A DNA stretch of 64,000 nt from a virus (lineage: Duplodnaviria > Caudoviricetes): IMG/VR virus record IMGVR_UViG_3300027751_000004, positions 1 through 64,000 of that record; one strand, given 5' to 3'. This document shows positions 1 through 64,000 of this stretch, in pieces. The translations under genes and the position numbers were made by a program. Position 1 is the stretch's first letter; each line of letters opens with the position of its first letter. The notes under the pieces are model-generated. The model was not told where the DNA came from. It made no database searches and saw nothing but the letters and a program-made list of their open reading frames with translations.

Positions 1-58
1 AGTTTCGTCAGCGAACTTAACTTTCATAATATATTCTCTCATCTCAATTTATACAAGT

Positions 59-87
59 ATTATACTACATTCAAACAGTAAAGTAAA
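59..87 (-). promoter_or_regulatory. early sigma70-type promoter
   Basis: TTTACT-17bp-TATAAT on the minus strand; drives a gene starting at 27 that runs off the window. Confidence 0.8.
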
Positions 88-104
88 GCATTTTTTAAAA
101 AATA

Positions 105-122
105 AGGGGGATTAACCCCCCT
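105..122. terminator. intrinsic terminator hairpin
   Basis: AGGGGG-ATTAA-CCCCC stem; T-rich run follows on the minus strand after ORF 128..295. Confidence 0.7.
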
Positions 123-127
123 AATCG

Positions 128-295
128 CTATAGATTTTTAGACCAGCTTTTTAGTAGGGTATCAACATTAGTACCCCAAAAGGTTTCAAGGACTTCGCGA
201 TTAGCCTCAAGCCAAGCGATTTTATTTTCGACAGTTTCAATAGCTTTAAACTCATCAACTAATACTACATACTCAAGATTTTCAAGTTTAGACAT
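128..295 (-). CDS. small early hypothetical protein
   Basis: ORF with GAGAG-type RBS directly behind an early promoter. Confidence 0.7.
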   Translation of the reverse strand: MSKLENLEYVVLVDEFKAIETVENKIAWLEANREVLETFWGTNVDTLLKSWSKNL

Positions 296-324
296 AATAT
301 ATTCTCTCATCAATTTATACACGT

Positions 325-353
325 ATTATACTACATGTATCTACAAAAGTAAA
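325..353 (-). promoter_or_regulatory. early sigma70-type promoter
   Basis: TTTACT-17bp-TATAAT. Confidence 0.8.
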
Positions 354-377
354 GGTTTTTTTTGATTATTTTTAGAA

Positions 378-385
378 TATAAATA
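378..385 (+). promoter_or_regulatory. T4-type late promoter
   Basis: TATAAATA upstream of the lipoprotein gene. Confidence 0.65.
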
Positions 386-466
386 ATATTGTCCAACGCC
401 ATAAAGTTAGCAATTACCACATGACGTTGAACAACATAAATGCTAATATAATAAGGAGCTAAAAAA

Positions 467-667
467 ATGAAGATGATCTATGCAATCTTCGCAGTAGTCC
501 TATTAGCAGGATGCAACACAATCGACTCAACATACAACAGCGCACAGAACATCGTGCAAGGGGTTAAAGACGACGTTGTAGGCATTACTGCTGGTACTCT
601 TGATAGCGTTAGTGGCGTTATCAGAGACACTGCCGAGAAGACAGACCCACCCAGTAAGAGTGAGTAG
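467..667 (+). CDS. small lipoprotein (entericidin-like architecture)
   Basis: Signal peptide with lipobox LAGC, amphipathic body, AAGGAG RBS. Confidence 0.7.
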   Translation: MKMIYAIFAVVLLAGCNTIDSTYNSAQNIVQGVKDDVVGITAGTLDSVSGVIRDTAEKTDPPSKSE

Positions 668-690
668 TATTATTTATACGAGAAACTAAG

Positions 691-698
691 TATAAATA
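691..698 (+). promoter_or_regulatory. T4-type late promoter
   Basis: Intergenic TATAAATA; a divergent copy lies at 671..678 on the minus strand. Confidence 0.5.
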
Positions 699-764
699 CC
701 TAGTTTACAATTAAGTAGCTACTTTGCCATGGACGGCATTTATTATTTTTAGGATTAAAAACCT

Positions 765-772
765 TATAAATA
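765..772 (+). promoter_or_regulatory. T4-type late promoter of the 832..5272 operon
   Basis: TATAAATA about 60 bp upstream of ATG 832. Confidence 0.65.
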
Positions 773-831
773 GATATTGTAACATATGATTACATTAATA
801 AATAAACTGAAATATTTTGGGATAAAGAATT

Positions 832-1425
832 ATGAAACTCGGAATGACTTTGATTGCTGGAATACTAGCGATGACTTCGACACTGGCGTTAGCGGAAACT
901 ACAGAGACACAGGAAACTACTGAAAACGTTCCTATCGTAGACCCTAATAAAATCGTTACCGATTCAACAACGACAAGCACAGTAACTACTCAAGCAGATG
1001 CGACAACAACAGTAAAGTCGCCACCCCCATCCGCTATTAGTCCACAAATTAATACGTCTAACTCCGATCTATGTACGACTGGGGTTTCAGGAGCAATTCA
1101 AACCCAGATATTAGGTATATCTGCTGGTAGAACTGTTCGGGATATGAATTGCGAAAGGTTAAAACTTTCCAAGACATTATTCGATATGGGTATGAAAGTA
1201 GCAGCAGTATCTGCATTGTGTCAGGACAAAAGAGTCTTTGATGCTATGATGAACGCTGGTACACCTTGTCCATATGATGGCGTTATCGGTAAAGAAGCAA
1301 AAGATCTTTGGGAATTAAATGGCGGTCAGCCAGTAGAAGAAGAAGATAAGGGTATGAGTAATGAGAGCAAAACATTGCTTGGTGGGGCTGGCGTTGCTAG
1401 TCTCCTCATTTTATTGCTACTCTGA
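832..1425 (+). CDS. exported protein: Thr-rich linker, 4-Cys domain, C-terminal membrane anchor
   Basis: Sec signal (ALA|E), C-terminal GGAGVASLLILLLL. Confidence 0.7.
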   Translation: MKLGMTLIAGILAMTSTLALAETTETQETTENVPIVDPNKIVTDSTTTSTVTTQADATTTVKSPPPSAISPQINTSNSDLCTTGVSGAIQTQILGISAGRTVRDMNCERLKLSKTLFDMGMKVAAVSALCQDKRVFDAMMNAGTPCPYDGVIGKEAKDLWELNGGQPVEEEDKGMSNESKTLLGGAGVASLLILLLL

Positions 1426-2272
1426 TGTAGTCGCTGGGACAACCCAGAATGCTGCAGCCACCTCAATGAATTGGGTGATGCAGAATGTTTTACCGCAACA
1501 GGCAGGGTTAACAGTAAATGCCTTGATATATCGTTACACGGTTGAAAAAGAGACCGAAGACGATATGGTAGTAGACATAAGAAACAAGAATGCAAAGGGA
1601 GACGAGTTTGGTTATATCTTCTCTCAGAGGGATAATTGGTCAGGAGTTCCTGGAAACAGCTTGACGCAAGTAGCACCTATAAACGATATTCCTATTGAGT
1701 ATTGGGGTGATGGCGAAATAGCAGTAGAAGGGAAGGGTAAAGTTGTTGACCCATTTATTTCATATTCATATAAATACGATACATGCTATGATCCTATGAG
1801 TGATCCTAGCTGTCCTGGATATGATAATGCTATGAGTGATTTCCTTAAACAGTTTTTGGAGGATGTTCAGAACGTAGAAGGATACTACGACCCAACCACG
1901 GATGAGTGGGTACAGCTTCAAATGGAAACCGATTCTGAGGTCGATGAAGAGACCGATGAAGAGAGGGAAGAAAGAGAGAAAATGGAAGAGGAAGGACAGG
2001 GAGTCGAAAAAGACGAGAGGTTAGTTGCGTTACAAGCAAATAACAATTTACTAGCCGAAGTCGCAAAAGTGTCGCAGGATTCATTATTAAATATTATTAA
2101 TAGTGTTCCTAGCTTCAGCGTTTATTATCAAGCGCAAATGACTGGAGGTGCGTATGCAGATGTACAAGGTTATTCTTCTGAGCGTATTCCAGATAATAAA
2201 AAGGGGTTGAGAGTAGGACTGGCTCAACAATTGTTACACACTGAGATGGTCAATTCTCAATTCAATAAATAG
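1361..2272 (+). CDS. exported acidic protein
   Basis: Hydrophobic N-terminus, beta-rich N domain, CYDPMSDPSCPGY motif, Glu-rich linker. Confidence 0.65.
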   Translation: MRAKHCLVGLALLVSSFYCYSDVVAGTTQNAAATSMNWVMQNVLPQQAGLTVNALIYRYTVEKETEDDMVVDIRNKNAKGDEFGYIFSQRDNWSGVPGNSLTQVAPINDIPIEYWGDGEIAVEGKGKVVDPFISYSYKYDTCYDPMSDPSCPGYDNAMSDFLKQFLEDVQNVEGYYDPTTDEWVQLQMETDSEVDEETDEEREEREKMEEEGQGVEKDERLVALQANNNLLAEVAKVSQDSLLNIINSVPSFSVYYQAQMTGGAYADVQGYSSERIPDNKKGLRVGLAQQLLHTEMVNSQFNK

Positions 2273-2283
2273 GAGAACGCTAG

Positions 2284-2781
2284 ATGTTCAAAAAATCATT
2301 AACCGCTGCAGCAATTTTATTCGCAGCAAGTGCTCAAGCTGCAGATGTTCCGATTACTGGTAACGTTGCTTCTAAATGTACAATCTACACAGACACGCAA
2401 GGGGTTTATGGTAACCCATTGCCAAATACACTAAGTACTCTACCAGCAGATGGCGGTGTTAAGCCAGTTATCCGTTATGACGTAGTAAATGGTGGCATGT
2501 ATAAAGCCGTTATTGCTACTCCAGATGAATTCACTGCTAGCCCAAATATCGATGATGTGCTAGACTGGGAAGGATCTATTGCTGTTGCTGAAGTATCAGA
2601 TGCTCAAATGTCTGACTACGAAAACAACAAGGTATTGTATGATAACGTAACTGAGATCGAACTGACTGTTGCTGGTTCTACTTGGTTTGACGTTACTTCG
2701 TCTGTAGACTATGGCGTAGGTAAAGCACTTCCAGGTGGTACTTACCGTGCACTAGTTTCTGCTGAGTGTATTGCTCTGTAG
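2284..2781 (+). CDS. exported fimbrial-subunit/Csu-like beta-sandwich protein
   Basis: Signal AQA|A, then VPITGNVASKCTI (pilin-like N-terminus); C-terminal PGGTYRALV strand; AGGAG RBS. Confidence 0.55.
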   Translation: MFKKSLTAAAILFAASAQAADVPITGNVASKCTIYTDTQGVYGNPLPNTLSTLPADGGVKPVIRYDVVNGGMYKAVIATPDEFTASPNIDDVLDWEGSIAVAEVSDAQMSDYENNKVLYDNVTEIELTVAGSTWFDVTSSVDYGVGKALPGGTYRALVSAECIAL

Positions 2782-2782
2782 T

Positions 2783-3163
2783 ATGAAGCACTTTTTGTTA
2801 TTTGTGTTTTGTGTGTTAGTGTCTGCTGGTGTTAAATCGCATCAGTGGACACCGACCTACCCTGACCTTGAGAGATCTCATATAAAAAACGTCAGGATGG
2901 TCAATATGGAACTTTGGAATAAGAGGGAAGAAGTCCAATTCTACGAACTTAAAGTGTTCGATTCAGAATGGAGACCAGTACCCTTTGCTACAACAAACCG
3001 TGTAGTAGAAGTACCATATCTAAAAAGAAAAAAGATTCAGATATACATTAGGGAAATAGATGCTAGCAGAGTAACTTATATCTGCTCTAGGTCTAAAATT
3101 GTTAAGGAAGACGTTGACGCAACTCCAATATCATCAAGGATTTGCTCTAAAATAAAAACTTAA
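2783..3163 (+). CDS. exported PapD-like (pilus chaperone-like) Ig-domain protein
   Basis: Signal peptide, WTP..., MELWNK, beta-strand pattern, two C-terminal Cys. Confidence 0.45.
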   Translation: MKHFLLFVFCVLVSAGVKSHQWTPTYPDLERSHIKNVRMVNMELWNKREEVQFYELKVFDSEWRPVPFATTNRVVEVPYLKRKKIQIYIREIDASRVTYICSRSKIVKEDVDATPISSRICSKIKT

Positions 3164-3175
3164 TTGGAATTATGA

Positions 3176-3613
3176 ATGAAACGTTTTGCTATTGTTATTT
3201 TATTGTTTGCAGTCAATGCTAATTCTACTGAGAATATGTCGCTATCAATGCCGTCAGCTTCTCAGAACTTTCAGTCAGATAGAGTACGTGCTGATGGGTT
3301 TGAGTGTCAAAATGCTATCGGCTCTGGCACAAATTTAGAATTTGGTGTTGTGGGTATTTTAGATAGAGGCGAAGACCCATATAATTTTTATGGCGACGAT
3401 ATCAATACTCAGATGGCTTCTGGTAATAGGATTATGGACGGTAAAGCAAAAGACGTAGGTGTCTATGCTCGAATAATCGTTCCTATCGGTGGACCCAAAG
3501 AAAGAGTTAATTGTAATACCCTATACCAATTAGAGTTGAGAAAAAGAAGGTTACAAGTACAAAAATTAGAACAAGAACTTAACCAATTACGAAATATGGA
3601 ATTTGAAAATTAA
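3176..3613 (+). CDS. exported protein with amphipathic beta-hairpin and C-terminal coiled coil
   Basis: Signal ANS; strands TNLEFGVVG and VGVYARIIVPIG; heptad tail. Confidence 0.55.
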   Translation: MKRFAIVILLFAVNANSTENMSLSMPSASQNFQSDRVRADGFECQNAIGSGTNLEFGVVGILDRGEDPYNFYGDDINTQMASGNRIMDGKAKDVGVYARIIVPIGGPKERVNCNTLYQLELRKRRLQVQKLEQELNQLRNMEFEN

Positions 3614-3625
3614 AGGGTAATCACC

Positions 3626-4348
3626 ATGATAGAATATTGCCATAAAATGGCTAAGTGTGCATCGTATGCATACTTTGATAAAAAAGAAGGTAAAAAGTTT
3701 TTTACATTACTGGGTTATACCAAACATAAATTTATAGATGTTGATGGTGCTCAGTGTCATGTAGCTTGGAACGACGGAGAGATGGTACTAGCATTCCGTG
3801 GTACAGAACCTGATGAGTTTTCTGACATTAAAGCAGATCTAAATGCTTTCCCTGATCAAGCATGGAATGGCCATGGCTTGGTTCATAATGGATTCCAAGA
3901 AGAATTAAATAAGATCTGGGACAAGGTTCTAGATGCTCTTAAAATACAAGGCGATAGAGAGTTACACATTACTGGGCATAGCCTTGGTGGTGCTATGGCT
4001 ACACTAGCGACCTCTCGTCTTAGAGAAAAGACTCGTTGCCTATACACTTATGGATCTCCAAGAGTAGGTACTCGTCGTTTTGTTAAATCAATCAATGTTC
4101 CGCATTATCGTCATGTAAATAATAACGATATCGTAACTAAAGTACCGTTTGCTATTATGGGTTACAAGCATCATGGTCACTTACGTTATATTAATCACTA
4201 TGGCGAGATACGTCATATGACTGTATGGCAAAGAGTTAAAGATCAATTTAGAGGTAGGTTTGCAGCATGGCGTAACTGTAAACCATTCGATGGGGCATTT
4301 GACCACAGCTGTGAATACTACGTCAAATACACAAGGTGTAACTGCTAA
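3626..4348 (+). CDS. class 3 lipase
   Basis: AFRGT, VHNGF, GHSLGGA nucleophile motif, TYGSPRVG, DIVTKVP. Confidence 0.9.
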   Translation: MIEYCHKMAKCASYAYFDKKEGKKFFTLLGYTKHKFIDVDGAQCHVAWNDGEMVLAFRGTEPDEFSDIKADLNAFPDQAWNGHGLVHNGFQEELNKIWDKVLDALKIQGDRELHITGHSLGGAMATLATSRLREKTRCLYTYGSPRVGTRRFVKSINVPHYRHVNNNDIVTKVPFAIMGYKHHGHLRYINHYGEIRHMTVWQRVKDQFRGRFAAWRNCKPFDGAFDHSCEYYVKYTRCNC

Positions 4349-4623
4349 TGGAATTACTAGATAAATTAACAAGCGACACATTATGGATTTATACAGCCAT
4401 ACTAGGTTCTTTATTCGGTGCTGCATTTCTAGCATATTTTAAAGATACTCGTGCTGGTCTATGGTGTTATGCTAAACTGGATCAATTTTTAGATTATCTG
4501 GTAGATAAATATGAACTTTCTTGGTTTGAACAACCAACAGATGCATGGCGTAAAAAATACCCATATGTTACTAAAAAGATTGATGAGTTAGAAAATAGAA
4601 TTAAACAATTGGAGAGAAAATAA
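4348..4623 (+). CDS. small membrane protein (possible holin)
   Basis: One N-terminal TM helix, charged coiled-coil C-terminus. Confidence 0.5.
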   Translation: MELLDKLTSDTLWIYTAILGSLFGAAFLAYFKDTRAGLWCYAKLDQFLDYLVDKYELSWFEQPTDAWRKKYPYVTKKIDELENRIKQLERK

Positions 4624-4760
4624 TGGCAAAGGCAAAGGGATCTACATCTGCTCTTGTTCCTACAATTAAAGGTACAAGTCTCGGCAGACGACCAAACACT
4701 TCTTCTATGAACAAATCAAAGAAGCGTTCATTTAAGAAATATAGAGGGCAGGGCAAGTAA
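4623..4760 (+). CDS. 45-aa basic protein (not in ORF track)
   Basis: MAKAKGSTSALVP...KKRSFKKYRGQGK; TAATG coupling at both ends. Confidence 0.65.
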   Translation: MAKAKGSTSALVPTIKGTSLGRRPNTSSMNKSKKRSFKKYRGQGK

Positions 4761-5272
4761 TGGCTGAGTTTGAATTTGGCGGTATGACGTTTAAGGGTGG
4801 TAAGATATTTGTTCTTATGACTGCTCTTTCTACTCTTGGGGGTGCTTCTTGGGCTGGCTTCGAGTTCTATAAAGATTACATGGACATGAAAGAGATTGTC
4901 CAGAATATCGACGTAGATGCTATTCGTCAGGAGAGAGAATTGCTACAGCAAGAGTTAAAGGGTGCGTTGAGTAAAGTTGACGATGCTATTGAGTACACAC
5001 GTGACATTAAGACTGGCTTAAGAGACGATATCTTAGGTATCGAGAAACAAGCAGATCGTGTAGAGGATATGGTAAGGGAAACAGAAGACGAAGTACGCTC
5101 TACAATTCAGAACGCAGAAGAACGCTTCGACCAAAAGCGTGATGCCCTGCAATCTGATTATGATCGCAAGGCATCAGCACTCCGTGACAACACGGAACAA
5201 AAACTTAAAGACTTAGAAGAAAGGTTATCCAGTAGATTACAACTAGCACTGGACAACCCATTATCTAATTAA
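4760..5272 (+). CDS. membrane-anchored coiled-coil protein
   Basis: N-terminal TM segment, long heptad region, ends LDNPLSN. Confidence 0.7.
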   Translation: MAEFEFGGMTFKGGKIFVLMTALSTLGGASWAGFEFYKDYMDMKEIVQNIDVDAIRQERELLQQELKGALSKVDDAIEYTRDIKTGLRDDILGIEKQADRVEDMVRETEDEVRSTIQNAEERFDQKRDALQSDYDRKASALRDNTEQKLKDLEERLSSRLQLALDNPLSN

Positions 5273-5550
5273 GATCCGTAGTAAGCATCTGTTTTAAAGG
5301 ATACGAACTTATCCTTACGGAAAGATCTCCATCCATTTGCTTCAAGGTCGAATACTGTTACAACGTTCTCGTTTACTGCTCGAGCCTCTGCACGGTTAAG
5401 ACCTTCATTAAGCGTAGGGGTAAATGCTTCGGGGATTAGATCACCATTGCGTGTACCATATAACTCACGGATCGATCCATCAGCCTTTTCAAACTTGATA
5501 CGTGCTGTACCATCATTCAACGCTTCTACTGCATTATTTAAAACTTCCAT
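5269..5550 (-). CDS. WYL/SH3-like small protein
   Basis: FEKADGSIR...GTRN...FDLEANGWRSFR pattern. Confidence 0.6.
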   Translation of the reverse strand: MEVLNNAVEALNDGTARIKFEKADGSIRELYGTRNGDLIPEAFTPTLNEGLNRAEARAVNENVVTVFDLEANGWRSFRKDKFVSFKTDAYYGS

Positions 5551-5574
5551 AATATTACTCCACTTTATTTAAAT

Positions 5575-6000
5575 TTAAATTTCTTCAATTGTTATCTCAC
5601 CATAGAAAGAAGTTTCAGATTCTTCTACGTGATAACCACTATCGTCAAGGTATGATTCACCTTGCTCATCAACGCCATCCCAGACTTCGTCGATAGTTCC
5701 ATCTAATTCTTCCTCTTCAGAGAAACCTCTTACATCATCTACTTCGGTAGAACCATCAAACGATGCTTGAAACTCTGAATATTCGAAATCATATGGGTCA
5801 AAAGATCCATCATCTTCTTGATTAGATGCGACCTCTAACTTTAAAACCTCATCTTGGTTCTGAGGAGTGATATTAACAGAACCACTCTTCCATACTGTGG
5901 TCAATTCTACCCTTTTGTCTCCATTAACCCAAGTTTCTTTTTCTTGGTAATTATATTTACTAGGAGAAACCGCATATCTTTTACCTATTTCAAAACTCAT
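5575..6000 (-). CDS. acidic hypothetical protein (paralog family with 11541 and 14548)
   Basis: Shared motifs, see findings. Confidence 0.65.
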   Translation of the reverse strand: MSFEIGKRYAVSPSKYNYQEKETWVNGDKRVELTTVWKSGSVNITPQNQDEVLKLEVASNQEDDGSFDPYDFEYSEFQASFDGSTEVDDVRGFSEEEELDGTIDEVWDGVDEQGESYLDDSGYHVEESETSFYGEITIEEI

Positions 6001-6003
6001 AAT

Positions 6004-6582
6004 TTATCCTGTAATTGTTTGGTAAATTTCTTTCCAGTTAGCAAGTCTCAGCGCATCACCATCATACGAGGAGTTATGGGCATGAGCCACTAGTATAGAG
6101 TCGAGACCCATTTCAATACCAAGATCAGCATTTGCTGGTTTATCTTCAACCCAGTAGCAGTCAGTGTCTTTATAATCAAGCAGAGCATCATCTTTATCAG
6201 CACCAGTATCAAGGTAAACAAACTTATCAAAGACACTATCACCGAACATTTCACGCAGGTTTTTAGTTCTTAGATGTTGCGCATACTCATCAGTGCTTAG
6301 ACTACTAATACAATGGAAGACATAACCATGATCAGAGTGTAGCTTCTTGATATACTTAATAGCATCTCGTAGTGGAGGGAGTTTACGAATCTGGGCACTT
6401 TCATTAAACATACGAACCAGACGTCTCTTTTCTGGCTTAGAAAGACCATACTTCAGATCAACTTTATACTCGTTTTTAGAGACAACATCATAACCATGCT
6501 TTGCCATCCAGTTCTCGAATGCGAACTCCCAATCAAGCATAACACCATCACAATCAACTAAAATTATTTTATCACGTCTCAA
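6004..6582 (-). CDS. HAD-family 5'(3')-deoxyribonucleotidase
   Basis: DCDGV motif I, WVEDK motif. Confidence 0.8.
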   Translation of the reverse strand: MRRDKIILVDCDGVMLDWEFAFENWMAKHGYDVVSKNEYKVDLKYGLSKPEKRRLVRMFNESAQIRKLPPLRDAIKYIKKLHSDHGYVFHCISSLSTDEYAQHLRTKNLREMFGDSVFDKFVYLDTGADKDDALLDYKDTDCYWVEDKPANADLGIEMGLDSILVAHAHNSSYDGDALRLANWKEIYQTITG

Positions 6583-6614
6583 CTCAACACTCCTTAATCA
6601 CAAAATATACCCAT

Positions 6615-6643
6615 ATTATACTACATTTAAAACTAAAAGTAAA
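6615..6643 (-). promoter_or_regulatory. early sigma70-type promoter
   Basis: TTTACT-17bp-TATAAT. Confidence 0.8.
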
Positions 6644-6646
6644 GTA

Positions 6647-6847
6647 TTATTTTACCCAAACATGAATAAATTTTTCAGGTAATTTATCACAACTATAATA
6701 GGGTTCAACAAAATTCATAACCTTAACACACTCACCTGTCGAATAACTAAACTGAACTTCAGGGATCGACGATAAGTGATCTAAGATAATACAAAACCAA
6801 ACCAAACCACATAATATTGCCGTGGCGTAGAATAACTTATTCATCAT
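6647..6847 (-). CDS. small membrane protein
   Basis: N-terminal TM, Cys pair. Confidence 0.6.
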   Translation of the reverse strand: MMNKLFYATAILCGLVWFCIILDHLSSIPEVQFSYSTGECVKVMNFVEPYYSCDKLPEKFIHVWVK

Positions 6848-7004
6848 TCTTTACCTCTTGAACAATCAAACCTTTAATTCCAGTAGAGAGCATCGCCTTA
6901 TATGCTTCACGCTCTGTATCATAATAAAAATTCTCACCAATCAAAACGATAGACTCTTCTCTATCAACAGGACAACGATCCGTTGGTTTTTTAATTACCC
7001 ACAT
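6837..7004 (-). CDS. 55-aa hypothetical protein (not in ORF track)
   Basis: MWVIKKPTDRCP...; fills the gap between flanking genes with overlaps. Confidence 0.5.
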   Translation of the reverse strand: MWVIKKPTDRCPVDREESIVLIGENFYYDTEREAYKAMLSTGIKGLIVQEVKNDE

Positions 7005-7182
7005 ATGCTTTTACCTTTTTAAATTTACGTCTAGATTTAGAGAATTGTTTTAGAGGATTATTAAACATAATCACGTCAGTAGTGTTACGCTTTACATACC
7101 CAACACAATGTCCTGCAGCGTTGAGTATGTAAGTATGATTAGGCATATCCCAATCAGTTACCTCTTGCAACCAAGTATTCAT
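6991..7182 (-). CDS. early hypothetical protein
   Basis: Coupled ORF in an early cassette. Confidence 0.6.
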   Translation of the reverse strand: MNTWLQEVTDWDMPNHTYILNAAGHCVGYVKRNTTDVIMFNNPLKQFSKSRRKFKKVKAYVGN

Positions 7183-7385
7183 TATGCAGCCTCAGATAAC
7201 TTAGCATGTTCACCATCAGACCTAACCTCGGCAACATAACGCTCTACAGGAGCAGGAACAATATACCCATCAGAAAGAGCCATCTTGTTTTCGGCATAGT
7301 CAACACTCACAGCAATAATCTCTTTCACTTGTAACCATTTGTCTTCATTGACAAGACGAACATAATCACCTTCAAATATAATCAT
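7182..7385 (-). CDS. early hypothetical protein
   Basis: Coupled ORF. Confidence 0.6.
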   Translation of the reverse strand: MIIFEGDYVRLVNEDKWLQVKEIIAVSVDYAENKMALSDGYIVPAPVERYVAEVRSDGEHAKLSEAA

Positions 7386-7582
7386 TATACAGCCTCCAAA
7401 AAACGTGAATCAGTACCATAGTCCATAGCCTGCACGGGGCGATGGTTAACCAGTTCCCAGAAATGTTTGTCTAGGACAGAGAACGATAACAAAGGGGCAA
7501 CCCACTCAGTACCGTCTTCAAACGAAACATAAGTAGGCTCACTTTTCAACGCACTTTCAAGGATATCTAAGCTCATAATCAT
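7385..7582 (-). CDS. early hypothetical protein
   Basis: GAGAG RBS behind an early promoter. Confidence 0.6.
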   Translation of the reverse strand: MIMSLDILESALKSEPTYVSFEDGTEWVAPLLSFSVLDKHFWELVNHRPVQAMDYGTDSRFLEAV

Positions 7583-7607
7583 CTCTCTTTATCAATTCAA
7601 TACAAGT

Positions 7608-7636
7608 ATTATACTTTATTTCAAAGCCAAAGTAAA
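7608..7636 (-). promoter_or_regulatory. early sigma70-type promoter
   Basis: TTTACT-17bp-TATAAT. Confidence 0.8.
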
Positions 7637-7643
7637 GGGTTTT

Positions 7644-7997
7644 TTAAAATAAATAGTTCGGACCAGTCCACTGAATAGAGTAATCTTCAAAGATATTACC
7701 ACGGGCATGGTTACGAGCAGGAGCATTATAACCTGCAGCCATTAAGATATCGCCTTTCTTAAACTTTTTATCATCTTCAAGAACGACAAAACCCCAGACA
7801 CGAGAACCAACATTACCATTATCACGAACTTCGTCGTTGGTAATCTTAAGATACTTGCGTCCAGGTTTTAGGGTTAGTTCGTCACGGAACTTTTCTACTC
7901 TAGTCTCATCATGATACTCAGTTCTCTGAGACCATCTGTCGTAGTCGTTACCGATTCTTTCTAGGAGGGTTGTTACAGCAGTATCAAAATTATTCAT
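7644..7997 (-). CDS. early hypothetical protein of a type common in T4-like phages
   Basis: GRKYLKI...KKGDILMAA...APARNHARGNI. Confidence 0.7.
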   Translation of the reverse strand: MNNFDTAVTTLLERIGNDYDRWSQRTEYHDETRVEKFRDELTLKPGRKYLKITNDEVRDNGNVGSRVWGFVVLEDDKKFKKGDILMAAGYNAPARNHARGNIFEDYSIQWTGPNYLF

Positions 7998-8028
7998 AAA
8001 ATAGTCTCTCATCTCAATTTATACAGGT

Positions 8029-8057
8029 ATTATACCACCTATTGAGATGAAAGGCAA
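8029..8057 (-). promoter_or_regulatory. early sigma70-type promoter
   Basis: TTGCCT-17bp-TATAAT. Confidence 0.75.
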
Positions 8058-8118
8058 GGTTTTTTATAACTTTTTTTATAATATTTTGTTATATGCTTAG
8101 AACTTTTCAGTATATGGC

Positions 8119-8373
8119 TTAATAAACCGCCATAATACTTTCTGCTGGTAGGAGACCAGCTTTCTCGCCTTCATGACGAACCTTCACTACGCCAGCCCAG
8201 CTAGTTACTACTTTATCTCCAGCTTCGATGCCTTCAACTTCTGGACCGACTGCCAGAACAATTGCTGGTTTAGCTACATCTGGTGCGGCACCAGACATAA
8301 TAATACCTCCAGCCGATACCGCATCTTCACCTTTTACTTCAACAACAAGTACAAAATCTTTTAATGGTTTCAT
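8119..8373 (-). CDS. groES: GroES/Cpn10-like co-chaperonin
   Basis: MKPLKDFVLV, SAGGII mobile loop, VLAVGP, GDKV. Confidence 0.8.
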   Translation of the reverse strand: MKPLKDFVLVVEVKGEDAVSAGGIIMSGAAPDVAKPAIVLAVGPEVEGIEAGDKVVTSWAGVVKVRHEGEKAGLLPAESIMAVY

Positions 8374-8389
8374 TTCAATTCCTTAATAA

Positions 8390-8959
8390 TTATTTGCTTT
8401 TTGTTCGATTCTTGCTTACTTTCTTGGCTTTCTTTTCTAGACGTTTGACAACTTCGTCGCCATCCATCCAAAGGTCTTTATTATCCAGCATAGCTTGGAT
8501 TTCTTTATCGCTCAAGAAGTCGCTATAAATGTCACGGAGTAATTTCTCAGACCAAACACGTTCATGTACAATACTATCATACATCTCACCACCCTTACCG
8601 AACTGACCGCCAGAGTAGTTATGGAACATAAACATAGAGTGAGAACTAATCTCGAATACATCTCCCTGTAGGAATATCATAGTGGCTGCAGACATACAAG
8701 CACCCTCTACTGATACGCAAACAGTCCCTTCACATTCACCTAATACACGCATCATTTGTATTGCTGTGAACAGGTCGCCCCCATAAGAATTGATATGTAT
8801 TTTTACAATATCATTTGGACCACATGAACGGATAATATCAAACCATTCGACATAATCTTCACCCCCACCAATGTGGTCAGTAAGGTAGAAACTATGTAAA
8901 CGACCAATAGGTCTATCAGAGAAGTAATCCTTCCCTTTTGTCGGAGCAAGTGAATCCAT
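8390..8959 (-). CDS. ClpP-like serine protease
   Basis: INSYGGD, CMSAAT catalytic Ser, MFHN His. Confidence 0.8.
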   Translation of the reverse strand: MDSLAPTKGKDYFSDRPIGRLHSFYLTDHIGGGEDYVEWFDIIRSCGPNDIVKIHINSYGGDLFTAIQMMRVLGECEGTVCVSVEGACMSAATMIFLQGDVFEISSHSMFMFHNYSGGQFGKGGEMYDSIVHERVWSEKLLRDIYSDFLSDKEIQAMLDNKDLWMDGDEVVKRLEKKAKKVSKNRTKSK

Positions 8960-9141
8960 TATAAATTTTCCTTGTTTGTTCGATTTCTTAGTATTTTATT
9001 TTGTTCGGTCAAGACGTAGACCTTTTGTTCGAGTTGTTCGATATAGTCTTGAACAACTTGCCTTTCGCATAGAGTTTGACAGCACATATCAAGCTCCATC
9101 TTTGCTCTATCCTGCAAAGAGTTTTCTTCTTCTATACTCAT
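8959..9141 (-). CDS. small coiled-coil hypothetical protein
   Basis: ORF coupled to the ClpP-like gene. Confidence 0.55.
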   Translation of the reverse strand: MSIEEENSLQDRAKMELDMCCQTLCERQVVQDYIEQLEQKVYVLTEQNKILRNRTNKENL

Positions 9142-9805
9142 CAATGGTACTCCATAATTTATCAGTCCAATTGTCACGGTGTTCAATAAACACTTGAGGT
9201 TCTTCATTATCAACAGAGATAATAGTAACCAATTGCGTTATTGGCATACCAGTCCTTTCTTCCCACATAATAGAATATGCAGACTCTTGAATGAAGTAGT
9301 TAGTAATCCATTCTTTCTTCTTAGTTTTAGCAGATGTCTTGAAGTCGATTATAGAAAGTTTACCATCAAACTCAGCAACGCAGTCTACACGACCAGCCAT
9401 CTCGAGGTGGTTAGAGTACAATGCAGCTTCTTGAGCATATACCTTACCAATACGGGAATCAAGGATAGGTTTTACGTCAAGGAATGAACCGATAATAAAC
9501 GGGGTGTATTCCTTTCGGTAGTCTTCCTTGTTGTTTATATAGTCCTCAATAATAGCATGGACTGCAGTTCCTCTGATAGATGCTTTACCAGATATGCGGT
9601 TTGCTTCCTCTTCACCGACTCTTTTTCTCCACTTACGAATAGAATCTTCGGATAGAATAGAGAGTACGTTGGTTACAGAGGGGTAATCTTTTCCTTCTGG
9701 GGTTTTGTAGTGTCGCTTGGTATAGCCTTTAGCGTAATTTAGATCTTCATAGGGGAGAAGTGAATCTAGGTGCTCAAAGGTTCTGCTCTTCTTGATTTGA
9801 CTCAT
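9107..9805 (-). CDS. PD-(D/E)XK exonuclease (Cas4-like superfamily); start uncertain
   Basis: YPSVT, RGTAVH, AGRVDC, IIDFKTS motifs. Confidence 0.85.
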   Translation of the reverse strand: MSQIKKSRTFEHLDSLLPYEDLNYAKGYTKRHYKTPEGKDYPSVTNVLSILSEDSIRKWRKRVGEEEANRISGKASIRGTAVHAIIEDYINNKEDYRKEYTPFIIGSFLDVKPILDSRIGKVYAQEAALYSNHLEMAGRVDCVAEFDGKLSIIDFKTSAKTKKKEWITNYFIQESAYSIMWEERTGMPITQLVTIISVDNEEPQVFIEHRDNWTDKLWSTIDEYRRRKLFAG

Positions 9806-9932
9806 AATAATCCTTTTGATACTTAGGTTTTCTCTTTTTAGAGGATAACCGCTTTCGTTTTTTAGGGAGATCGTCACCCTTATAAGATTTCTTATTATAT
9901 TCGAACTTTCTTAACTTTGACATCTTGTTGCC

Positions 9933-10616
9933 TTACTTTATACCCATCATTTCTTTAGTCATAATGTAATCCCTCACAAAGTCAGATCTTACAATATCTT
10001 CCCAAGAAAACTCGAAGACTTTGAAGTTCTTTAGACGTTCAACAATAGCCATGAACTGAAGGATTCCATTTTTGTCTCTCTCCTTATCGAAGTCGGACTG
10101 GTAGTAGTCTCCACACATAATGAATCGGCAGTTTTGCCCGACTCGAGTTATGACAGAGTCTAATTCGTGAAAATTAAGGTTTTGCATCTCGTCTACGATG
10201 ACGATAGCATTGTTTAGAGTCATGCCTCTTATGAACGAGGTGGACATAAACTCTAGTGTATCAAAGTTAGTCAACTTAACCCAAGAGTCAGAGTCTTGGA
10301 ATATTTCGGTACATATGCTCTTATATGGTCCAGCATATGCATCTTTCTTCTCGGTTTCGTCTCCAGGAAGGAAACCAATGTCCCGAGTTGGTACAATAGA
10401 TCTTACAATTACTACCTTTTCAAACTCAGTAGACTTATCTAGGACTGCTTCGAGAGCAAGATGCATGGCTAGGAACGTCTTACCTGTACCTGCCGAACCA
10501 GACAGCACAAGATTGAATGCGCTGTCCCATGACTCGAATACTTCTTGTTGCTTATCGGTAAGTGACTCGATCTGAGTCATATTTTCTACACGAAGTTTAG
10601 CGATTTTACCAGCCAC
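9933..10616 (-). CDS. phoH: PhoH-family ATPase
   Basis: GSAGTGKT, GFLPG, RGMTL, DEMQN, GDYYQSD. Confidence 0.95.
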   Translation of the reverse strand: MAGKIAKLRVENMTQIESLTDKQQEVFESWDSAFNLVLSGSAGTGKTFLAMHLALEAVLDKSTEFEKVVIVRSIVPTRDIGFLPGDETEKKDAYAGPYKSICTEIFQDSDSWVKLTNFDTLEFMSTSFIRGMTLNNAIVIVDEMQNLNFHELDSVITRVGQNCRFIMCGDYYQSDFDKERDKNGILQFMAIVERLKNFKVFEFSWEDIVRSDFVRDYIMTKEMMGIK

Positions 10617-10617
10617 A

Positions 10618-10872
10618 TTAATCCCTTATATTGTTGATTGTACAGCCTTCCTTGACTTTAGAAAGAACTTCTTTCCACCCATCGCCAGCTTTCCTTAAAG
10701 AGCCACCAGTCTCATTATAATTAAATGAAGGTGCGCTAATAGACTGACTTACTTTATCCTCTGCGCCACATTCTGGGCAGGGGTTTTTGGTTGGTTCGTC
10801 ACGCTCTGATATTTTACAGAACTTAGTAAACACATGCTCACATGCCTTACACTGGTAATCATAAGTTGGCAT
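10618..10872 (-). CDS. FmdB-family zinc-ribbon protein
   Basis: MPTYDYQCKAC...CPECG. Confidence 0.85.
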   Translation of the reverse strand: MPTYDYQCKACEHVFTKFCKISERDEPTKNPCPECGAEDKVSQSISAPSFNYNETGGSLRKAGDGWKEVLSKVKEGCTINNIRD

Positions 10873-11309
10873 TAAACCACACCCTCTTTGATTAAACGCT
10901 CACGGTTGGCAAGGTGTTGTGCTTCAACCTCATCTTTAGAACCGCCAAAGTATGGAACAGCATGACCTTCTTCAACTAGGATCTGAGTTACTGGTCTCCA
11001 AGCATCAACATTAGAATCATAGACTGTAAAGTCTCCAAGGATACGACCAAACTTACCTTTCATATCCTCACCCTTTTTACTTACTTGTGTTTTAAGTACA
11101 GGGTCTTTTCCGAGAAGCGACTTCAATCTAGCTTTAGATGCTAGACCAAACTTCTTCTCTACTTTATCACGAGTTCTCGACTCAGGAGTATCAATACCCA
11201 TGATACGAACTCGCTCTTTCTTTAACCAAACGCCAAACCCTAGATCAATATCAACATCTACAGTATCACCGTCAATCACTCTAACTACTTTAGTTTTATA
11301 TTCATACAT
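10872..11309 (-). CDS. thermonuclease (SNase-like)
   Basis: RVIDGDT, RIMGIDTPE, GKFGRIL. Confidence 0.9.
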   Translation of the reverse strand: MYEYKTKVVRVIDGDTVDVDIDLGFGVWLKKERVRIMGIDTPESRTRDKVEKKFGLASKARLKSLLGKDPVLKTQVSKKGEDMKGKFGRILGDFTVYDSNVDAWRPVTQILVEEGHAVPYFGGSKDEVEAQHLANRERLIKEGVV

Positions 11310-11313
11310 TGTA

Positions 11314-11544
11314 TTATTTTCCTTCTATCCAACATTTGGCTTGTATATCTGCCCATGACATTGTCTTTTCGGGATAAAACTCATCCCTTGTAAATACTCC
11401 ATCCTCAAAGAACCTACATCCATAATACTCTTCACCAGTTGCTGATTCTTTAGTGAAAACCGAGACACATCGAGGTGTCTCATGCTCAGAGTGGTAGGTC
11501 TTAACTACCCGAGAGATAGGCATTTTGGCGTTTGATTTGATCAT
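11314..11544 (-). CDS. hypothetical protein
   Basis: Coupled ORF. Confidence 0.55.
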   Translation of the reverse strand: MIKSNAKMPISRVVKTYHSEHETPRCVSVFTKESATGEEYYGCRFFEDGVFTRDEFYPEKTMSWADIQAKCWIEGK

Positions 11545-11975
11545 TCTTCTACTAATTCTAAACCAGTTCTAGTCGGTAGCCACACCGATTTCCTCGAGGT
11601 TTCGTAGAAACCATTTGACGTGACCCAATCAGTGTCGATTACATCTGGTTTCTCTTCATCTGAGCGCCAGTCTTTTATAGAGAACACATTTATGCGAATC
11701 ATGCCTGCAGGTAAATCGAATGTATGTTTCTTAAAGGAACTAATGATAAGAGGTTCTTGAGTTTTCAATCTATTAACCTCAGCTTCGTTCTGCGGAGTTA
11801 CTGTACAATTACACATAACAATAGGCATTATAGTTGCAGCTCTTTGAGTTACCGTAGAACTATCCGACGGTTTAACAAAGTAAATATCTGTTACTGGGGA
11901 AATGCTACTCCTCACCTTATATGTTTTACCGACTTCGATTTCCATCGTATTCCTCGTTATGGGGTTTATATCCAT
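11541..11975 (-). CDS. hypothetical protein, paralog of 5575..6000
   Basis: IEVGKTYKV and VTPQNEAEV match FEIGKRYAV and ITPQNQDEV. Confidence 0.6.
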   Translation of the reverse strand: MDINPITRNTMEIEVGKTYKVRSSISPVTDIYFVKPSDSSTVTQRAATIMPIVMCNCTVTPQNEAEVNRLKTQEPLIISSFKKHTFDLPAGMIRINVFSIKDWRSDEEKPDVIDTDWVTSNGFYETSRKSVWLPTRTGLELVEE

Positions 11976-11984
11976 TATTTAGCT

Positions 11985-12194
11985 TTATTTCCAAGTAGAT
12001 TTTTCTTCTACGGCAAATTGACAACCATGGATAAAATCTCTATCTTCTTCCGAGAGAACAGACCAGTAGAAGCTAAGGTTATCTATCAACTCAGTTACTA
12101 CTTCAGGGTCGGAAAGATGCTGGTTAGTATTCATCAGTTCTTCGAGCATATCCATCTTGCGATCGATCTTTTTTCTTAAAGGATAATCAGACAT
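11985..12194 (-). CDS. hypothetical protein
   Basis: MSDYPLRKK start overlaps the end of the preceding gene. Confidence 0.6.
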   Translation of the reverse strand: MSDYPLRKKIDRKMDMLEELMNTNQHLSDPEVVTELIDNLSFYWSVLSEEDRDFIHGCQFAVEEKSTWK

Positions 12195-12738
12195 ATTGAA
12201 ACCATTTTGGCGTTGATCTTTTAGTCCAAGACATCTTGAACCTTTCTTGTTTAGTATGGTAGAAGGCACGGTATGACTTAACAGCATCTTCGAACATACA
12301 CTCAGGGTTAGCACCCATAGCAAGTTTGAATGGGGTTTGTTTCACGGCAGGGATATTGTTGGGGACTGCCTTGAGTGCATCACGGAGTTTTGTATCGGTA
12401 GAGTGGACTTTACTATAGCGATAACGGTACTCGTCGCACAAAGCAACAAAGTGTTTGTAATGCCAGTCATAGTTTTCGGCAGACTCCATAGTCCAGACAG
12501 TACAGGGGTGATGCATATGAACCGCCTTGTACAAACTGTTTTCTCTAGAGTCGGGCAACTCCCAGTACCTGCTCATGGTCTTGCCTGATTTAGAGGGTCG
12601 TCTAGACTCTGCCCCATCTAGCATTCGATGAGCTGTTGAAAGCATTTGCGCTGACTCAAGAATCATCTTAACAACATGTTTGTCGCATTGCTCTTGAGCA
12701 GCAATAATTGGATCATTATTAAGTACAAATATATTCAC
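12187..12738 (-). CDS. pyrimidine-dimer DNA glycosylase/DenV-like protein
   Basis: (GTG)NIFVL...CDKHVVKMILESAQML...HPCTVW...EYRYRY. Confidence 0.7.
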   Translation of the reverse strand: MNIFVLNNDPIIAAQEQCDKHVVKMILESAQMLSTAHRMLDGAESRRPSKSGKTMSRYWELPDSRENSLYKAVHMHHPCTVWTMESAENYDWHYKHFVALCDEYRYRYSKVHSTDTKLRDALKAVPNNIPAVKQTPFKLAMGANPECMFEDAVKSYRAFYHTKQERFKMSWTKRSTPKWFQYV

Positions 12739-12761
12739 AGTAATATTCCATAATAAAAAGT

Positions 12762-12800
12762 AGATGGGGCTATTATACCCCATCTTGAATCAAAAGTAAA
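12762..12800 (-). promoter_or_regulatory. early promoter whose -10 is the loop of a terminator-like hairpin
   Basis: TTTACT-17bp-TATAAT; AGATGGGG-TATAATAG-CCCCATCT followed by ACTTTTT. Confidence 0.7.
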
Positions 12801-12807
12801 GCCTTTT

Positions 12808-12969
12808 CTAAGCAGCTTCCAAGTCAGTAATATAGGTAGAGATGTACTCATATTTCTCTTTAATCTTGTGGGCTAAATGCTTCTTGCCCTGTTTTTCTAA
12901 CTTCCACATATAATGCTTCAGTTCTTTTGAGTCTTTTTTCAAGCGTTCTATCTGACTGGGGTTTATCAT
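12808..12969 (-). CDS. 53-aa helical protein (not in ORF track)
   Basis: MINPSQIERLKKDSKEL...LEAA, strong GAGGAG RBS. Confidence 0.7.
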   Translation of the reverse strand: MINPSQIERLKKDSKELKHYMWKLEKQGKKHLAHKIKEKYEYISTYITDLEAA

Positions 12970-13074
12970 AGGTGTCTCCTCTCAGGTTAAAAGAAACATA
13001 ATGAAGAAAAGAACAAATACTCCTATGGTTGAGCGGGGAAGCCAATCTTCCCCACGATTGACTTTAATATGAGA

Positions 13075-13497
13075 TTACTTCTTAATTAACCCATCCCATA
13101 CACTAGAACACAGTTGTTTAGTAATCCCTTTATATTTCTGCGCCAGTTTCTTGTCTTTCATCCAGACAATCAGTTGCGCATCTTTTTCGTGAATGGATTC
13201 TAACAACTCGATAAACATCGACTCTCGCTTTACCGTATTAAGTTTCTCTCCTGGTCCACCAGTTACAAAATATCTCAAGGTCTTTGACTTTTCTATCAAA
13301 GACGCTTTTGGCTCTGGGTTGGGGGTGTATGGAGGTTGACCTTTAGGTAAAAGAGTGAATTTGATACTATCGTCATATGAACCTTTGACGATATCTCTAA
13401 GTGCTAGGCAGGAATTGTCTAGCAAAACTTTCTTTTTCTCTTCACGGTTTTTAGCTTCGGCAGCTAACTCGAATATTTCATATAAATGTTTTGACAT
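13075..13497 (-). CDS. conserved hypothetical protein following RNase H
   Basis: LPKGQPPY...KRESMFIELLESIH. Confidence 0.7.
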   Translation of the reverse strand: MSKHLYEIFELAAEAKNREEKKKVLLDNSCLALRDIVKGSYDDSIKFTLLPKGQPPYTPNPEPKASLIEKSKTLRYFVTGGPGEKLNTVKRESMFIELLESIHEKDAQLIVWMKDKKLAQKYKGITKQLCSSVWDGLIKK

Positions 13498-13499
13498 TA

Positions 13500-14348
13500 T
13501 TAGTGGAACTCCTCTACACACTCGATTAGCATATTACAACGATTCTTAATAAGATAATTCAATACTTTCATCTTGGGTGCAGGCTTTGATTCGTTATAGT
13601 TATTTATAATATTTTGTTTTAGCACTTCAGGCATTTCAGATAAATCAATCATTTGTCGGTTACGGCAGAAGTTACGGTATGTCTCTGAATCCATAATCTG
13701 CTCAAGGTCATCAGTATTATGTAGCCATGCTTCTAACTTCTTTTTCGTAATCGGAGATTGACGTAGACCATCAACCAAAGCATTATCAGGGGATAATACA
13801 TTAGGAACACCATCGCTAGAATCGCCACGCATGATATGCTCAAGCAAATATGAACGTGGGTTATTCTCTTTGATTAATGCTTTCTTGTATGGAGAATACT
13901 GAGCCACGTTATCAAACTTGTGTAGCTGTATAAAGTCTTTATCCGCAGATACAATCATAACTGGCTCGTGCTGACCAAACTCCTGAGAGTTGTAAGACAA
14001 AGCACCAATGATATCATCAGCTTCAGCACCTCTAACCTTTAGCACTTTATAAGGGAAGTTATTAGTCAAGTCTTCCGATAGTTGATTGATAGTACCAAAG
14101 ATTAGATCCCAGTTGCGGTCATCTTTATCACGGGACTTCTTACGGTTTGCCTTATACTCAGGGAAAACGTCTTTACGCCAAGAACCACCCTCACAAGCGA
14201 TAACCATTTGACCATATTCCTTACGGAACTTTTTGTTATACATACGGATGGTATTCAAAATAGTATGGCGTATCAGACTCTCGTCTTCGTCTGCTTTATA
14301 GGCGAATATAGAATTTACTGCTACACCATTATAATCTAGAATAATCAT
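13500..14348 (-). CDS. rnh: T4-type RNase H / 5'-3' exonuclease
   Basis: YKANRK, EADDII, SADKDFIQL, GDSSDGVPN. Confidence 0.95.
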   Translation of the reverse strand: MIILDYNGVAVNSIFAYKADEDESLIRHTILNTIRMYNKKFRKEYGQMVIACEGGSWRKDVFPEYKANRKKSRDKDDRNWDLIFGTINQLSEDLTNNFPYKVLKVRGAEADDIIGALSYNSQEFGQHEPVMIVSADKDFIQLHKFDNVAQYSPYKKALIKENNPRSYLLEHIMRGDSSDGVPNVLSPDNALVDGLRQSPITKKKLEAWLHNTDDLEQIMDSETYRNFCRNRQMIDLSEMPEVLKQNIINNYNESKPAPKMKVLNYLIKNRCNMLIECVEEFH

Positions 14349-14557
14349 TACTCAGCCTCGACAAGTTGACCATAACTAATAGTGAAGAAAGGAAGAAGGA
14401 TAACTGTACCCTCAAACTGCATTGGGGTATGTGTTTCGGTATTCAGGTTATATGTCCAAACCAACTTACTATCTACAAATTCAATATCTAAACCTAGACC
14501 GTTACGCAGTTCGAAACTGAATATCCGACCAAATATTATTTTATTAATCATGACCAA
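14348..14557 (-). CDS. hypothetical protein
   Basis: Coupled ORF. Confidence 0.55.
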   Translation of the reverse strand: MVMINKIIFGRIFSFELRNGLGLDIEFVDSKLVWTYNLNTETHTPMQFEGTVILLPFFTISYGQLVEAE

Positions 14558-15081
14558 TCTACCTCACCATGTTCATCACATTCATTAATTGAAAGGGCAC
14601 AGTGGATCTGTTGATGACAGCCTTTGTGATCCCATCCATCGCTTTCTATACCACAATCGAACTCTTCTGCGTATAGGGTTTCAATCTCTTCTAGAAGTTT
14701 TTCCTTTTCTTCTTCGGTCATATCCCCACGCACAACCTGTAGATTCCAATCAGTAGAGCAACCATCCCACATTTCAAGCATATCTGCGTGATAGTCATCC
14801 ATCTCAAACCATTCTTCTTCGGGGTCTGGCAACCAAAGTTCTTCTAACTTGGCATCTTCACCATAGAACTCGTAGAAGTCTTCAAGAGAATCTATATCTC
14901 TATCCTGTAACTCTTCTAAGATTTCGTCATCGGTTTCGGGGTAACGAACTACAAACGATCCGCTACGATACAACTCTTCCTTTGTTAACCAGCAAACAGT
15001 GCCGTCTTCGAACTCTTTCTTCCAAGTAGACAAGTCGGTCACACACTTCTTAAATTGGGGTTCAATCAAATAATATTTCAT
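14548..15081 (-). CDS. highly acidic early protein
   Basis: Behind an early promoter; RSGS motif shared with 5575..6000. Confidence 0.7.
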   Translation of the reverse strand: MKYYLIEPQFKKCVTDLSTWKKEFEDGTVCWLTKEELYRSGSFVVRYPETDDEILEELQDRDIDSLEDFYEFYGEDAKLEELWLPDPEEEWFEMDDYHADMLEMWDGCSTDWNLQVVRGDMTEEEKEKLLEEIETLYAEEFDCGIESDGWDHKGCHQQIHCALSINECDEHGEVDWS

Positions 15082-15113
15082 TACAAACAGTCTCCACGTG
15101 TTTAATAGTACCT

Positions 15114-15142
15114 ATTATACTACACTTTATTATAAAAGTAAA
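15114..15142 (-). promoter_or_regulatory. early sigma70-type promoter
   Basis: TTTACT-17bp-TATAAT. Confidence 0.8.
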
Positions 15143-15281
15143 GGGTTATTTTGAAAAATATTTCTCTAGATATTCAAGGTGATCCCGAAGACTTAACTTC
15201 TCTTTCTTGGCTTGGGATACTATTTGGTCAGAAGCACGATCGGCTTCTAATTGTTCCACTATTGACTTTTGATCTTCATAC

Positions 15282-15740
15282 TTATTCTTTACGTATTTCA
15301 GATAGCTGTTGCTTGGTGCTTTCATATTGTAGTCCTCTTAAATGTGCTCTGCGCACTTTAGCGGATATCCAGTCATTATAATAATCGTCTCTGAGTAAGA
15401 CATCACGCTCGAATTGATACTTCGCTTCGTAGTAAGTGCATTCGGCTTTGGTTTTACATAATACTAGTATGGTTCTTTCGAATCTATCAGTACCACGAGT
15501 AGATACTTGTTCCTTCAATACCTCGCTAGAACCATAATAGGTTTTCCAATCTGATTCAACTTTTAATCGCTTTTTCCTCTTACGAGTCTTAGTAATAGGG
15601 AGAGTTTTTGCTCTCCAGAAGAACTTCTTACCAATATACTTCTTACCGTTATCAAGATCTAATATCTCGTAGACAAACCCATATATTACTTTAGGGTCGA
15701 GTTCTTCTGGCTCGTAAGGTTTACCATCATATAACCACAT
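15282..15740 (-). CDS. GIY-YIG endonuclease
   Basis: YGFVYEI...KYIGKK, YYGSS, YYN. Confidence 0.85.
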   Translation of the reverse strand: MWLYDGKPYEPEELDPKVIYGFVYEILDLDNGKKYIGKKFFWRAKTLPITKTRKRKKRLKVESDWKTYYGSSEVLKEQVSTRGTDRFERTILVLCKTKAECTYYEAKYQFERDVLLRDDYYNDWISAKVRRAHLRGLQYESTKQQLSEIRKE

Positions 15741-15777
15741 AACAATACTCTAATTAGTTTCTTTAGAGTATTTATTC

Positions 15778-15939
15778 CTACCAAGAATCGTCATATTCTG
15801 GAGTGTCAAAGTCTAACTCGGCAAACCTCTTATGATCCGTACCGCAGAAAGGGCAATATCTTGGCTCTAGTTCGGATCCGTCAAATAACACATTATGCTC
15901 TACCTCATACTCAGCATCACAGCAGGCACAAGTGATCAT
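15778..15939 (-). CDS. 53-aa zinc-ribbon protein (not in ORF track)
   Basis: MITCACC...YCPFCG; overlaps the glutaredoxin stop. Confidence 0.7.
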   Translation of the reverse strand: MITCACCDAEYEVEHNVLFDGSELEPRYCPFCGTDHKRFAELDFDTPEYDDSW

Positions 15940-16172
15940 AAGGTCATTCCCTTCATTGTTACATGTTGGTTTAACTGCTCTAATCCACCAACAACTTCTT
16001 TATCTTCTAATATGAATGGCATAGATCTAACGTCAGGATACTTACCCCTAAAATCTTCAAGAGAAATATCTCGGTTCAGTTTTACCTCTTCAAATGCAAG
16101 GTTCTTTGTTTGTAAAAGGTTTTTAGCACTGACGCAGTTTCCGCAGTTATCTTTTGAATATATCGTAAACAT
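15936..16172 (-). CDS. nrdC: glutaredoxin
   Basis: CGNC active site, RSMPFI, VGG. Confidence 0.9.
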   Translation of the reverse strand: MFTIYSKDNCGNCVSAKNLLQTKNLAFEEVKLNRDISLEDFRGKYPDVRSMPFILEDKEVVGGLEQLNQHVTMKGMTL

Positions 16173-17293
16173 TATAGGGATAATCCTTGTAGTGTGTCGT
16201 TAGATAGGTCTTGCTTAATACCCCCAACAACATATGAGCTGATTTCAGTTTCTTGCGGGGCAACTTGTACGTTACCACCCCCAATCCATTTTTCTGTCCA
16301 TGGAAGTGGGTTTGCTTGAGGAACGTGATAGTTTGAGTGAATGCCAAGAGACTTCATTCTCTTTGCCGCAATCCATTCAACATAATCATTTAACAGGTTA
16401 GAGTTTAATCCTATCATAGAACCATCTTTGAATAGGTATTCTGCCCATTGCTTTTCTTGATTCACTGCTTCTTCAAACATAGCAACTACGTCTTCTTCGC
16501 ATTCTTTTTTAATCTTAACAAAGTCTGCGTCGTCTTTAGGTAGTAGCCTGAGTAGCGATTGAGATGCAGCAAGGTGCGTATTCTCATCACGTGCAATAAA
16601 CTTAATAATCTTTGCATTGCCTTCCATCTTCTTTAATTCGGCAAATGCCCATGAACAAGCAAAAGAAACGTAGAAGCGAACACCCTCAAGTACATTAATC
16701 GAGTTTAGTACCATCCATAGTTTCTTCTTGAGGTCGTACATATTGATGTTGACTTTCTTACGATTGACTGTGTGTTTCCCTTCTCCTAGTAATTGATACC
16801 ATCGAGAATACTCAATAAAGTCGTCATAGTATTTGGAGATTCCTTCGGCACAATCAGCAATCTCATTAATATCTAGCATCTCGTCAAATACCTTAGAAGG
16901 ATCTGAATAGATGTTACGAATGATATGAGTATAAGATCGTGAATGGATAGTTTCCATAAACGTCCAAGTCATTACTAGCGGTTCAATCTCAGGGATAGAA
17001 GCAACAGGCATTAACGTCTCTGCTGGACCTCGACCCTGTACAGAATCTAGTAAGATTTGTCTTTTAAGGTTAGAAGTAAAGATATGCTTTTCGTGGTCGG
17101 TTAGTTTTGAAAAGTCTATCTTGTCTTTTGATACGTCCACTTCTTCTGGTCGCCAGAAAAACCCTAGCATCTTATCTGTGAGTTTATCTAGTTGCGCATA
17201 CTTCAATGTGTCATAACGAGCAATATCTACGCTCTCGTCAAAGAACATCTTGCTCTCTATATGCGATTTTGTTTTCTTTTGAAACACGCTCAT
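16172..17293 (-). CDS. nrdB: class Ia ribonucleotide reductase beta subunit
   Basis: FFWRPEE, ETIHSRSY, EGVRFYVSF, RDENTH, VAPQE. Confidence 0.97.
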   Translation of the reverse strand: MSVFQKKTKSHIESKMFFDESVDIARYDTLKYAQLDKLTDKMLGFFWRPEEVDVSKDKIDFSKLTDHEKHIFTSNLKRQILLDSVQGRGPAETLMPVASIPEIEPLVMTWTFMETIHSRSYTHIIRNIYSDPSKVFDEMLDINEIADCAEGISKYYDDFIEYSRWYQLLGEGKHTVNRKKVNINMYDLKKKLWMVLNSINVLEGVRFYVSFACSWAFAELKKMEGNAKIIKFIARDENTHLAASQSLLRLLPKDDADFVKIKKECEEDVVAMFEEAVNQEKQWAEYLFKDGSMIGLNSNLLNDYVEWIAAKRMKSLGIHSNYHVPQANPLPWTEKWIGGGNVQVAPQETEISSYVVGGIKQDLSNDTLQGLSL

Positions 17294-17305
17294 TAATCTT
17301 TCCCT

Positions 17306-19594
17306 TTATATTTTACAGCTTTCGCAATCTTCGTCATCGTATTCTCCTTGAGGGAGATCGGTTAATGCTTCTTCTTTCAGTTCGCCAGCACCGTCGAAAG
17401 TGTTGCTGTAATACAATTGTTTACCACCGTATTTGTAAAAACTTACGATGTCCTTTATCATCTGCGACATAGGCACTTTACCATCTTCAAAGTGCTCAGG
17501 GTTATAACTGGTATTGACTGATATACCCTGATCGATATACTTTTGTAGTACTGCGCAGACTTTTAGATAACCCTCTGGTGTTTGTTGATCCCAGAGTAAG
17601 TCGTATTTATTTTTAAGGTGATGAAACCCAGGAACTACCTGCGCCATTACACCATCTTTTGATTGTTTGTATGATACCAAAGCACGAGGTGGTTCAATAC
17701 CATTCGTGGAGTTACTTATTTGCGCAGAAGTTTCTGCAGGCATGAGAGCCATAAGAGTTGAGTTACGGATACCAGTTTCTTTCAACTGCTCACGTAATCC
17801 TTCCCAATCCATTCTCTCAGCGTGAGGTACAAGGTCATCTACATCTTTCTTGTACGTTTGATTTGGAGTTATTCCCCAAGCATATTTAGTATCGCAAACA
17901 TTTTCAATAGAACCTTTTTCGACTGCTAGGTCGGCAGATGCTTTAATAAGGTGATAAGACCATGCTTCGGTATATTCATCAATCGTTGCCAGAGCATCAT
18001 CGTTATACTTTAGACCACGTTTGGCTAGGAAGTACGCAAGGTTGATGATGCCAACGCCCAGAGGTCTACGGTTCATAGTCGACTTCTCTGCTGCTCTTAC
18101 AGGATATGCCTGATAGTCTAGCAGGGCATCCAATGCTCGCACTGCAAGGGAACAATACTTCTCGAAGTCTGATGGCTTATCGATAAGACCCCAGTTGATT
18201 GCGGATAGAGTACAAAGACTAATCTCTCCTTCTTCGCCATTTATGTCTTGTAATGGCTGAGTAGGTAGATTGATTTCGCAGCAGAGGTTAGACTGTTTGA
18301 TAGGGGCAAGTTTTGGATCAAACGCACCATGATCGTTAGCGTGGTCTACGTTCATCAGGTAGATACGACCAGTGTCTTTACGCTCTTGTAGATATTGCGT
18401 GAATAGGTCTATCGCTTTGATGGTTTTCTTTCGAATAGAAGTAGATCGCTCATACTTCTCGTATAACTTACGGAACTCGTCTTGATCGGCATAGAATGCT
18501 TCTAGCAATCCAGGAACTTCATTTGGGCTGAACAGAGTAATATTACCGCCAGTCAATAAACGCTCATACATTAGTTTATTAAACTGGAATGCATAATCCA
18601 TATGACGTACACGATTCTCTTCAGTACCTTTATTGTTCTTGAGTACAACTAGGTTCTCGAACTCTAAGTGCCAAGCAGGTAGATAGACAGTTGCCGCACC
18701 CCCACGAACACCACCCTGAGAACAAGACTTAACTGCAGCTTGGAAGTATTTGAGGAAAGGGATTACACCAGTATGAACAACAGATCCGTCTCCGACCTTA
18801 GATCCCTCTGCTCTAATGGCACCAGCACTAATACCGATACCTGCTTTCTTAGAGATATAACGTACAACAGCAGAAGAAGTAGAATTGATAGAGTCTAGAG
18901 TATCGCCACTTTCGATTAATACACAACTAGAGAACTGACGAGTAGGAGTACGAACACCAGCCATGATAGGAGTGGGTAGGGAAATATAGAAATTAGATAC
19001 CGCATCATAGAACTCTTTTACATAGCGGATACGAGTCTCTTGTGGGTATTCAGAAAATAGAGTCGCACCAATCATCATGTATGCAATCTGCGGAGTTTCA
19101 TATATCTTACCAGTAGATCTATCTTGTACTAGATACTTTCCACGGAACTGCTCCATAGCAACATAGGTAAACTTATCATCACGATCGTGTTTAACGTAAC
19201 CATCTAGTTGATCGATCTCATCACGGTCATACTTCTCCATGATACCGCCATCATAAACATTCTCGGATACGTTGTTGATAATTACTTCAGCAAGGGATAG
19301 TGGCTCATATTGTCCGTAAACTTCTTTGCGGAGTTTGTAGTTTACGAGTCTTGCGGCAACAAATTGATAGTTTGGAGTATGTTCTGATATAAGGTCTGAC
19401 GCTGACTTGATCAATAACTCGTGGATCTTATCTGCTTCGATACCATCATATAATTGTATATTGGATTTTAATTCTATTTCGGAAATAGAGACGCCAGTTA
19501 TATCATGGGTCGCCCAATCTAGAACTTTGTGGACTTTATCTAAGTCGAATAACTCTTTACGACCGTCTCTTTTAATAACGTTGATGGATTTCAT
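17306..19594 (-). CDS. nrdA: class Ia ribonucleotide reductase alpha subunit with ATP cone
   Basis: VIKRDG cone, QFSSC, SNLCCEI, C-terminal CESC. Confidence 0.97.
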   Translation of the reverse strand: MKSINVIKRDGRKELFDLDKVHKVLDWATHDITGVSISEIELKSNIQLYDGIEADKIHELLIKSASDLISEHTPNYQFVAARLVNYKLRKEVYGQYEPLSLAEVIINNVSENVYDGGIMEKYDRDEIDQLDGYVKHDRDDKFTYVAMEQFRGKYLVQDRSTGKIYETPQIAYMMIGATLFSEYPQETRIRYVKEFYDAVSNFYISLPTPIMAGVRTPTRQFSSCVLIESGDTLDSINSTSSAVVRYISKKAGIGISAGAIRAEGSKVGDGSVVHTGVIPFLKYFQAAVKSCSQGGVRGGAATVYLPAWHLEFENLVVLKNNKGTEENRVRHMDYAFQFNKLMYERLLTGGNITLFSPNEVPGLLEAFYADQDEFRKLYEKYERSTSIRKKTIKAIDLFTQYLQERKDTGRIYLMNVDHANDHGAFDPKLAPIKQSNLCCEINLPTQPLQDINGEEGEISLCTLSAINWGLIDKPSDFEKYCSLAVRALDALLDYQAYPVRAAEKSTMNRRPLGVGIINLAYFLAKRGLKYNDDALATIDEYTEAWSYHLIKASADLAVEKGSIENVCDTKYAWGITPNQTYKKDVDDLVPHAERMDWEGLREQLKETGIRNSTLMALMPAETSAQISNSTNGIEPPRALVSYKQSKDGVMAQVVPGFHHLKNKYDLLWDQQTPEGYLKVCAVLQKYIDQGISVNTSYNPEHFEDGKVPMSQMIKDIVSFYKYGGKQLYYSNTFDGAGELKEEALTDLPQGEYDDEDCESCKI

Positions 19595-19623
19595 TTAATA
19601 CTCCGCTGGTGTAATATAGGCAT

Positions 19624-19652
19624 ATTATACTATAAAAAGGCAATCAAGTAAA
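19624..19652 (-). promoter_or_regulatory. early promoter of nrdAB
   Basis: TTTACT-17bp-TATAAT. Confidence 0.8.
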
Positions 19653-19664
19653 GGGAAATATTGA

Positions 19665-20042
19665 CTATTTTTCTTCTTGTGGTTCGTAATATTCTTTGTA
19701 CTTGATTATTATCGTGCGCTGTTTATCTATATAGTTTCGGAGTTCTAAAAGGTTGACTGCCAGCTTTTCGTACCCATCATCTGAGACCCCAAATAAAACG
19801 AGGTCGACTTTATCTTTAGATAATTTTTCCCAGACAGAATCTACATTGTCTTGGGTTACGACATAAAACTTGACTGGCATTGGCTCAAGCGTGGAAGGGA
19901 ATTGTAAGTTGAGTGGCGGTTTATCTTCCGCTCGTGTAACAACTTCAAGAGGATCTACTTTCTTACCACCCAGATTAAGGATGGAACACCCATTAAGGAG
20001 TAACAGGGGTATAATTAGGATTAGCGATTGACGGACATTCAT
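19665..20042 (-). CDS. outer-membrane lipoprotein, o-spanin (Rz1-like)
   Basis: Lipobox LNGC, Pro-rich segment, overlaps the i-spanin 3' end. Confidence 0.7.
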   Translation of the reverse strand: MNVRQSLILIIPLLLLNGCSILNLGGKKVDPLEVVTRAEDKPPLNLQFPSTLEPMPVKFYVVTQDNVDSVWEKLSKDKVDLVLFGVSDDGYEKLAVNLLELRNYIDKQRTIIIKYKEYYEPQEEK

Positions 20043-20490
20043 TATTTGACTCACTTTTCAATTTAGCGTTAATCTCTTTTTCTGTTAAAGGAGATCCGCT
20101 TACTATTTCAAAACAACGGTTCACATTGTTGCTTGCTCTATTAATAATTCGTTCTATCGGTCTAGGTTTAGCAATAGCCAAAACACCAAAGTCTCTTGGG
20201 TTGCCATTCTTAGATTGATTAAACTTAGTCTTCAATTCTTTCATTTGCTTATCGAGTTTTGCGTTATTCTCTACGATATCTTGATTGATAGACTGTATTT
20301 GTTCAAAGTCTTGTTTTAGAGTTTCGATATATTGAGATTGTACTTCGGCAGCATCCTTCAACTTCTGCTCATTTGCCTGAGAGATAGCCAAGTTAGCTTT
20401 TAGATTAGTTACATACCAAAGTCCAAACCCTATAACCAAAACAATAACAAGCGATGTTACAGCTTTTATTGTACCACTTGCACCAAACAT
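19993..20490 (-). CDS. i-spanin (Rz-like)
   Basis: N-terminal TM, long coiled coil, C-terminal Cys. Confidence 0.7.
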   Translation of the reverse strand: MFGASGTIKAVTSLVIVLVIGFGLWYVTNLKANLAISQANEQKLKDAAEVQSQYIETLKQDFEQIQSINQDIVENNAKLDKQMKELKTKFNQSKNGNPRDFGVLAIAKPRPIERIINRASNNVNRCFEIVSGSPLTEKEINAKLKSESNNECPSIANPNYTPVTP

Positions 20491-20491
20491 A

Positions 20492-20779
20492 TTATAATCC
20501 GTTAGCAGACCTGCGACGAATAGCACGCATTGCACCAGTAGTTGAATCACGAAGTACCACTACTGATTGAGTGTTACGAGTTGCATAGTCATATATAGTT
20601 TTTTGATTTTCGTCAGCCAAGTCTAGATACTTAGACCAACGCTCGAATTTGTTTCTGCCTGTGTCAAACTTACGGAAGACCTCGGCAGGAACTTCAAACA
20701 TTTTATACTTCTGTTTTTTCTTAGTGAATAAAGGAGCATCTTTTACTGCTACGTCTCCAGATACAGTAGTTTCTTTCAT
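20492..20779 (-). CDS. conserved hypothetical protein
   Basis: Coupled ORF in a late block. Confidence 0.65.
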   Translation of the reverse strand: MKETTVSGDVAVKDAPLFTKKKQKYKMFEVPAEVFRKFDTGRNKFERWSKYLDLADENQKTIYDYATRNTQSVVVLRDSTTGAMRAIRRRSANGL

Positions 20780-21351
20780 TACTTTAAGTTCTCCTTTGTC
20801 ACATATATTGTTGTTGTACTTTTACCAAGAGTTGCTTCGTAAATTGGAACGTTCATAACAGAACCAACTGGTTCAGCATTCGCAGCTATGGTAACTTTAG
20901 CACCTGCAGGAGCATCTTCAAAGGTAGCAGGGATTAGCACTGCATCTTTCAAGCGATGTACCCCAGGAGTTATATCAGCAGATACACTTTCCTGTAGGTC
21001 AGGTTTATCTACCTCTAATTGGTCAAATAAAGAATCCATCATATCTTGTAGTTGTGCCTCATCCATTTCAGTTTCTTCTTTAATCAAGAATAATGCTGCA
21101 GCATATGAAGCAAATGCTGTTTTACCAAAAGGTAATTTTTCTAGTATGCGTTTAAGGTTAAACACCAAACGATGAAATGTAGTATATGCAGCCTTCTCCT
21201 CTGGAGTCTTTAACGTTGTTGCTTTGCGCAAGACCTTACCGTTTTCGTCGATAATGCCTAGCGCATGCGCTTCCATATCTACCCACTTTTTAGTTAATGT
21301 GCGGATAAATTTAAACGTATAGAATAAATCTGCTGCTCTTGATACACTCAT
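20779..21351 (-). CDS. conserved T4-like hypothetical protein
   Basis: LGIIDENGKVL...FHRLVFNLKR. Confidence 0.7.
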   Translation of the reverse strand: MSVSRAADLFYTFKFIRTLTKKWVDMEAHALGIIDENGKVLRKATTLKTPEEKAAYTTFHRLVFNLKRILEKLPFGKTAFASYAAALFLIKEETEMDEAQLQDMMDSLFDQLEVDKPDLQESVSADITPGVHRLKDAVLIPATFEDAPAGAKVTIAANAEPVGSVMNVPIYEATLGKSTTTIYVTKENLK

Positions 21352-21716
21352 AGTTTTCTCAGTTTCTCTACTATTTCCTGGTCTAGCGGAATATCGACTT
21401 TGTCCTCAAGAGGGATGTAGTTTAGGTACACCAAGAAAGTCTTGAGTGTGCTCCAATATTCTACTTCCATCTTATGAAACATCATCTGATTCGCTGGCGT
21501 AATACCAAATACGTTATACAAGACAATAAGATGATTCAATATCAACCTTTCTTGTAGATCGCCATAGTTTAAGTATCTGTTAAATAATCTCTTTAGATAC
21601 TTAAACCTTTTCAGATCATCATAGAACTCGGCTGCGTTTTCGCACTGCGGGTTATCGTAATAATGTGCCGCAAATAGATCAAAGTTCTCTTCAGTTATAT
21701 CTTCAAATATTTTCAT
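21348..21716 (-). CDS. conserved T4-like hypothetical protein
   Basis: YDNPQC...EFYDDLKRFKYLKRL...LILNH. Confidence 0.7.
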   Translation of the reverse strand: MKIFEDITEENFDLFAAHYYDNPQCENAAEFYDDLKRFKYLKRLFNRYLNYGDLQERLILNHLIVLYNVFGITPANQMMFHKMEVEYWSTLKTFLVYLNYIPLEDKVDIPLDQEIVEKLRKL

Positions 21717-21777
21717 TAATTATACTCTTATTATGCTAAAAAATCAACAACTACAAAGAGTATTTATCGGGGTTAAA

Positions 21778-23013
21778 TTACTCCCCTTCGGCTGTTCTCT
21801 TAACCTTATGTGCGTCTTTAAAATCCTTTTCGCCTTTAGCACGTGGTTGTTCTACCTCGTCAACCTTTTCTGGCTTCTCATGGGTATAACCAAGTTTCTT
21901 CATACGCTCATGATCTTCTGGCTTTTCTGCTTTGTAGCCTTTACCAGTCTTAGGATCGTACATCATATGAGGCTCGAAATCGCTCTCAGCTAGTGCGTCG
22001 ATTACTGCTAACTCAAACAACTTTGCAGCTTGCTTTATAGAAATAGTCTCGATATCGCCAAACTGATTCTTAGTTCTTACGTTTACTTTACGACCTTTTA
22101 ATCCTAACTCAAGATCATAAAACTTGCCGTCTTTACCACGAACTTTCTTGATTGCAGCTTCATTGATACCTTCATAGTCTTCAACTCGATACTTCTTGCC
22201 TGAAACGATAAACTCGTCATCGCCATTCAATTTAGCAGCAGCAAGTGCTTTGGTGAATGCATTACCCTCGTTCTTGGTCGATTCCATTCTACCCTTAACT
22301 TTAAACATTTTGTAAGATCCATCTTTAACAGCTTTCATCGCTTTTGCATGATATTTTTTGGCAGATCGCTCGTCTTTGAATGTAGCGGGGGATTCTTCTG
22401 GCTTACCCTTTTTGTTATAATATTGAACAGCGTAGTAATCTTCATTTAAATCTTCTTTCAACCTTACAACATATTTACCACTAGCATCTTTGACAACCTT
22501 ACTGCCTTTATGCTTTTTTGCAAGCTGGCTCGCTTTTGCTTTAGAGAACATACCAGCATCATGATAGCCATCATCAGATTCGCCTTTACCTTTTTGATCA
22601 AGGTATTTCTCTTCACAAACAGAATCTTTACCTTGCTCGATAACTTCGTTCTGAGATGCAGCTTCAACTTCTAGAGTTTCATCTTGACCAGTGATGACTC
22701 GGTTTACTGCGTCCGTCAGATCAATATCTTCTTTCTGAGTCTTTTCTGTCTTTTCTTTCTTTACTGCCTTGCTAATAGCTTGGCGACGTTTCTTAAGATA
22801 TTTGTCTGCAGCATCAGTATCACCGTCGTTATCGACATCATCATCTTCTTTGCCGACTGGGTCAAGTTTTGCCTTTGCTTCTTGAACAACTTCTTCTTGT
22901 TCAGCAGCAGGTTCTGGGGAGGGGGTTTCTTCTACAACAACTTCTTCTTTAGGCTCATACATAGTCTTGTAAGCAGAAGCGATTGCTTTGGTTATATCTA
23001 GGTCAGTGGTCAT
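21778..23013 (-). CDS. charged low-complexity protein, probable internal head/scaffold protein
   Basis: Lys/Glu-rich modules separated by (L/I/V)xE sites typical of gp21 protease substrates. Confidence 0.55.
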   Translation of the reverse strand: MTTDLDITKAIASAYKTMYEPKEEVVVEETPSPEPAAEQEEVVQEAKAKLDPVGKEDDDVDNDGDTDAADKYLKKRRQAISKAVKKEKTEKTQKEDIDLTDAVNRVITGQDETLEVEAASQNEVIEQGKDSVCEEKYLDQKGKGESDDGYHDAGMFSKAKASQLAKKHKGSKVVKDASGKYVVRLKEDLNEDYYAVQYYNKKGKPEESPATFKDERSAKKYHAKAMKAVKDGSYKMFKVKGRMESTKNEGNAFTKALAAAKLNGDDEFIVSGKKYRVEDYEGINEAAIKKVRGKDGKFYDLELGLKGRKVNVRTKNQFGDIETISIKQAAKLFELAVIDALAESDFEPHMMYDPKTGKGYKAEKPEDHERMKKLGYTHEKPEKVDEVEQPRAKGEKDFKDAHKVKRTAEGE

Positions 23014-23015
23014 TT

Positions 23016-23315
23016 TTATAGTCCTATAAGATTAAAGTATCCAGCAACTAATGCTGCGGATGTTGTTGTTAATAGGATCCAAAAGACCCTAGCGATGACA
23101 TTGACTGTTCTTTCATTGTCATCTACTTTCTTTTCTATTCTATCGAGTTTCTCTGAGAATCTGTTCATACGGTTATAGTAATTCCTATTACTGTCTTCCA
23201 TAGAAAGGATCTTTTCCTCTGTTCGAGCCAACGATACCATAGCTTCAGATAGTTTATCTATCTTTTCTTCTATTCTATCAAATCTTTTTTCTAAATTATC
23301 TTCTGAAGTGGGCAT
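23016..23315 (-). CDS. coiled-coil protein with C-terminal TM (holin/XhlA-like architecture)
   Basis: Heptads followed by one TM helix. Confidence 0.5.
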   Translation of the reverse strand: MPTSEDNLEKRFDRIEEKIDKLSEAMVSLARTEEKILSMEDSNRNYYNRMNRFSEKLDRIEKKVDDNERTVNVIARVFWILLTTTSAALVAGYFNLIGL

Positions 23316-23660
23316 TTAGTCATCTACCTTTGCGTTGGCTCTCCATTGGAAACAAGACCAGTATCTTGCTTTCCATTTTGGACCTGGATCTGCGCAGTTA
23401 TGTCTTGCACGAAATGATGCACGACGTTTAGGATCGTCCCTTTTAATTTCCATATCGGGGTCGCCAAATCGAACTATTACTACAGTACCTTTCTCATTCT
23501 TTACATAAACGGCAAACTTCTTGGATTCATTTGGTGTTCTAAATGGATTATTCAGCTTAACCTTGCGCCCCTGATACTCGGATTCGGTTATTTCTATATC
23601 TTCGTATAGGTCGCATTCTTCGCATTTAGCGTCGATCCATTGTGAGAAATTGTTTACCAT
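23316..23660 (-). CDS. conserved phage hypothetical protein
   Basis: VRFGDPDM...RRASFRARHNC...ARYWSC. Confidence 0.7.
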   Translation of the reverse strand: MVNNFSQWIDAKCEECDLYEDIEITESEYQGRKVKLNNPFRTPNESKKFAVYVKNEKGTVVIVRFGDPDMEIKRDDPKRRASFRARHNCADPGPKWKARYWSCFQWRANAKVDD

Positions 23661-23670
23661 TACATGTACC

Positions 23671-23958
23671 TTATTCGTCGTCAATCATACGCATCAAAGT
23701 CTTAGTGTCAACTCCTGGAACTTGCCCAGCAACTTTGTTTGCATACCATGTAACGCTGTGTTTTAGTTTACCGCCACCTTCTTTCTTTTTACGAGCGATA
23801 ATCTGATTAGTCAGGTCAGCAGCATATTCATATCTACGCTTACCAACTGTCTTGGATTTAATAAGTTTTATAATAGCAGACATAGTCATATCCTTCACAT
23901 CCTGTTTTCTTTCTTGGATATAAGAATCGTTTGCTGCTTCTTTATTTAAAACTTGCAT
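23671..23958 (-). CDS. basic hypothetical protein
   Basis: ORF in the late block. Confidence 0.6.
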   Translation of the reverse strand: MQVLNKEAANDSYIQERKQDVKDMTMSAIIKLIKSKTVGKRRYEYAADLTNQIIARKKKEGGGKLKHSVTWYANKVAGQVPGVDTKTLMRMIDDE

Positions 23959-23973
23959 TTAGTTTCCCCAAAC

Positions 23974-24258
23974 CTAAAAATGTCTATCAGCCCATCTTTG
24001 AGCATCTTTCTTAGCATCCCCGACATTCTTATAACCTGTCACAGGGTGCTTTACTTTATTCTTTGTCTTATCAAACAATGTGGGTATTACCTTTTGACTT
24101 CCGTCTTTATTCTTTCTTAACGAGTCCATACCCGAAAGTTTTATTTCCCAGTTTCCATCAGAAGAAACATGACTGTAAACTTTCTTATTCCCTTGACGAC
24201 CATCAGGTTTCTTTACCCACTTGATAGTTGCTTCGTCAAATTGTTTGAATGACATCAT
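23974..24258 (-). CDS. putative internal head protein
   Basis: MMSFKQFDE capsid-targeting-like N-terminus. Confidence 0.55.
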   Translation of the reverse strand: MMSFKQFDEATIKWVKKPDGRQGNKKVYSHVSSDGNWEIKLSGMDSLRKNKDGSQKVIPTLFDKTKNKVKHPVTGYKNVGDAKKDAQRWADRHF

Positions 24259-26027
24259 TACATTTTACCGCCAGCATCGACGAATGCAGCAATCGCCATT
24301 TTCTTTTTCTTCTTGTCGGACTTACCTACAAACTGAGGAGCATTTGATTTCATAAAGTCATCAATCCATGCACCTAACCCATCTGAAACTTCAAGTTCTT
24401 CCTTGATACCTTTATGCTTTCTCCATAGATCAGCATCAGTAGTTTTCTGGGTTTTACCGCCAGTAACAAAAGAGTTAACACGTGCTAGACCCCATTGCTG
24501 AGGAGTAGTTCCAGGTCTATGACCAGTACGCCATGCAGCTACACCACGGTCATACACTTTCTTTAATATCCCATACGCTACGCCAGTCTTTTCGGACTTG
24601 TTCTTCAGTGCTTTCTTAGTATCTTCAACTAAAACACCTTCAAACGACGACTCATAGTTCTCATAAGATAAAACTGGGCTAGAAGTCTTAAAGTTCTTCT
24701 TGCGCATAATAGTTTTATTTACAACTTCAAACTCGTCTTTCTTTTTGTCGTAATTAACTACAACTGGCAAATTAAGATCTGATTGTAAGTCTTTTAACAC
24801 AGCTTCTGTATCGCCATGTTGTTTGATCTGCTTACCTTTATTCTTCTTAATTTTCTTAAATAGCTTTTGTATCTCTGCTACAGAGATAGCTGGTTTATTG
24901 CGGTCATCATTCATACGATCCGCAAAGTGTCTTGTAAACTCGATATCGATATTTAGTTTCTTTAGCAACCTATCCCCAAACTTTTCTAGGTCATTTAGTT
25001 GCTTTTGTGATACATCTTCGCCAAACATCTTCTTGTACTTATTAGTGTATTGGCTTGGCGTAGTCTTAGCGTCTTTATCTCCTGGAGCAGGTTTATATGC
25101 TTTAGGATCATCATCGTCTAACTTAGCACCACGTTCGAAGTGAGAGTCACGTGATTTCTTATCTTTCTTTTTAACGCCAGACATATACTTCTGTGGCTGT
25201 CCAGTTTCTTTGTCCTTACGTTCCATCAACTTTACGTCTGATATCCACTCACGAGTACGTTCACCGTCGCAAGATTCAACCATAACATAGTTTGCGCCAA
25301 GCATTATCACCTGACCGATCTGTTCTCTATATTCTACTACGTCACCCTCTTTAAGTAGTTCGCCAGCAACATATGCTTCACGATCTTCAGAGACTGATTC
25401 TAACTTAATATGCTTGCGGAAGTCATGAGACTCTTTAAGACCCATTCCTTTACGCACAGCATTAAATAAATCTTTGGCACCCTTAAATCCTCTGGGTAAT
25501 CCTTTAACGAATAATTCATAATCGTTTGCATCAGCTGCAGCACGCATTTTAGATGCCGACATACCTGATACGTCATCCGCATCGGGATCACGCTCGCCTG
25601 CAGATACAATGTTTATCTCGTCAAAGTTATAGTAACCATGACGACCTTTAACGTCATTGTAACGGTTGATCAGGTCTTGGAACTGTTTAACACGATCTGA
25701 TCCTACAACCATAGTAACTCGGTTGAACCCTTGGTCATATAACTTAACTACAATGTCAAATACTGTTCTTGCTTTAGCATCTAGTATGATATTCCTAGCG
25801 TGACGTGGGAATATCTTCCGCATAAACTTGATTTTACTTTTGTAATCAAGAGGATTCTTTTTAGCATCGTTAGAATGAGAAGCATACACAAAATACTTGT
25901 TTCTACCCGCAACTTTAGCAACGGCATCAAGTAGTTTCTCGTGTCCTGTAGTCGGTGGGTTAAACCGACCAAAGGTGAACACTGCTTCCTTTACTTCTTC
26001 AGTAACATATTGTCTAAAAGACTTCAT
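24258..26027 (-). CDS. HIGH-type nucleotidyltransferase (cytidyltransferase-like) multidomain protein
   Basis: FGRFNPPTTGHEKL, KNPL, VGSDR, MSASKMR; further C-terminal domains. Confidence 0.8.
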   Translation of the reverse strand: MKSFRQYVTEEVKEAVFTFGRFNPPTTGHEKLLDAVAKVAGRNKYFVYASHSNDAKKNPLDYKSKIKFMRKIFPRHARNIILDAKARTVFDIVVKLYDQGFNRVTMVVGSDRVKQFQDLINRYNDVKGRHGYYNFDEINIVSAGERDPDADDVSGMSASKMRAAADANDYELFVKGLPRGFKGAKDLFNAVRKGMGLKESHDFRKHIKLESVSEDREAYVAGELLKEGDVVEYREQIGQVIMLGANYVMVESCDGERTREWISDVKLMERKDKETGQPQKYMSGVKKKDKKSRDSHFERGAKLDDDDPKAYKPAPGDKDAKTTPSQYTNKYKKMFGEDVSQKQLNDLEKFGDRLLKKLNIDIEFTRHFADRMNDDRNKPAISVAEIQKLFKKIKKNKGKQIKQHGDTEAVLKDLQSDLNLPVVVNYDKKKDEFEVVNKTIMRKKNFKTSSPVLSYENYESSFEGVLVEDTKKALKNKSEKTGVAYGILKKVYDRGVAAWRTGHRPGTTPQQWGLARVNSFVTGGKTQKTTDADLWRKHKGIKEELEVSDGLGAWIDDFMKSNAPQFVGKSDKKKKKMAIAAFVDAGGKM

Positions 26028-26028
26028 A

Positions 26029-26490
26029 TTATCCGTTCTCAGATTTTTTGGTTAGACGATCTTTTTCATCCGTCTTAACTTTCTTCAATAGTCTCTTAGC
26101 TAGTTTCTTGACCAGACCTTGCTTCTTCTTAACTTTATCATCAAGCTGTTGGCGTGCAGCAAAGCTCATCTTTTTGATGTCTTTACCTTGCGCAATTTTC
26201 TTCTTAACTATTTCGACGGCTTGCTTCTGGGCTCTCTTTTCTAGAGTGCCTTTAGTTGCCTTCTTCTTGGAAGCGATCTCTTTGGCTCTTTTGATTTTGG
26301 CTTTGTTCTTACGCATTGCTTGAGACAATTTACGTCTTGCCTTCATGTCAAGTGCTTCTTGAGCTTCTACTTCTTCTTCATCAATAGAATCTCCAGCAGA
26401 CTTTCTGCGTCTCTGTTTCATGTACTCTAGCCACTCATCATCTCCCATACGTGGATCACTAGCCACTACCAAATCTTTAAAGCTGTACAT
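26029..26490 (-). CDS. very basic late protein, probably virion-internal
   Basis: MYSFKDL N-terminus, Lys-rich; own late promoter. Confidence 0.6.
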   Translation of the reverse strand: MYSFKDLVVASDPRMGDDEWLEYMKQRRRKSAGDSIDEEEVEAQEALDMKARRKLSQAMRKNKAKIKRAKEIASKKKATKGTLEKRAQKQAVEIVKKKIAQGKDIKKMSFAARQQLDDKVKKKQGLVKKLAKRLLKKVKTDEKDRLTKKSENG

Positions 26491-26519
26491 TTCATTGTTC
26501 CCTTAGTTTAATCTATTAC

Positions 26520-26527
26520 TATTTATA
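26520..26527 (-). promoter_or_regulatory. T4-type late promoter
   Basis: TATAAATA. Confidence 0.7.
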
Positions 26528-26530
26528 AGA

Positions 26531-27757
26531 TTACTTGTCCCAACCTTTGATGTAATCATTAGAAAAATTAGCATGACTGAATTTCATTCTATTGACCAGT
26601 TTAAGTGCACTGCCGTCATTATCGATAGCAACATAACCCTCTGGAGCAGTTACAATGAATCCGTCTTTTGTTCTTAGTAATGTACCGATACTACTTGCTT
26701 GATCCATCTTTTGGATGATCATTTCTTTAGCATCAATCAATTGGTTCATTAGATCAAAGATAACTTCTAGGTTCTTCGAGTTACCTGTCAAGAAGAACTT
26801 TAAAACATCATCACGCTTATCTGTTTGAACCTTTTTACCTTTTGCTGTCTTACGCTTATCTGCTTCTTTCTCGAAGTGACCATTGATATACCTAATTAGA
26901 TCACGCACATGAGATTTCGTATTCTTAACCTTTTGCCCAGCCCTGACCTTAGTATTGAAATGTACTTTGGTCAATCTAAGCAATTCAGGGTTGTTAGAGA
27001 TAGCATTAAGTGTCTTAGAGTCTATCTTCTTAAATAATTTACCAGCATTAGATATATACTTAGTAACTTCTTTTGTCTCTTTCTCGGTAAATGTAGCTTT
27101 ACCAGAAATATCAGTAAACTCTGGATCAACAAACCAAACGTTCTTAGACTTCTTAAGACCACTTGAAATGCTTTTACCAAATGACGCTTTCATAGTCTCA
27201 AAAGAAGAACCAGAGTACGTTGTATGCCAGACTACACCCATCTTAGATGCCTTGATAGCTTTCGCCATGTCTGAATTAGCTGGTACAGCATATACAATTG
27301 TATTCGGGTGGAAGGTAATAACTTTCTCGCCTTCGTAGGTTTCGCTCTTTAGGTCGCTCTTACTGTATAAGAAGTCTCCCTGAATCACGCCAGTAATGCC
27401 CAACTCTGGTAAATACTTCAGAGCAAGTTTCAATTTATCTGCCAATTCACCGCTAGTATCGGCATCTACTTCCGCATTCGTTTTATAGATTTTTGGATTC
27501 TTGGCAAAAACACCTTTTTTAGCCACGAAGAATTTACCATCTGACGGATCTTGACCAGCAAAGATAGCAGGAGCACCATCCCACTTAACAGTAGTAGACA
27601 CGCCCCGACTAGAACTGCCAGATAACATGTCACGCATAGATCTAAGAACATTAATAGCTTGTCTCGCACCAATAACTCCTCCATTCAAAACAGCATCTTC
27701 AAGATGCTCCATATGTGTATTTTTTTGTTCGGTCAAGAACTTATTAAACGATAGCAT
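26531..27757 (-). CDS. ligase-like nucleotidyltransferase (KxDG) protein
   Basis: TVKWDGAPAI, QGDFLY, PEGYV, LKLVNR mirror ligase motifs I, III, IV, V. Confidence 0.6.
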   Translation of the reverse strand: MLSFNKFLTEQKNTHMEHLEDAVLNGGVIGARQAINVLRSMRDMLSGSSSRGVSTTVKWDGAPAIFAGQDPSDGKFFVAKKGVFAKNPKIYKTNAEVDADTSGELADKLKLALKYLPELGITGVIQGDFLYSKSDLKSETYEGEKVITFHPNTIVYAVPANSDMAKAIKASKMGVVWHTTYSGSSFETMKASFGKSISSGLKKSKNVWFVDPEFTDISGKATFTEKETKEVTKYISNAGKLFKKIDSKTLNAISNNPELLRLTKVHFNTKVRAGQKVKNTKSHVRDLIRYINGHFEKEADKRKTAKGKKVQTDKRDDVLKFFLTGNSKNLEVIFDLMNQLIDAKEMIIQKMDQASSIGTLLRTKDGFIVTAPEGYVAIDNDGSALKLVNRMKFSHANFSNDYIKGWDK

Positions 27758-28992
27758 TACATCCATCCTTTAAAGTTTACAAATTGAGAAACCTTATCTA
27801 AGTCTCTAAAACCGAAATTAGATTTAAACAAAACTGTATCACCGCTTTTAAATGTAACTCCAGTATTCACTTTGCTATCGTCTTTCTCAAACTCAATGTC
27901 GAAGTCTTTCTTCATACTGTCTAAGATCTTATTAAACTCTTTACTCTGGCGACTAGAAAGAACTTTTACATCCTTACCAGCCTTTGACTGTACCGAAAGG
28001 TACAGAGTGTCCGCACCATCAAACCCTAGTAGCTTAATCATGTTTTCGTTTATCTGTGCTTTGTTTTTCTTATATTGTTTTTCAAAAACATCAATCATAA
28101 GGTTACGGACTTCAATATAGACTCCCCTGTCATCTAAGATTTCCTTGGCTGCAGGTCTACCTATTTCGGACTTCAACTTTGCGGGGGAATCTGGACCAGC
28201 CTGAAGATCAGCTATACGCATCATTTGATCTCGTAAGCCATACTTCTTTATAAACTCGTCGACCTTTGCTTTGACTGACTTCTTAGTTTGGAAGCCACCG
28301 ATAGCTGGATCTATAAGGTTAATCACCCAGCTAGTGAAAGTAGAATTAGAAACATTTATGTTCCAATTCTTATATGCTTTCAAAGATGCTTCTATATGGT
28401 CAATCACTTCGTTAGTCTTTTTCTTATATGCGATTAATTCAATATCAGCTTTTGTGATACCTTTACCCGACTCACCTGTAAGTCTAACTTCAAACTCTGT
28501 AAACTCTAAGTCTTCAACGCTGGTCTGTATATCGTTCCATATACTAGCACCCATTGCTGCACCTGACTCTTCCATGCGTTGTGCTTCAGACTTTACTTTA
28601 GAAATATTGGTTCCGAAGTTTAAACCTTTGGCAAGTAGTTTATCTTTTTTGTATTTGTCTTTATGAGATTTGAGTTGTTGTACTGTCATACCACGCATAC
28701 TGCCACCAGCATTAGCGATTAGTAATGCCAATTCATAAGCAGTACAAAACTCTGAATAGTATCCCATTCGGGATTTTAGATCTACCTTATCGGTCTTTGC
28801 TTCGTTTAATGGTTGCCCATCAGTAGCATAATTCAACTTTATTTTAGCAGTTTTACCGAATCCAAGTTTACCAAAGGCTTTTTTTACAGACTTAGAAATA
28901 GTCCGCACAGCTTTCTTGATTTTTTTACTCAGAGATCGCAAGGAATCCACGAGTCCTTCGTTTATCTCTTGATATTCTTTAAATCTCAACAT
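27757..28992 (-). CDS. putative PD-(D/E)XK nuclease, probably virion-internal
   Basis: KADIEL...EASLK; MLRFKEYQEINE N-terminus. Confidence 0.45.
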   Translation of the reverse strand: MLRFKEYQEINEGLVDSLRSLSKKIKKAVRTISKSVKKAFGKLGFGKTAKIKLNYATDGQPLNEAKTDKVDLKSRMGYYSEFCTAYELALLIANAGGSMRGMTVQQLKSHKDKYKKDKLLAKGLNFGTNISKVKSEAQRMEESGAAMGASIWNDIQTSVEDLEFTEFEVRLTGESGKGITKADIELIAYKKKTNEVIDHIEASLKAYKNWNINVSNSTFTSWVINLIDPAIGGFQTKKSVKAKVDEFIKKYGLRDQMMRIADLQAGPDSPAKLKSEIGRPAAKEILDDRGVYIEVRNLMIDVFEKQYKKNKAQINENMIKLLGFDGADTLYLSVQSKAGKDVKVLSSRQSKEFNKILDSMKKDFDIEFEKDDSKVNTGVTFKSGDTVLFKSNFGFRDLDKVSQFVNFKGWM

Positions 28993-29025
28993 TGTGTGTA
29001 TGAATCCTAAAGTAAATTATACATC

Positions 29026-29033
29026 TATTTATA
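29026..29033 (-). promoter_or_regulatory. T4-type late promoter
   Basis: TATAAATA just past the terminator. Confidence 0.7.
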
Positions 29034-29042
29034 ATAAAATAA

Positions 29043-29060
29043 ACCCCCAATTAAGGGGGT
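29043..29060 (-). terminator. intrinsic terminator ending the early cassette
   Basis: ACCCCC-TTAATT-GGGGGT followed by TTATTTT. Confidence 0.75.
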
Positions 29061-29069
29061 CTATAGGGT

Positions 29070-29114
29070 TTGTGGCAAATTATTGAGTGAGAGAGAGAGA
29101 GAGATTTGCCACAA
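29070..29114 (-). ncRNA. candidate regulatory stem-loop with CU-repeat loop
   Basis: Perfect 11-bp inverted repeat TTGTGGCAAAT/ATTTGCCACAA around a 23-nt loop with a (GA)8 tract. Confidence 0.45.
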
Positions 29115-29129
29115 GAGAGAACAATTAGT

Positions 29130-29330
29130 TTAATCAATGAATAGGTGCTTGTATCCTTTCTTCTCGACAGTCCTTACTTTAGGGTTTGGTGCTTTGTAGC
29201 CAGCCAATTCTATTTCACGATTTAAACGAGATACCATATCGAATACTTCAGCAACCTTTTCAATCTCGCTCTTTCTGTAAGAGCCGACATAACTTGAATC
29301 AGATTTTTTCATTTCATGATTTAATTTCAT
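29130..29330 (-). CDS. hypothetical protein
   Basis: Last ORF of the early cassette. Confidence 0.6.
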   Translation of the reverse strand: MKLNHEMKKSDSSYVGSYRKSEIEKVAEVFDMVSRLNREIELAGYKAPNPKVRTVEKKGYKHLFID

Positions 29331-29569
29331 TACACTATATCCTGTATTCTATTTCCTTCATCATTAGTTCCTGGGATTATATGGACAGAGCCATCTTCCA
29401 TCTCTATCAATTCTACAACTCCAGACTTGTGTAACTGTTGTAATATAGTTTGTACCGATACTTCGATACCATTCTTCATCCCTTGACTATACGCTTGAGT
29501 TTGATAGCGATGCATACTTACTATGAAAAAAGCAAACAGTATAAATAACATCCAATATTCTAAAAACAT
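29330..29569 (-). CDS. small membrane protein
   Basis: N-terminal TM. Confidence 0.6.
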   Translation of the reverse strand: MFLEYWMLFILFAFFIVSMHRYQTQAYSQGMKNGIEVSVQTILQQLHKSGVVELIEMEDGSVHIIPGTNDEGNRIQDIV

Positions 29570-29985
29570 AATTCTAATTCCACAATACAATCTTCAGCAA
29601 GTTTACTTTCCATATCATATGCCTCACGTTCCCAAGGGCAATCTTCATACTTCGATTTACTATAATCTTTTTCTTTCCAAAGGATCTTACCATCAACACA
29701 GCGAAGTTCCCTACGAGCATATTGCTTAACATGTATCATTTCATGACAGATCGTAGCAACTAGATCCTCAACTGGGAGAGATTTACTGATACTCAGCTCA
29801 AATTCAGAGTTTGTATCACCTTCAAGACAGTACCCGAACGCTTTTTCTAATTCTTCGAAGTTCAGCGTAATTTCTAGAGTACTATGGCGTGGGAGCAGTT
29901 TAAAGACGCACCAGCTAATAATCCTATCAGCAAGTTCTCGCTCTACCTTTCTTCCGCCATTTACCTCGATATAGTTCATCAGCAA
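29560..29985 (-). CDS. zincin-like metallopeptidase
   Basis: CHEMIHVKQY (HExxH), PWEREA. Confidence 0.8.
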   Translation of the reverse strand: MLMNYIEVNGGRKVERELADRIISWCVFKLLPRHSTLEITLNFEELEKAFGYCLEGDTNSEFELSISKSLPVEDLVATICHEMIHVKQYARRELRCVDGKILWKEKDYSKSKYEDCPWEREAYDMESKLAEDCIVELELCF

Positions 29986-30048
29986 ATCTCCCCCAGAGAA
30001 TTAATACATATATTATATATTAAAATTCAAAGAAAAACAACAACTATT

Positions 30049-30180
30049 TTACTTAATTCCCGCAATAATTCCAGCAACAAAATCTGTTGTGGTATTAGTT
30101 TTTATAGAGATATCTATGATGCTGTATCCAGCATTATACAATTCCTGTATCTCAAGGATAACATTACCAATTTTAGACAT
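30049..30180 (-). CDS. small HTH-like protein
   Basis: IQELYNAGYSIIDIS pattern. Confidence 0.45.
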   Translation of the reverse strand: MSKIGNVILEIQELYNAGYSIIDISIKTNTTTDFVAGIIAGIK

Positions 30181-30556
30181 ATATACCCCATTCAGCAAAT
30201 AATTCTTCAGTATCTTCAGGTTTAGAAGTGGTAAAATCATTACCAGTCTTCGGCGAAACAAACTTGAGTTGACTCAAAAGGTAGTCTTTAGACCAACCAT
30301 CATCTAGATTGATACGTTGTTCGTCAACCCAATCTTCAAGAGGTCGAACGCCTACAGGATACTCCTTGTAGTATAGGTCGTTCGAACCAAACGCAGCCAT
30401 AACAAAAGCCAGAGCATCAGCCTCACGACCGAGGTCTTCGACGAGATAATCACTACCACCTTTCATCTTCCAGCTATTTGTACCGCTTTTGAAAGAACCC
30501 TCTTCAGCGTGAGAGCCATAATTCTCGATAAGCTGGGTAGAAACAATATACTTCAT
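30173..30556 (-). CDS. early hypothetical protein
   Basis: TQLIENYG...WKMKGGSDY; behind an early promoter. Confidence 0.7.
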   Translation of the reverse strand: MKYIVSTQLIENYGSHAEEGSFKSGTNSWKMKGGSDYLVEDLGREADALAFVMAAFGSNDLYYKEYPVGVRPLEDWVDEQRINLDDGWSKDYLLSQLKFVSPKTGNDFTTSKPEDTEELFAEWGIYV

Positions 30557-30584
30557 AATCTATTCTCTATCAATTAATACACTT

Positions 30585-30613
30585 ATTATACTATAATCAG
30601 ACCTAAAAGTAAA
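30585..30613 (-). promoter_or_regulatory. early sigma70-type promoter
   Basis: TTTACT-17bp-TATAAT. Confidence 0.8.
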
Positions 30614-30626
30614 GCCTTTTTTTGAA

Positions 30627-30986
30627 TTAAGCCACAACTTTGTATGGCGTATCCCACTCACCAAAATTGATATCAGTATAATGACTTCTATTAAAGTAAT
30701 CAGTCATAGCATCATCTTCATTGAAGTAATCTGGACCCTTCATCGCAGCAAGAAGTTCAGAGATAAACGATACCAACTTGGGGTTGTTAGCATAGTGATC
30801 CTGATACCAATGCTCATTTACTTGATAATGACTCGTGGGATCAAACTTAACTTCACCCTCTTTCAGTTTAACAACAAGAGTCATATGATGTCTAACAGAA
30901 ATAGAACCCTTAACTTTGTACTTCTTAAGGACTTCTTTAATAGCAGGAGCAAGTTTCTTTTTATCTTCTTGGGATACATAAGCCAT
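30627..30986 (-). CDS. early hypothetical protein
   Basis: MAYVSQE...DDAMTDYF; GAGAGAG RBS. Confidence 0.7.
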   Translation of the reverse strand: MAYVSQEDKKKLAPAIKEVLKKYKVKGSISVRHHMTLVVKLKEGEVKFDPTSHYQVNEHWYQDHYANNPKLVSFISELLAAMKGPDYFNEDDAMTDYFNRSHYTDINFGEWDTPYKVVA

Positions 30987-31005
30987 AATAATATTCTCTC
31001 TCAGA

Positions 31006-31299
31006 TTAAGCAGATTTGTTTACATAGGTATTGTGGTTTTTAATGAACCATCTTTCCACAACAGGATAACCATCAGCATCTTCATCAGTGATGACATAGG
31101 CAACAGTCTTCAATACACGAGCATATCTCCAACTGTTTTCAGCCACCCATACTTTATGGGGATAGTTCTTACTTGAAACGAAATGCTCAGGTTCATCATT
31201 CACAGAAAACTCAAAAAGGTTTTCATAATCTTTCTCGACGAAAGAACCAACGATAGTAGCATCATATTCGAAGTAAGTTTTAGTCGGGGCAAAAGCCAT
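31006..31299 (-). CDS. early hypothetical protein
   Basis: First gene behind an early promoter. Confidence 0.7.
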   Translation of the reverse strand: MAFAPTKTYFEYDATIVGSFVEKDYENLFEFSVNDEPEHFVSSKNYPHKVWVAENSWRYARVLKTVAYVITDEDADGYPVVERWFIKNHNTYVNKSA

Positions 31300-31331
31300 A
31301 TTTCAACACTCTCTCAATTAATTACAAGAGT

Positions 31332-31360
31332 ATTATAACCCGATTCTAAACAAAAAGCAA
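31332..31360 (-). promoter_or_regulatory. early sigma70-type promoter
   Basis: TTGCTT-17bp-TATAAT. Confidence 0.75.
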
Positions 31361-31412
31361 CCTTTTTATTGAATTATTTTAACTTTTTTTATATCGATTT
31401 GTTATATGCTTA

Positions 31413-32084
31413 TTACTCTGAGATATAAGAGAGACCGAGAGGGAATATCTCTCCAATGCATTGGGCAACTGCTCTTGCTACTTCCATATGCTCTTTCTGC
31501 GTACCATTACCAGAGCGCAACTCAATGAAGTGTATCCATGAGCGAATAGACCCTTGCATATATAAACGAGACTTGGTTAATCCTTCGGGTAATACTGCCC
31601 TTGCTTGCTCTTTGGCAATACCCTTTTCAAGTGCCCAGTTATATGCTTTCTCGGCTGCAGAGATAACGCTTTTCTGCGCTGCTTCCCAGTTCTCCATCAA
31701 TGCTTTATCTTCCGAATCAATACTATTCTGACGGTTCTTAGTGTCTTGTAGTCTTGCTTCTCGGATAACAAACTGATCCCCAAACTCTGACGGATCCGCA
31801 TATCTTTGAGAGAACTCTTGGAAGGCAAATGATCGGTGACGTAAAATCTGCCTTGCAATATCCCGAGTGGTTTCTATTTCTAGAGTAGCTGATGCCATTT
31901 CAAATGGCGACCAGTGCTTATGTTTTGCTAGATAGTTTAACAAACGCTCCGAAGTCTCAGAGTTAATTTGATTACTAGGATTAGAGACTCGAGCACAGAA
32001 TGCGATCAAGTCTTGAATGTCGTCCATACCTTCAGTCTGGAATGCTTCGGTTGGCTGGGTATGTCCTACAATTTGTACTTTCAT
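31413..32084 (-). CDS. thyX: flavin-dependent thymidylate synthase
   Basis: HWSPFE, RHRSFAFQEFSQRY signature, EQARAVLP. Confidence 0.95.
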   Translation of the reverse strand: MKVQIVGHTQPTEAFQTEGMDDIQDLIAFCARVSNPSNQINSETSERLLNYLAKHKHWSPFEMASATLEIETTRDIARQILRHRSFAFQEFSQRYADPSEFGDQFVIREARLQDTKNRQNSIDSEDKALMENWEAAQKSVISAAEKAYNWALEKGIAKEQARAVLPEGLTKSRLYMQGSIRSWIHFIELRSGNGTQKEHMEVARAVAQCIGEIFPLGLSYISE

Positions 32085-32101
32085 TTAGTCACCTTACTTT
32101 A

Positions 32102-33508
32102 TTATACTTGGAAACCGCTGTAATCACGTTTCTCGTTATTTCCCCATGTCGCCACAGGTTTATCATTGGCTGGCGTAGTTGGTGCTGCAGAGTCAATTAG
32201 ATTCTGAGCAGATTCTTCTACATCATATAGCTTCATCTTAGACCTATCAACCCCAACAACAAACCGCTTGTTTGCTCCAGGATCATTATATCTATTCTTC
32301 AATTGCTTCACTAATATCTGACCTAACTGCTCGAGTTCCTCGCTACTGATCAGGGCAAACATAAAGTCCGCAGTAGCAGGTAGACCAAACGATTCAGAAG
32401 TATCTTCAAGACCAACATCAGAGTTACCATAACCAGATCTTGTAGTCTGAGTTGCCGACATGATAGGAACGTCAAACTCTACAGCAAGACCACGTATCTC
32501 TTCAGCAATAGACTTGATCAAAGAGTAGGTATTCACCGAGCCACCCAGACCTTTCATACGAGACGATGAACAGATATTAAGATAATCAATATAGATTACA
32601 TCTGGTATAAAGTTCTTCTTCAACTTCAACTCGTTCAGTAACGCACGGAAGTGACCAACATGCGCAGATCCAGTAGGATATTCTTTGATGATTAGTTTGC
32701 CTTGAGTTTTCTTAGCAATCTTCTCGACCTTACTATCAAACATTTCTTTAGATAAAGTCTCAAGCTGATCAATAGGAAGATTCATCAGGTTCGCATCAAT
32801 ACGTTCAGCAATACGCTCTTCAGCCATTTCCATAGTAATGTAAAGAACATTTTGACCCTGAGATAGGTTTGCTCCAGCACAGTGACACATGAACAAAGAC
32901 TTACCAACACCAGTACCAGCCATTGCGATATTCAGAGTCTTACGAGGCAATCCACCTTTAGTGATACGATTGAAGTAATCAAGATCAAATGGTATACGAA
33001 CTTCTTCACGATGATAGAACTCATAACGACCCTCAGCACTATCAACATAATCATGACCAACACTGCGGTCAAACGAGATGCCCAATGCTTCGGATAGGAT
33101 ATCGGGCAATGCGTTCTTGCTTAGTGTTTGGTGTTTACCGTCAATGATATTGATAGATTCTAGGATAGCAAGGTGAATGGCTCGATCCTGACACCATTTC
33201 TCTGTAGACTGCATAAGCCAAGTTTCATCAACAGCTTCAACAGTCTCAAACATCTGCTCGACCTGTGAACTGATCTCGCCAACATCTACGCCACGTAGGT
33301 CGGCTGAGTCCAGTTCAATTAGGAATGCTTCTCTGGTAGGCAGGTTGTTAAACTTAGCTACAAAGTTGCCGAGTTCTTGAAACACAAACGAAGTAGATTC
33401 AGAGAAATACTCAGCCTTCAGAAATGGTATAACTTGACGAGCGAAGTGCTCGTTCTGAATTAGGTTCCTGAGTATTGTTGTTTCCAGATTCGCTTGCATC
33501 TTCACCAC
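32102..33508 (-). CDS. 41: replicative helicase gp41
   Basis: AGTGVGKS, TMEMAEE, IDYLNIC, SESFGLPATAD, KNRY. Confidence 0.95.
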   Translation of the reverse strand: MVKMQANLETTILRNLIQNEHFARQVIPFLKAEYFSESTSFVFQELGNFVAKFNNLPTREAFLIELDSADLRGVDVGEISSQVEQMFETVEAVDETWLMQSTEKWCQDRAIHLAILESINIIDGKHQTLSKNALPDILSEALGISFDRSVGHDYVDSAEGRYEFYHREEVRIPFDLDYFNRITKGGLPRKTLNIAMAGTGVGKSLFMCHCAGANLSQGQNVLYITMEMAEERIAERIDANLMNLPIDQLETLSKEMFDSKVEKIAKKTQGKLIIKEYPTGSAHVGHFRALLNELKLKKNFIPDVIYIDYLNICSSSRMKGLGGSVNTYSLIKSIAEEIRGLAVEFDVPIMSATQTTRSGYGNSDVGLEDTSESFGLPATADFMFALISSEELEQLGQILVKQLKNRYNDPGANKRFVVGVDRSKMKLYDVEESAQNLIDSAAPTTPANDKPVATWGNNEKRDYSGFQV

Positions 33509-33788
33509 CTATCCTATAGTCTTCTTTACCATCAAATGCAGACATAATTATATCTCTTAATATGTCCCCAGTTAGCATTTTAAAATCATCATCACCTTCA
33601 AGTGCAGCGGATTCCTCTTTAGGTTCAAGTACACCCATTTCGAAATTTAGCTTTGCATGATCATGCTCAGGGACTTCCTGAGCACTCACTGCACCATAAC
33701 CTACAACTACATCCTTGTATTTGCCATCAGTAATACGCACGCCCCAGCTGTCATAGCCTTCAACGTCGATTAACTCATAACTCACCAT
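33411..33788 (-). CDS. hypothetical protein at the T4 gene 40 position
   Basis: Synteny between uvsX and 41. Confidence 0.55.
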   Translation of the reverse strand: MVSYELIDVEGYDSWGVRITDGKYKDVVVGYGAVSAQEVPEHDHAKLNFEMGVLEPKEESAALEGDDDFKMLTGDILRDIIMSAFDGKEDYRIGGEDASESGNNNTQEPNSERALRSSSYTISEG

Positions 33789-34833
33789 TGGCGATCTCCT
33801 CCATGTCAATGGTAGTAACACCACCGACACCAAACTGGTATTGCTTCTTGATAAACTCTTTGAAGTCAGAGTTAGCAAAGATTGGCTCCCAGAAAGATTC
33901 TTCTTGGGTGGCTTTCATACGAACCTTTTGACCCATCTCGCCAGTGCTTTGATCAACAGTAGCATACCAACCATTACTCGGTTTAATCACATATCCGCCA
34001 ACAAGGGCAACATCAAGTAATCCAGAGTAATTAACGATACCGCCATCAAAAGTTACCTTGATTGGGATCTTAGATTTCTCTCGAACAAACCTTGACTTTT
34101 CTACGTTGATTACAAAGTCATACCCTTCAATCTCACCTGAGCTCAGTTTGTTTTGACGTCTACCAACAATCCAGATATTATCTGCAGAGTAGTAGATACC
34201 AGTACCGCCAGATACAATATCTTTAGGGAACAATCCGATTTCCTTATAGGTATGATTGATAGCAATCAAAGGAATATTCTTCATGGTTAGGTATGGGGTG
34301 GTCATACGGAATAAACCTTTCAACGCTTTGGCTCGAGACATGTCAGCAACTGACTTCTCATTCAATGCGTCTTCAAGTTCTTTCTTAGATGCTAAGTTAC
34401 CAATTGAATCGATTACTACAATAACCTTTTCATCACGAGCAAGATTATCAAGCTGACCAACAAGGTCGAACTTTAACTCTTCAACGTCTTTGATAGGGGT
34501 GTGTAGAACACGATTAATATCGATACCGAACGATTCGAAGTATGATTGCGGTGAACCAAATTCTGAATCATAGAAAAGCATTACGGCATCGTCATACTTG
34601 CGAAGATAAGCTGCAGCCATCTTTAAAGCAAAAGAAGTTTTGAAGTGTTTACTCGGTCCAGCCAAGACTGTAAGACCTGAAGTAAGACCACCATCTACAT
34701 CACCCGACAATGCGACGTTCATCATAGGAACGTCTGTCGGGATAATATCTTTTGTATTAAAGAAGGCTGAATCAGCTAGTGTATCGCTTTCTTTAATCTT
34801 CGAATTTTTTCGAAGTTTATCCATCAAACTCAT
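33775..34833 (-). CDS. uvsX: RecA-like recombinase UvsX
   Basis: AGPSKHFKT, YDSEFG, DSIGNLAS, GGTG. Confidence 0.95.
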   Translation of the reverse strand: MSLMDKLRKNSKIKESDTLADSAFFNTKDIIPTDVPMMNVALSGDVDGGLTSGLTVLAGPSKHFKTSFALKMAAAYLRKYDDAVMLFYDSEFGSPQSYFESFGIDINRVLHTPIKDVEELKFDLVGQLDNLARDEKVIVVIDSIGNLASKKELEDALNEKSVADMSRAKALKGLFRMTTPYLTMKNIPLIAINHTYKEIGLFPKDIVSGGTGIYYSADNIWIVGRRQNKLSSGEIEGYDFVINVEKSRFVREKSKIPIKVTFDGGIVNYSGLLDVALVGGYVIKPSNGWYATVDQSTGEMGQKVRMKATQEESFWEPIFANSDFKEFIKKQYQFGVGGVTTIDMEEIANGEL

Positions 34834-34859
34834 AGTTTATCTCCAATTAATGAGACCAT

Positions 34860-34888
34860 ATTATAACATATTATTGAACAAAAGTAAA
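34860..34888 (-). promoter_or_regulatory. early promoter of uvsX-41-thyX
   Basis: TTTACT-17bp-TATAAT. Confidence 0.8.
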
Positions 34889-34896
34889 GCGATATT

Positions 34897-35412
34897 TTAC
34901 TTTGGACGCTTCGGTAGACTATTCGAGACTTTGCTCTTAATTTTTCTGATCAACTCGTGCTTAGTTAAACCTTTGTGTAGTTTACAGCCAAGATCTTGTC
35001 CATAGACGTACAATTGCTTTGAGTTATAACCCGAAATGGATTGGATTTGTTCTCGAGCTTTACGCAACGCTTCATCATACACTGTCTGAGGATCATCAGA
35101 TTCTTCCTCTACTGGTACTTCTTCAGCAGGAGCCTCTTCTTTAGACTCAATGAATGCTTCTGGGGACAAATTCTCAATAATAGGATCATCGCCCAAGTCA
35201 GGGGTTTCTTCTGCTTCTGCTGGAGTAAACTCTACTACAACATCGTCATCAGTAGAAGTATCTACCTCTACCTCTACCTCTACTTCAGTTAATTCTGTTT
35301 CTTCTACAGATTCCGCATCGTTAATTGCTGCTTGAATCTGCGCCTTAGTCATTTTGTCTGTTACGTCCAGACCCATCTCTTTAGCTTTCGCTAATAGTTT
35401 TTTCTTAGTCAT
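34897..35412 (-). CDS. protein with two Rho-N/HeH-like domains and an acidic linker
   Basis: TKKKLLAKAKEMGL...MTKAQI and KLHKGLTKHELIRKI. Confidence 0.6.
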   Translation of the reverse strand: MTKKKLLAKAKEMGLDVTDKMTKAQIQAAINDAESVEETELTEVEVEVEVDTSTDDDVVVEFTPAEAEETPDLGDDPIIENLSPEAFIESKEEAPAEEVPVEEESDDPQTVYDEALRKAREQIQSISGYNSKQLYVYGQDLGCKLHKGLTKHELIRKIKSKVSNSLPKRPK

Positions 35413-35413
35413 T

Positions 35414-35614
35414 TTAGACCCTCGCCTTTTGTATTCTTCGAACCATTTCTTTTTTAACAAGACCTTTGTGTAGTTTAACTGACTCACTAGCACCCAATTC
35501 AATTAACTGAGTTCTTGTAAGTTCCATCAACTCTTCATCAGTTTGTTTCGTTTTTAGATCATTTAATTCGCTGTTACAAAATAAGTCTTTAATAGATTTC
35601 AAAAAGTTTAACAT
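35414..35614 (-). CDS. single Rho-N/HeH-like domain protein
   Basis: LTRTQLIELG...KLHKGLVKKEMVRRI. Confidence 0.55.
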   Translation of the reverse strand: MLNFLKSIKDLFCNSELNDLKTKQTDEELMELTRTQLIELGASESVKLHKGLVKKEMVRRIQKARV

Positions 35615-36558
35615 TATATTACCTCACTGTTACGATAAGCATACTCAATAGCCGAGTTTGCCTCTAATTTAATTGGTCGTTTTTCATACCAATTGCCTGT
35701 TTCCCGATCCAATTCCCGCATAAGTATTTCAATCTCAGAGTCTGTGATCGGATAACCTTTGCGGATAGCATTGAATGCGAGAGAAACCATAAACTGGTAC
35801 ATCTTATGATACCAACCAGTTTCAGAAATAATACGATACTCAGCCAACATCTGCTTATTTACAAATGGGCAGTCGTAAATACCATTCCAGTTATATTTAT
35901 TCTTATTCTCTAGCTTAGTTTTGCGATGAGCAATAACTTCTTTCTGTAATTCTTCAGGTAAACGGTCGAGAAAGTTGTTACCTGTTTTCTTTTCAATATA
36001 AGGATGCTTACTGAGAAGACTATCGATACCAATATCTCCGCCAGAACGTGTAAAGAAAAAACTATATGACCCAGAATAATCTGCAGGGATATAGTACATT
36101 CTACTTAGATCTTTAGTTTGACGATCGGAGAGATTACCTATCTCTGTATTCAAAGCATGCCAGAAGTGTTTGATTTTATCAGCAGGAACGTGTTTGTCTA
36201 ATTTAAATACTAATCTGAATTTAGGTTTATCTTCTGTGCTACTCGCAGTAGAGTAACACATATAGTACCATTCAGGAGGGACTATCGAGTTAAGTTCTTG
36301 TTTAAGATCACCTTTAAATTCATGTTCATCGACATCTACTGCGCACCACCCCGCCCATGCAGTAACGTTTACATTTCTTCTAGTCGTATTTGGTTCATAA
36401 ATTGCGGGTGAGATTAAGTAAGCATCATGCTTATTCTCTACTGCAGCTTTACTCAACCCAAGAAACGTATTTTCAAGATATTCCCACTTCTCGAAGTTCA
36501 TACGCTTATGAGTTTCATTATCGAAACGATTTTTAAATATAGTTAAACAATAATCCAT
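35614..36558 (-). CDS. primase-polymerase (AEP-like) with primase C-terminal domain
   Basis: AVDVD, YSTASS...KFRLV, KDLSRMYY. Confidence 0.65.
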   Translation of the reverse strand: MDYCLTIFKNRFDNETHKRMNFEKWEYLENTFLGLSKAAVENKHDAYLISPAIYEPNTTRRNVNVTAWAGWCAVDVDEHEFKGDLKQELNSIVPPEWYYMCYSTASSTEDKPKFRLVFKLDKHVPADKIKHFWHALNTEIGNLSDRQTKDLSRMYYIPADYSGSYSFFFTRSGGDIGIDSLLSKHPYIEKKTGNNFLDRLPEELQKEVIAHRKTKLENKNKYNWNGIYDCPFVNKQMLAEYRIISETGWYHKMYQFMVSLAFNAIRKGYPITDSEIEILMRELDRETGNWYEKRPIKLEANSAIEYAYRNSEVI

Positions 36559-36569
36559 AATAACCCCTA

Positions 36570-37115
36570 TTATACTATAGATGATAGTATAAAGTCAACT
36601 ACTTTTTTCGTGTCGTCAACGTTTTCGTGCCTCATTTCTTTGACACATCCTTCTTCTTCACCAAATAGAGTAACCTTGTCGCCATACTTCTCAGCAATAC
36701 GACTTACTTTAGTCTTTACAGTTTGGATGAATTTGTCACTTTGGTTTGAACCACGTTGCACGTATCTCCGTTGCCTTTCCTCGTCAGATACAGTCAAGTG
36801 AACAATAACTTTGTCGTCAAAGCAATCAAAGAAACCTCCATTATTGAGTCTGTCACCCTCGCCAATTACTACCTCGTCACGATCTTCGCTATAGTATTCA
36901 ATTGCTTTGGGTGCTACCGCCATTGATAGTCTATCGGTGCCAGAGAACGTCTCTCCTTCCTCGTACTTGCCTAGAACACGTAGGTGTCCAGAGGTATGAC
37001 TATCGAGTAGATCGATTGGTCGGTTAGTAACCCAATCATTATAGCGACTCATAAACTCTTTCATTACAGTAGACTTACCGCATCCTGGAAGTCCAATCAA
37101 ATATATTAGTTTCAT
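36570..37115 (-). CDS. P-loop nucleotide/DNA kinase of a base-modification cluster
   Basis: GLPGCGKS, GTDRLS, EGDRL; adjacent to the transferase. Confidence 0.75.
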   Translation of the reverse strand: MKLIYLIGLPGCGKSTVMKEFMSRYNDWVTNRPIDLLDSHTSGHLRVLGKYEEGETFSGTDRLSMAVAPKAIEYYSEDRDEVVIGEGDRLNNGGFFDCFDDKVIVHLTVSDEERQRRYVQRGSNQSDKFIQTVKTKVSRIAEKYGDKVTLFGEEEGCVKEMRHENVDDTKKVVDFILSSIV

Positions 37116-37124
37116 ATTATACCT

Positions 37125-38144
37125 TTACATAAATGCGTCAAGACCCATTACCACTTGACTGTCTTCGTTAAACATCCAATTCAATCTATCAATGTTGCCA
37201 GTTGATACAAACTCAGAATACTTAGACTTATTGATAACCCTAGTTTCATATACACGCTCGTCTAGAGTTTCCTCACGAGCCTGCCACAATACTTCCCATT
37301 CAATACCAGCCCAGTCATCTGCTTCGACTTTACGGATCTCTTCAGCAACTCTATCATTATAGTAACCCAAGTATCTACCATGATGCTCACGGAATATCTT
37401 CTTGAATGCGCAGAGAGCAGTTTCCATAGTGAATGTATTTAGATCTTTATCAAGGTGAGAGAATCTACTCTTCATCTCAACTAGTATAGACTTTGCCTCA
37501 TCCTCTAGCCACTGATATTCATCTGGCGTAAGTTTAGCATCATACCAATCATCTTTACCGAGAGCCATACACAAACCATTGCGGTGAGATCTAGAACCAC
37601 CATAATCCTTTAAGAGTAAAGTCCTAGGAACGTTAGGTATATGGGCAGTATGGTTTAGATGCTGTAGGAAGAACCAAGTAGAGTATCTACCAAACTTATA
37701 GAACTTGTCTGTAACTGCGTTGTATAGGTTATCAAAGTTGACATACTCGTTATCACCCATAAGAGACTCGAACGATTCACGCTGAGATCTAGATCCAACA
37801 AACTCCGCATAGGACTTGAACATATCTGGCAAATGACCTTTTGACCACTTAGTGTCTGTTTGATATCTGAGACGTTTATAGTTCTCAGTGTTCCAAAGAC
37901 TCATGCGGTCATAGGTAGCAAGTTCGAAGTCGGGGAACTCGTTGATAAGGATCCAAGCGGTCGGCAGATAATATGTGTTGCCATATAACCAAGACAACCA
38001 TATTCTCTGCTCTGAGTTATGCTCGAATCTATCATTGAGGTAGTTAGTCATCCATACGGCAGGGTCGCAGTCTTTATATTCTACCGACCAAGCATACCAC
38101 TTTATGAATGCTTCTCTACGATTTTGTTTTAATCTATAATCCAT
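37125..38144 (-). CDS. amino-acid:DNA transferase (aGPT-Pplase family, HhH-glycosylase fold)
   Basis: DCDP, FGRYSTWFFLQ, METALCAFKK, GRYLGYY; cluster context. Confidence 0.7.
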   Translation of the reverse strand: MDYRLKQNRREAFIKWYAWSVEYKDCDPAVWMTNYLNDRFEHNSEQRIWLSWLYGNTYYLPTAWILINEFPDFELATYDRMSLWNTENYKRLRYQTDTKWSKGHLPDMFKSYAEFVGSRSQRESFESLMGDNEYVNFDNLYNAVTDKFYKFGRYSTWFFLQHLNHTAHIPNVPRTLLLKDYGGSRSHRNGLCMALGKDDWYDAKLTPDEYQWLEDEAKSILVEMKSRFSHLDKDLNTFTMETALCAFKKIFREHHGRYLGYYNDRVAEEIRKVEADDWAGIEWEVLWQAREETLDERVYETRVINKSKYSEFVSTGNIDRLNWMFNEDSQVVMGLDAFM

Positions 38145-38145
38145 A

Positions 38146-39438
38146 TTACTCTTCAAATGCAGGAAGTACATCAACCTGAATATCTAGCTGGTGGAAGTTG
38201 ATGGTATCTTTTAGGTCTTTTAACCAAGAGCCATCTTCATGCTCAGCGATCTCCATCTTAGAAGTATAGTGAAGAACAATAGCACCTTTATCGGCACTGA
38301 CGTTTTTCATTCTACGACATATATAACCAAACGCTTGACCATGTTTTGCTTTAGACATCTGAGCATGAACAGTAGCGATATTATCCTTACCATAGTTTTC
38401 CCATTCATACCGCTCAAAGAACGCATCATCATAAGCAATGATGTTAGATTGATACTTCAGAGATGCCTCTGTTTTCTGTATGCGGTTTTGAACAGACTTA
38501 AACAAACCACTTAGCTTTTTCTTAGAGGGGATTACAAGGATGAATCTATCATAGATTAGTTTCCTTGCTCGCTCCTCTTGTAGCGGTTGCGATATATCAA
38601 GTTTCTGCTCGAGGATGAAGTTTTGCATCTGGCGTTTGATATCTTCATCGCTATTATACTCACGAATCTTATCACCCTCTTTGTTCATTAACATACCAAA
38701 GAAGTTGTAGTTCGTTTTCCTAGTTTTCTCATTAGAGCCAAACTCCGACTCGTTAATAAAGATAACAGGAGCAGTAGATATTCCTCGGACTTTCATAAGG
38801 GCAGCAGTTCGGTTGTTACCATCTAGGATAGTACGCTCGCCATCAGATTTAACCACAACTGTAATCGGGTCGAGTAACTCAGATATCTTCTCTGGGTTCT
38901 CTTCCATAGCGTTTACTAGTTTACTCACATGATGTGGCTTAATAGTTTCTACACGGACTTGGTTCTTACTGTACGATGATAACTGGTTCAAAGGCACTTG
39001 TTGAACATCGTATTTGCTACCTGCTATATTATCGGCAATTGTTTTGATTCTTTGATTCTCATCAGCAAAGGAGTTTTCGATTTCAATACCGTCAGTCTTA
39101 CCCTCGATATAATCAATAATAACTTCCTTCATCTCTGGAGTGATAAGTGCCTCGTCAACACAATGCGCATTATTCTTATAATTGTACATGAGGTCTCTGG
39201 ATACTTTGGTGCCATACTTGAGGGCAAACCACTCAAGGGTTTTTGCGATATCTAGATCTTGCTCTTTGCCCACATAGATTATACTGCGTTTGAGTAGACC
39301 ACAACTGTAGTCTTGCCAAAACTCTGGATTCTCGGATGATGAAATGTAGAATGATTTACCAGCTGGTTGTAACCCGATATACATCTTACTGGATTCAATA
39401 TTGCGATATGCATAAACATATACGTTATTAGTCAACAC
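38146..39438 (-). CDS. GIY-YIG-like N-terminus fused to a ParB/Srx-like domain
   Basis: YVYAYRN...MYIG; PITVV...ILDGNNRTAAL; GTG start with GAGGAG RBS. Confidence 0.55.
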   Translation of the reverse strand: MLTNNVYVYAYRNIESSKMYIGLQPAGKSFYISSSENPEFWQDYSCGLLKRSIIYVGKEQDLDIAKTLEWFALKYGTKVSRDLMYNYKNNAHCVDEALITPEMKEVIIDYIEGKTDGIEIENSFADENQRIKTIADNIAGSKYDVQQVPLNQLSSYSKNQVRVETIKPHHVSKLVNAMEENPEKISELLDPITVVVKSDGERTILDGNNRTAALMKVRGISTAPVIFINESEFGSNEKTRKTNYNFFGMLMNKEGDKIREYNSDEDIKRQMQNFILEQKLDISQPLQEERARKLIYDRFILVIPSKKKLSGLFKSVQNRIQKTEASLKYQSNIIAYDDAFFERYEWENYGKDNIATVHAQMSKAKHGQAFGYICRRMKNVSADKGAIVLHYTSKMEIAEHEDGSWLKDLKDTINFHQLDIQVDVLPAFEE

Positions 39439-39472
39439 GTGCTTTTCTCCTCTATTCGGTCAAGCAAGTAGT

Positions 39473-39501
39473 ATTATATAATAAAATGACACAAAAGTAA
39501 A
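39473..39501 (-). promoter_or_regulatory. early promoter inside the modification cluster
   Basis: TTTACT-17bp-TATAAT. Confidence 0.8.
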
Positions 39502-39509
39502 GGTTTTTT

Positions 39510-40043
39510 TTAAAAGAATTCTGTGAGTCCTTCTGGCTCTACAAACACTTCAACACAACCACCTTTACCTTTCTTGTTTACTGCAGCAAAGATTGTTGGG
39601 TCTGATATATCATAGTAACCATCTTGAAATGTATTATTGATACGGAACATTGATAATTGACATCCGCTTTTCTGTTTACCTAGAAACTGAAACCCACATT
39701 TCTCGTAAAAGGCAACAGCATCTGGCTCGGACGAAACACGGTAGTATAGTGCTTTATCTGCCTTTGCCCTTTGTAAAGATTCGATACAAAGTGTTCTACC
39801 GACCCCTTTACCTCTATGATTAGCAAAAGTATGAAGCAGTTGAAGGTTCGCTACTTTTGGCGAACGTTTTGACACAGTTGTGATGATTGCTCCGAGTAAG
39901 TCGTTACCGTCCCAGAGACCAATGCAATAATCCCACTGCCCCTGCATGTTCGCCTTTGTTACAAATGTTTTGGCGAACTTGTCTGCAGGATCAGTAGTAA
40001 TGGCAGAAGTAAATTCTTCTGCTGTAGTTTTACGCAACTTCAT
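39510..40043 (-). CDS. GNAT acetyltransferase
   Basis: HRGKGVGR acetyl-CoA motif, AVAFYEKCGF. Confidence 0.9.
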   Translation of the reverse strand: MKLRKTTAEEFTSAITTDPADKFAKTFVTKANMQGQWDYCIGLWDGNDLLGAIITTVSKRSPKVANLQLLHTFANHRGKGVGRTLCIESLQRAKADKALYYRVSSEPDAVAFYEKCGFQFLGKQKSGCQLSMFRINNTFQDGYYDISDPTIFAAVNKKGKGGCVEVFVEPEGLTEFF

Positions 40044-40902
40044 GGTATTCACGCTTTTTAGTTCCACGTTCTTTAGCCCATTTAGTTTTCTGATGACCGA
40101 CCCACTGGTTCAAATTCCAATCAAATGGAGGGAACTCATAGTCTCCTTCCGATAGTATTTCTTTTACGCTTGGACCACCGTTTAGGGCAGCATCTATAAA
40201 TGCTTCAACGAAGCGGAACATAGACTCCATATGCTTGCGTTCAGTTGTAGCACGGAAGCAACGGAACTCTATCGTACCAGTGTGTTTCATACAATAGGTA
40301 TTGATAGCATATCTGAAAGGTCTACCCATAGAAACTCCATCCTTACCTGCTGCGTGTAACTTGATAAAGTGATCAAAGTCGGTAGCAAGATTCATGATAT
40401 TGTTTGCCATGTATTCAGGCATTTGACGACCACCATCATACTTCATGTACATCTTAGCACCTTTTGCTTTCTTCATTGAACCAGATTCGTGAAAGAGTCC
40501 GCAGTTCTCGACAACATCAGCTTGGTTATCTTTGATGTACTTTATCAAACGCTTCAGAGCGTCTAGATCTTCAGTCAGCTTTGGTACATAAACATGTAGG
40601 TGAGAATGGCTGAGGCAGTTAGAAGTAGGTTCGCAACCCTGATCAATAAACCACTGTTTAACCTCTTGGATACGGTCTACCTGTCCTTCCCAAGTTTTAG
40701 TCGGTTTGGTATTAACCTCACCGCCAAACGGAGGGTCTTCACCTAGAGGGTCGCAGGCAACGTATCTATAAGGATCTCGTAGATTAACTACGTCAGTCTC
40801 GGAGTATTCCCAACTACCAAGATGTTCGGGTATTTCTAACCTGCGGTCAATATCGCCCCATTCAATTTCATATCCCCAAGTAAAGTCTTTTTTATCATAC
40901 AT
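40030..40902 (-). CDS. amidoligase (glutamine synthetase/COOH-NH2 ligase fold)
   Basis: WGYEIEW, GGEVN, HSHLHV, TIEFRCF. Confidence 0.75.
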   Translation of the reverse strand: MYDKKDFTWGYEIEWGDIDRRLEIPEHLGSWEYSETDVVNLRDPYRYVACDPLGEDPPFGGEVNTKPTKTWEGQVDRIQEVKQWFIDQGCEPTSNCLSHSHLHVYVPKLTEDLDALKRLIKYIKDNQADVVENCGLFHESGSMKKAKGAKMYMKYDGGRQMPEYMANNIMNLATDFDHFIKLHAAGKDGVSMGRPFRYAINTYCMKHTGTIEFRCFRATTERKHMESMFRFVEAFIDAALNGGPSVKEILSEGDYEFPPFDWNLNQWVGHQKTKWAKERGTKKREYHEVA

Positions 40903-40914
40903 AACAATTTACCT

Positions 40915-41529
40915 TTAAGGTTGTAAGTCTTCACCAGCATAATCTACTCGGCTGGTTTCTAAAGTTTTAAATCCACTACGTTTAATAATATCTTGAGTTG
41001 ATGAGTATATCTTACCTCGATCAACTTCGGCTGTCCAAAGTGGACGTTTACCATTACGCATATATTGTATACCATTTCTGTCCAAAAGTAAAGCAGAAAT
41101 TGATGCGGTTTCCCAAGCAGTAGGATCTGGTCGATGAAACAGTAACTCAGAGTCGTTTGCCGTTTCACAATCTAACTCGTATAGATCTTTCCAGTTCTCT
41201 GGTAACTCTTGAGAGATAACCCCATTATGAACAAGAGATAAACCCTCATCCGCAATAGGTTGATTGAATCTAAGGTCAGAAGTGCTATAACGACAATGAG
41301 CAACTGCCTTCATATCTCCATTCTCGTCAACCCAGTCTGCTGGATTATTGTTCTTCATAAACTCAACAGCATCTACTGGCTCTTTAATGGTATGAACCTT
41401 ACCCTCTTTCAGGTAAGATACGCCAGTGGCATGCTTGCCTCTAATCCTAGATTCAATGAATAGGTGACGGATAGAAGATATATCCTTAGCAGTTACGCCA
41501 CTTATCTCAATACCAATTACTGCGCACAC
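40915..41529 (-). CDS. class II (Ntn) glutamine amidotransferase
   Basis: N-terminal MCAVIG, RGKHATG, HCRYST, QP, HNG, NDSE. Confidence 0.9.
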   Translation of the reverse strand: MCAVIGIEISGVTAKDISSIRHLFIESRIRGKHATGVSYLKEGKVHTIKEPVDAVEFMKNNNPADWVDENGDMKAVAHCRYSTSDLRFNQPIADEGLSLVHNGVISQELPENWKDLYELDCETANDSELLFHRPDPTAWETASISALLLDRNGIQYMRNGKRPLWTAEVDRGKIYSSTQDIIKRSGFKTLETSRVDYAGEDLQP

Positions 41530-42941
41530 TAGAAGAACTCCTCCAAACTTGCTTTTTCTTCATATGCTTCAGGGTGGTACTTTTCTACCATTTCTCGACC
41601 ACCAGTAGATTCAAGATACTCGTACCATTCATCAGAGTCCCACATTGAAGGTGATACGCCATTCCATCGATCACGCCACATAGGATGCTCTTTGTTAAGT
41701 CTACGATGATCAACAAACTGTCTGCGGATTACCTCATAGTCATACGAGCCAAGCTGTAGCATATCCTCGCGGAAGTAGAATACTAGCGACATACGAAGCA
41801 TATCATCTTCACCTGAGTCAGGTGCTTCGATCGGAGTGTTACCGTGAATGATTCTCATATTATCTACAAGCAGTAGATCTCCTGGACGAGCATTAATAGC
41901 CATACGAACTTCAGGGCAACAGAGATAACCGCCTTTCCAATCTGTACCATCTTTGGTAACTACTGTTAGATTGCTGAAACCCTCATTCAAAGAACCAGCA
42001 TCACGATGACAAGCCATACGTGCGTTACGATCTTTGGTGGTTGTATTTACAGTAATCGTAGTAAAGGTAGTATCCTCGCCAATAAGGAATCGTTTGTCCA
42101 TTTGCTCAGCGCACTTCTGTTGGCGACCATATCGTACAGGTAGCAAACGTTTGAACTCAGCTTCTAGTTTACGAGCAAACGGATAGCATTTCTCAAAGGT
42201 TGTGCGATTATGCTCAGTGAACGAAGTCGGTCTACCAAACGGAATACGAGGATACCTACCATAGAAGCCAGCAATACCAGACCACAATGCTGCTGCGTAA
42301 GAAGTTTGAGAGATGTAGCTATCATATATTTTCTTAGCCGTAACTGATGCTTCACGCAAGTCAGCATCTCTTAGTTCTTCCATTACAGTGTTAAAGAATG
42401 TGCGGTAATCGCCATAATCATTCTCAACTTTAGATCGTAACCAAACAGAACCACGTGCTTCGTTATTACCGCTACCAAGATACTTTTCTTTGATAGCTTC
42501 AAGAGGATCGGAGCCATCAAGAGATAGCGGTTGACCATCCATGTAATACTTGAGGACTTCTACCTGATAGGGAGTTACCCAATCACGCCCACCACTTTTC
42601 TCTACTCGCTCACCTGCTGCCAAACCACGATTATGAGATTCAACCGCAGCATCGAACAAACCATCAAACGCACCTGATTGCTCGTCTGATGTGAATGTGT
42701 TTTTACGGAACTTGAATGCTATTCTATCTTCATTAAGTTCGCCAACCTCACCATCTACATTAGATTCCGCTGGTAAGTATACGTCGGCATCACTATCAAT
42801 TACGATATCGTAGCTTTCTTCCGTAGCAAATTTACCGAGCAAGTCGTCTTGGTTCTCGACAAAAAGAGCAACATATACGTCTTGCCCCTCATCGCCTTTG
42901 AACTTCTGCCACTTGCGACCATTTATATCAATTATTTCCAT
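41529..42941 (-). CDS. TET/JBP-family 2OG-Fe(II) dioxygenase
   Basis: FTTITVN, CHRDAG (HxD), IHGNTPI, RMSLVFYFRE. Confidence 0.85.
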   Translation of the reverse strand: MEIIDINGRKWQKFKGDEGQDVYVALFVENQDDLLGKFATEESYDIVIDSDADVYLPAESNVDGEVGELNEDRIAFKFRKNTFTSDEQSGAFDGLFDAAVESHNRGLAAGERVEKSGGRDWVTPYQVEVLKYYMDGQPLSLDGSDPLEAIKEKYLGSGNNEARGSVWLRSKVENDYGDYRTFFNTVMEELRDADLREASVTAKKIYDSYISQTSYAAALWSGIAGFYGRYPRIPFGRPTSFTEHNRTTFEKCYPFARKLEAEFKRLLPVRYGRQQKCAEQMDKRFLIGEDTTFTTITVNTTTKDRNARMACHRDAGSLNEGFSNLTVVTKDGTDWKGGYLCCPEVRMAINARPGDLLLVDNMRIIHGNTPIEAPDSGEDDMLRMSLVFYFREDMLQLGSYDYEVIRRQFVDHRRLNKEHPMWRDRWNGVSPSMWDSDEWYEYLESTGGREMVEKYHPEAYEEKASLEEFF

Positions 42942-42964
42942 AATATTCTCCTAATACAACGCAT

Positions 42965-42993
42965 ATTATACTATACTTCATACTAAATGTCAA
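42965..42993 (-). promoter_or_regulatory. perfect-consensus sigma70 promoter of the modification cluster
   Basis: TTGACA-17bp-TATAAT. Confidence 0.85.
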
Positions 42994-43372
42994 GCACTTT
43001 TTTCAAATCAGGTTCAGAATAATCTGGACCCTTTAGAATCTTACCATCTTCACGATAGATGGGTTTACCATCCTCGCCCAACTTACTCATATTAGATCTT
43101 TGTACCTCACGGAAACAAGCGTCAAGGTCAATACCAAATGCGTGTCCTGCGCCATAGGTAACATATAGAATATCAGTTAGTGCGTCAGCAACCTCAACCA
43201 TATCCTTTTCTGCCATTGCTACAAATAGTTCTTGTAGTTCTTCTTTGATAAGTTCGTATCGTAGAGCAACAGTATCTAAATCTGGGAACTCAGGCGATCG
43301 CTTTACTTCCTGCCCAAAGGCATCCATAAAGACATTTACTTTGTTAAAGTTTGTTTGGTAATAGTGTGTCAT
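42983..43372 (-). CDS. MazG-like NTP pyrophosphohydrolase
   Basis: LIKEELQEL, EVADALTDILYV, EVQRSNMSK. Confidence 0.85.
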   Translation of the reverse strand: MTHYYQTNFNKVNVFMDAFGQEVKRSPEFPDLDTVALRYELIKEELQELFVAMAEKDMVEVADALTDILYVTYGAGHAFGIDLDACFREVQRSNMSKLGEDGKPIYREDGKILKGPDYSEPDLKKVLDI

Positions 43373-45894
43373 TGAAAAAAGTCCTCTAGTGATATTTTCT
43401 CTTCTTCGTTCCAGCCGATTGCGGCAAGTATTGGTCTAACAACTTCCAAGAATGCTTTGTCGAACTGGAGGTCATAGTCAACGTATTTATGCAGCTTTAA
43501 ATCTTCGGGTAAGAAGTCTGGGAATGCGATTACATTTTCTTTAATAGGGTTTGGTACTTTAAGATAGGCAAACTTTATCTTTTCGCCATCTTTGATTGTT
43601 TGATACTTACGACCCAAGCCATTAGTCTCAATTTGATTATTGTAGAGTAATGACCCACGAACATGAATAGGTGTACCCTTCCTATAGATGAGTTGGCGGT
43701 CTACCCAATTAGTTACATTAGAAACTCCACGAGGGAATGCTACATCCTCTGGCGGTAGAGTGATAAAGTAATCCTTGAACTGCTTGATTGCCATTTGGGT
43801 TGTAGCTTCATCCTGAGTTATGATAACCTTGAACAACTCTTTGAGTGCTTTACGACAAGATGCGGGAGTAGAGGATTTAACTGCTTCGATACCCATAATC
43901 TTGAGTTTAGGTTCTGCGTATTGAACACCCTCGTTATTATGTACGTTTAGTATGTAACGTTTCTTAGCAGTCCAGATACCAGCATCAGCAATAGCTTCAC
44001 GAGCCATGACCATCTTGTTCTCATAAGCATCCATATACTCAGCTAGGTCGCCATAAGAATTTTCTAGCATAGGCTCGAACTGTTCAGAACAGACCTTATC
44101 AAGCATCTTTACAGTTTCAGCTTTGGGTAAGTCTTTGAAGTATTTATCGACGAGAGGTTCAAAGTTAATATACAACGAATCAGTATCGATGGCGATAACA
44201 TAATCTTTATCTTCTCCGATAATCTTGGACATGAATCGATTAACTGCCTGCTCTGCCCACCTGATCGATAACTGACCTGATAGCGTAATACCCTCAGCAA
44301 TACGCAGGTCAAAGTAACGGAACCAGCGATTACCAATAGCACCATAGAGAGAATTCATCATAATCTTGATAGCCATCTGTTCATTATCGAGAGTGGATAT
44401 CTTTTTCTCTAGTTGATATACTTCGGTCTTTTTAGTTTTATCAACGCCCTCTAGTTCCTGCGTGGCATCTAGCATCTGACGCTTTACTTGTTTCCTGCCA
44501 GCATATAGACTACCAACAACCTCAGGAATAACTCCACAAATATCCTTACGATAATGCGAACCATTTGCTGCCATGGTACAGTCGGGGCGTGCACTTTGAG
44601 GTTTACGACCCGACAAACAAGCATCAACGTTCACCCCCATAGTCGCATCATTTACGATAGTCTCGGGAGACATATTGTACTGCATAATCAGGTGAGGGTA
44701 TAGAGAGTTTAAGTCAAAGGAAACGACCCAAGCATGGCGACCAACCATAGGACTTTTAACAAAACCTCCAGGAAAGTCAGTCTTCATCTTTTCTTGTTTG
44801 GGCGGTACTGCTGTTTTCTTTTCGTATAGTTCTCGATAGAGGAACGTATCCCAAATACCAGTAGTACCAAACGCATCGCTGTAGTTTACCCCAGCTTTGT
44901 ACGCCAGAGTCATACACAAGGTGATGAGACCCATCTTATCTTCTAGTCGGTCAACTAGTTCTACGTCTTTGATATTATAGTCAACGAACTTCTGGTGATC
45001 GTGTTTGTACAGAGTAAAGAGATTACCATACTCCTCATAGGATAACTTGTTCTCCCCCAAAACAACATGGGCAATATGGTCAAGTTTGTATGACTCTTCG
45101 GCAGTATAGGTAAACTTCCTATAGAGATCCAAATAATCTATCTGCTCAACACCTTTGATCTCAAACTTCTGCTCGGTCTTACCTTTGATAGTAACCTTGC
45201 GCTCGTCGATTTTACCCCAAGGTGATAGTTTCTTAGCCATATCCTGACCAATCACTTTAGTTATTCGGTTGATCATATAGGTCATATCAAACAGAGTTGA
45301 GTTCCAACCAGTAATTACATCTGGCATGAACCGAGCATTAGACCAATGGGTAACAAACTCCATAAGTAATCTGGCTTCGGACTCGCACTTCTTGTAGATA
45401 ACTTGATTGTCCTGCATAATGGACTTAGAGGTATCGTAGTCGCCCAGACCCCAAACATAATATATGTTATCGATATTATTCTTAAGAGTAATTGTGATTA
45501 CTGGGTGATCTGCATATTGAGGTTCAGGGAATCCCTCGTCGGAAGCGACCTCAATATCGATGGTAGTGACATTGATAATGTCACGATTGAACTCAATAGT
45601 TCCTGGATACTTTTCCTGAACATACTGAGCAATGTAATTTGTATTGCCGTGAATCTTGAAGTTAGAGGTATCCCCATATTGCTGGATAAACTCCCTTGCT
45701 TCACGCATTGTATCGAAGTCTATTGGCTTGAGTGGTGCACCTGTTAAGGATTTCCAATCACCGCCTTCAGCTGGGACATATAGGGTTGGTGAGAAACGGA
45801 CACGTTCGGAATATTTATTCCCATCACGATATCCACGGACAAGTATGTCGTTAGAGAATCTGCTAACTGAGGTGTAGAAAGTATTATTCATCAT
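43369..45894 (-). CDS. 43: family B DNA polymerase gp43
   Basis: DIEV exo I, SFDLNSLYPH, KIMMNSLYG, IDTDS, KKRY; no intein or intron. Confidence 0.97.
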   Translation of the reverse strand: MMNNTFYTSVSRFSNDILVRGYRDGNKYSERVRFSPTLYVPAEGGDWKSLTGAPLKPIDFDTMREAREFIQQYGDTSNFKIHGNTNYIAQYVQEKYPGTIEFNRDIINVTTIDIEVASDEGFPEPQYADHPVITITLKNNIDNIYYVWGLGDYDTSKSIMQDNQVIYKKCESEARLLMEFVTHWSNARFMPDVITGWNSTLFDMTYMINRITKVIGQDMAKKLSPWGKIDERKVTIKGKTEQKFEIKGVEQIDYLDLYRKFTYTAEESYKLDHIAHVVLGENKLSYEEYGNLFTLYKHDHQKFVDYNIKDVELVDRLEDKMGLITLCMTLAYKAGVNYSDAFGTTGIWDTFLYRELYEKKTAVPPKQEKMKTDFPGGFVKSPMVGRHAWVVSFDLNSLYPHLIMQYNMSPETIVNDATMGVNVDACLSGRKPQSARPDCTMAANGSHYRKDICGVIPEVVGSLYAGRKQVKRQMLDATQELEGVDKTKKTEVYQLEKKISTLDNEQMAIKIMMNSLYGAIGNRWFRYFDLRIAEGITLSGQLSIRWAEQAVNRFMSKIIGEDKDYVIAIDTDSLYINFEPLVDKYFKDLPKAETVKMLDKVCSEQFEPMLENSYGDLAEYMDAYENKMVMAREAIADAGIWTAKKRYILNVHNNEGVQYAEPKLKIMGIEAVKSSTPASCRKALKELFKVIITQDEATTQMAIKQFKDYFITLPPEDVAFPRGVSNVTNWVDRQLIYRKGTPIHVRGSLLYNNQIETNGLGRKYQTIKDGEKIKFAYLKVPNPIKENVIAFPDFLPEDLKLHKYVDYDLQFDKAFLEVVRPILAAIGWNEEEKISLEDFFQ

Positions 45895-45901
45895 ATAGTA
45901 T

Positions 45902-45930
45902 ATTATACCGCATTTAATGGTAAAAGTCAA
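45902..45930 (-). promoter_or_regulatory. sigma70-type promoter abutting the gp43 start
   Basis: TTGACT-17bp-TATAAT. Confidence 0.75.
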
Positions 45931-45948
45931 GGGATATTTTAATAAAGT

Positions 45949-45971
45949 TGGGAGGGAATCTCACCCTCCCC
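45949..45971 (-). terminator. terminator hairpin
   Basis: GGGAGGG...CCCTCCC stem followed by an ACTTT run on the minus strand. Confidence 0.6.
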
Positions 45972-45976
45972 AATCT

Positions 45977-46096
45977 CTAAATTATAGCAGATGGAAACGC
46001 AGCAATAACAATAGTAGCAGGTGCAATCAATAAAGCTGCACTTAAAATTATAATTGCTTCGAATCCAGACCTGATATTATCATGTTTCTTTTTCAT
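45977..46096 (-). CDS. 39-aa membrane peptide (not in ORF track)
   Basis: MKKKHDNIRSGFEAIIILSAALLIAPATIVIAAFPSAII; GGAG RBS. Confidence 0.6.
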   Translation of the reverse strand: MKKKHDNIRSGFEAIIILSAALLIAPATIVIAAFPSAII

Positions 46097-46153
46097 GATT
46101 AACTCCAGTAAATTGTGTTTCAACAATCTACTAGGTTTTCGCTGTCAAAACGT

Positions 46154-46606
46154 TTAGTCTTGAATAAACGTTTCTTTCTTTGATGCCCCAGTAGATCCGA
46201 TTTCGATCTTGCGGGGACGCTTCTCTTCTGGGATTACTACCTTCAGCTGAACAGCAAGGATTCCATCCTTCAGATCGGCTCCGTGAACTTCGACATACTC
46301 AGATATTCTAAAGGAACGATTGAACTTCTTGGCACTAATGCCTTTGTGAATATACGATCGACCTCTATTTTTATGTTCTCCTCGAACAAAGAGTGTGCGG
46401 TCTTTGACTTCAATTTCAAGCTCGTCTTCAGCAAAACCAGCAACAGCCAACTCCACCATATAATTCTCATCATCAACTTTGAGGATGTTATGTGGGGGAT
46501 AATGATCGTTAGCGTGTCTTGCGACCTTATCTAACTCGTCGAATAAATGGTCAAACCCAACAAACGCTGAGCGTGGGAATAGTGATTTAACATTGATATT
46601 AGTCAT
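46154..46606 (-). CDS. hsp20: small heat shock protein (IbpA-like)
   Basis: VGFDHLF, YPPHNI, LAVAGF, HKGIS, ADLKDGIL. Confidence 0.95.
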   Translation of the reverse strand: MTNINVKSLFPRSAFVGFDHLFDELDKVARHANDHYPPHNILKVDDENYMVELAVAGFAEDELEIEVKDRTLFVRGEHKNRGRSYIHKGISAKKFNRSFRISEYVEVHGADLKDGILAVQLKVVIPEEKRPRKIEIGSTGASKKETFIQD

Positions 46607-46612
46607 GTCTTT

Positions 46613-46633
46613 TCTCCTTTGTTTAAAGCAAGA
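46613..46633 (-). promoter_or_regulatory. ROSE-like RNA thermometer
   Basis: UCUUGCUUU-AAAC-AAAGGAGA pairs over the SD with a bulged G. Confidence 0.6.
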
Positions 46634-46668
46634 TTAATATGGAACCCGACAACTCGGCATTCCGACTT

Positions 46669-46676
46669 TATTTATA
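46669..46676 (-). promoter_or_regulatory. late promoter of hsp20
   Basis: TATAAATA. Confidence 0.65.
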
Positions 46677-46733
46677 AGATATAAACTTATGTTTGAAAAA
46701 CGAGGGGTAATTAAACCCCCCTAGATGTTAAAC

Positions 46734-46817
46734 TTACTTAGACGCTTTCTTGACGCCAGAAGTAGCTTTAACTTGTTTGGTGTATTTTACACCTCTGTAA
46801 GTTAGTTCGTAACTCAT
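46734..46817 (-). CDS. 27-aa YRG-motif peptide (DUF4278-like; not in ORF track)
   Basis: MSYELTYRGVKYTKQVKATSGVKKASK; AGGAG RBS; hairpin at about 46703..46722 downstream. Confidence 0.7.
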   Translation of the reverse strand: MSYELTYRGVKYTKQVKATSGVKKASK

Positions 46818-46894
46818 CGCATTTCTCCTATTAGGATTATACGATTCTTTTAACGCATGAACCAATGCGGGTCTCTACGTGGACCAAACAATTG

Positions 46895-47560
46895 CTAGGA
46901 TTTCTTTTGAGACTTAATCCATTTAGCAGCAATTTTGTTTTCAGGTGGTTTTTTAGACCACACCATAATCTTCTTGTATGCACTCATAGTCCCACGTTCA
47001 ACGTCTGAACTAGTAGAGTTATCAACAATCGTTAGTCTATCACGGAATAGATTCTGAAATTTACCTATATTCTTTTGTACGTCTTTCCACATATCTTCTA
47101 CGCTATCGTCTGGTAGAGATCTTGATCTGTTTCTGTTACGCTCAAGGGCAGTATCTAAATCGGTATTTACAAAGATCATAGCAACAGCATACCCAACTTT
47201 ACGAAGCATGTCAACCTGTTTCTTGATCTTTGCATAGTCCTTACCAGTGCCGTCTATCACTAGACCAAGTCTACCCTCGACGGCACGTTCCATCTTTTTA
47301 CCAGTAAGTGCCTTTGACTTGGCACGTACATCTTGACCTTGAACCGAAAAGAGAGCTTCTGGATCCATAGTCAACCCAGCTTTCTTTAATCCTTTCTCAA
47401 AAGCATCGTCTGAGTTTATTAGTTTAAACCCTAATGCTTGTAATGCGGTCTTACCGACCACAAAAGACTTACCACTTCCTGGACCACCAGCCAAAAATAC
47501 TGCCTTGAAAATGGCAGGATCGTTTACTCCTTCCTCGAGATAAGTCTTAAAACTTAGCAT
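46895..47560 (-). CDS. zeta-toxin/AAA_33-like P-loop kinase
   Basis: AGGPGSGKS, INSDD, VIDGTG, ALERNRNR. Confidence 0.8.
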   Translation of the reverse strand: MLSFKTYLEEGVNDPAIFKAVFLAGGPGSGKSFVVGKTALQALGFKLINSDDAFEKGLKKAGLTMDPEALFSVQGQDVRAKSKALTGKKMERAVEGRLGLVIDGTGKDYAKIKKQVDMLRKVGYAVAMIFVNTDLDTALERNRNRSRSLPDDSVEDMWKDVQKNIGKFQNLFRDRLTIVDNSTSSDVERGTMSAYKKIMVWSKKPPENKIAAKWIKSQKKS

Positions 47561-47977
47561 TTACTTTACACCTATGTTGTACTTTGGACAAAGTTCCCAG
47601 TCGTGTTTTTCTTTATGAGAGATAATCTTAATCTGCCTTAATGGTGCTTTATTTTCTGCTTGTTCTTCTTCAACAAGATCTAATAAACCCCAGTCAGACA
47701 ACAAAGTCGCAATGGTGTTTCTCCTTTCTACGTCATTCTCCATAAGGTTACTCGGTTTACCATCCAACATAAAGAGTTCTTTAAAATGAATGATAAAGTA
47801 TCTACCTTGCTTGTGTAATATATGACAAGACTGATACAGTTTGTTATCCTTACGAGAAGCCACACCCATTCTCGTCAACGTTTCACGAACTTTTAAAAAG
47901 TCGTCAGGATGGCTTAATCGTACTTCCAGCATTGAAGCTGGAGTCCACTCAATTGGTTTTTGATCTTCTAGTTCCAC
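47561..47977 (-). CDS. regA: translational repressor RegA
   Basis: DDFLKVRETLTRMG, LYQSCHILHKQGRY, HFKELF. Confidence 0.95.
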   Translation of the reverse strand: MELEDQKPIEWTPASMLEVRLSHPDDFLKVRETLTRMGVASRKDNKLYQSCHILHKQGRYFIIHFKELFMLDGKPSNLMENDVERRNTIATLLSDWGLLDLVEEEQAENKAPLRQIKIISHKEKHDWELCPKYNIGVK

Positions 47978-48341
47978 CTTTATCTACCTTATTCTTCAAT
48001 TCAATTAATTGTTCATCAGATAGCAATCGTAACGCCTCACGTGCTCTCTCACTGCCATAACCGAAGTATTCTTTGACCACTTCGATGTTATCAAGGGAAT
48101 CTGCTTTTGCCCACTTGGAGAAGCGTTTTCCCTTCCTAATACTATTTATAAGATAATGAAACTGCAGTTTGTTATCAAGGTGGTGATAACGATTCATCTC
48201 ATTTGCAAACAGTATTGTATCTAGGAACTGTGAGAGACCACGGTTCACGATAAATGGGTTATATCCTTTCTCAGCATCATCATCTACCATTATATCTTTT
48301 TTGGAAGAGTTGATTGACTTTAAGAACTCGAATGGGTTCAT
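47949..48341 (-). CDS. 62: clamp loader small subunit gp62
   Basis: YNPFIVNRGLS, ANEMN, KRFSKW; synteny. Confidence 0.9.
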   Translation of the reverse strand: MNPFEFLKSINSSKKDIMVDDDAEKGYNPFIVNRGLSQFLDTILFANEMNRYHHLDNKLQFHYLINSIRKGKRFSKWAKADSLDNIEVVKEYFGYGSERAREALRLLSDEQLIELKNKVDKGGTRRSKTN

Positions 48342-49276
48342 CGTTTAAACTCCACGGATCCCATAACCTCAGTCATACAAGCAACAAGGTTAAGTTCGTG
48401 GTCAGCAACAAACGCATCTTTGTATTGATAGTCTGCTAGGATAATAACAAGTTGAGGGATAGAGTTTGGCTCTACGAAATCATACATCGTGTCGTAGATT
48501 CTACGGAACACAACAGAGGGTTCTACGTCCATATTATTAGCAACCCATGAACGCATAGACTTGAAGTTCTTTTTCTTGAGGTAATCTACAAGAGACTTGA
48601 TATTCTCGTCTTGAAGGTTGATCAATATACCAGCATCAATTGTACCAGATAAAGAATATCTCTGACACTCATTGATTACTCGACGGAAGTCAGGGAAGTG
48701 TTTGTTAACTAGTTCTACAATTACTTTTTGGTCGTAGGTTACTCCCTCACTAGTTAGTATCTCGCACACACGCTTGAACATACCAGCAGCAAGGTTTGGC
48801 TTTTCGTCTTTGGGAATATTGAAATCATAGACCGAACAACGAGAATGTAGTGGTTCAATGATCTTGTTTTTGAAGTTACAGGTTAGGATAAATCTACAGT
48901 TATTGGCAAACTCTTCAATAAACCCACGCAAAGCAGGTTGAGTAGATTGCGCATTCAGATAATCAGCCTCATCTAGGATAACCACTTTGTAACCACCCTG
49001 TAGTGAAACAGTAGAAGCAAAGTGACGAATCTTAGTACGCAGGGTATCAATATTACCGCTTTCAGATCCGTTTATGATTATCCAATCCAACCCCAACTCA
49101 TTACACAATGCTTTAGCGACTGTCGTTTTACCGACACCAGCCGTACCAGTGAAGAGCATATTAGGAAGCTCTCCACCGCTTACGATTTCGCTGAAAGTTT
49201 TGTTGAGTTGAGTTGGTAGGATAGCTTGATCAATTGTAGCTGGGCGGTATTTCTCCACCCAAAGGAAGTCGCTCAT
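48338..49276 (-). CDS. 44: clamp loader large subunit gp44
   Basis: LWVEKYRP, GTAGVGKT, DEAD, SRC. Confidence 0.95.
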   Translation of the reverse strand: MSDFLWVEKYRPATIDQAILPTQLNKTFSEIVSGGELPNMLFTGTAGVGKTTVAKALCNELGLDWIIINGSESGNIDTLRTKIRHFASTVSLQGGYKVVILDEADYLNAQSTQPALRGFIEEFANNCRFILTCNFKNKIIEPLHSRCSVYDFNIPKDEKPNLAAGMFKRVCEILTSEGVTYDQKVIVELVNKHFPDFRRVINECQRYSLSGTIDAGILINLQDENIKSLVDYLKKKNFKSMRSWVANNMDVEPSVVFRRIYDTMYDFVEPNSIPQLVIILADYQYKDAFVADHELNLVACMTEVMGSVEFKR

Positions 49277-49314
49277 GTTACATCTCCATAATAAAATAAT
49301 AAATCAATGGTGCT

Positions 49315-49343
49315 ATTATACTATACTTCAATCAAAAAGTAAA
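49315..49343 (-). promoter_or_regulatory. early promoter of 44-62-regA
   Basis: TTTACT-17bp-TATAAT. Confidence 0.8.
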
Positions 49344-49350
49344 GGTTTAT

Positions 49351-49665
49351 TTATGGCATTTGAATCCCGCCAGCACCTGCTTGAGATCCGCCAGCACCAG
49401 CAAGTACAATACCAGAAACCATTTGACGGTAAGCATCTGAAACTTCTTTGTTAGTTTCAGTTACAAACACGTACTGCTGGAACACAACCTCTTTAGGTTC
49501 TTTAGTACCAGTCATGGCAACTCCAGGAGCAAATCCCATGCCATTCTCATTCTGTACCAACATGCGGGGATCTTTTAAGGTGATTGTTGCTCCAATCTCG
49601 CCTTTAAGTTTACCGATGTATTCTCCTGCTACACATACTATAGTAATAATATCATTTTCTTTCAT
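49351..49665 (-). CDS. small Sm-like beta protein
   Basis: DIITIV...GEYIGKL...TLKDPR...SGIVL. Confidence 0.55.
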   Translation of the reverse strand: MKENDIITIVCVAGEYIGKLKGEIGATITLKDPRMLVQNENGMGFAPGVAMTGTKEPKEVVFQQYVFVTETNKEVSDAYRQMVSGIVLAGAGGSQAGAGGIQMP

Positions 49666-49710
49666 TTCAATTTCCTGTTAGTTTATTTTAATTTATATAA
49701 AAGCTGTTTG

Positions 49711-52700
49711 CTATGTATTTCCATATTCCGCAACAACAACTTCTATATATGCTGTTTCCGGATCTACCGATGAATCAGTCCCAGAATATACTATATAGTA
49801 AGTTCCTGGGGTAGTAAATTGAGTGTCCCAGCGTAACATCCCAGTTTTCGAGACTGGGTATTCATCTTCATCATAGCTATAATGTCCTGATTCGATAAAG
49901 TTTGACTTATATATTCGGTGACCATAATCTGTGTGGCTTGACATGACTGTCCCTTTGACATAATTATCACCAGCATCAGGATACGCCATACCTATCCCTA
50001 ATGGGTTAGCATCCACATCATCCATATCTATATCGCCACCTGTTTTACTACTTTTCACAATTAGAAAATCTGTAGATGAGATTTCTGAGTTATCATAATT
50101 ATCTATCAGCCAATTTTTCTGGGCGGTATCGGGTAACTCATTAGGTAATTCAGGCATATACGATAAATTTAGCACGGCTCCAACTTCCACATAAATTTGA
50201 GTTCTTGCAGCCTGTCCAGCTGCTGTATTACCGCCTTTTGCATCGGAATAAGAAAAGTTGGGTACTCCATTATTAGCATCCCGATATTTTCGGGATCTTG
50301 CAACAAGGGTATCGTCTTCCAACCTCTGTATATAGAAGCTGTAAACATTTGGGTATGTAATTAATCCTTGGAATTTTGTTCTAAAGAATATTTCGTCTAT
50401 TATATGATTCTGAGACAAGCTGAGCAAACCTGCTCCAGAATCGTCAACAGGTTGAACTCCATGTATTCTTAGTGAATGCACCCTTTCAAATTTAGAGGCT
50501 GCTCCAATTTCCAGATTATCTAACTCTGTTCTTTTACCATCATATCCCCAATGGTTTGAACCAACATCACTATTCCAATTACCCGTGTCACTAGGATAAT
50601 TATATGCGAACCTAGTGACGATTTTTCCAGCTACTTGAGCACCAATTTGGTTACCAATTCTTATAGGTGTTACATAGGGTGACCTAGAACCATACTTATC
50701 TTTATTTCCGAATCCTTCCCGATCGACATCTGTCAAGAATTTCACCGAAGATAAGTGAACCTCACCATCAGCATCTTCATGCCTATTCGGGTTAGTTCCA
50801 TCTGAAACTGACTGGCTACTGTTATTATAATCGAATGGACCAGAATCCCCTTTATTGTCACCCCTAAAGTCTTGATTCAAAGACTTAAACCCATGAATTG
50901 TTGTTAAGTCATCTAGTATAGTAACGTCAGGGATATAGGTTGTTTCACTGGTAGGTTCTTCGGTTAATGATTCTCTACCCACGATTTCACTATTAACCAA
51001 TTCAACATTTATTCCTGTGACTTCGTAAAAACCATACAAATTGTAATTAGCTTCGCTAGGACCAGCACTTGTGTCAGTGAATAATAATGTTTCGCTATAA
51101 CCTTCAGCTGGTATATCAATTACTGTAAAACCAGCCTGCCCGATATCTTGAGACGCTATTCTAACAAACGCATCTAGGCTTGAATCTAGATCACCGTTAG
51201 GATCCCTAAATCTGACATGAATATCAGTATTTGTTGGATAGAAGAAATTTCTGCCGTTAGGCGAAATAGAAGTTCCCGTCCAATCAACAGCACCAAACTG
51301 AATTTGTTTTCTTTTTCCATCAGTAGATCTGAATCTCAACCCACGAGTACCATCCACTTTATAATGCACTTCAGGGGCAATCCCTTGCTGAACAAAACTA
51401 GCGGTGGCGGAGGGGTTTAATGTACCAAGAAAAAGATTCCTGGCAAGACTATTCCCTCTTAAGTGAGAAGGGATTTCGTTTTGTCCTTGTACTGTAAAAG
51501 TCGTAGCACCATCGGCTAATCGATCATGAGTTGCCTGATATGTAGGGTCTGCGTCAGGATAATCTTCAAATCTTAAGGATACATCTGTATGTATTGGCTC
51601 TCCGTGAAATTCGGCAATTTCGCTGAATGTAACATCTGGTTCTTTCCCAAGGCTCATCCTATTGTCTATAAGTTCTTTGCCGTCAAGTAAGCTATTGTCT
51701 CGGGCGTACTTATCAAATAACATTTCATTTCTTGGGTATTCTGAATGATCTTGTAGAGTAATCGAGAACATTCGCCAATCCTGATCTGCGATATCCCCAT
51801 TACCTCCAGGATCTCTTGCAGGTTTAAATCTGGATACTAATCTTTCAATACGTTTTCCGTTGTTATCTAGAACAGACTCAGTTCCTTTTAGTAAGAAATC
51901 GTTATCTTCCCTAAGTTCGTTAAAAACTGTCCTACAATAAGTACCATCTGGGTACTCAAAATTCATTAGGCTACCGCCATTACTAACATATAATTCGTAA
52001 ATCGGGCAATCGTCGTCTAAAGGATCTTTATCAACGCAAACTACCCTAAATGTGTAGCCTAAGTCTACAAAATCTCCATATGGTTGATCTGTGTCCATCA
52101 AGTTGTCGACCCCGATGCCCTCAACGTCTTTGGCTTCTGCAAGCTGACCTTGATGCGCACCAGATGCTTCATATGGCAATAAGCTAGAAGAAAACACTGT
52201 ACCTGGATAGTTATTGTCCTGAGCCCAATGGTCTCGGTGTCTCCAAAAACCTTCATGATCTATATGTCTACTATCAAAACCGTAACCGCTGAAGTATGGT
52301 AGTTTCCTAGAGGGAAACCCATATGGGCTAAAGAACTCAGTTTCAAACATTACAGGGATATCTTTGTAAGCCTTAAATTTACTTTGTGCTCCAGGAGTCT
52401 TAATTGGTTGATAAACTGAATTTGCAGAAGAACCCCCTGTCGGGGCGTTATTCGCATAGCTTACAGAACTTTTAGTTTCTACTTGTGAGCCAAAATGTAT
52501 GACATGGGGGGCTAGGTCATCCCTTTCTCTATTATTAACTGCAAAAAAGGTTTGTGGATGAAGAGGCGGTCTATACCGTTGAATATCCCATTTGAAAGAT
52601 AAAGCCAACATTGTATTGGCGTATCTAGATACTGGTCTATATCTAGATGGATAATGTTTGTGGAAGATTGAATGGGCGTCGCAACCTATAGAGATATCAG

Positions 52701-55080
52701 ATAGATAGTGATCAAAGGTTCCGCTTCTCCAGTAATGTGTAGTGCCACCATTTTCTAATTGCTCCCTCAGGTCTTTTTCGTTTTCGTTGGGAGCAATGTC
52801 ATAGATATGTTCTACCATAGGATTGAGAGCAACATGAGAACCCTGAGATGGCCAATATATAGTATCAGTATTAATACCTTTGGCTCTTATAATTTTTAAA
52901 CCAAGATCTTCTGCGGAGTTTTTGCCTCTGTCGTTGTCATAGTCAATTGTTTTTCTAGGATACTTCTGGCCAATGTCAATCAGATCATCTAAGTATGCGC
53001 CACCGCCAGCAGTGTCAAAGGTGCTTCCGGTTGTTGAAGACATTTCTCCAAATCTTATTGTGGGAGTTGTTTGTAAACCACTAACGAAAGGCATTGTCTC
53101 TGGTTCTACATTATAGGTTGATTCTGACAGGAGTGGGTCGGATCCCACACCATCAGAATCGGAAGTGTCAGTTTCTGTAAATAGTTTTACTGAACTTAAC
53201 CCATTGTCGCTACCATAATCGCTTTCTTCCGAGGTCAACTCATAAAGATCTCCGCCAATAGTGAAATTACTGAGCCTATTCATCGTGCTTACTTCAGTCT
53301 GAATATCGCTCGCTACTGCCCCTATCGTACAGTAAGAACCGCTATGGAATTGGTCGTTCAAAGAGATAACCTTAGCATCATCTGGAACGGTACAATAATC
53401 ATCTGGAGTTTCAGGTGCATCGACAGAACTTGGAGTGTCGGCATCAGCATAAGATTTTATGATAACTTGGTCATCATCGCCATTTACACCCACAAGGAAG
53501 TACAATGACGCTTCCAACGCTGGCGGTGCTCCAATACCACCAGGAATCGACGTAGATGAACCTGTCCTATTAGTTGTTTGGATGTTAATATATGGGTCTC
53601 CAAGAGAAAAAACATTATCTCTAGAATTATTGTTAAGTACACTTTCGGGGACATTACCCCAATAAGCTATAATAACCCCTGTACCTACATCTCTATCTGA
53701 AGCATAAACCACTTGTTTATTTGGCAAAGAGAAAGGGTTGGCTGTATTTTCACTTGAAATTATTTGAGGGACGCCATAATTACTTTCGAAATCATCAACA
53801 AAGCGTCGAGCTACGCTAACTTGACTGAAGTCAGCTTTTAGGATAAATACTGCAGTAGTGTGACCAACGTCCCCAGAATAATCTAAACCTGATTTATAAA
53901 CGTCCAAAGGTTGCATATTAATATGCGCTCCACCATAAATCGGCGTGCGCCAATTGAAAACTTTTCTGACTTCCCCTTGCTTCATCCCCGCATCGGTAAA
54001 TCTTTCAACCCTAACTTTTTTTGCGTCACTATCAGAAAGCAATTTGTGCTCCACCTTTGTAACGCCAGCTAACATAAACCCTTTTATGTCACTAGAAGTT
54101 TCGTTCCTTTCTGGTTGATGTGGATATTCATATCTTGGGAAAGTAGTCCCTCCCAAATATTCATACCTAAGTTGGCTAATTTGAATATATGTCTTACTCG
54201 CCTCCTTCCAAGATCCATCTGCAGGGATTGTAAAGTATGCTGGATCTCCATCCGCCTCCAAAAACTCTCCACCATCGTGAAAAGCAGGACCACCCCAAGT
54301 GAAAGTATGGATATTATTTACATCAGTTGCTCTAATTTCATCGTATCTATCCGCATCTTTAGTACCAGTCCTAAGTGATGGCGGTATGGTAGTTAAATCT
54401 TCATGAGCGTACAAGAATGGAAATTTAACACCCATCATGTTTACGGTGTTGCCATTGGATCTAGCGTCAGCGTAAGGGAATGTGGTAAAATCATCAGAAG
54501 AGTCTGTGTAAAACGTGATTTCTCCTACACGAGACCTTAGATAAAGGGATACATAAACAGCGTTATTTTCTTTGGTTATTCTGATTTCCGATTCTAAACC
54601 AAAATGTTCGAACAAGTAGTCAAATTCGTTATTATGCCCAAAATGGTTAGTACATATACCATTTCTATCTTTTGATATATGGTATGTTCTGATTCTAGTT
54701 TCTGGGTCGTATTCTGTATTTTCTTGCCATCTGTTTGGGTTCTCTTGCGACAGTTGGCTAGCGAATGGTTTCATCCGCTTCATAGTAATCCCATCAGAAT
54801 CAGATCTGACAGGAGTGTACGGTTGATGTATCCAATTGGTTAAATCACCTGCGGGGTTATTAAAGTAGATAGCATCAGTGAACCCTAATCGTGAGAAAAC
54901 ATCGTCTGCTAGATCATTGCCTTTATAAAATATAGGTTTGGGGTCATATAACCCAGTGCCGATTTTAGTTTGAGAGTATGAATTAAGGGATACTGATGAC
55001 GTTACATTGTTAAAGTTATCTCTAACTTCGGATAACTTTATAGGTGTACCAGCATTTTTCCCGCCTACTTTATTACTCAT
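49711..55080 (-). CDS. 1789-aa protein, possibly virion-associated or receptor-binding
   Basis: Uninterrupted ORF rich in G/S/T/D/N/Y; late and early promoters upstream; no recognisable enzyme motif. Confidence 0.55.
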   Translation of the reverse strand: MSNKVGGKNAGTPIKLSEVRDNFNNVTSSVSLNSYSQTKIGTGLYDPKPIFYKGNDLADDVFSRLGFTDAIYFNNPAGDLTNWIHQPYTPVRSDSDGITMKRMKPFASQLSQENPNRWQENTEYDPETRIRTYHISKDRNGICTNHFGHNNEFDYLFEHFGLESEIRITKENNAVYVSLYLRSRVGEITFYTDSSDDFTTFPYADARSNGNTVNMMGVKFPFLYAHEDLTTIPPSLRTGTKDADRYDEIRATDVNNIHTFTWGGPAFHDGGEFLEADGDPAYFTIPADGSWKEASKTYIQISQLRYEYLGGTTFPRYEYPHQPERNETSSDIKGFMLAGVTKVEHKLLSDSDAKKVRVERFTDAGMKQGEVRKVFNWRTPIYGGAHINMQPLDVYKSGLDYSGDVGHTTAVFILKADFSQVSVARRFVDDFESNYGVPQIISSENTANPFSLPNKQVVYASDRDVGTGVIIAYWGNVPESVLNNNSRDNVFSLGDPYINIQTTNRTGSSTSIPGGIGAPPALEASLYFLVGVNGDDDQVIIKSYADADTPSSVDAPETPDDYCTVPDDAKVISLNDQFHSGSYCTIGAVASDIQTEVSTMNRLSNFTIGGDLYELTSEESDYGSDNGLSSVKLFTETDTSDSDGVGSDPLLSESTYNVEPETMPFVSGLQTTPTIRFGEMSSTTGSTFDTAGGGAYLDDLIDIGQKYPRKTIDYDNDRGKNSAEDLGLKIIRAKGINTDTIYWPSQGSHVALNPMVEHIYDIAPNENEKDLREQLENGGTTHYWRSGTFDHYLSDISIGCDAHSIFHKHYPSRYRPVSRYANTMLALSFKWDIQRYRPPLHPQTFFAVNNRERDDLAPHVIHFGSQVETKSSVSYANNAPTGGSSANSVYQPIKTPGAQSKFKAYKDIPVMFETEFFSPYGFPSRKLPYFSGYGFDSRHIDHEGFWRHRDHWAQDNNYPGTVFSSSLLPYEASGAHQGQLAEAKDVEGIGVDNLMDTDQPYGDFVDLGYTFRVVCVDKDPLDDDCPIYELYVSNGGSLMNFEYPDGTYCRTVFNELREDNDFLLKGTESVLDNNGKRIERLVSRFKPARDPGGNGDIADQDWRMFSITLQDHSEYPRNEMLFDKYARDNSLLDGKELIDNRMSLGKEPDVTFSEIAEFHGEPIHTDVSLRFEDYPDADPTYQATHDRLADGATTFTVQGQNEIPSHLRGNSLARNLFLGTLNPSATASFVQQGIAPEVHYKVDGTRGLRFRSTDGKRKQIQFGAVDWTGTSISPNGRNFFYPTNTDIHVRFRDPNGDLDSSLDAFVRIASQDIGQAGFTVIDIPAEGYSETLLFTDTSAGPSEANYNLYGFYEVTGINVELVNSEIVGRESLTEEPTSETTYIPDVTILDDLTTIHGFKSLNQDFRGDNKGDSGPFDYNNSSQSVSDGTNPNRHEDADGEVHLSSVKFLTDVDREGFGNKDKYGSRSPYVTPIRIGNQIGAQVAGKIVTRFAYNYPSDTGNWNSDVGSNHWGYDGKRTELDNLEIGAASKFERVHSLRIHGVQPVDDSGAGLLSLSQNHIIDEIFFRTKFQGLITYPNVYSFYIQRLEDDTLVARSRKYRDANNGVPNFSYSDAKGGNTAAGQAARTQIYVEVGAVLNLSYMPELPNELPDTAQKNWLIDNYDNSEISSTDFLIVKSSKTGGDIDMDDVDANPLGIGMAYPDAGDNYVKGTVMSSHTDYGHRIYKSNFIESGHYSYDEDEYPVSKTGMLRWDTQFTTPGTYYIVYSGTDSSVDPETAYIEVVVAEYGNT

Positions 55081-55118
55081 TTAGATTTCGCCCTGATTGA
55101 TGATAAGGATGTTACCAT

Positions 55119-55197
55119 TATTTATATGTTTAAACATTCCCGAATATGATATTTATTATACCCTATTTACAGTTATAAGTCAAGTTTATTATAAATA
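55119..55197. promoter_or_regulatory. divergent promoter region
   Basis: TATAAATA on minus at 55119..55126; TTGACT-17bp-TATAAT on minus at 55155..55183; TATAAATA on plus at 55190..55197. Confidence 0.7.
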
Positions 55198-55221
55198 GTA
55201 TTAGACAATTTGGAGAAATTC

Positions 55222-56010
55222 ATGGCACAATATAGCAGAAGAGCACAACAGTATTTAAGCAACGGCACAACTAATTTTGAAGTTAACATGCTTGCTGATC
55301 AAGACGGCAACATCATTAACTCGTTTGGTGCTGCCTCTAATATTCCCATTGCTTCTGGTGCCGTAACTGGTCATAGCCATATTAATAAGTTTGGTTATAG
55401 TGACTCTATTGCAAGCCTTTCTACTATCTGGGACGGATCAAACATCTACAGTTACTCAACTTCAGCAGGTGCAGTAACAGTAACATCTTCGTCAACAGAT
55501 GATGCTGGTGCGGTAATTGAAGTTCAAGGTCTCGACTCAAGTTATCATTTGGTAACTCAGGATATCGTTTTAGGTGCAACTGGTGCGACTAATCTTATTA
55601 GAGTATTCAGAGCAAGACTTAAAACGCCAGCATCTGACGAAACAACCAACATCGGTATTATCTCGGTAAGCATTGGTGGTGATTTAAGAGCGAAGATCCT
55701 AGCAGGTAAAGGTCAAACATTGATGGCTGTGTATACTATTCCTGCTGGTAAGACGGGATACTTATTAAACCTTACAACATCAGTCGATAAAGCTACAGCT
55801 GTCACTTATAGACTAACTGTAAGAGAGATAGACGATGGAGGGTTTCAAATTAAAGGGCAATTTGGTACTTTTGGAACTCCATTAGATCACAGTTATCCAA
55901 TACCATTGGTGTTTACAGAAAAGACTGATATAGAAATTCAAGCAGAGGCTGGCAATTCTTGTGGCGGTGGTGCTACTTTCGATCTGATACTCGTCGACAA
56001 TCCAGCCTAA
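55222..56010 (+). CDS. late beta-rich protein, likely virion structural
   Basis: Lone plus-strand gene with late promoter and GGAG RBS; INKFG, GQTLMAVYTIPAG, EKTDIEI. Confidence 0.6.
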   Translation: MAQYSRRAQQYLSNGTTNFEVNMLADQDGNIINSFGAASNIPIASGAVTGHSHINKFGYSDSIASLSTIWDGSNIYSYSTSAGAVTVTSSSTDDAGAVIEVQGLDSSYHLVTQDIVLGATGATNLIRVFRARLKTPASDETTNIGIISVSIGGDLRAKILAGKGQTLMAVYTIPAGKTGYLLNLTTSVDKATAVTYRLTVREIDDGGFQIKGQFGTFGTPLDHSYPIPLVFTEKTDIEIQAEAGNSCGGGATFDLILVDNPA

Positions 56011-56205
56011 TTAGGGTCTTTGATCCCAAGGTTCTCTTTCACGGACTTCTTTTTCTGCGCTTTCTTCAGTTACTTCTGCGCAATCATCTACCGCACTGGG
56101 TAAGTCTTTTTTACCAAAGATAGCATCCCAGTTATCGTCAAATTTATTTTGGTCTGCAGCCTTGCGCTGTTTGCTACCTTTACCGCCCTGCCATTGTCCG
56201 CTCAT
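56011..56205 (-). CDS. hypothetical protein
   Basis: GGKGSKQR...FDDNWDAIFGKK. Confidence 0.6.
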   Translation of the reverse strand: MSGQWQGGKGSKQRKAADQNKFDDNWDAIFGKKDLPSAVDDCAEVTEESAEKEVREREPWDQRP

Positions 56206-56426
56206 TTAAGTATACCTGTTAAAAGTGTTAAAGTCATGACTGTATTTAGCATAATCAACGCACGATCTTTCCACGCAAGACTGACAGTCAACCAGCCAAT
56301 AGAACCGATTAAAGAGAAATATAAGTCAAACAAATGGTATTGCTCGCCTGCGCTTCTGAAAGCAACTGCTAATAGTATTGCAATCGATGCAGACCACTTT
56401 ATCAACCATATGGTTCTGTCACTCAC
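56202..56426 (-). CDS. small three-TM membrane protein
   Basis: Hydrophobic; IKW...GW...WKDRALIMLN. Confidence 0.65.
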   Translation of the reverse strand: MSDRTIWLIKWSASIAILLAVAFRSAGEQYHLFDLYFSLIGSIGWLTVSLAWKDRALIMLNTVMTLTLLTGILK

Positions 56427-56528
56427 AAGTAGTGATTCCAGATATAAGAGATAATCTCAAATAAACCCATGGTTAAAACCAAACTTCCTGCAGCTAAACC
56501 TAAGCCATACATCATATCAATAAACATA

Positions 56529-56765
56529 TTAGTCATCCCGTATCATCAAATTTGGTGGTCTTTCATCTTCCATCCATTCTTCATGGAGAGTATACCACTC
56601 AAGAGCCAGTGTTTTCTTTGGGAACTTGGGGCTGACTATCACGCCTTTAGAGTTCTTCCAAAAGTATTCATCCCAACCATTTTCGCTTGTTATATTAAGT
56701 TCCACAGTTCTTCCTTTAAAACTTTGGTGCGTATTTGTGATAGAGTTTTGTAGATTCGTTAACAA
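56529..56765 (-). CDS. hypothetical protein
   Basis: ORF in operon. Confidence 0.5.
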   Translation of the reverse strand: MLTNLQNSITNTHQSFKGRTVELNITSENGWDEYFWKNSKGVIVSPKFPKKTLALEWYTLHEEWMEDERPPNLMIRDD

Positions 56766-56919
56766 GACCTTCTTTTTTACAAGCGTTCATCTTATCTTGA
56801 ATACCATAACTCTCATCACGACCTTTTATAAATGCTCTGTGGTCGTCGCTCATTGAATAGAACCAATCATGATCGACCAGCATAGTTTCTAACTCTTTCA
56901 ATATTTCAACTTTGTTCAT
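56716..56919 (-). CDS. hypothetical protein
   Basis: HDWFYSMSDD motif. Confidence 0.6.
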   Translation of the reverse strand: MNKVEILKELETMLVDHDWFYSMSDDHRAFIKGRDESYGIQDKMNACKKEGLVNESTKLYHKYAPKF

Positions 56920-57346
56920 ATTTCTCCACCTCAATGCCACATTGATGTAAAAACTCAATACCTTGATTAGTCCTGTAATCATTCTTATATATTACTTTCT
57001 TAATCCCAGATTGATAGATCAACTTGGCGCATTCTATACAAGGAGAATGAGTGATGAATATATCAGCACCCTCTCCGCTTTCTGACGACTTAGCAAGTTT
57101 TGTTATTGCGTTTGCTTCTGCGTGTAACACTTCTGGTTTTGTTTGTAAAAACTGAATGTCGCCATTTGGCCATTTAATTTCTTCTTCACAGGTATTATCC
57201 CAACCAGATGGCATACCATTATAGCCAATGGAGATGATGCGATCATCTTTTACGACAATCGCACCAACTTGTAGCTTTTTAGCTGTACTGAGTTTTGAGA
57301 ACCTTTCGGCTACGTCAATATATGCGGATACGAACTTATCCTTCAT
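56906..57346 (-). CDS. cd: dCMP deaminase
   Basis: GYNG, HAEANA, PCIEC. Confidence 0.92.
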   Translation of the reverse strand: MKDKFVSAYIDVAERFSKLSTAKKLQVGAIVVKDDRIISIGYNGMPSGWDNTCEEEIKWPNGDIQFLQTKPEVLHAEANAITKLAKSSESGEGADIFITHSPCIECAKLIYQSGIKKVIYKNDYRTNQGIEFLHQCGIEVEKYEQS

Positions 57347-58202
57347 CCAATAATTGCCCGAGCGTGGAAGGTCCAGCTATACCGTCAGCATCTAATCCAT
57401 TTTTGTCTTGCCATTCCTTGAGTACAATCTCAGTACCAGCACCGAAGATACCATCAGCGCCAATACCTAATGCTTCTTGCATTAGCTTAACACCATCGCC
57501 ACGTGATCCTTTACGCAATACACCGATATCTTCTAGGTCGATATCACCTTCATCTTCTTCGTGATCTTGAGAGTCGCAAGACTCTACACCCAAAGCATGA
57601 AGTGCTTCTTCCCAGTGATGTATTCTATCTTCAAGACCGATATAACCGCCATTGATTCGACGAGTTAGTTTCTTCATGTCTTGAGTGTCAGAATACTTAT
57701 TAAGATTATTTTCATTCCAAAACCAAATTGCAGCTAGGATACCATAATTTGGATCTTCACTTAGTAGGTCTGGATTGTCAATAACTTCAGGGCAATCCAT
57801 ATCTTCTGCAAACGCAAGGTAGTTGTTTTTACCAGTTAGCTGAATTGGTCCACGACCACGATAGTTCCATCCATCACCCGACTCAGTCGGTCCATTACCC
57901 ATACGGTTTGCATAAACTACATTAGCAATCGCTTCAGGGTTTCTAGCATACTCTTCAGCATCATGATCACCACGTGCGAAGTATTTACCAAAAACAGCAT
58001 CCAATGCCTTTGCCGAATAGTTTAAGTTTTCGCTGAATACTCGCCAGCCACCAGACTCATGCCCACATTGTGCTAGGAATGCCGCAATACGATATGGTGT
58101 ATTAATCTCGTATTTCGGAAACAACTCACGCATGGCATCACACCATGCGGAAGCATCACTACACCTTGGGAATAACTCTTTAAATTGAGAATCGCTTATC
58201 AT
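57336..58202 (-). CDS. GH19 endolysin with C-terminal peptidoglycan-binding domain
   Basis: FLAQCGHESG, ENLNYS, YRGRGPIQLTG, INGG; DGIFGAGT/DGIAGPST. Confidence 0.92.
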   Translation of the reverse strand: MISDSQFKELFPRCSDASAWCDAMRELFPKYEINTPYRIAAFLAQCGHESGGWRVFSENLNYSAKALDAVFGKYFARGDHDAEEYARNPEAIANVVYANRMGNGPTESGDGWNYRGRGPIQLTGKNNYLAFAEDMDCPEVIDNPDLLSEDPNYGILAAIWFWNENNLNKYSDTQDMKKLTRRINGGYIGLEDRIHHWEEALHALGVESCDSQDHEEDEGDIDLEDIGVLRKGSRGDGVKLMQEALGIGADGIFGAGTEIVLKEWQDKNGLDADGIAGPSTLGQLLDEG

Positions 58203-58205
58203 TTA

Positions 58206-58466
58206 TTACTCCTTGATGATATTAGCAATATGAGTTTCAAATTGCTCGACCTTATCAACACGGTTCGGCCAATAAATGTAATCCTTTTCTGGATTCATTT
58301 TTAGGTTAGTTAAAAGTGGTAGAACAGCATTGTATAGTCTATTCAACCTGTCCTCTAATCCTGACGCAGTATCTGTAGTAGCACTGATAACTGACTGTGC
58401 TTCACGGACTGCGTCTAATTCACTCTCATCTACAGCCGTGAAGCCAAAATCGAAAATATCACTCAT
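58206..58466 (-). CDS. conserved hypothetical protein
   Basis: FDFGFTAVDE...NPEKDYIYWPNR. Confidence 0.7.
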   Translation of the reverse strand: MSDIFDFGFTAVDESELDAVREAQSVISATTDTASGLEDRLNRLYNAVLPLLTNLKMNPEKDYIYWPNRVDKVEQFETHIANIIKE

Positions 58467-58723
58467 TTTACAATTTCCTCGTATAAAGTTTCAAAGTCCT
58501 CCGATTCGGATTGGACTTCAGTAAAGTTTTGCTTATGATATACTTTAGCAAGACGCTTTAAGTATTTAGGGTTTAAGCCAACTTCATCTTTGATTTTCAC
58601 ACAAATATCACGCTGTAATTCACGTTCAGAGTCTTGTCTAACCATAGAATTAGACATTTCTACGACCGCATCCTTAACAGTTTTCTTATCATTCGGGGAA
58701 GAGGGAATTATTACACTTGTCAT
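58463..58723 (-). CDS. T4 DsbA-like dsDNA-binding protein
   Basis: KYLKRLAKVYHKQNF...FETLYEEI. Confidence 0.65.
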   Translation of the reverse strand: MTSVIIPSSPNDKKTVKDAVVEMSNSMVRQDSERELQRDICVKIKDEVGLNPKYLKRLAKVYHKQNFTEVQSESEDFETLYEEIVK

Positions 58724-58749
58724 TATATAGTCTCCGTAGAAGCAGCAGA

Positions 58750-59022
58750 TTACTCTGCTGCAGGTTCTTCAGTTGGTTCTTCTGGGGGTGTTCTACCTTC
58801 AGGATCAGGGTCAACATCTGCATCAGCAGGTTCTTGCTGAGGGATATTAGCGTCAAGGAATGCAGCAACTTTATTCCGCAAAGCACCTACAGTTTCCAGT
58901 TCCTGAGGCTTAAACGCACCTCTAGTGGCACACGCATCAATTACAGATAACATATTACGGATATCATTCAGATTGATATCGGGAGTTTGTGCTTCATCAG
59001 CAACAGTATTTTCTTCGCTCAT
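58750..59022 (-). CDS. conserved hypothetical protein
   Basis: IDACATRGAFK...ELETVG; acidic Pro-rich tail. Confidence 0.65.
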   Translation of the reverse strand: MSEENTVADEAQTPDINLNDIRNMLSVIDACATRGAFKPQELETVGALRNKVAAFLDANIPQQEPADADVDPDPEGRTPPEEPTEEPAAE

Positions 59023-59032
59023 TTTATTTTCC

Positions 59033-59710
59033 TTATGCATTAAACTTTGAATTTTTCTCAAGGGCAACCCAGTATGTTACTTCACCAGTCGCAAATTGAG
59101 AGATTAATTTAGACGAGATAGACACTTTCATATCACCACCAACAAACTTAAAGTTAGAGATATTGAAGATCATCTCGAATGAAGAGTCAGGTCGAGTAGC
59201 AGACGGGATAGACATTTCATAACTGTTAGAGGTAGAGTCTTTAGTATCGGTCACCTTAACAGTAACGCCAGAACCACCTTCTTCACCTACAACCACAACG
59301 TCACTAGAACCTAGTGCAGCTGCCGCACGTCGAATAGAAGACAATTGATCTTCAGTAATGTCCAGTTCAATCTCGCAAGCAGGCATAGTAATGTCTTTTT
59401 GCGGAGTAGTTAGGATAGAAGCATCAGAGAAGAAGTAGTTTACAGACTGACCACCCTCGCTAATCTTAACAGTCTTACCATCATCGCCAAACTCGAGGTC
59501 TGGGTCTTCAAACATACCTACAACCGAAAGGAATTCATTCAGGTCATAGATACCAAAATCCTGAGGGAAAGATTCAGCAACATTGGCTGTCGCTAGAATA
59601 TTCTTTGCTTCAGAAATAGTTTTGATTACGTTACCAGCCTTTACAACGATATTGGGATTAATCGTTGAGAAGTTCTTTAGCATCGCAACCGTTTCATTCG
59701 AGATTTTCAT
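59033..59710 (-). CDS. 45: sliding clamp gp45
   Basis: LKNFSTINPNI, FGIYDLNEFL, YWVALE. Confidence 0.93.
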   Translation of the reverse strand: MKISNETVAMLKNFSTINPNIVVKAGNVIKTISEAKNILATANVAESFPQDFGIYDLNEFLSVVGMFEDPDLEFGDDGKTVKISEGGQSVNYFFSDASILTTPQKDITMPACEIELDITEDQLSSIRRAAAALGSSDVVVVGEEGGSGVTVKVTDTKDSTSNSYEMSIPSATRPDSSFEMIFNISNFKFVGGDMKVSISSKLISQFATGEVTYWVALEKNSKFNA

Positions 59711-59738
59711 GTTGTTCTCCATAGTTAAAGTTGGCAAT

Positions 59739-59767
59739 ATTATACCTTATTTCTCGCCATTAGTAAA
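59739..59767 (-). promoter_or_regulatory. early promoter of gene 45
   Basis: TTTACT-17bp-TATAAT. Confidence 0.75.
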
Positions 59768-60163
59768 GTGTTTTTTTGCTACTTCATCCCATTCAAGGGG
59801 AGTAACAGAATCGATAGAAGCAGGAGAGATACCAGACTCAACAGGTTTACTTGCGAGTGGTACTTCATTTGCTGGGGATGCGTTGAGGGTTTGTTCAACT
59901 CTGTCGTGCTCATAAAGGGCAAGCAAGCCATAGTGTATAACCTTCAACAGGTCTTTGCGGTGGTCAGAACGACTACCTTTTTGACCATATCGGTTTGAGT
60001 ATTTATCCACGTTTCCGAGGAAGAAACCCATACCACGCCCACGATCAACAATGACCTCAGACGTTTGAATCTTATCGCCACCATAGTGTTGACTATAGGT
60101 GGCGTCGACATATTCTTTTATTTCAGAGAGAAGTTCGCCCTCTCTAAATTTATAATTGATCAT
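59747..60163 (-). CDS. DUF3310-like protein
   Basis: YSQHY, GFFLGNVDKY..RYGQK, DLLKVIHY. Confidence 0.75.
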   Translation of the reverse strand: MINYKFREGELLSEIKEYVDATYSQHYGGDKIQTSEVIVDRGRGMGFFLGNVDKYSNRYGQKGSRSDHRKDLLKVIHYGLLALYEHDRVEQTLNASPANEVPLASKPVESGISPASIDSVTPLEWDEVAKKHFTNGEK

Positions 60164-60171
60164 TTAATCTC

Positions 60172-61344
60172 CTAGAAAGCAGGTTCGTCATTATCAATAG
60201 CATCTAACACATCACCTAGATTTACTTCAGGGGCGACCTCATTAGAGTCAATTTTACTGTATAAGTCTAAGAAGGCAGACTTTGTATCTTCATCAAAACG
60301 GTTTACACATAACTCAATAGATCTAGCACGGTCATTAAAGATAGAAAACGTTTGAGCAATGTGACATAGGCGACGAGTAGAAATAATATCTTCAACACCA
60401 CCATCAGCATAAGTCTTGCGAATAATCTCAGACCAAGTAGTTAGCTTATCAGCAAAGTCAGTATCAACCGCACCAAACTTATCCATATGGTTCAGTAGGA
60501 TCTTTTTCTCTATTGCGAGAGAAGGGTAAGGTTGCTCAACAGTAATACTGAATCGCTCCAGGAATGCTTCATCAATAATCGTAGCAGCAACAAACCTGCC
60601 ATCTTCCGAACCTTGACCTTTGGTGTTAGCAGTAGCAATCACGTTGAATCCAGGAGCAGGAGTAATCATCTCACCAGTTTTCTTAATCATAACTGGCTTA
60701 CCCTCAAGAACACCCTGAAGAGCCATCAAACGATTAGAAGAACGATCAACTTCATCGATCAGAAGTATCGCACCAGCTTCCATCGCTTTGATAACTGGAC
60801 CCTTTTGGAAAACTGTCTCACCGTTGATCAAACGGAAACCACCGATTAGATCATCCTCATCAGTCTCAGGAGTAATCTGAACACGGACATACTCACGCTT
60901 AGATTTAGCGCACGCTTGCTCGACCATCATTGTTTTACCATTACCAGATAGACCAGTAATAAAGGTTGGGTAGAACATACCCGAATCAATAATAGTTTTA
61001 ATGTCTTTGAAGTTACCCCAGCTGACATAAGTAGAGTCAGCAGAAGGAACATAGACTTCATTGTTAGTAACAGATTGTACAGCAGTCATTAAAGGTTTTC
61101 TCTCAGCTGGAGCATTAGAAGTTTGCTCAGCATTAACATTACGGAAAGGAAGGATCTGAGCTTCCAAATTCCAAACACCACGTGAAATTTTATTATCGGC
61201 AATCATCACCTCACGGTAGACTCTACCTTTTGCAACGCCAGTAGCATCGCAGGCATCATATATATCTTTGTTACGGAAGTGGCTTCGGTCAGGAAAACGT
61301 TTAGCCAACTCACTGTAAAGTGGAGCAAAAGCATATGTACTCAT
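60172..61344 (-). CDS. MoxR/CobS-like AAA+ ATPase
   Basis: GLSGNGKT, DEDDLIGG, LLIDE, TANTKG, FLERF, STRRL. Confidence 0.9.
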   Translation of the reverse strand: MSTYAFAPLYSELAKRFPDRSHFRNKDIYDACDATGVAKGRVYREVMIADNKISRGVWNLEAQILPFRNVNAEQTSNAPAERKPLMTAVQSVTNNEVYVPSADSTYVSWGNFKDIKTIIDSGMFYPTFITGLSGNGKTMMVEQACAKSKREYVRVQITPETDEDDLIGGFRLINGETVFQKGPVIKAMEAGAILLIDEVDRSSNRLMALQGVLEGKPVMIKKTGEMITPAPGFNVIATANTKGQGSEDGRFVAATIIDEAFLERFSITVEQPYPSLAIEKKILLNHMDKFGAVDTDFADKLTTWSEIIRKTYADGGVEDIISTRRLCHIAQTFSIFNDRARSIELCVNRFDEDTKSAFLDLYSKIDSNEVAPEVNLGDVLDAIDNDEPAF

Positions 61345-61386
61345 AATATAATCTCTCTCTAATCAATTAACTCATTCAATACACAT

Positions 61387-61415
61387 ATTATACTACATTT
61401 AAACCCAAAAGTAAA
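61387..61415 (-). promoter_or_regulatory. early sigma70-type promoter
   Basis: TTTACT-17bp-TATAAT. Confidence 0.8.
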
Positions 61416-61443
61416 GGGTTTTTTAAACTTTTTTGATCTTTTT

Positions 61444-63522
61444 TTAAGCGACCATCTCAGCAAACTTACTAGCAAGAACACGGTTGCCTTTCTTAGACTT
61501 AGCAAACTTCTTAAACTCACGAGTCAGCGCACCTTTAGAATCATCTTTAGGGGCAAAGTCCGTAGTAGCAGTATCCAACTTTGTAGTTCTCAGGAAGAAG
61601 TATCTATCGAAACCTAACTGGTCATCAACAGATACACCGCCTTTTCTCCAGTCAGTAAGGACAGGTCTGATCTCTTGCTCAGTGTCATAACCTTTACCCT
61701 CGGAGCGATACAAACGATATCTAACATCATTGGCTCGGTTAGTTAGGAAGTAACAAACCGTATTACAGCCAGTATGTTTTTTCAACGACTCAACCAGAGT
61801 TTGAGTACCAGCATAGTTAGTCTTACAATTGATACGCTCGCCACCTACAGTGAACACCATTCGATTAGAGTTAAAGTAGCCATCGTTCATATCGTGAACT
61901 TGCGCATAGTCATAACGAATAGTGTTAGTATCACCATCACTCAGCAGAGTAAAGTTTACTTTGTCAAGACCATAAGTATCACGGAAGTCAGGAATCAAAG
62001 TATGCATAGCAATCAATGCCTGATTCAGAGGAGTACCACCCATCATTTCATGCGTAGACTCATGGAAGTTATAGATTTGATAACAAGCAGTTTCAAAGTC
62101 TTTCTTGCTCATCTCATTAGAAAGTAACTCAAACAGAGACATAGATTCCCAATCAATAACGTGTTTAAAGTTACGCTCTTTAAGACCATTAGAAGTAAAC
62201 CCATAAACACGGAAAGGGATATTCACTTTACGACAAAAGTGTGCGATATTGATAGCTTGTTTCTTTACATTAGCAATACAATCATCCATAGAGCCAGAGT
62301 AGTCAACCAACATTACCAGACCATGATTCTTAGCATCAGCCAGCTTGGTAGTTCTAGCGAAGATATCTTCGTTGTATTTGTAAGAGTATAGTTTAGTAAC
62401 ATCAATAGAACCAGTCTTAGAAGTTCTAGATCTTGAATAGCGATATGCAGCTTTCTTCATCTCAAACTCACGAGCCATAGTATTAACTACAGACTTGGTC
62501 TCAGCCAAGAACTCATCATAAGATTGGGTCACGTATCTACGCTGATACCAATGAGTGTTTTCATCAGACCTTTCATTAATAAGAGTTTTGTAATCAGCAA
62601 CAAGACTCTTGGCTTCCTTTAAAGTTAGGGAGCGAACAACTACAGGGGAACTATCACCATCATGGCTTTCTAGAAGATCAGACTCTTTAGAACGGAACGC
62701 TTCATCAGTCTCAACGATTTCGTTACCAGCACCAGCATTGCTAGAGAATCCTTCCTCAATATCTTTACTTACATCTTCCTCGCTATCTTCAGTATCCTCT
62801 CCTTCGATTTCTTCGACAACGTCTTGTTGTTCGCTGTCCATTTCACTATCTTTACTCTCAGGAATGCCAGATTGATTGTCAGTTGAAGGTGAATCCTCTG
62901 TACTTTTTTCCATACTTTCTTCATCGTTATCCCCCTCAGGATTTTCATTTTGATTTTGAGCTTGATCCTGTTGTTTCTCAACACCTACATAGTCAAGTAA
63001 AGATCTAGCAGCATCAACAACTTCTTCCCACGTTTCAGCAGAGAAACATTTCTTTACTACAGGAAGTTCGTCTTTATCAAATGTAATATCTACTAGTTGG
63101 TTCAGTTTGGCTTTAATATTGATACGGTCGGGCAAACCATAGGAAGAATATTCCCTATCCTGAGTACCAAAGAAGTTTTCGTCAAACAAAACTTGATAAC
63201 CACCTTGGAACGACTTAACTAATCCTGGATACTTACTACGGATCATTCGCTCAATGCGGATATCTTCAATAATGTTAAGGAATGAACGAGGAATACCCTC
63301 GACATCTATTTCGGAATCATGCCAACCCTCTCTAGGAGTAAACAAAGCATGACCGACCTCATGACCGATAAGCAGGTCTTGAACATCAGCACCTTTGTCT
63401 TTCCATAGGGGAAGATTTAGAACACGGTTAATAACATCAAACGATGCGGTCTGGTAGTTACCCTCACGCACCTCAATGTTTTCATTAGCAAGCAATCTAG
63501 CTAGAGTAGATTTAACTGTCAT
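61444..63522 (-). CDS. CobT-like protein: metallopeptidase-like N-terminus, acidic linker, vWA domain
   Basis: HEVGHAL (HExxH), NIIEDIRIE, DYSGS MIDAS, GGTPL, LSDGD. Confidence 0.85.
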   Translation of the reverse strand: MTVKSTLARLLANENIEVREGNYQTASFDVINRVLNLPLWKDKGADVQDLLIGHEVGHALFTPREGWHDSEIDVEGIPRSFLNIIEDIRIERMIRSKYPGLVKSFQGGYQVLFDENFFGTQDREYSSYGLPDRINIKAKLNQLVDITFDKDELPVVKKCFSAETWEEVVDAARSLLDYVGVEKQQDQAQNQNENPEGDNDEESMEKSTEDSPSTDNQSGIPESKDSEMDSEQQDVVEEIEGEDTEDSEEDVSKDIEEGFSSNAGAGNEIVETDEAFRSKESDLLESHDGDSSPVVVRSLTLKEAKSLVADYKTLINERSDENTHWYQRRYVTQSYDEFLAETKSVVNTMAREFEMKKAAYRYSRSRTSKTGSIDVTKLYSYKYNEDIFARTTKLADAKNHGLVMLVDYSGSMDDCIANVKKQAINIAHFCRKVNIPFRVYGFTSNGLKERNFKHVIDWESMSLFELLSNEMSKKDFETACYQIYNFHESTHEMMGGTPLNQALIAMHTLIPDFRDTYGLDKVNFTLLSDGDTNTIRYDYAQVHDMNDGYFNSNRMVFTVGGERINCKTNYAGTQTLVESLKKHTGCNTVCYFLTNRANDVRYRLYRSEGKGYDTEQEIRPVLTDWRKGGVSVDDQLGFDRYFFLRTTKLDTATTDFAPKDDSKGALTREFKKFAKSKKGNRVLASKFAEMVA

Positions 63523-63549
63523 ATAGAATACCTCTCAATCAATACATGT

Positions 63550-63578
63550 ATTATACTATAAGTAATTGAGAAAGTAAA
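63550..63578 (-). promoter_or_regulatory. early sigma70-type promoter
   Basis: TTTACT-17bp-TATAAT. Confidence 0.8.
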
Positions 63579-63601
63579 GGGTTTTTTTGAATTATTTTAA
63601 A

Positions 63602-64000
63602 TTATTTTATCTTACTGAAGTTTCTTTCCTTAGTAAACTCTATCTTAGATCTAAACTTGCCGTCTAGAACATCACCTTTGTGAGATATGATAAACGTATT
63701 AGTTCCTTCCTCTAGAGTCTCAAGGATCTTGAGTAGATTCTCGATACCATCATTATCTAGAGAAGAGTCAAACGTTTCGTCTAGGATCAATAAGTTAGAA
63801 GAAGCACTATTCTTCATACGAGCAATTTGACGCCATGTAAACAATAATGCCAAATCAATACGTTGTTTCTCACCCTCACTGAACGAGGCATAGTTAAACG
63901 AGTCACGGAAACGGGATTTGATAGTCTCAGTGAAACTCTCATCAAGGTTGAAAGAAACATAGAAGTCCATAACCTGCAGGTAATGATTGATGAGTTTATT
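63602..64000 (-). CDS. 46: recombination ATPase gp46 (Rad50-like), C-terminal part
   Basis: FSEGEKQRIDLALL signature, LILDETFD, ISHK. Confidence 0.93.
   Translation of the reverse strand, partial: NKLINHYLQVMDFYVSFNLDESFTETIKSRFRDSFNYASFSEGEKQRIDLALLFTWRQIARMKNSASSNLLILDETFDSSLDNDGIENLLKILETLEEGTNTFIISHKGDVLDGKFRSKIEFTKERNFSKIK

Follow-up and report, generated by a model that had tools for sequence, protein, structure and literature searches.

One question about phages is how they keep drastic base chemistry confined to phage DNA and complete it in time to escape host nucleases. The locus analyzed here offers a link to replication that is readable in the sequence: enzymes of a DNA modification cluster bear what appears to be the polymerase's own clamp peptide. 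The locus belongs to a marine T4-like phage, the IMG/VR record IMGVR_UViG_3300027751_000004 (Caudoviricetes), the first 64,000 nucleotides of which are called the window below. A preliminary description of the window had pointed out that the polymerase gp43, a TET-type dioxygenase, a GNAT acyltransferase, an amino acid:DNA transferase and an RNase H end in ISLEDFFQ, ASLEEFF, GLTEFF, GLDAFM and VEEFH, respectively, and had proposed that the three modification enzymes among them are tethered to the sliding clamp gp45. These C-termini are all present, on the minus strand, and the genes concerned are as follows.

43369-45930, minus strand: gp43, family-B DNA polymerase; tail SLEDFFQ encoded at 43372-43392
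41529-42941, minus strand: TET/JBP-type 2OG/Fe dioxygenase (TET; Pfam PF12851); tail EEKASLEEFF encoded at 41532-41561
39510-40067, minus strand: GNAT acyltransferase (Pfam PF13673 and PF00583); tail encoded at 39513-39530
37125-38174, minus strand: amino acid:DNA transferase (ADDT, alias aGPT-Pplase; PF18724); tail encoded at 37128-37145
13500-14348, minus strand: RNase H/FEN-like exonuclease (PHROGs phrog_107)
59033-59710, minus strand: gp45 sliding clamp, the proposed receptor (Pfam PF09116 and PF02916)
47949-48341, minus strand: gp62 clamp loader (PHROGs phrog_225, 2.4e-46)
48338-49276, minus strand: gp44 clamp loader (PHROGs phrog_168, 6e-122)
40915-41529, minus strand: glutamine amidotransferase of the cluster (Pfam PF13522), without an aromatic tail
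40030-40902, minus strand: amidoligase-like protein of the cluster (weak PF12224 match, below the cut-off), without the tail
38146-39438, minus strand: ParB-like fusion protein (PHROGs ParB-like match), ending VLPAFEE
36570-37115, minus strand: P-loop kinase, candidate 5-hmdU DNA kinase (Pfam PF18751), without the tail

The three tailed enzymes score well above the Pfam gathering cut-offs of their families: TET reaches 59.4 bits for PF12851 (cut-off 34.9), whether its substrate is thymine or 5mC; ADDT reaches 68.9 bits for PF18724 (26.2), and GNAT 45.6 bits for PF13673 (23.6) and 38.3 bits for PF00583 (20.7). Their endings SLEEFF, GLTEFF and GLDAFM fit a Leu-x-x-[FL]-[FLYM] core of hydrophobic and acidic character, to be compared with SLDFLF and SLDFLY of T4 and SLFDMF of RB69. 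This core makes up the very last residues of TET, GNAT and ADDT and is followed by one residue more in gp43; the tail of GNAT is an appendage beyond the core of the protein, which ends in GGCVEVF.

The RB69 clamp has been co-crystallised with the 11 C-terminal residues of its polymerase, and the C-termini of T4/RB69 gp43, gp55 and gp33 are reviewed as interchangeable ligands of gp45 (PMC2988020). The window gp43 is clearly related to RB69 gp43 (E 6.5e-129; phmmer, PDB), and its tail aligns column for column with RB69 EKKASLFDMF out to the last residues; T4 gp43 ends in EEKASLDFLFG and T4 gp55 in SLDFLYEAND. At the position of the crystallised peptide, gp43 of all 18 related loci carries the same motif. 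T4-type polymerases hold the clamp by the same peptide as that found on the enzymes, and base modification is therefore probably run from the clamp.

A motif this short might resemble the clamp peptide by chance, or might belong to a DNA element repeated at gene ends. Shortness is the one point that favors chance, and the proteome of the whole 120,033-bp genome argues against it. When its 139 ORFs were scanned with L..F[FM], using 37,130 internal positions as background, 7 internal matches were found, corresponding to 0.05 expected C-terminal matches, against 6 observed (Poisson P about 3e-11), and a stricter motif with a small residue before the Leu gave no internal and 6 terminal matches over the same ORFs. 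Besides the four tails listed above, the 6 terminal matches comprise those of gp55, the late sigma factor (NLELFMG), and of a baseplate hub protein resembling gp26 (GLQSFF), whose genes are both located in this genome beyond the 64-kb window. When 138 proteins were ranked by likeness to the gp43 C-terminus (10 residues), TET came first, and GNAT and the gp26-like protein were tied for second place; ADDT GLDAFM is a moderate match to the gp43 tail and stands outside the top 10 of the 138. The four tails are written in different codons (Ser TCA versus AGT; Leu CTA, TTG, CTC and CTT), and therefore no repeated DNA element underlies them; codons vary among homologues also, and the tail is kept across hundreds of relatives. 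On the basis of the proteome statistics and the differing codons, we have rejected both chance and a DNA repeat as hardly credible.

Conservation was examined enzyme by enzyme. A search for near-identical DNA in cultured phages found none, and the closest cultured relatives match at the protein level only. Among relatives down to 45% identity, 77 of 79 for TET, 35 of 35 for ADDT and 18 of 18 for gp43 retain the tail, with differing codons; in wider samples it is found in about 118 of 120 TET homologues, and about 118 of 120 ADDT homologues, like all of the 35, end in GL[ED]x[FW] plus 0-2 residues. Residues 460-465 of TET are variable in the homologue alignment, followed by conserved L466, E467, F469 and F470, and pLDDT of its AF2 model, 90-94 in the domain, drops to 59 over residues 461-470; together with the occurrence of GNAT with or without its appendage, this points to a flexible and variable linker between fold and tail. 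GNAT is less uniform: 53 of 120 homologues end in L..[FWY], short forms that stop at the core make up about a third, and roughly a third to a half have no tail; tethering would therefore be optional for the GNAT step. The RNase H ending, regarded in the preliminary description as a weaker match, is conserved as an EEF-type ending at 80 of 80 related loci ([CSV]VEEFx; one IEDFY), with or without trailing NG or NA, and may or may not be a clamp tail. The ending of the ParB-like fusion protein is possibly a degenerate variant (LPxF, then acidic residues); 9 of 12 homologues have an LPxF-type or LDAF ending.

Several neighbors lack the tail consistently. It was found in none of 37 homologues of the P-loop kinase, whose C-termini are freely variable, in none of 13 homologues of the glutamine amidotransferase (homologue ending EDLQP), and in none of 20 of the amidoligase-like protein; MazG, primase, UvsX and gp45 are without it too. 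Not every step requires tethering, then, given the frequent absence of the GNAT tail and the tail-less kinase in this lineage. Two small phages without a detectable gp43-type polymerase have TET homologues that end without the tail. Further DNA-modifying families beside TET do carry it, namely TAGT, a GT1 glycosyltransferase and a second GNAT type. Sugar-nucleotide enzymes beside TET, considered as a clean negative control, served this purpose in part: the tail is absent from UDP-galactopyranose mutase, but an NAD-dependent epimerase ends in TLEEIV or ELEDIV, an aliphatic look-alike. The tail of the gp26-like baseplate hub is a conserved look-alike in many T4-like phages, and this protein has no known clamp role; a match in the Vi01 tail-tube protein is weak, less terminal and unrelated to the gp26-like protein of this genome, and was treated as chance.

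Hydrophobic C-termini can be protease tags, and the tails might accordingly serve degradation or turnover, or be part of each protein's own fold; a look-alike on a structural protein such as gp26 would suit either possibility. However, the tail is shared by at least six unrelated enzyme families and folds, each time behind a variable linker, GNAT occurs with and without it, AF2 gives it low confidence after a confident domain, and a degron is unlikely to covary across lineages with the polymerase tail and the charge of the clamp pocket, as described below. We consider this reading very unlikely.

The polymerase tail is different in several lineages, and some modification enzymes follow it. In ViI, Menlow and LIMEstone1 the polymerase ends in VNLL[SA]MM plus basic residues, ADDT in VNLMSL[LM] or VSLLGLL, and the kinases in VSLLGLM, NVLAMML or SLLDLM. 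In Vibrio phage D503 the polymerase, ADDT, two kinases and a 99-aa protein all end in [KR][KR]LW, with no internal occurrence. PhiW-14 has LGAFF on the polymerase and LGSFF on ADDT, DLP_6 has ATLDSFFA on the polymerase and ATLGDFFV on TET, and Cr30 has DLSSLF on the polymerase and DLSKLF on a glycosyltransferase, with no tail on its ADDT. For Pseudomonas phage Cygsa01 the enzyme tails were noticed first, and the polymerase tail SVMDFFS afterwards proved to fit. Mycobacteriophage BobbyK, with an unclassifiable ADDT tail and no homologue of gp43, is uninformative. Covariation is seen only between lineages whose tail types clearly differ. In polymerase-TET pairs taken from IMG/VR loci on long metagenome contigs, two loci (L373 and L376) have a TET tail, KKKVSLWS, that mismatches the polymerase tail LSAFFTNV, and fine-scale covariation in the marine clade was discarded, as the S/T before the Leu and the trailing residue of gp43 and TET on the same contig do not track each other.

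On the receptor side, the structure prediction of gp45 with a C-terminal peptide suggested in the preliminary description was run for TET residues 421-470. With three copies of gp45 the complex scored 0.63, against 0.00-0.01 for three controls; the runs share at least 53% of contacts, and pLDDT of the partner is at least 49. In the calibration of this mark, 58 of 80 solved complexes attained it, as did 2 of 110 mismatched pairs, a calibration made with alignments other than those used here. The predicted interface on gp45 consists of TET residues 462-470 only, placed on the C-face pocket, and of the 23 gp45 residues predicted to be in contact 13 are invariant, compared with 43 of 225 overall (Fisher P 2e-5). 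The model supports binding of the tail to gp45, short of demonstrating it; the score may reflect the predictor's familiarity with the solved RB69 gp45-peptide complex. In a low-identity alignment, gp45 positions 105 and 201, two predicted pocket contacts, are K/R in lineages with acidic tails and D/E in the basic-tailed ViI and D503. Ligand and receptor thus apparently co-evolve, the tails following the polymerase and the charge of the clamp pocket seemingly doing so too.

Acidic-aromatic C-terminal peptides serve other hubs also, for example as bacterial SSB tails. The present evidence consists of sequence and models, and the tails might in principle dock on the single-strand binding protein, the helicase loader or the polymerase, or the tailed proteins might bind each other. 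We regard this as quite unlikely, since the gp43 tail is a positional homologue of the RB69 peptide seen in the gp45 co-crystal, gp55, an established clamp ligand, has the same type of tail, the pocket charge switches with the tail charge, and the prediction puts the contacts in the conserved C-face pocket, the controls scoring near zero.

The core of the preliminary description, that the tails are gp45-docking peptides, is thus borne out by the enrichment, by conservation through synonymous change and by the RB69 alignment, and further by the lineage covariation, the tail-only predicted interface on conserved gp45 residues and the switch of pocket charge. From these sequence and model data we infer, with a probability of about 0.78, that the tails of TET, GNAT and ADDT are clamp-docking peptides and that modification proceeds from gp45 on newly made phage DNA. 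The last 6-10 residues of each enzyme would be short linear docking peptides of the same kind as the gp43 and gp55 C-termini, and each, on its short flexible linker, would insert the Leu and two aromatic residues into the hydrophobic C-face pocket of one gp45 subunit. Clamps are put on by gp44/gp62 at primer-template junctions and at nicks while phage DNA replicates, and each trimer has three pockets; the enzymes would thus travel with such clamps on new DNA, or be brought to them, and modify thymine there, presumably in the order of TET oxidation, ADDT transfer and GNAT acylation. Physical binding of this kind may place the chemistry just behind the fork and allow phage DNA to be told from host DNA.

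A possible but clearly less probable version is that the tails bind clamps away from the fork, which remain on already replicated DNA or are loaded at its nicks, the enzymes sliding along the duplex and so searching it in one dimension; another conceivable role of the tails is in regulating clamp occupancy. T4 late transcription uses nick-loaded clamps and the same C-terminal epitope (PMC2988020), the tail of gp55 in this genome is of this type, and phage T-dioxygenases are described as post-replicative (PMC13229309). Sequence cannot, however, separate fork-proximal clamps from those left behind, and this version refines clamp docking on new DNA rather than opposing it.

A broader proposal, which we put at even odds, is that the polymerase C-terminal peptide is a lineage-specific clamp address code in T4-like, ViI-like and related large phages, and that entire hypermodification pathways acting after replication are built as clamp-bound toolbelts of dioxygenase, kinases, amino-acid transferase, glycosyltransferases and acyltransferases. 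If this holds, the polymerase tail of such a phage predicts its clamp clients, and the clients of any T4-like phage could be listed from its sequence alone; unexpected ones would include the gp26 hub protein, a small phrog_4789 protein, HNH endonucleases and a terminase. As a rule for uncharacterised modification clusters, we offer that the tail would separate DNA-acting from precursor-acting enzymes.

Comparison with known systems places these enzymes as follows. The same enzyme families form the thymidine hypermodification pathways of ViI, M6 and PhiW-14 (5-hmdU kinase and aGPT-Pplase/ADDT), and PF18724, PF18723 and PF12851 are in common with hypermodification and T-dioxygenase systems. Our full-text search found no publication linking aGPT-Pplase or other hypermodification enzymes to the replicative clamp, and as its coverage was incomplete, this is no proof of absence. 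T-dioxygenases with ParB partners resemble the present cluster, which contains a ParB-like gene, but the clamp in the accessible part of that study (PMC13229309) is the ParB CTPase clamp, not the replicative one. The clients of eukaryotic PCNA that carry PIP boxes include the maintenance methyltransferase DNMT1, and the likeness lies in a DNA-modifying enzyme being brought to the replication clamp through a short peptide with an h-x-x-aromatic-aromatic core. Unlike the PIP box (Q-x-x-h-x-x-a-a), the TET and gp43 tails have only its h-x-x-a-a half, with K, T, S or a variable residue in place of the conserved Gln that stands three residues ahead of the aliphatic one, and they are strictly C-terminal, addressed to the gp45 trimer and concerned with thymine hypermodification chemistry. 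For T4 glucosylation, clamp tethering has been argued for twenty years and lately disputed: an interaction of alpha-GT with gp45 was put forward on in vitro evidence (ref. 20 of preprint 10.64898/2025.12.06.692756), and the 2025 preprint, which used C-terminal His tags, disputes it, reporting no co-purification of alpha-GT with gp45. C-terminal tags would hide a clamp interaction of the type considered here. That proposal shares with ours the notion of a phage DNA-modifying enzyme acting from the sliding clamp during replication, but T4 alpha- and beta-glucosyltransferase have no polymerase-like tail at the C-terminus, whereas the enzymes here bear the canonical tail itself. The closest likeness is to the T4/RB69 epitopes of gp43, gp55 and gp33, in the extreme C-terminal location, the hydrophobic and acidic composition, the Leu-x-x-aromatic-aromatic core and the variable linker; the window gp43 tail aligns with the RB69 peptide, gp55 has a variant, and the core here is LE.FF in place of LDFLF in T4. 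In T4 and RB69 the carriers are replication or transcription proteins, whereas here they are a base-modifying dioxygenase, a transferase, acyltransferases, glycosyltransferases and kinases.

The C-termini of the gp43 polymerase, the TET dioxygenase, GNAT and the amino acid:DNA transferase (ADDT) carry a short tail of the Leu-x-x-Phe-Phe type, and we have examined the view that this tail docks on the sliding clamp gp45 and would thereby tether base-modification enzymes to it. The genome that contains the window is a single contig of 120,033 bp (39% GC) from a T4-type phage, and the genes concerned are as follows.

Genes of the modification cluster and of the replication machinery
43369-45930, minus, gp43 polymerase
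42983-43372, minus, MazG-like pyrophosphatase
41529-42941, minus, TET/JBP dioxygenase (PF12851)
40915-41529, minus, class-II glutamine amidotransferase
40030-40902, minus, amidoligase-like protein
39510-40067, minus, GNAT
38146-39438, minus, ParB-like fusion protein
37125-38174, minus, ADDT (PF18724)
36570-37115, minus, P-loop kinase (PF18751)
beyond the P-loop kinase, minus, a primase-like gene, then UvsX
59033-59710, minus, sliding clamp gp45
47949-49276, minus, clamp loader gp44/gp62
13500-14348, minus, RNase H/FEN-like exonuclease

Next to gp45 (60172-63522, minus) two more proteins are encoded, both outside the finding on the tails: a CobS/MoxR-like AAA ATPase of 390 aa (phrog_249) and one of 692 aa in which a long stretch is acidic and of low complexity.

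Every C-terminus quoted in the preliminary description was found in the sequence. Motif statistics were taken from the 139 ORFs called across the whole genome, in which L..F[FM] has 7 matches among 37,130 internal positions, giving an expectation of 0.05 at C-termini, and 6 were observed there (P ~3e-11); when a small residue is required before the motif, there are 0 internal and 6 terminal matches. The six carriers are gp43, TET, GNAT, ADDT, gp55, which is the late sigma factor (NLELFMG), and a gp26-like hub protein of the baseplate (GLQSFF). Of 138 proteins compared with gp43 over its last ten residues, TET was the most similar, GNAT and the gp26-like protein tied for second place, and the ADDT tail was a weaker match. 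The four tails differ in their codons, which rules out a repeated DNA element or recent duplication as their source.

The gp43 alignment with RB69 gp43 reaches the very end of the protein, EEKISLEDFF standing against EKKASLFDMF. A crystal structure shows the C-terminal 11-mer of the RB69 polymerase bound at the hydrophobic gp45 pocket, and T4 gp43, gp55 and gp33 have hydrophobic-acidic C-termini that can replace one another as ligands of the clamp (PMC2988020). T4 gp43 ends with EEKASLDFLFG and T4 gp55 with SLDFLYEAND, and relatives of the gp55 of this genome keep [LIV]ELFMG or DL[ST]xF[ML].

That homologues would conserve the tail proved correct almost universally for TET, ADDT and gp43 and only in part for GNAT. 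About 118 of the 120 best TET relatives (at least 61% identity) end with [ST]L[ED]xF[FL] plus 0-1 residues, as do, with this type of end, 77 of 79 TETs in IMG/VR loci with identity down to 45%. ADDT relatives have GL[ED]x[FW] plus 0-2 residues at the end in ~118/120 and in 35/35, and the gp43 tail is kept in 18/18 polymerase genes of the IMG/VR loci. In the same loci, the tail was found in none of the neighbouring proteins inspected: P-loop kinase (0/37, with freely varying ends), MazG (0/7), primase-like protein (0/11), UvsX (0/8), gp45 (0/12), amidotransferase (0/13) and amidoligase (0/20). The last two have conserved C-termini of their own, of the EDLQP and REYHEVA types, unlike the clamp-type tail. 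An appended tail is present in 53 of 120 GNAT relatives and about one-third end at the core; a tail thus present or absent among relatives is apparently behaving as an optional short linear motif.

Further carriers beside TET in relatives are TET-associated glycosyltransferases (TAGT; PF20691), a GT1 glycosyltransferase, a second GNAT type and two HNH endonucleases. These endonucleases adjoin TET in related marine phages (L342:8887-9375 and L377:8005-8676), with the clamp-type ends TLEEFLA and TLEEFFV. An NAD-dependent epimerase/dehydratase beside TET at two other loci (L009:11320-12072 and L012:6696-7451) ends with TLEEIV or ELEDIV. Sugar nucleotides are the expected substrates of this enzyme, and its ending is an aliphatic look-alike of the tail.

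Two other endings in the window are ambiguous. In the ParB-like fusion protein of the modification cluster the end is VLPAFEE, and 9 of 12 relatives have an LPxF-type or LDAF ending; this is perhaps a degenerate form of the clamp motif, or else unrelated to it. ParB-dependent phage T-dioxygenases are described in PMC13229309. The RNase H/FEN-like exonuclease has a [CSV]VEEFx end in 80/80 related loci, with or without trailing NG or NA and with one variant IEDFY, and this end would either be a candidate clamp motif or belong to the protein's own fold. The gp26-like protein lies outside the window (genome 118777-119481, plus; L003:14777-15481, phrog_150) and has two CxxC pairs. Relatives at 41-47% identity keep its GL/GI-x-x-FF end, and so do PhiW-14 and the cyanophages P-HM1 and S-SSM6b. 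To our knowledge no clamp role of gp26 has been described, and the protein is either an unrecognised clamp client or a sign that motifs of this class also occur on proteins that do not bind the clamp.

Covariation across phage lineages is the strongest evidence for docking on the clamp. In cultured phages, distant homologues of the same enzymes have different tails, each matching the polymerase of its own phage.

C-terminal tails in cultured phages
Vi01: polymerase VNLLSMMGKKG; ADDT VNLMSLLKR; kinase VSLLGLMRKA; 70-aa protein VNLLSLMRK; 0 internal matches
Menlow: polymerase VNLLAMM, then basic residues; ADDT VNLMSLMKK; kinase NVLAMMLRK
LIMEstone1: polymerase VNLLAMM, then basic residues; ADDT VSLLGLLKR; kinase SLLDLMKKG
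Vibrio phage D503: polymerase ARKLW; ADDT, guanylate-kinase-like kinase, PF18723 5-hmdU kinase and 99-aa protein, all [KR][KR]LW
Pseudomonas phage Cygsa01: polymerase SVMDFFS; kinase NVFDLF; PF18723 kinase SVLDLF; ADDT DLMGFFQ
PhiW-14: polymerase LGAFFV; ADDT LGSFFR
DLP_6: polymerase ATLDSFFA; TET ATLGDFFV; glycosyltransferase DLSSFFN
Cr30: polymerase DLSSLFD; glycosyltransferase-like protein DLSKLF

The D503 motif has 0 internal matches, and the four proteins that share it with the polymerase rank 1-4 of 215. For Cygsa01, the enzyme tails were inspected first and the polymerase tail, examined afterwards, fitted the same pattern. The 70-aa protein of Vi01 (Vi01_049c, L131:856-1068) and the 99-aa protein of D503 (VPHD503_0077, L132:1092-1391) belong to one family, phrog_4789, each with the tail of its own lineage. 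Together with a 103-aa protein of Cygsa01 ending with SLLDFF, they are candidate clamp clients not so far recognised as such, perhaps a factor resembling gp33. The Cygsa01 large terminase (L219:1-1710) ends with GGSLDDFFNN, close to the tail of its own polymerase. HTVC112P and P12024L, two small phages lacking a gp43 homologue, encode short TET homologues without the tail. The agreement has exceptions: the Cr30 ADDT has no tail, TET at two loci (L373 and L376) ends with KKKVSLWS versus LSAFFTNV of the polymerase on the same contig, and in the marine clade fine details of the polymerase and TET tails do not track each other.

The complex of three gp45 copies with TET residues 421-470 was predicted with a score of 0.63, the best of three controls having 0.01 (contact agreement between runs at least 53%, partner pLDDT at least 49); in calibration, 58 of 80 solved complexes attained this mark, as did 2 of 110 mismatched pairs. 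The model supports the proposed binding of the TET tail, as a likeness rather than a demonstration, and this pass may be partly memory because the similar RB69 complex is solved. The predicted interface involves only residues 462-470 of TET and, on one gp45 subunit, residues 32, 35-39, 104-110, 183, 186, 201-203 and 214-219. Among 33 clamps, 13 of 23 contact residues are invariant versus 43 of 225 overall (P 2e-5). Across clamps of seven lineages, aligned at low identity, contact positions 105 and 201 hold Lys or Arg wherever the tail is acidic (five lineages) and Asp or Glu in the two lineages with basic tails, Vi01 and D503; the clamp of D503 is, moreover, unusually acidic. The AF2 model of TET has a mean pLDDT of 81.7, and of 59 over the last ten residues, which follow a confident domain.

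In the mechanism that we propose, gp45 would be placed on replicating phage DNA by the clamp loader, and the tails of TET, ADDT and GNAT would fill pockets left open in the trimer, or dock on clamps remaining behind the fork; kinases and glycosyltransferases of other lineages would dock likewise. Docking may raise the local concentration of the enzymes and allow scanning along new DNA, and host DNA, not copied by the phage machinery, would bear few clamps. Such tethering is not universal, because no tail was seen at the C-termini of T4 alpha-GT, beta-GT and Dam, and a 2025 preprint, using proteins with C-terminal His tags, did not find an alpha-GT-gp45 interaction (10.64898/2025.12.06.692756).

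A full-text literature search, of incomplete coverage, gave no paper tying TET, ADDT, 5-hmdU kinases or TAGT to a replicative clamp. It is well established that clamps are bound through C-terminal epitopes and serve as "toolbelts", and the phage enzyme-clamp tethering suggested here by tails and predicted structure may be likened to its eukaryotic analogue, DNMT1-PCNA.
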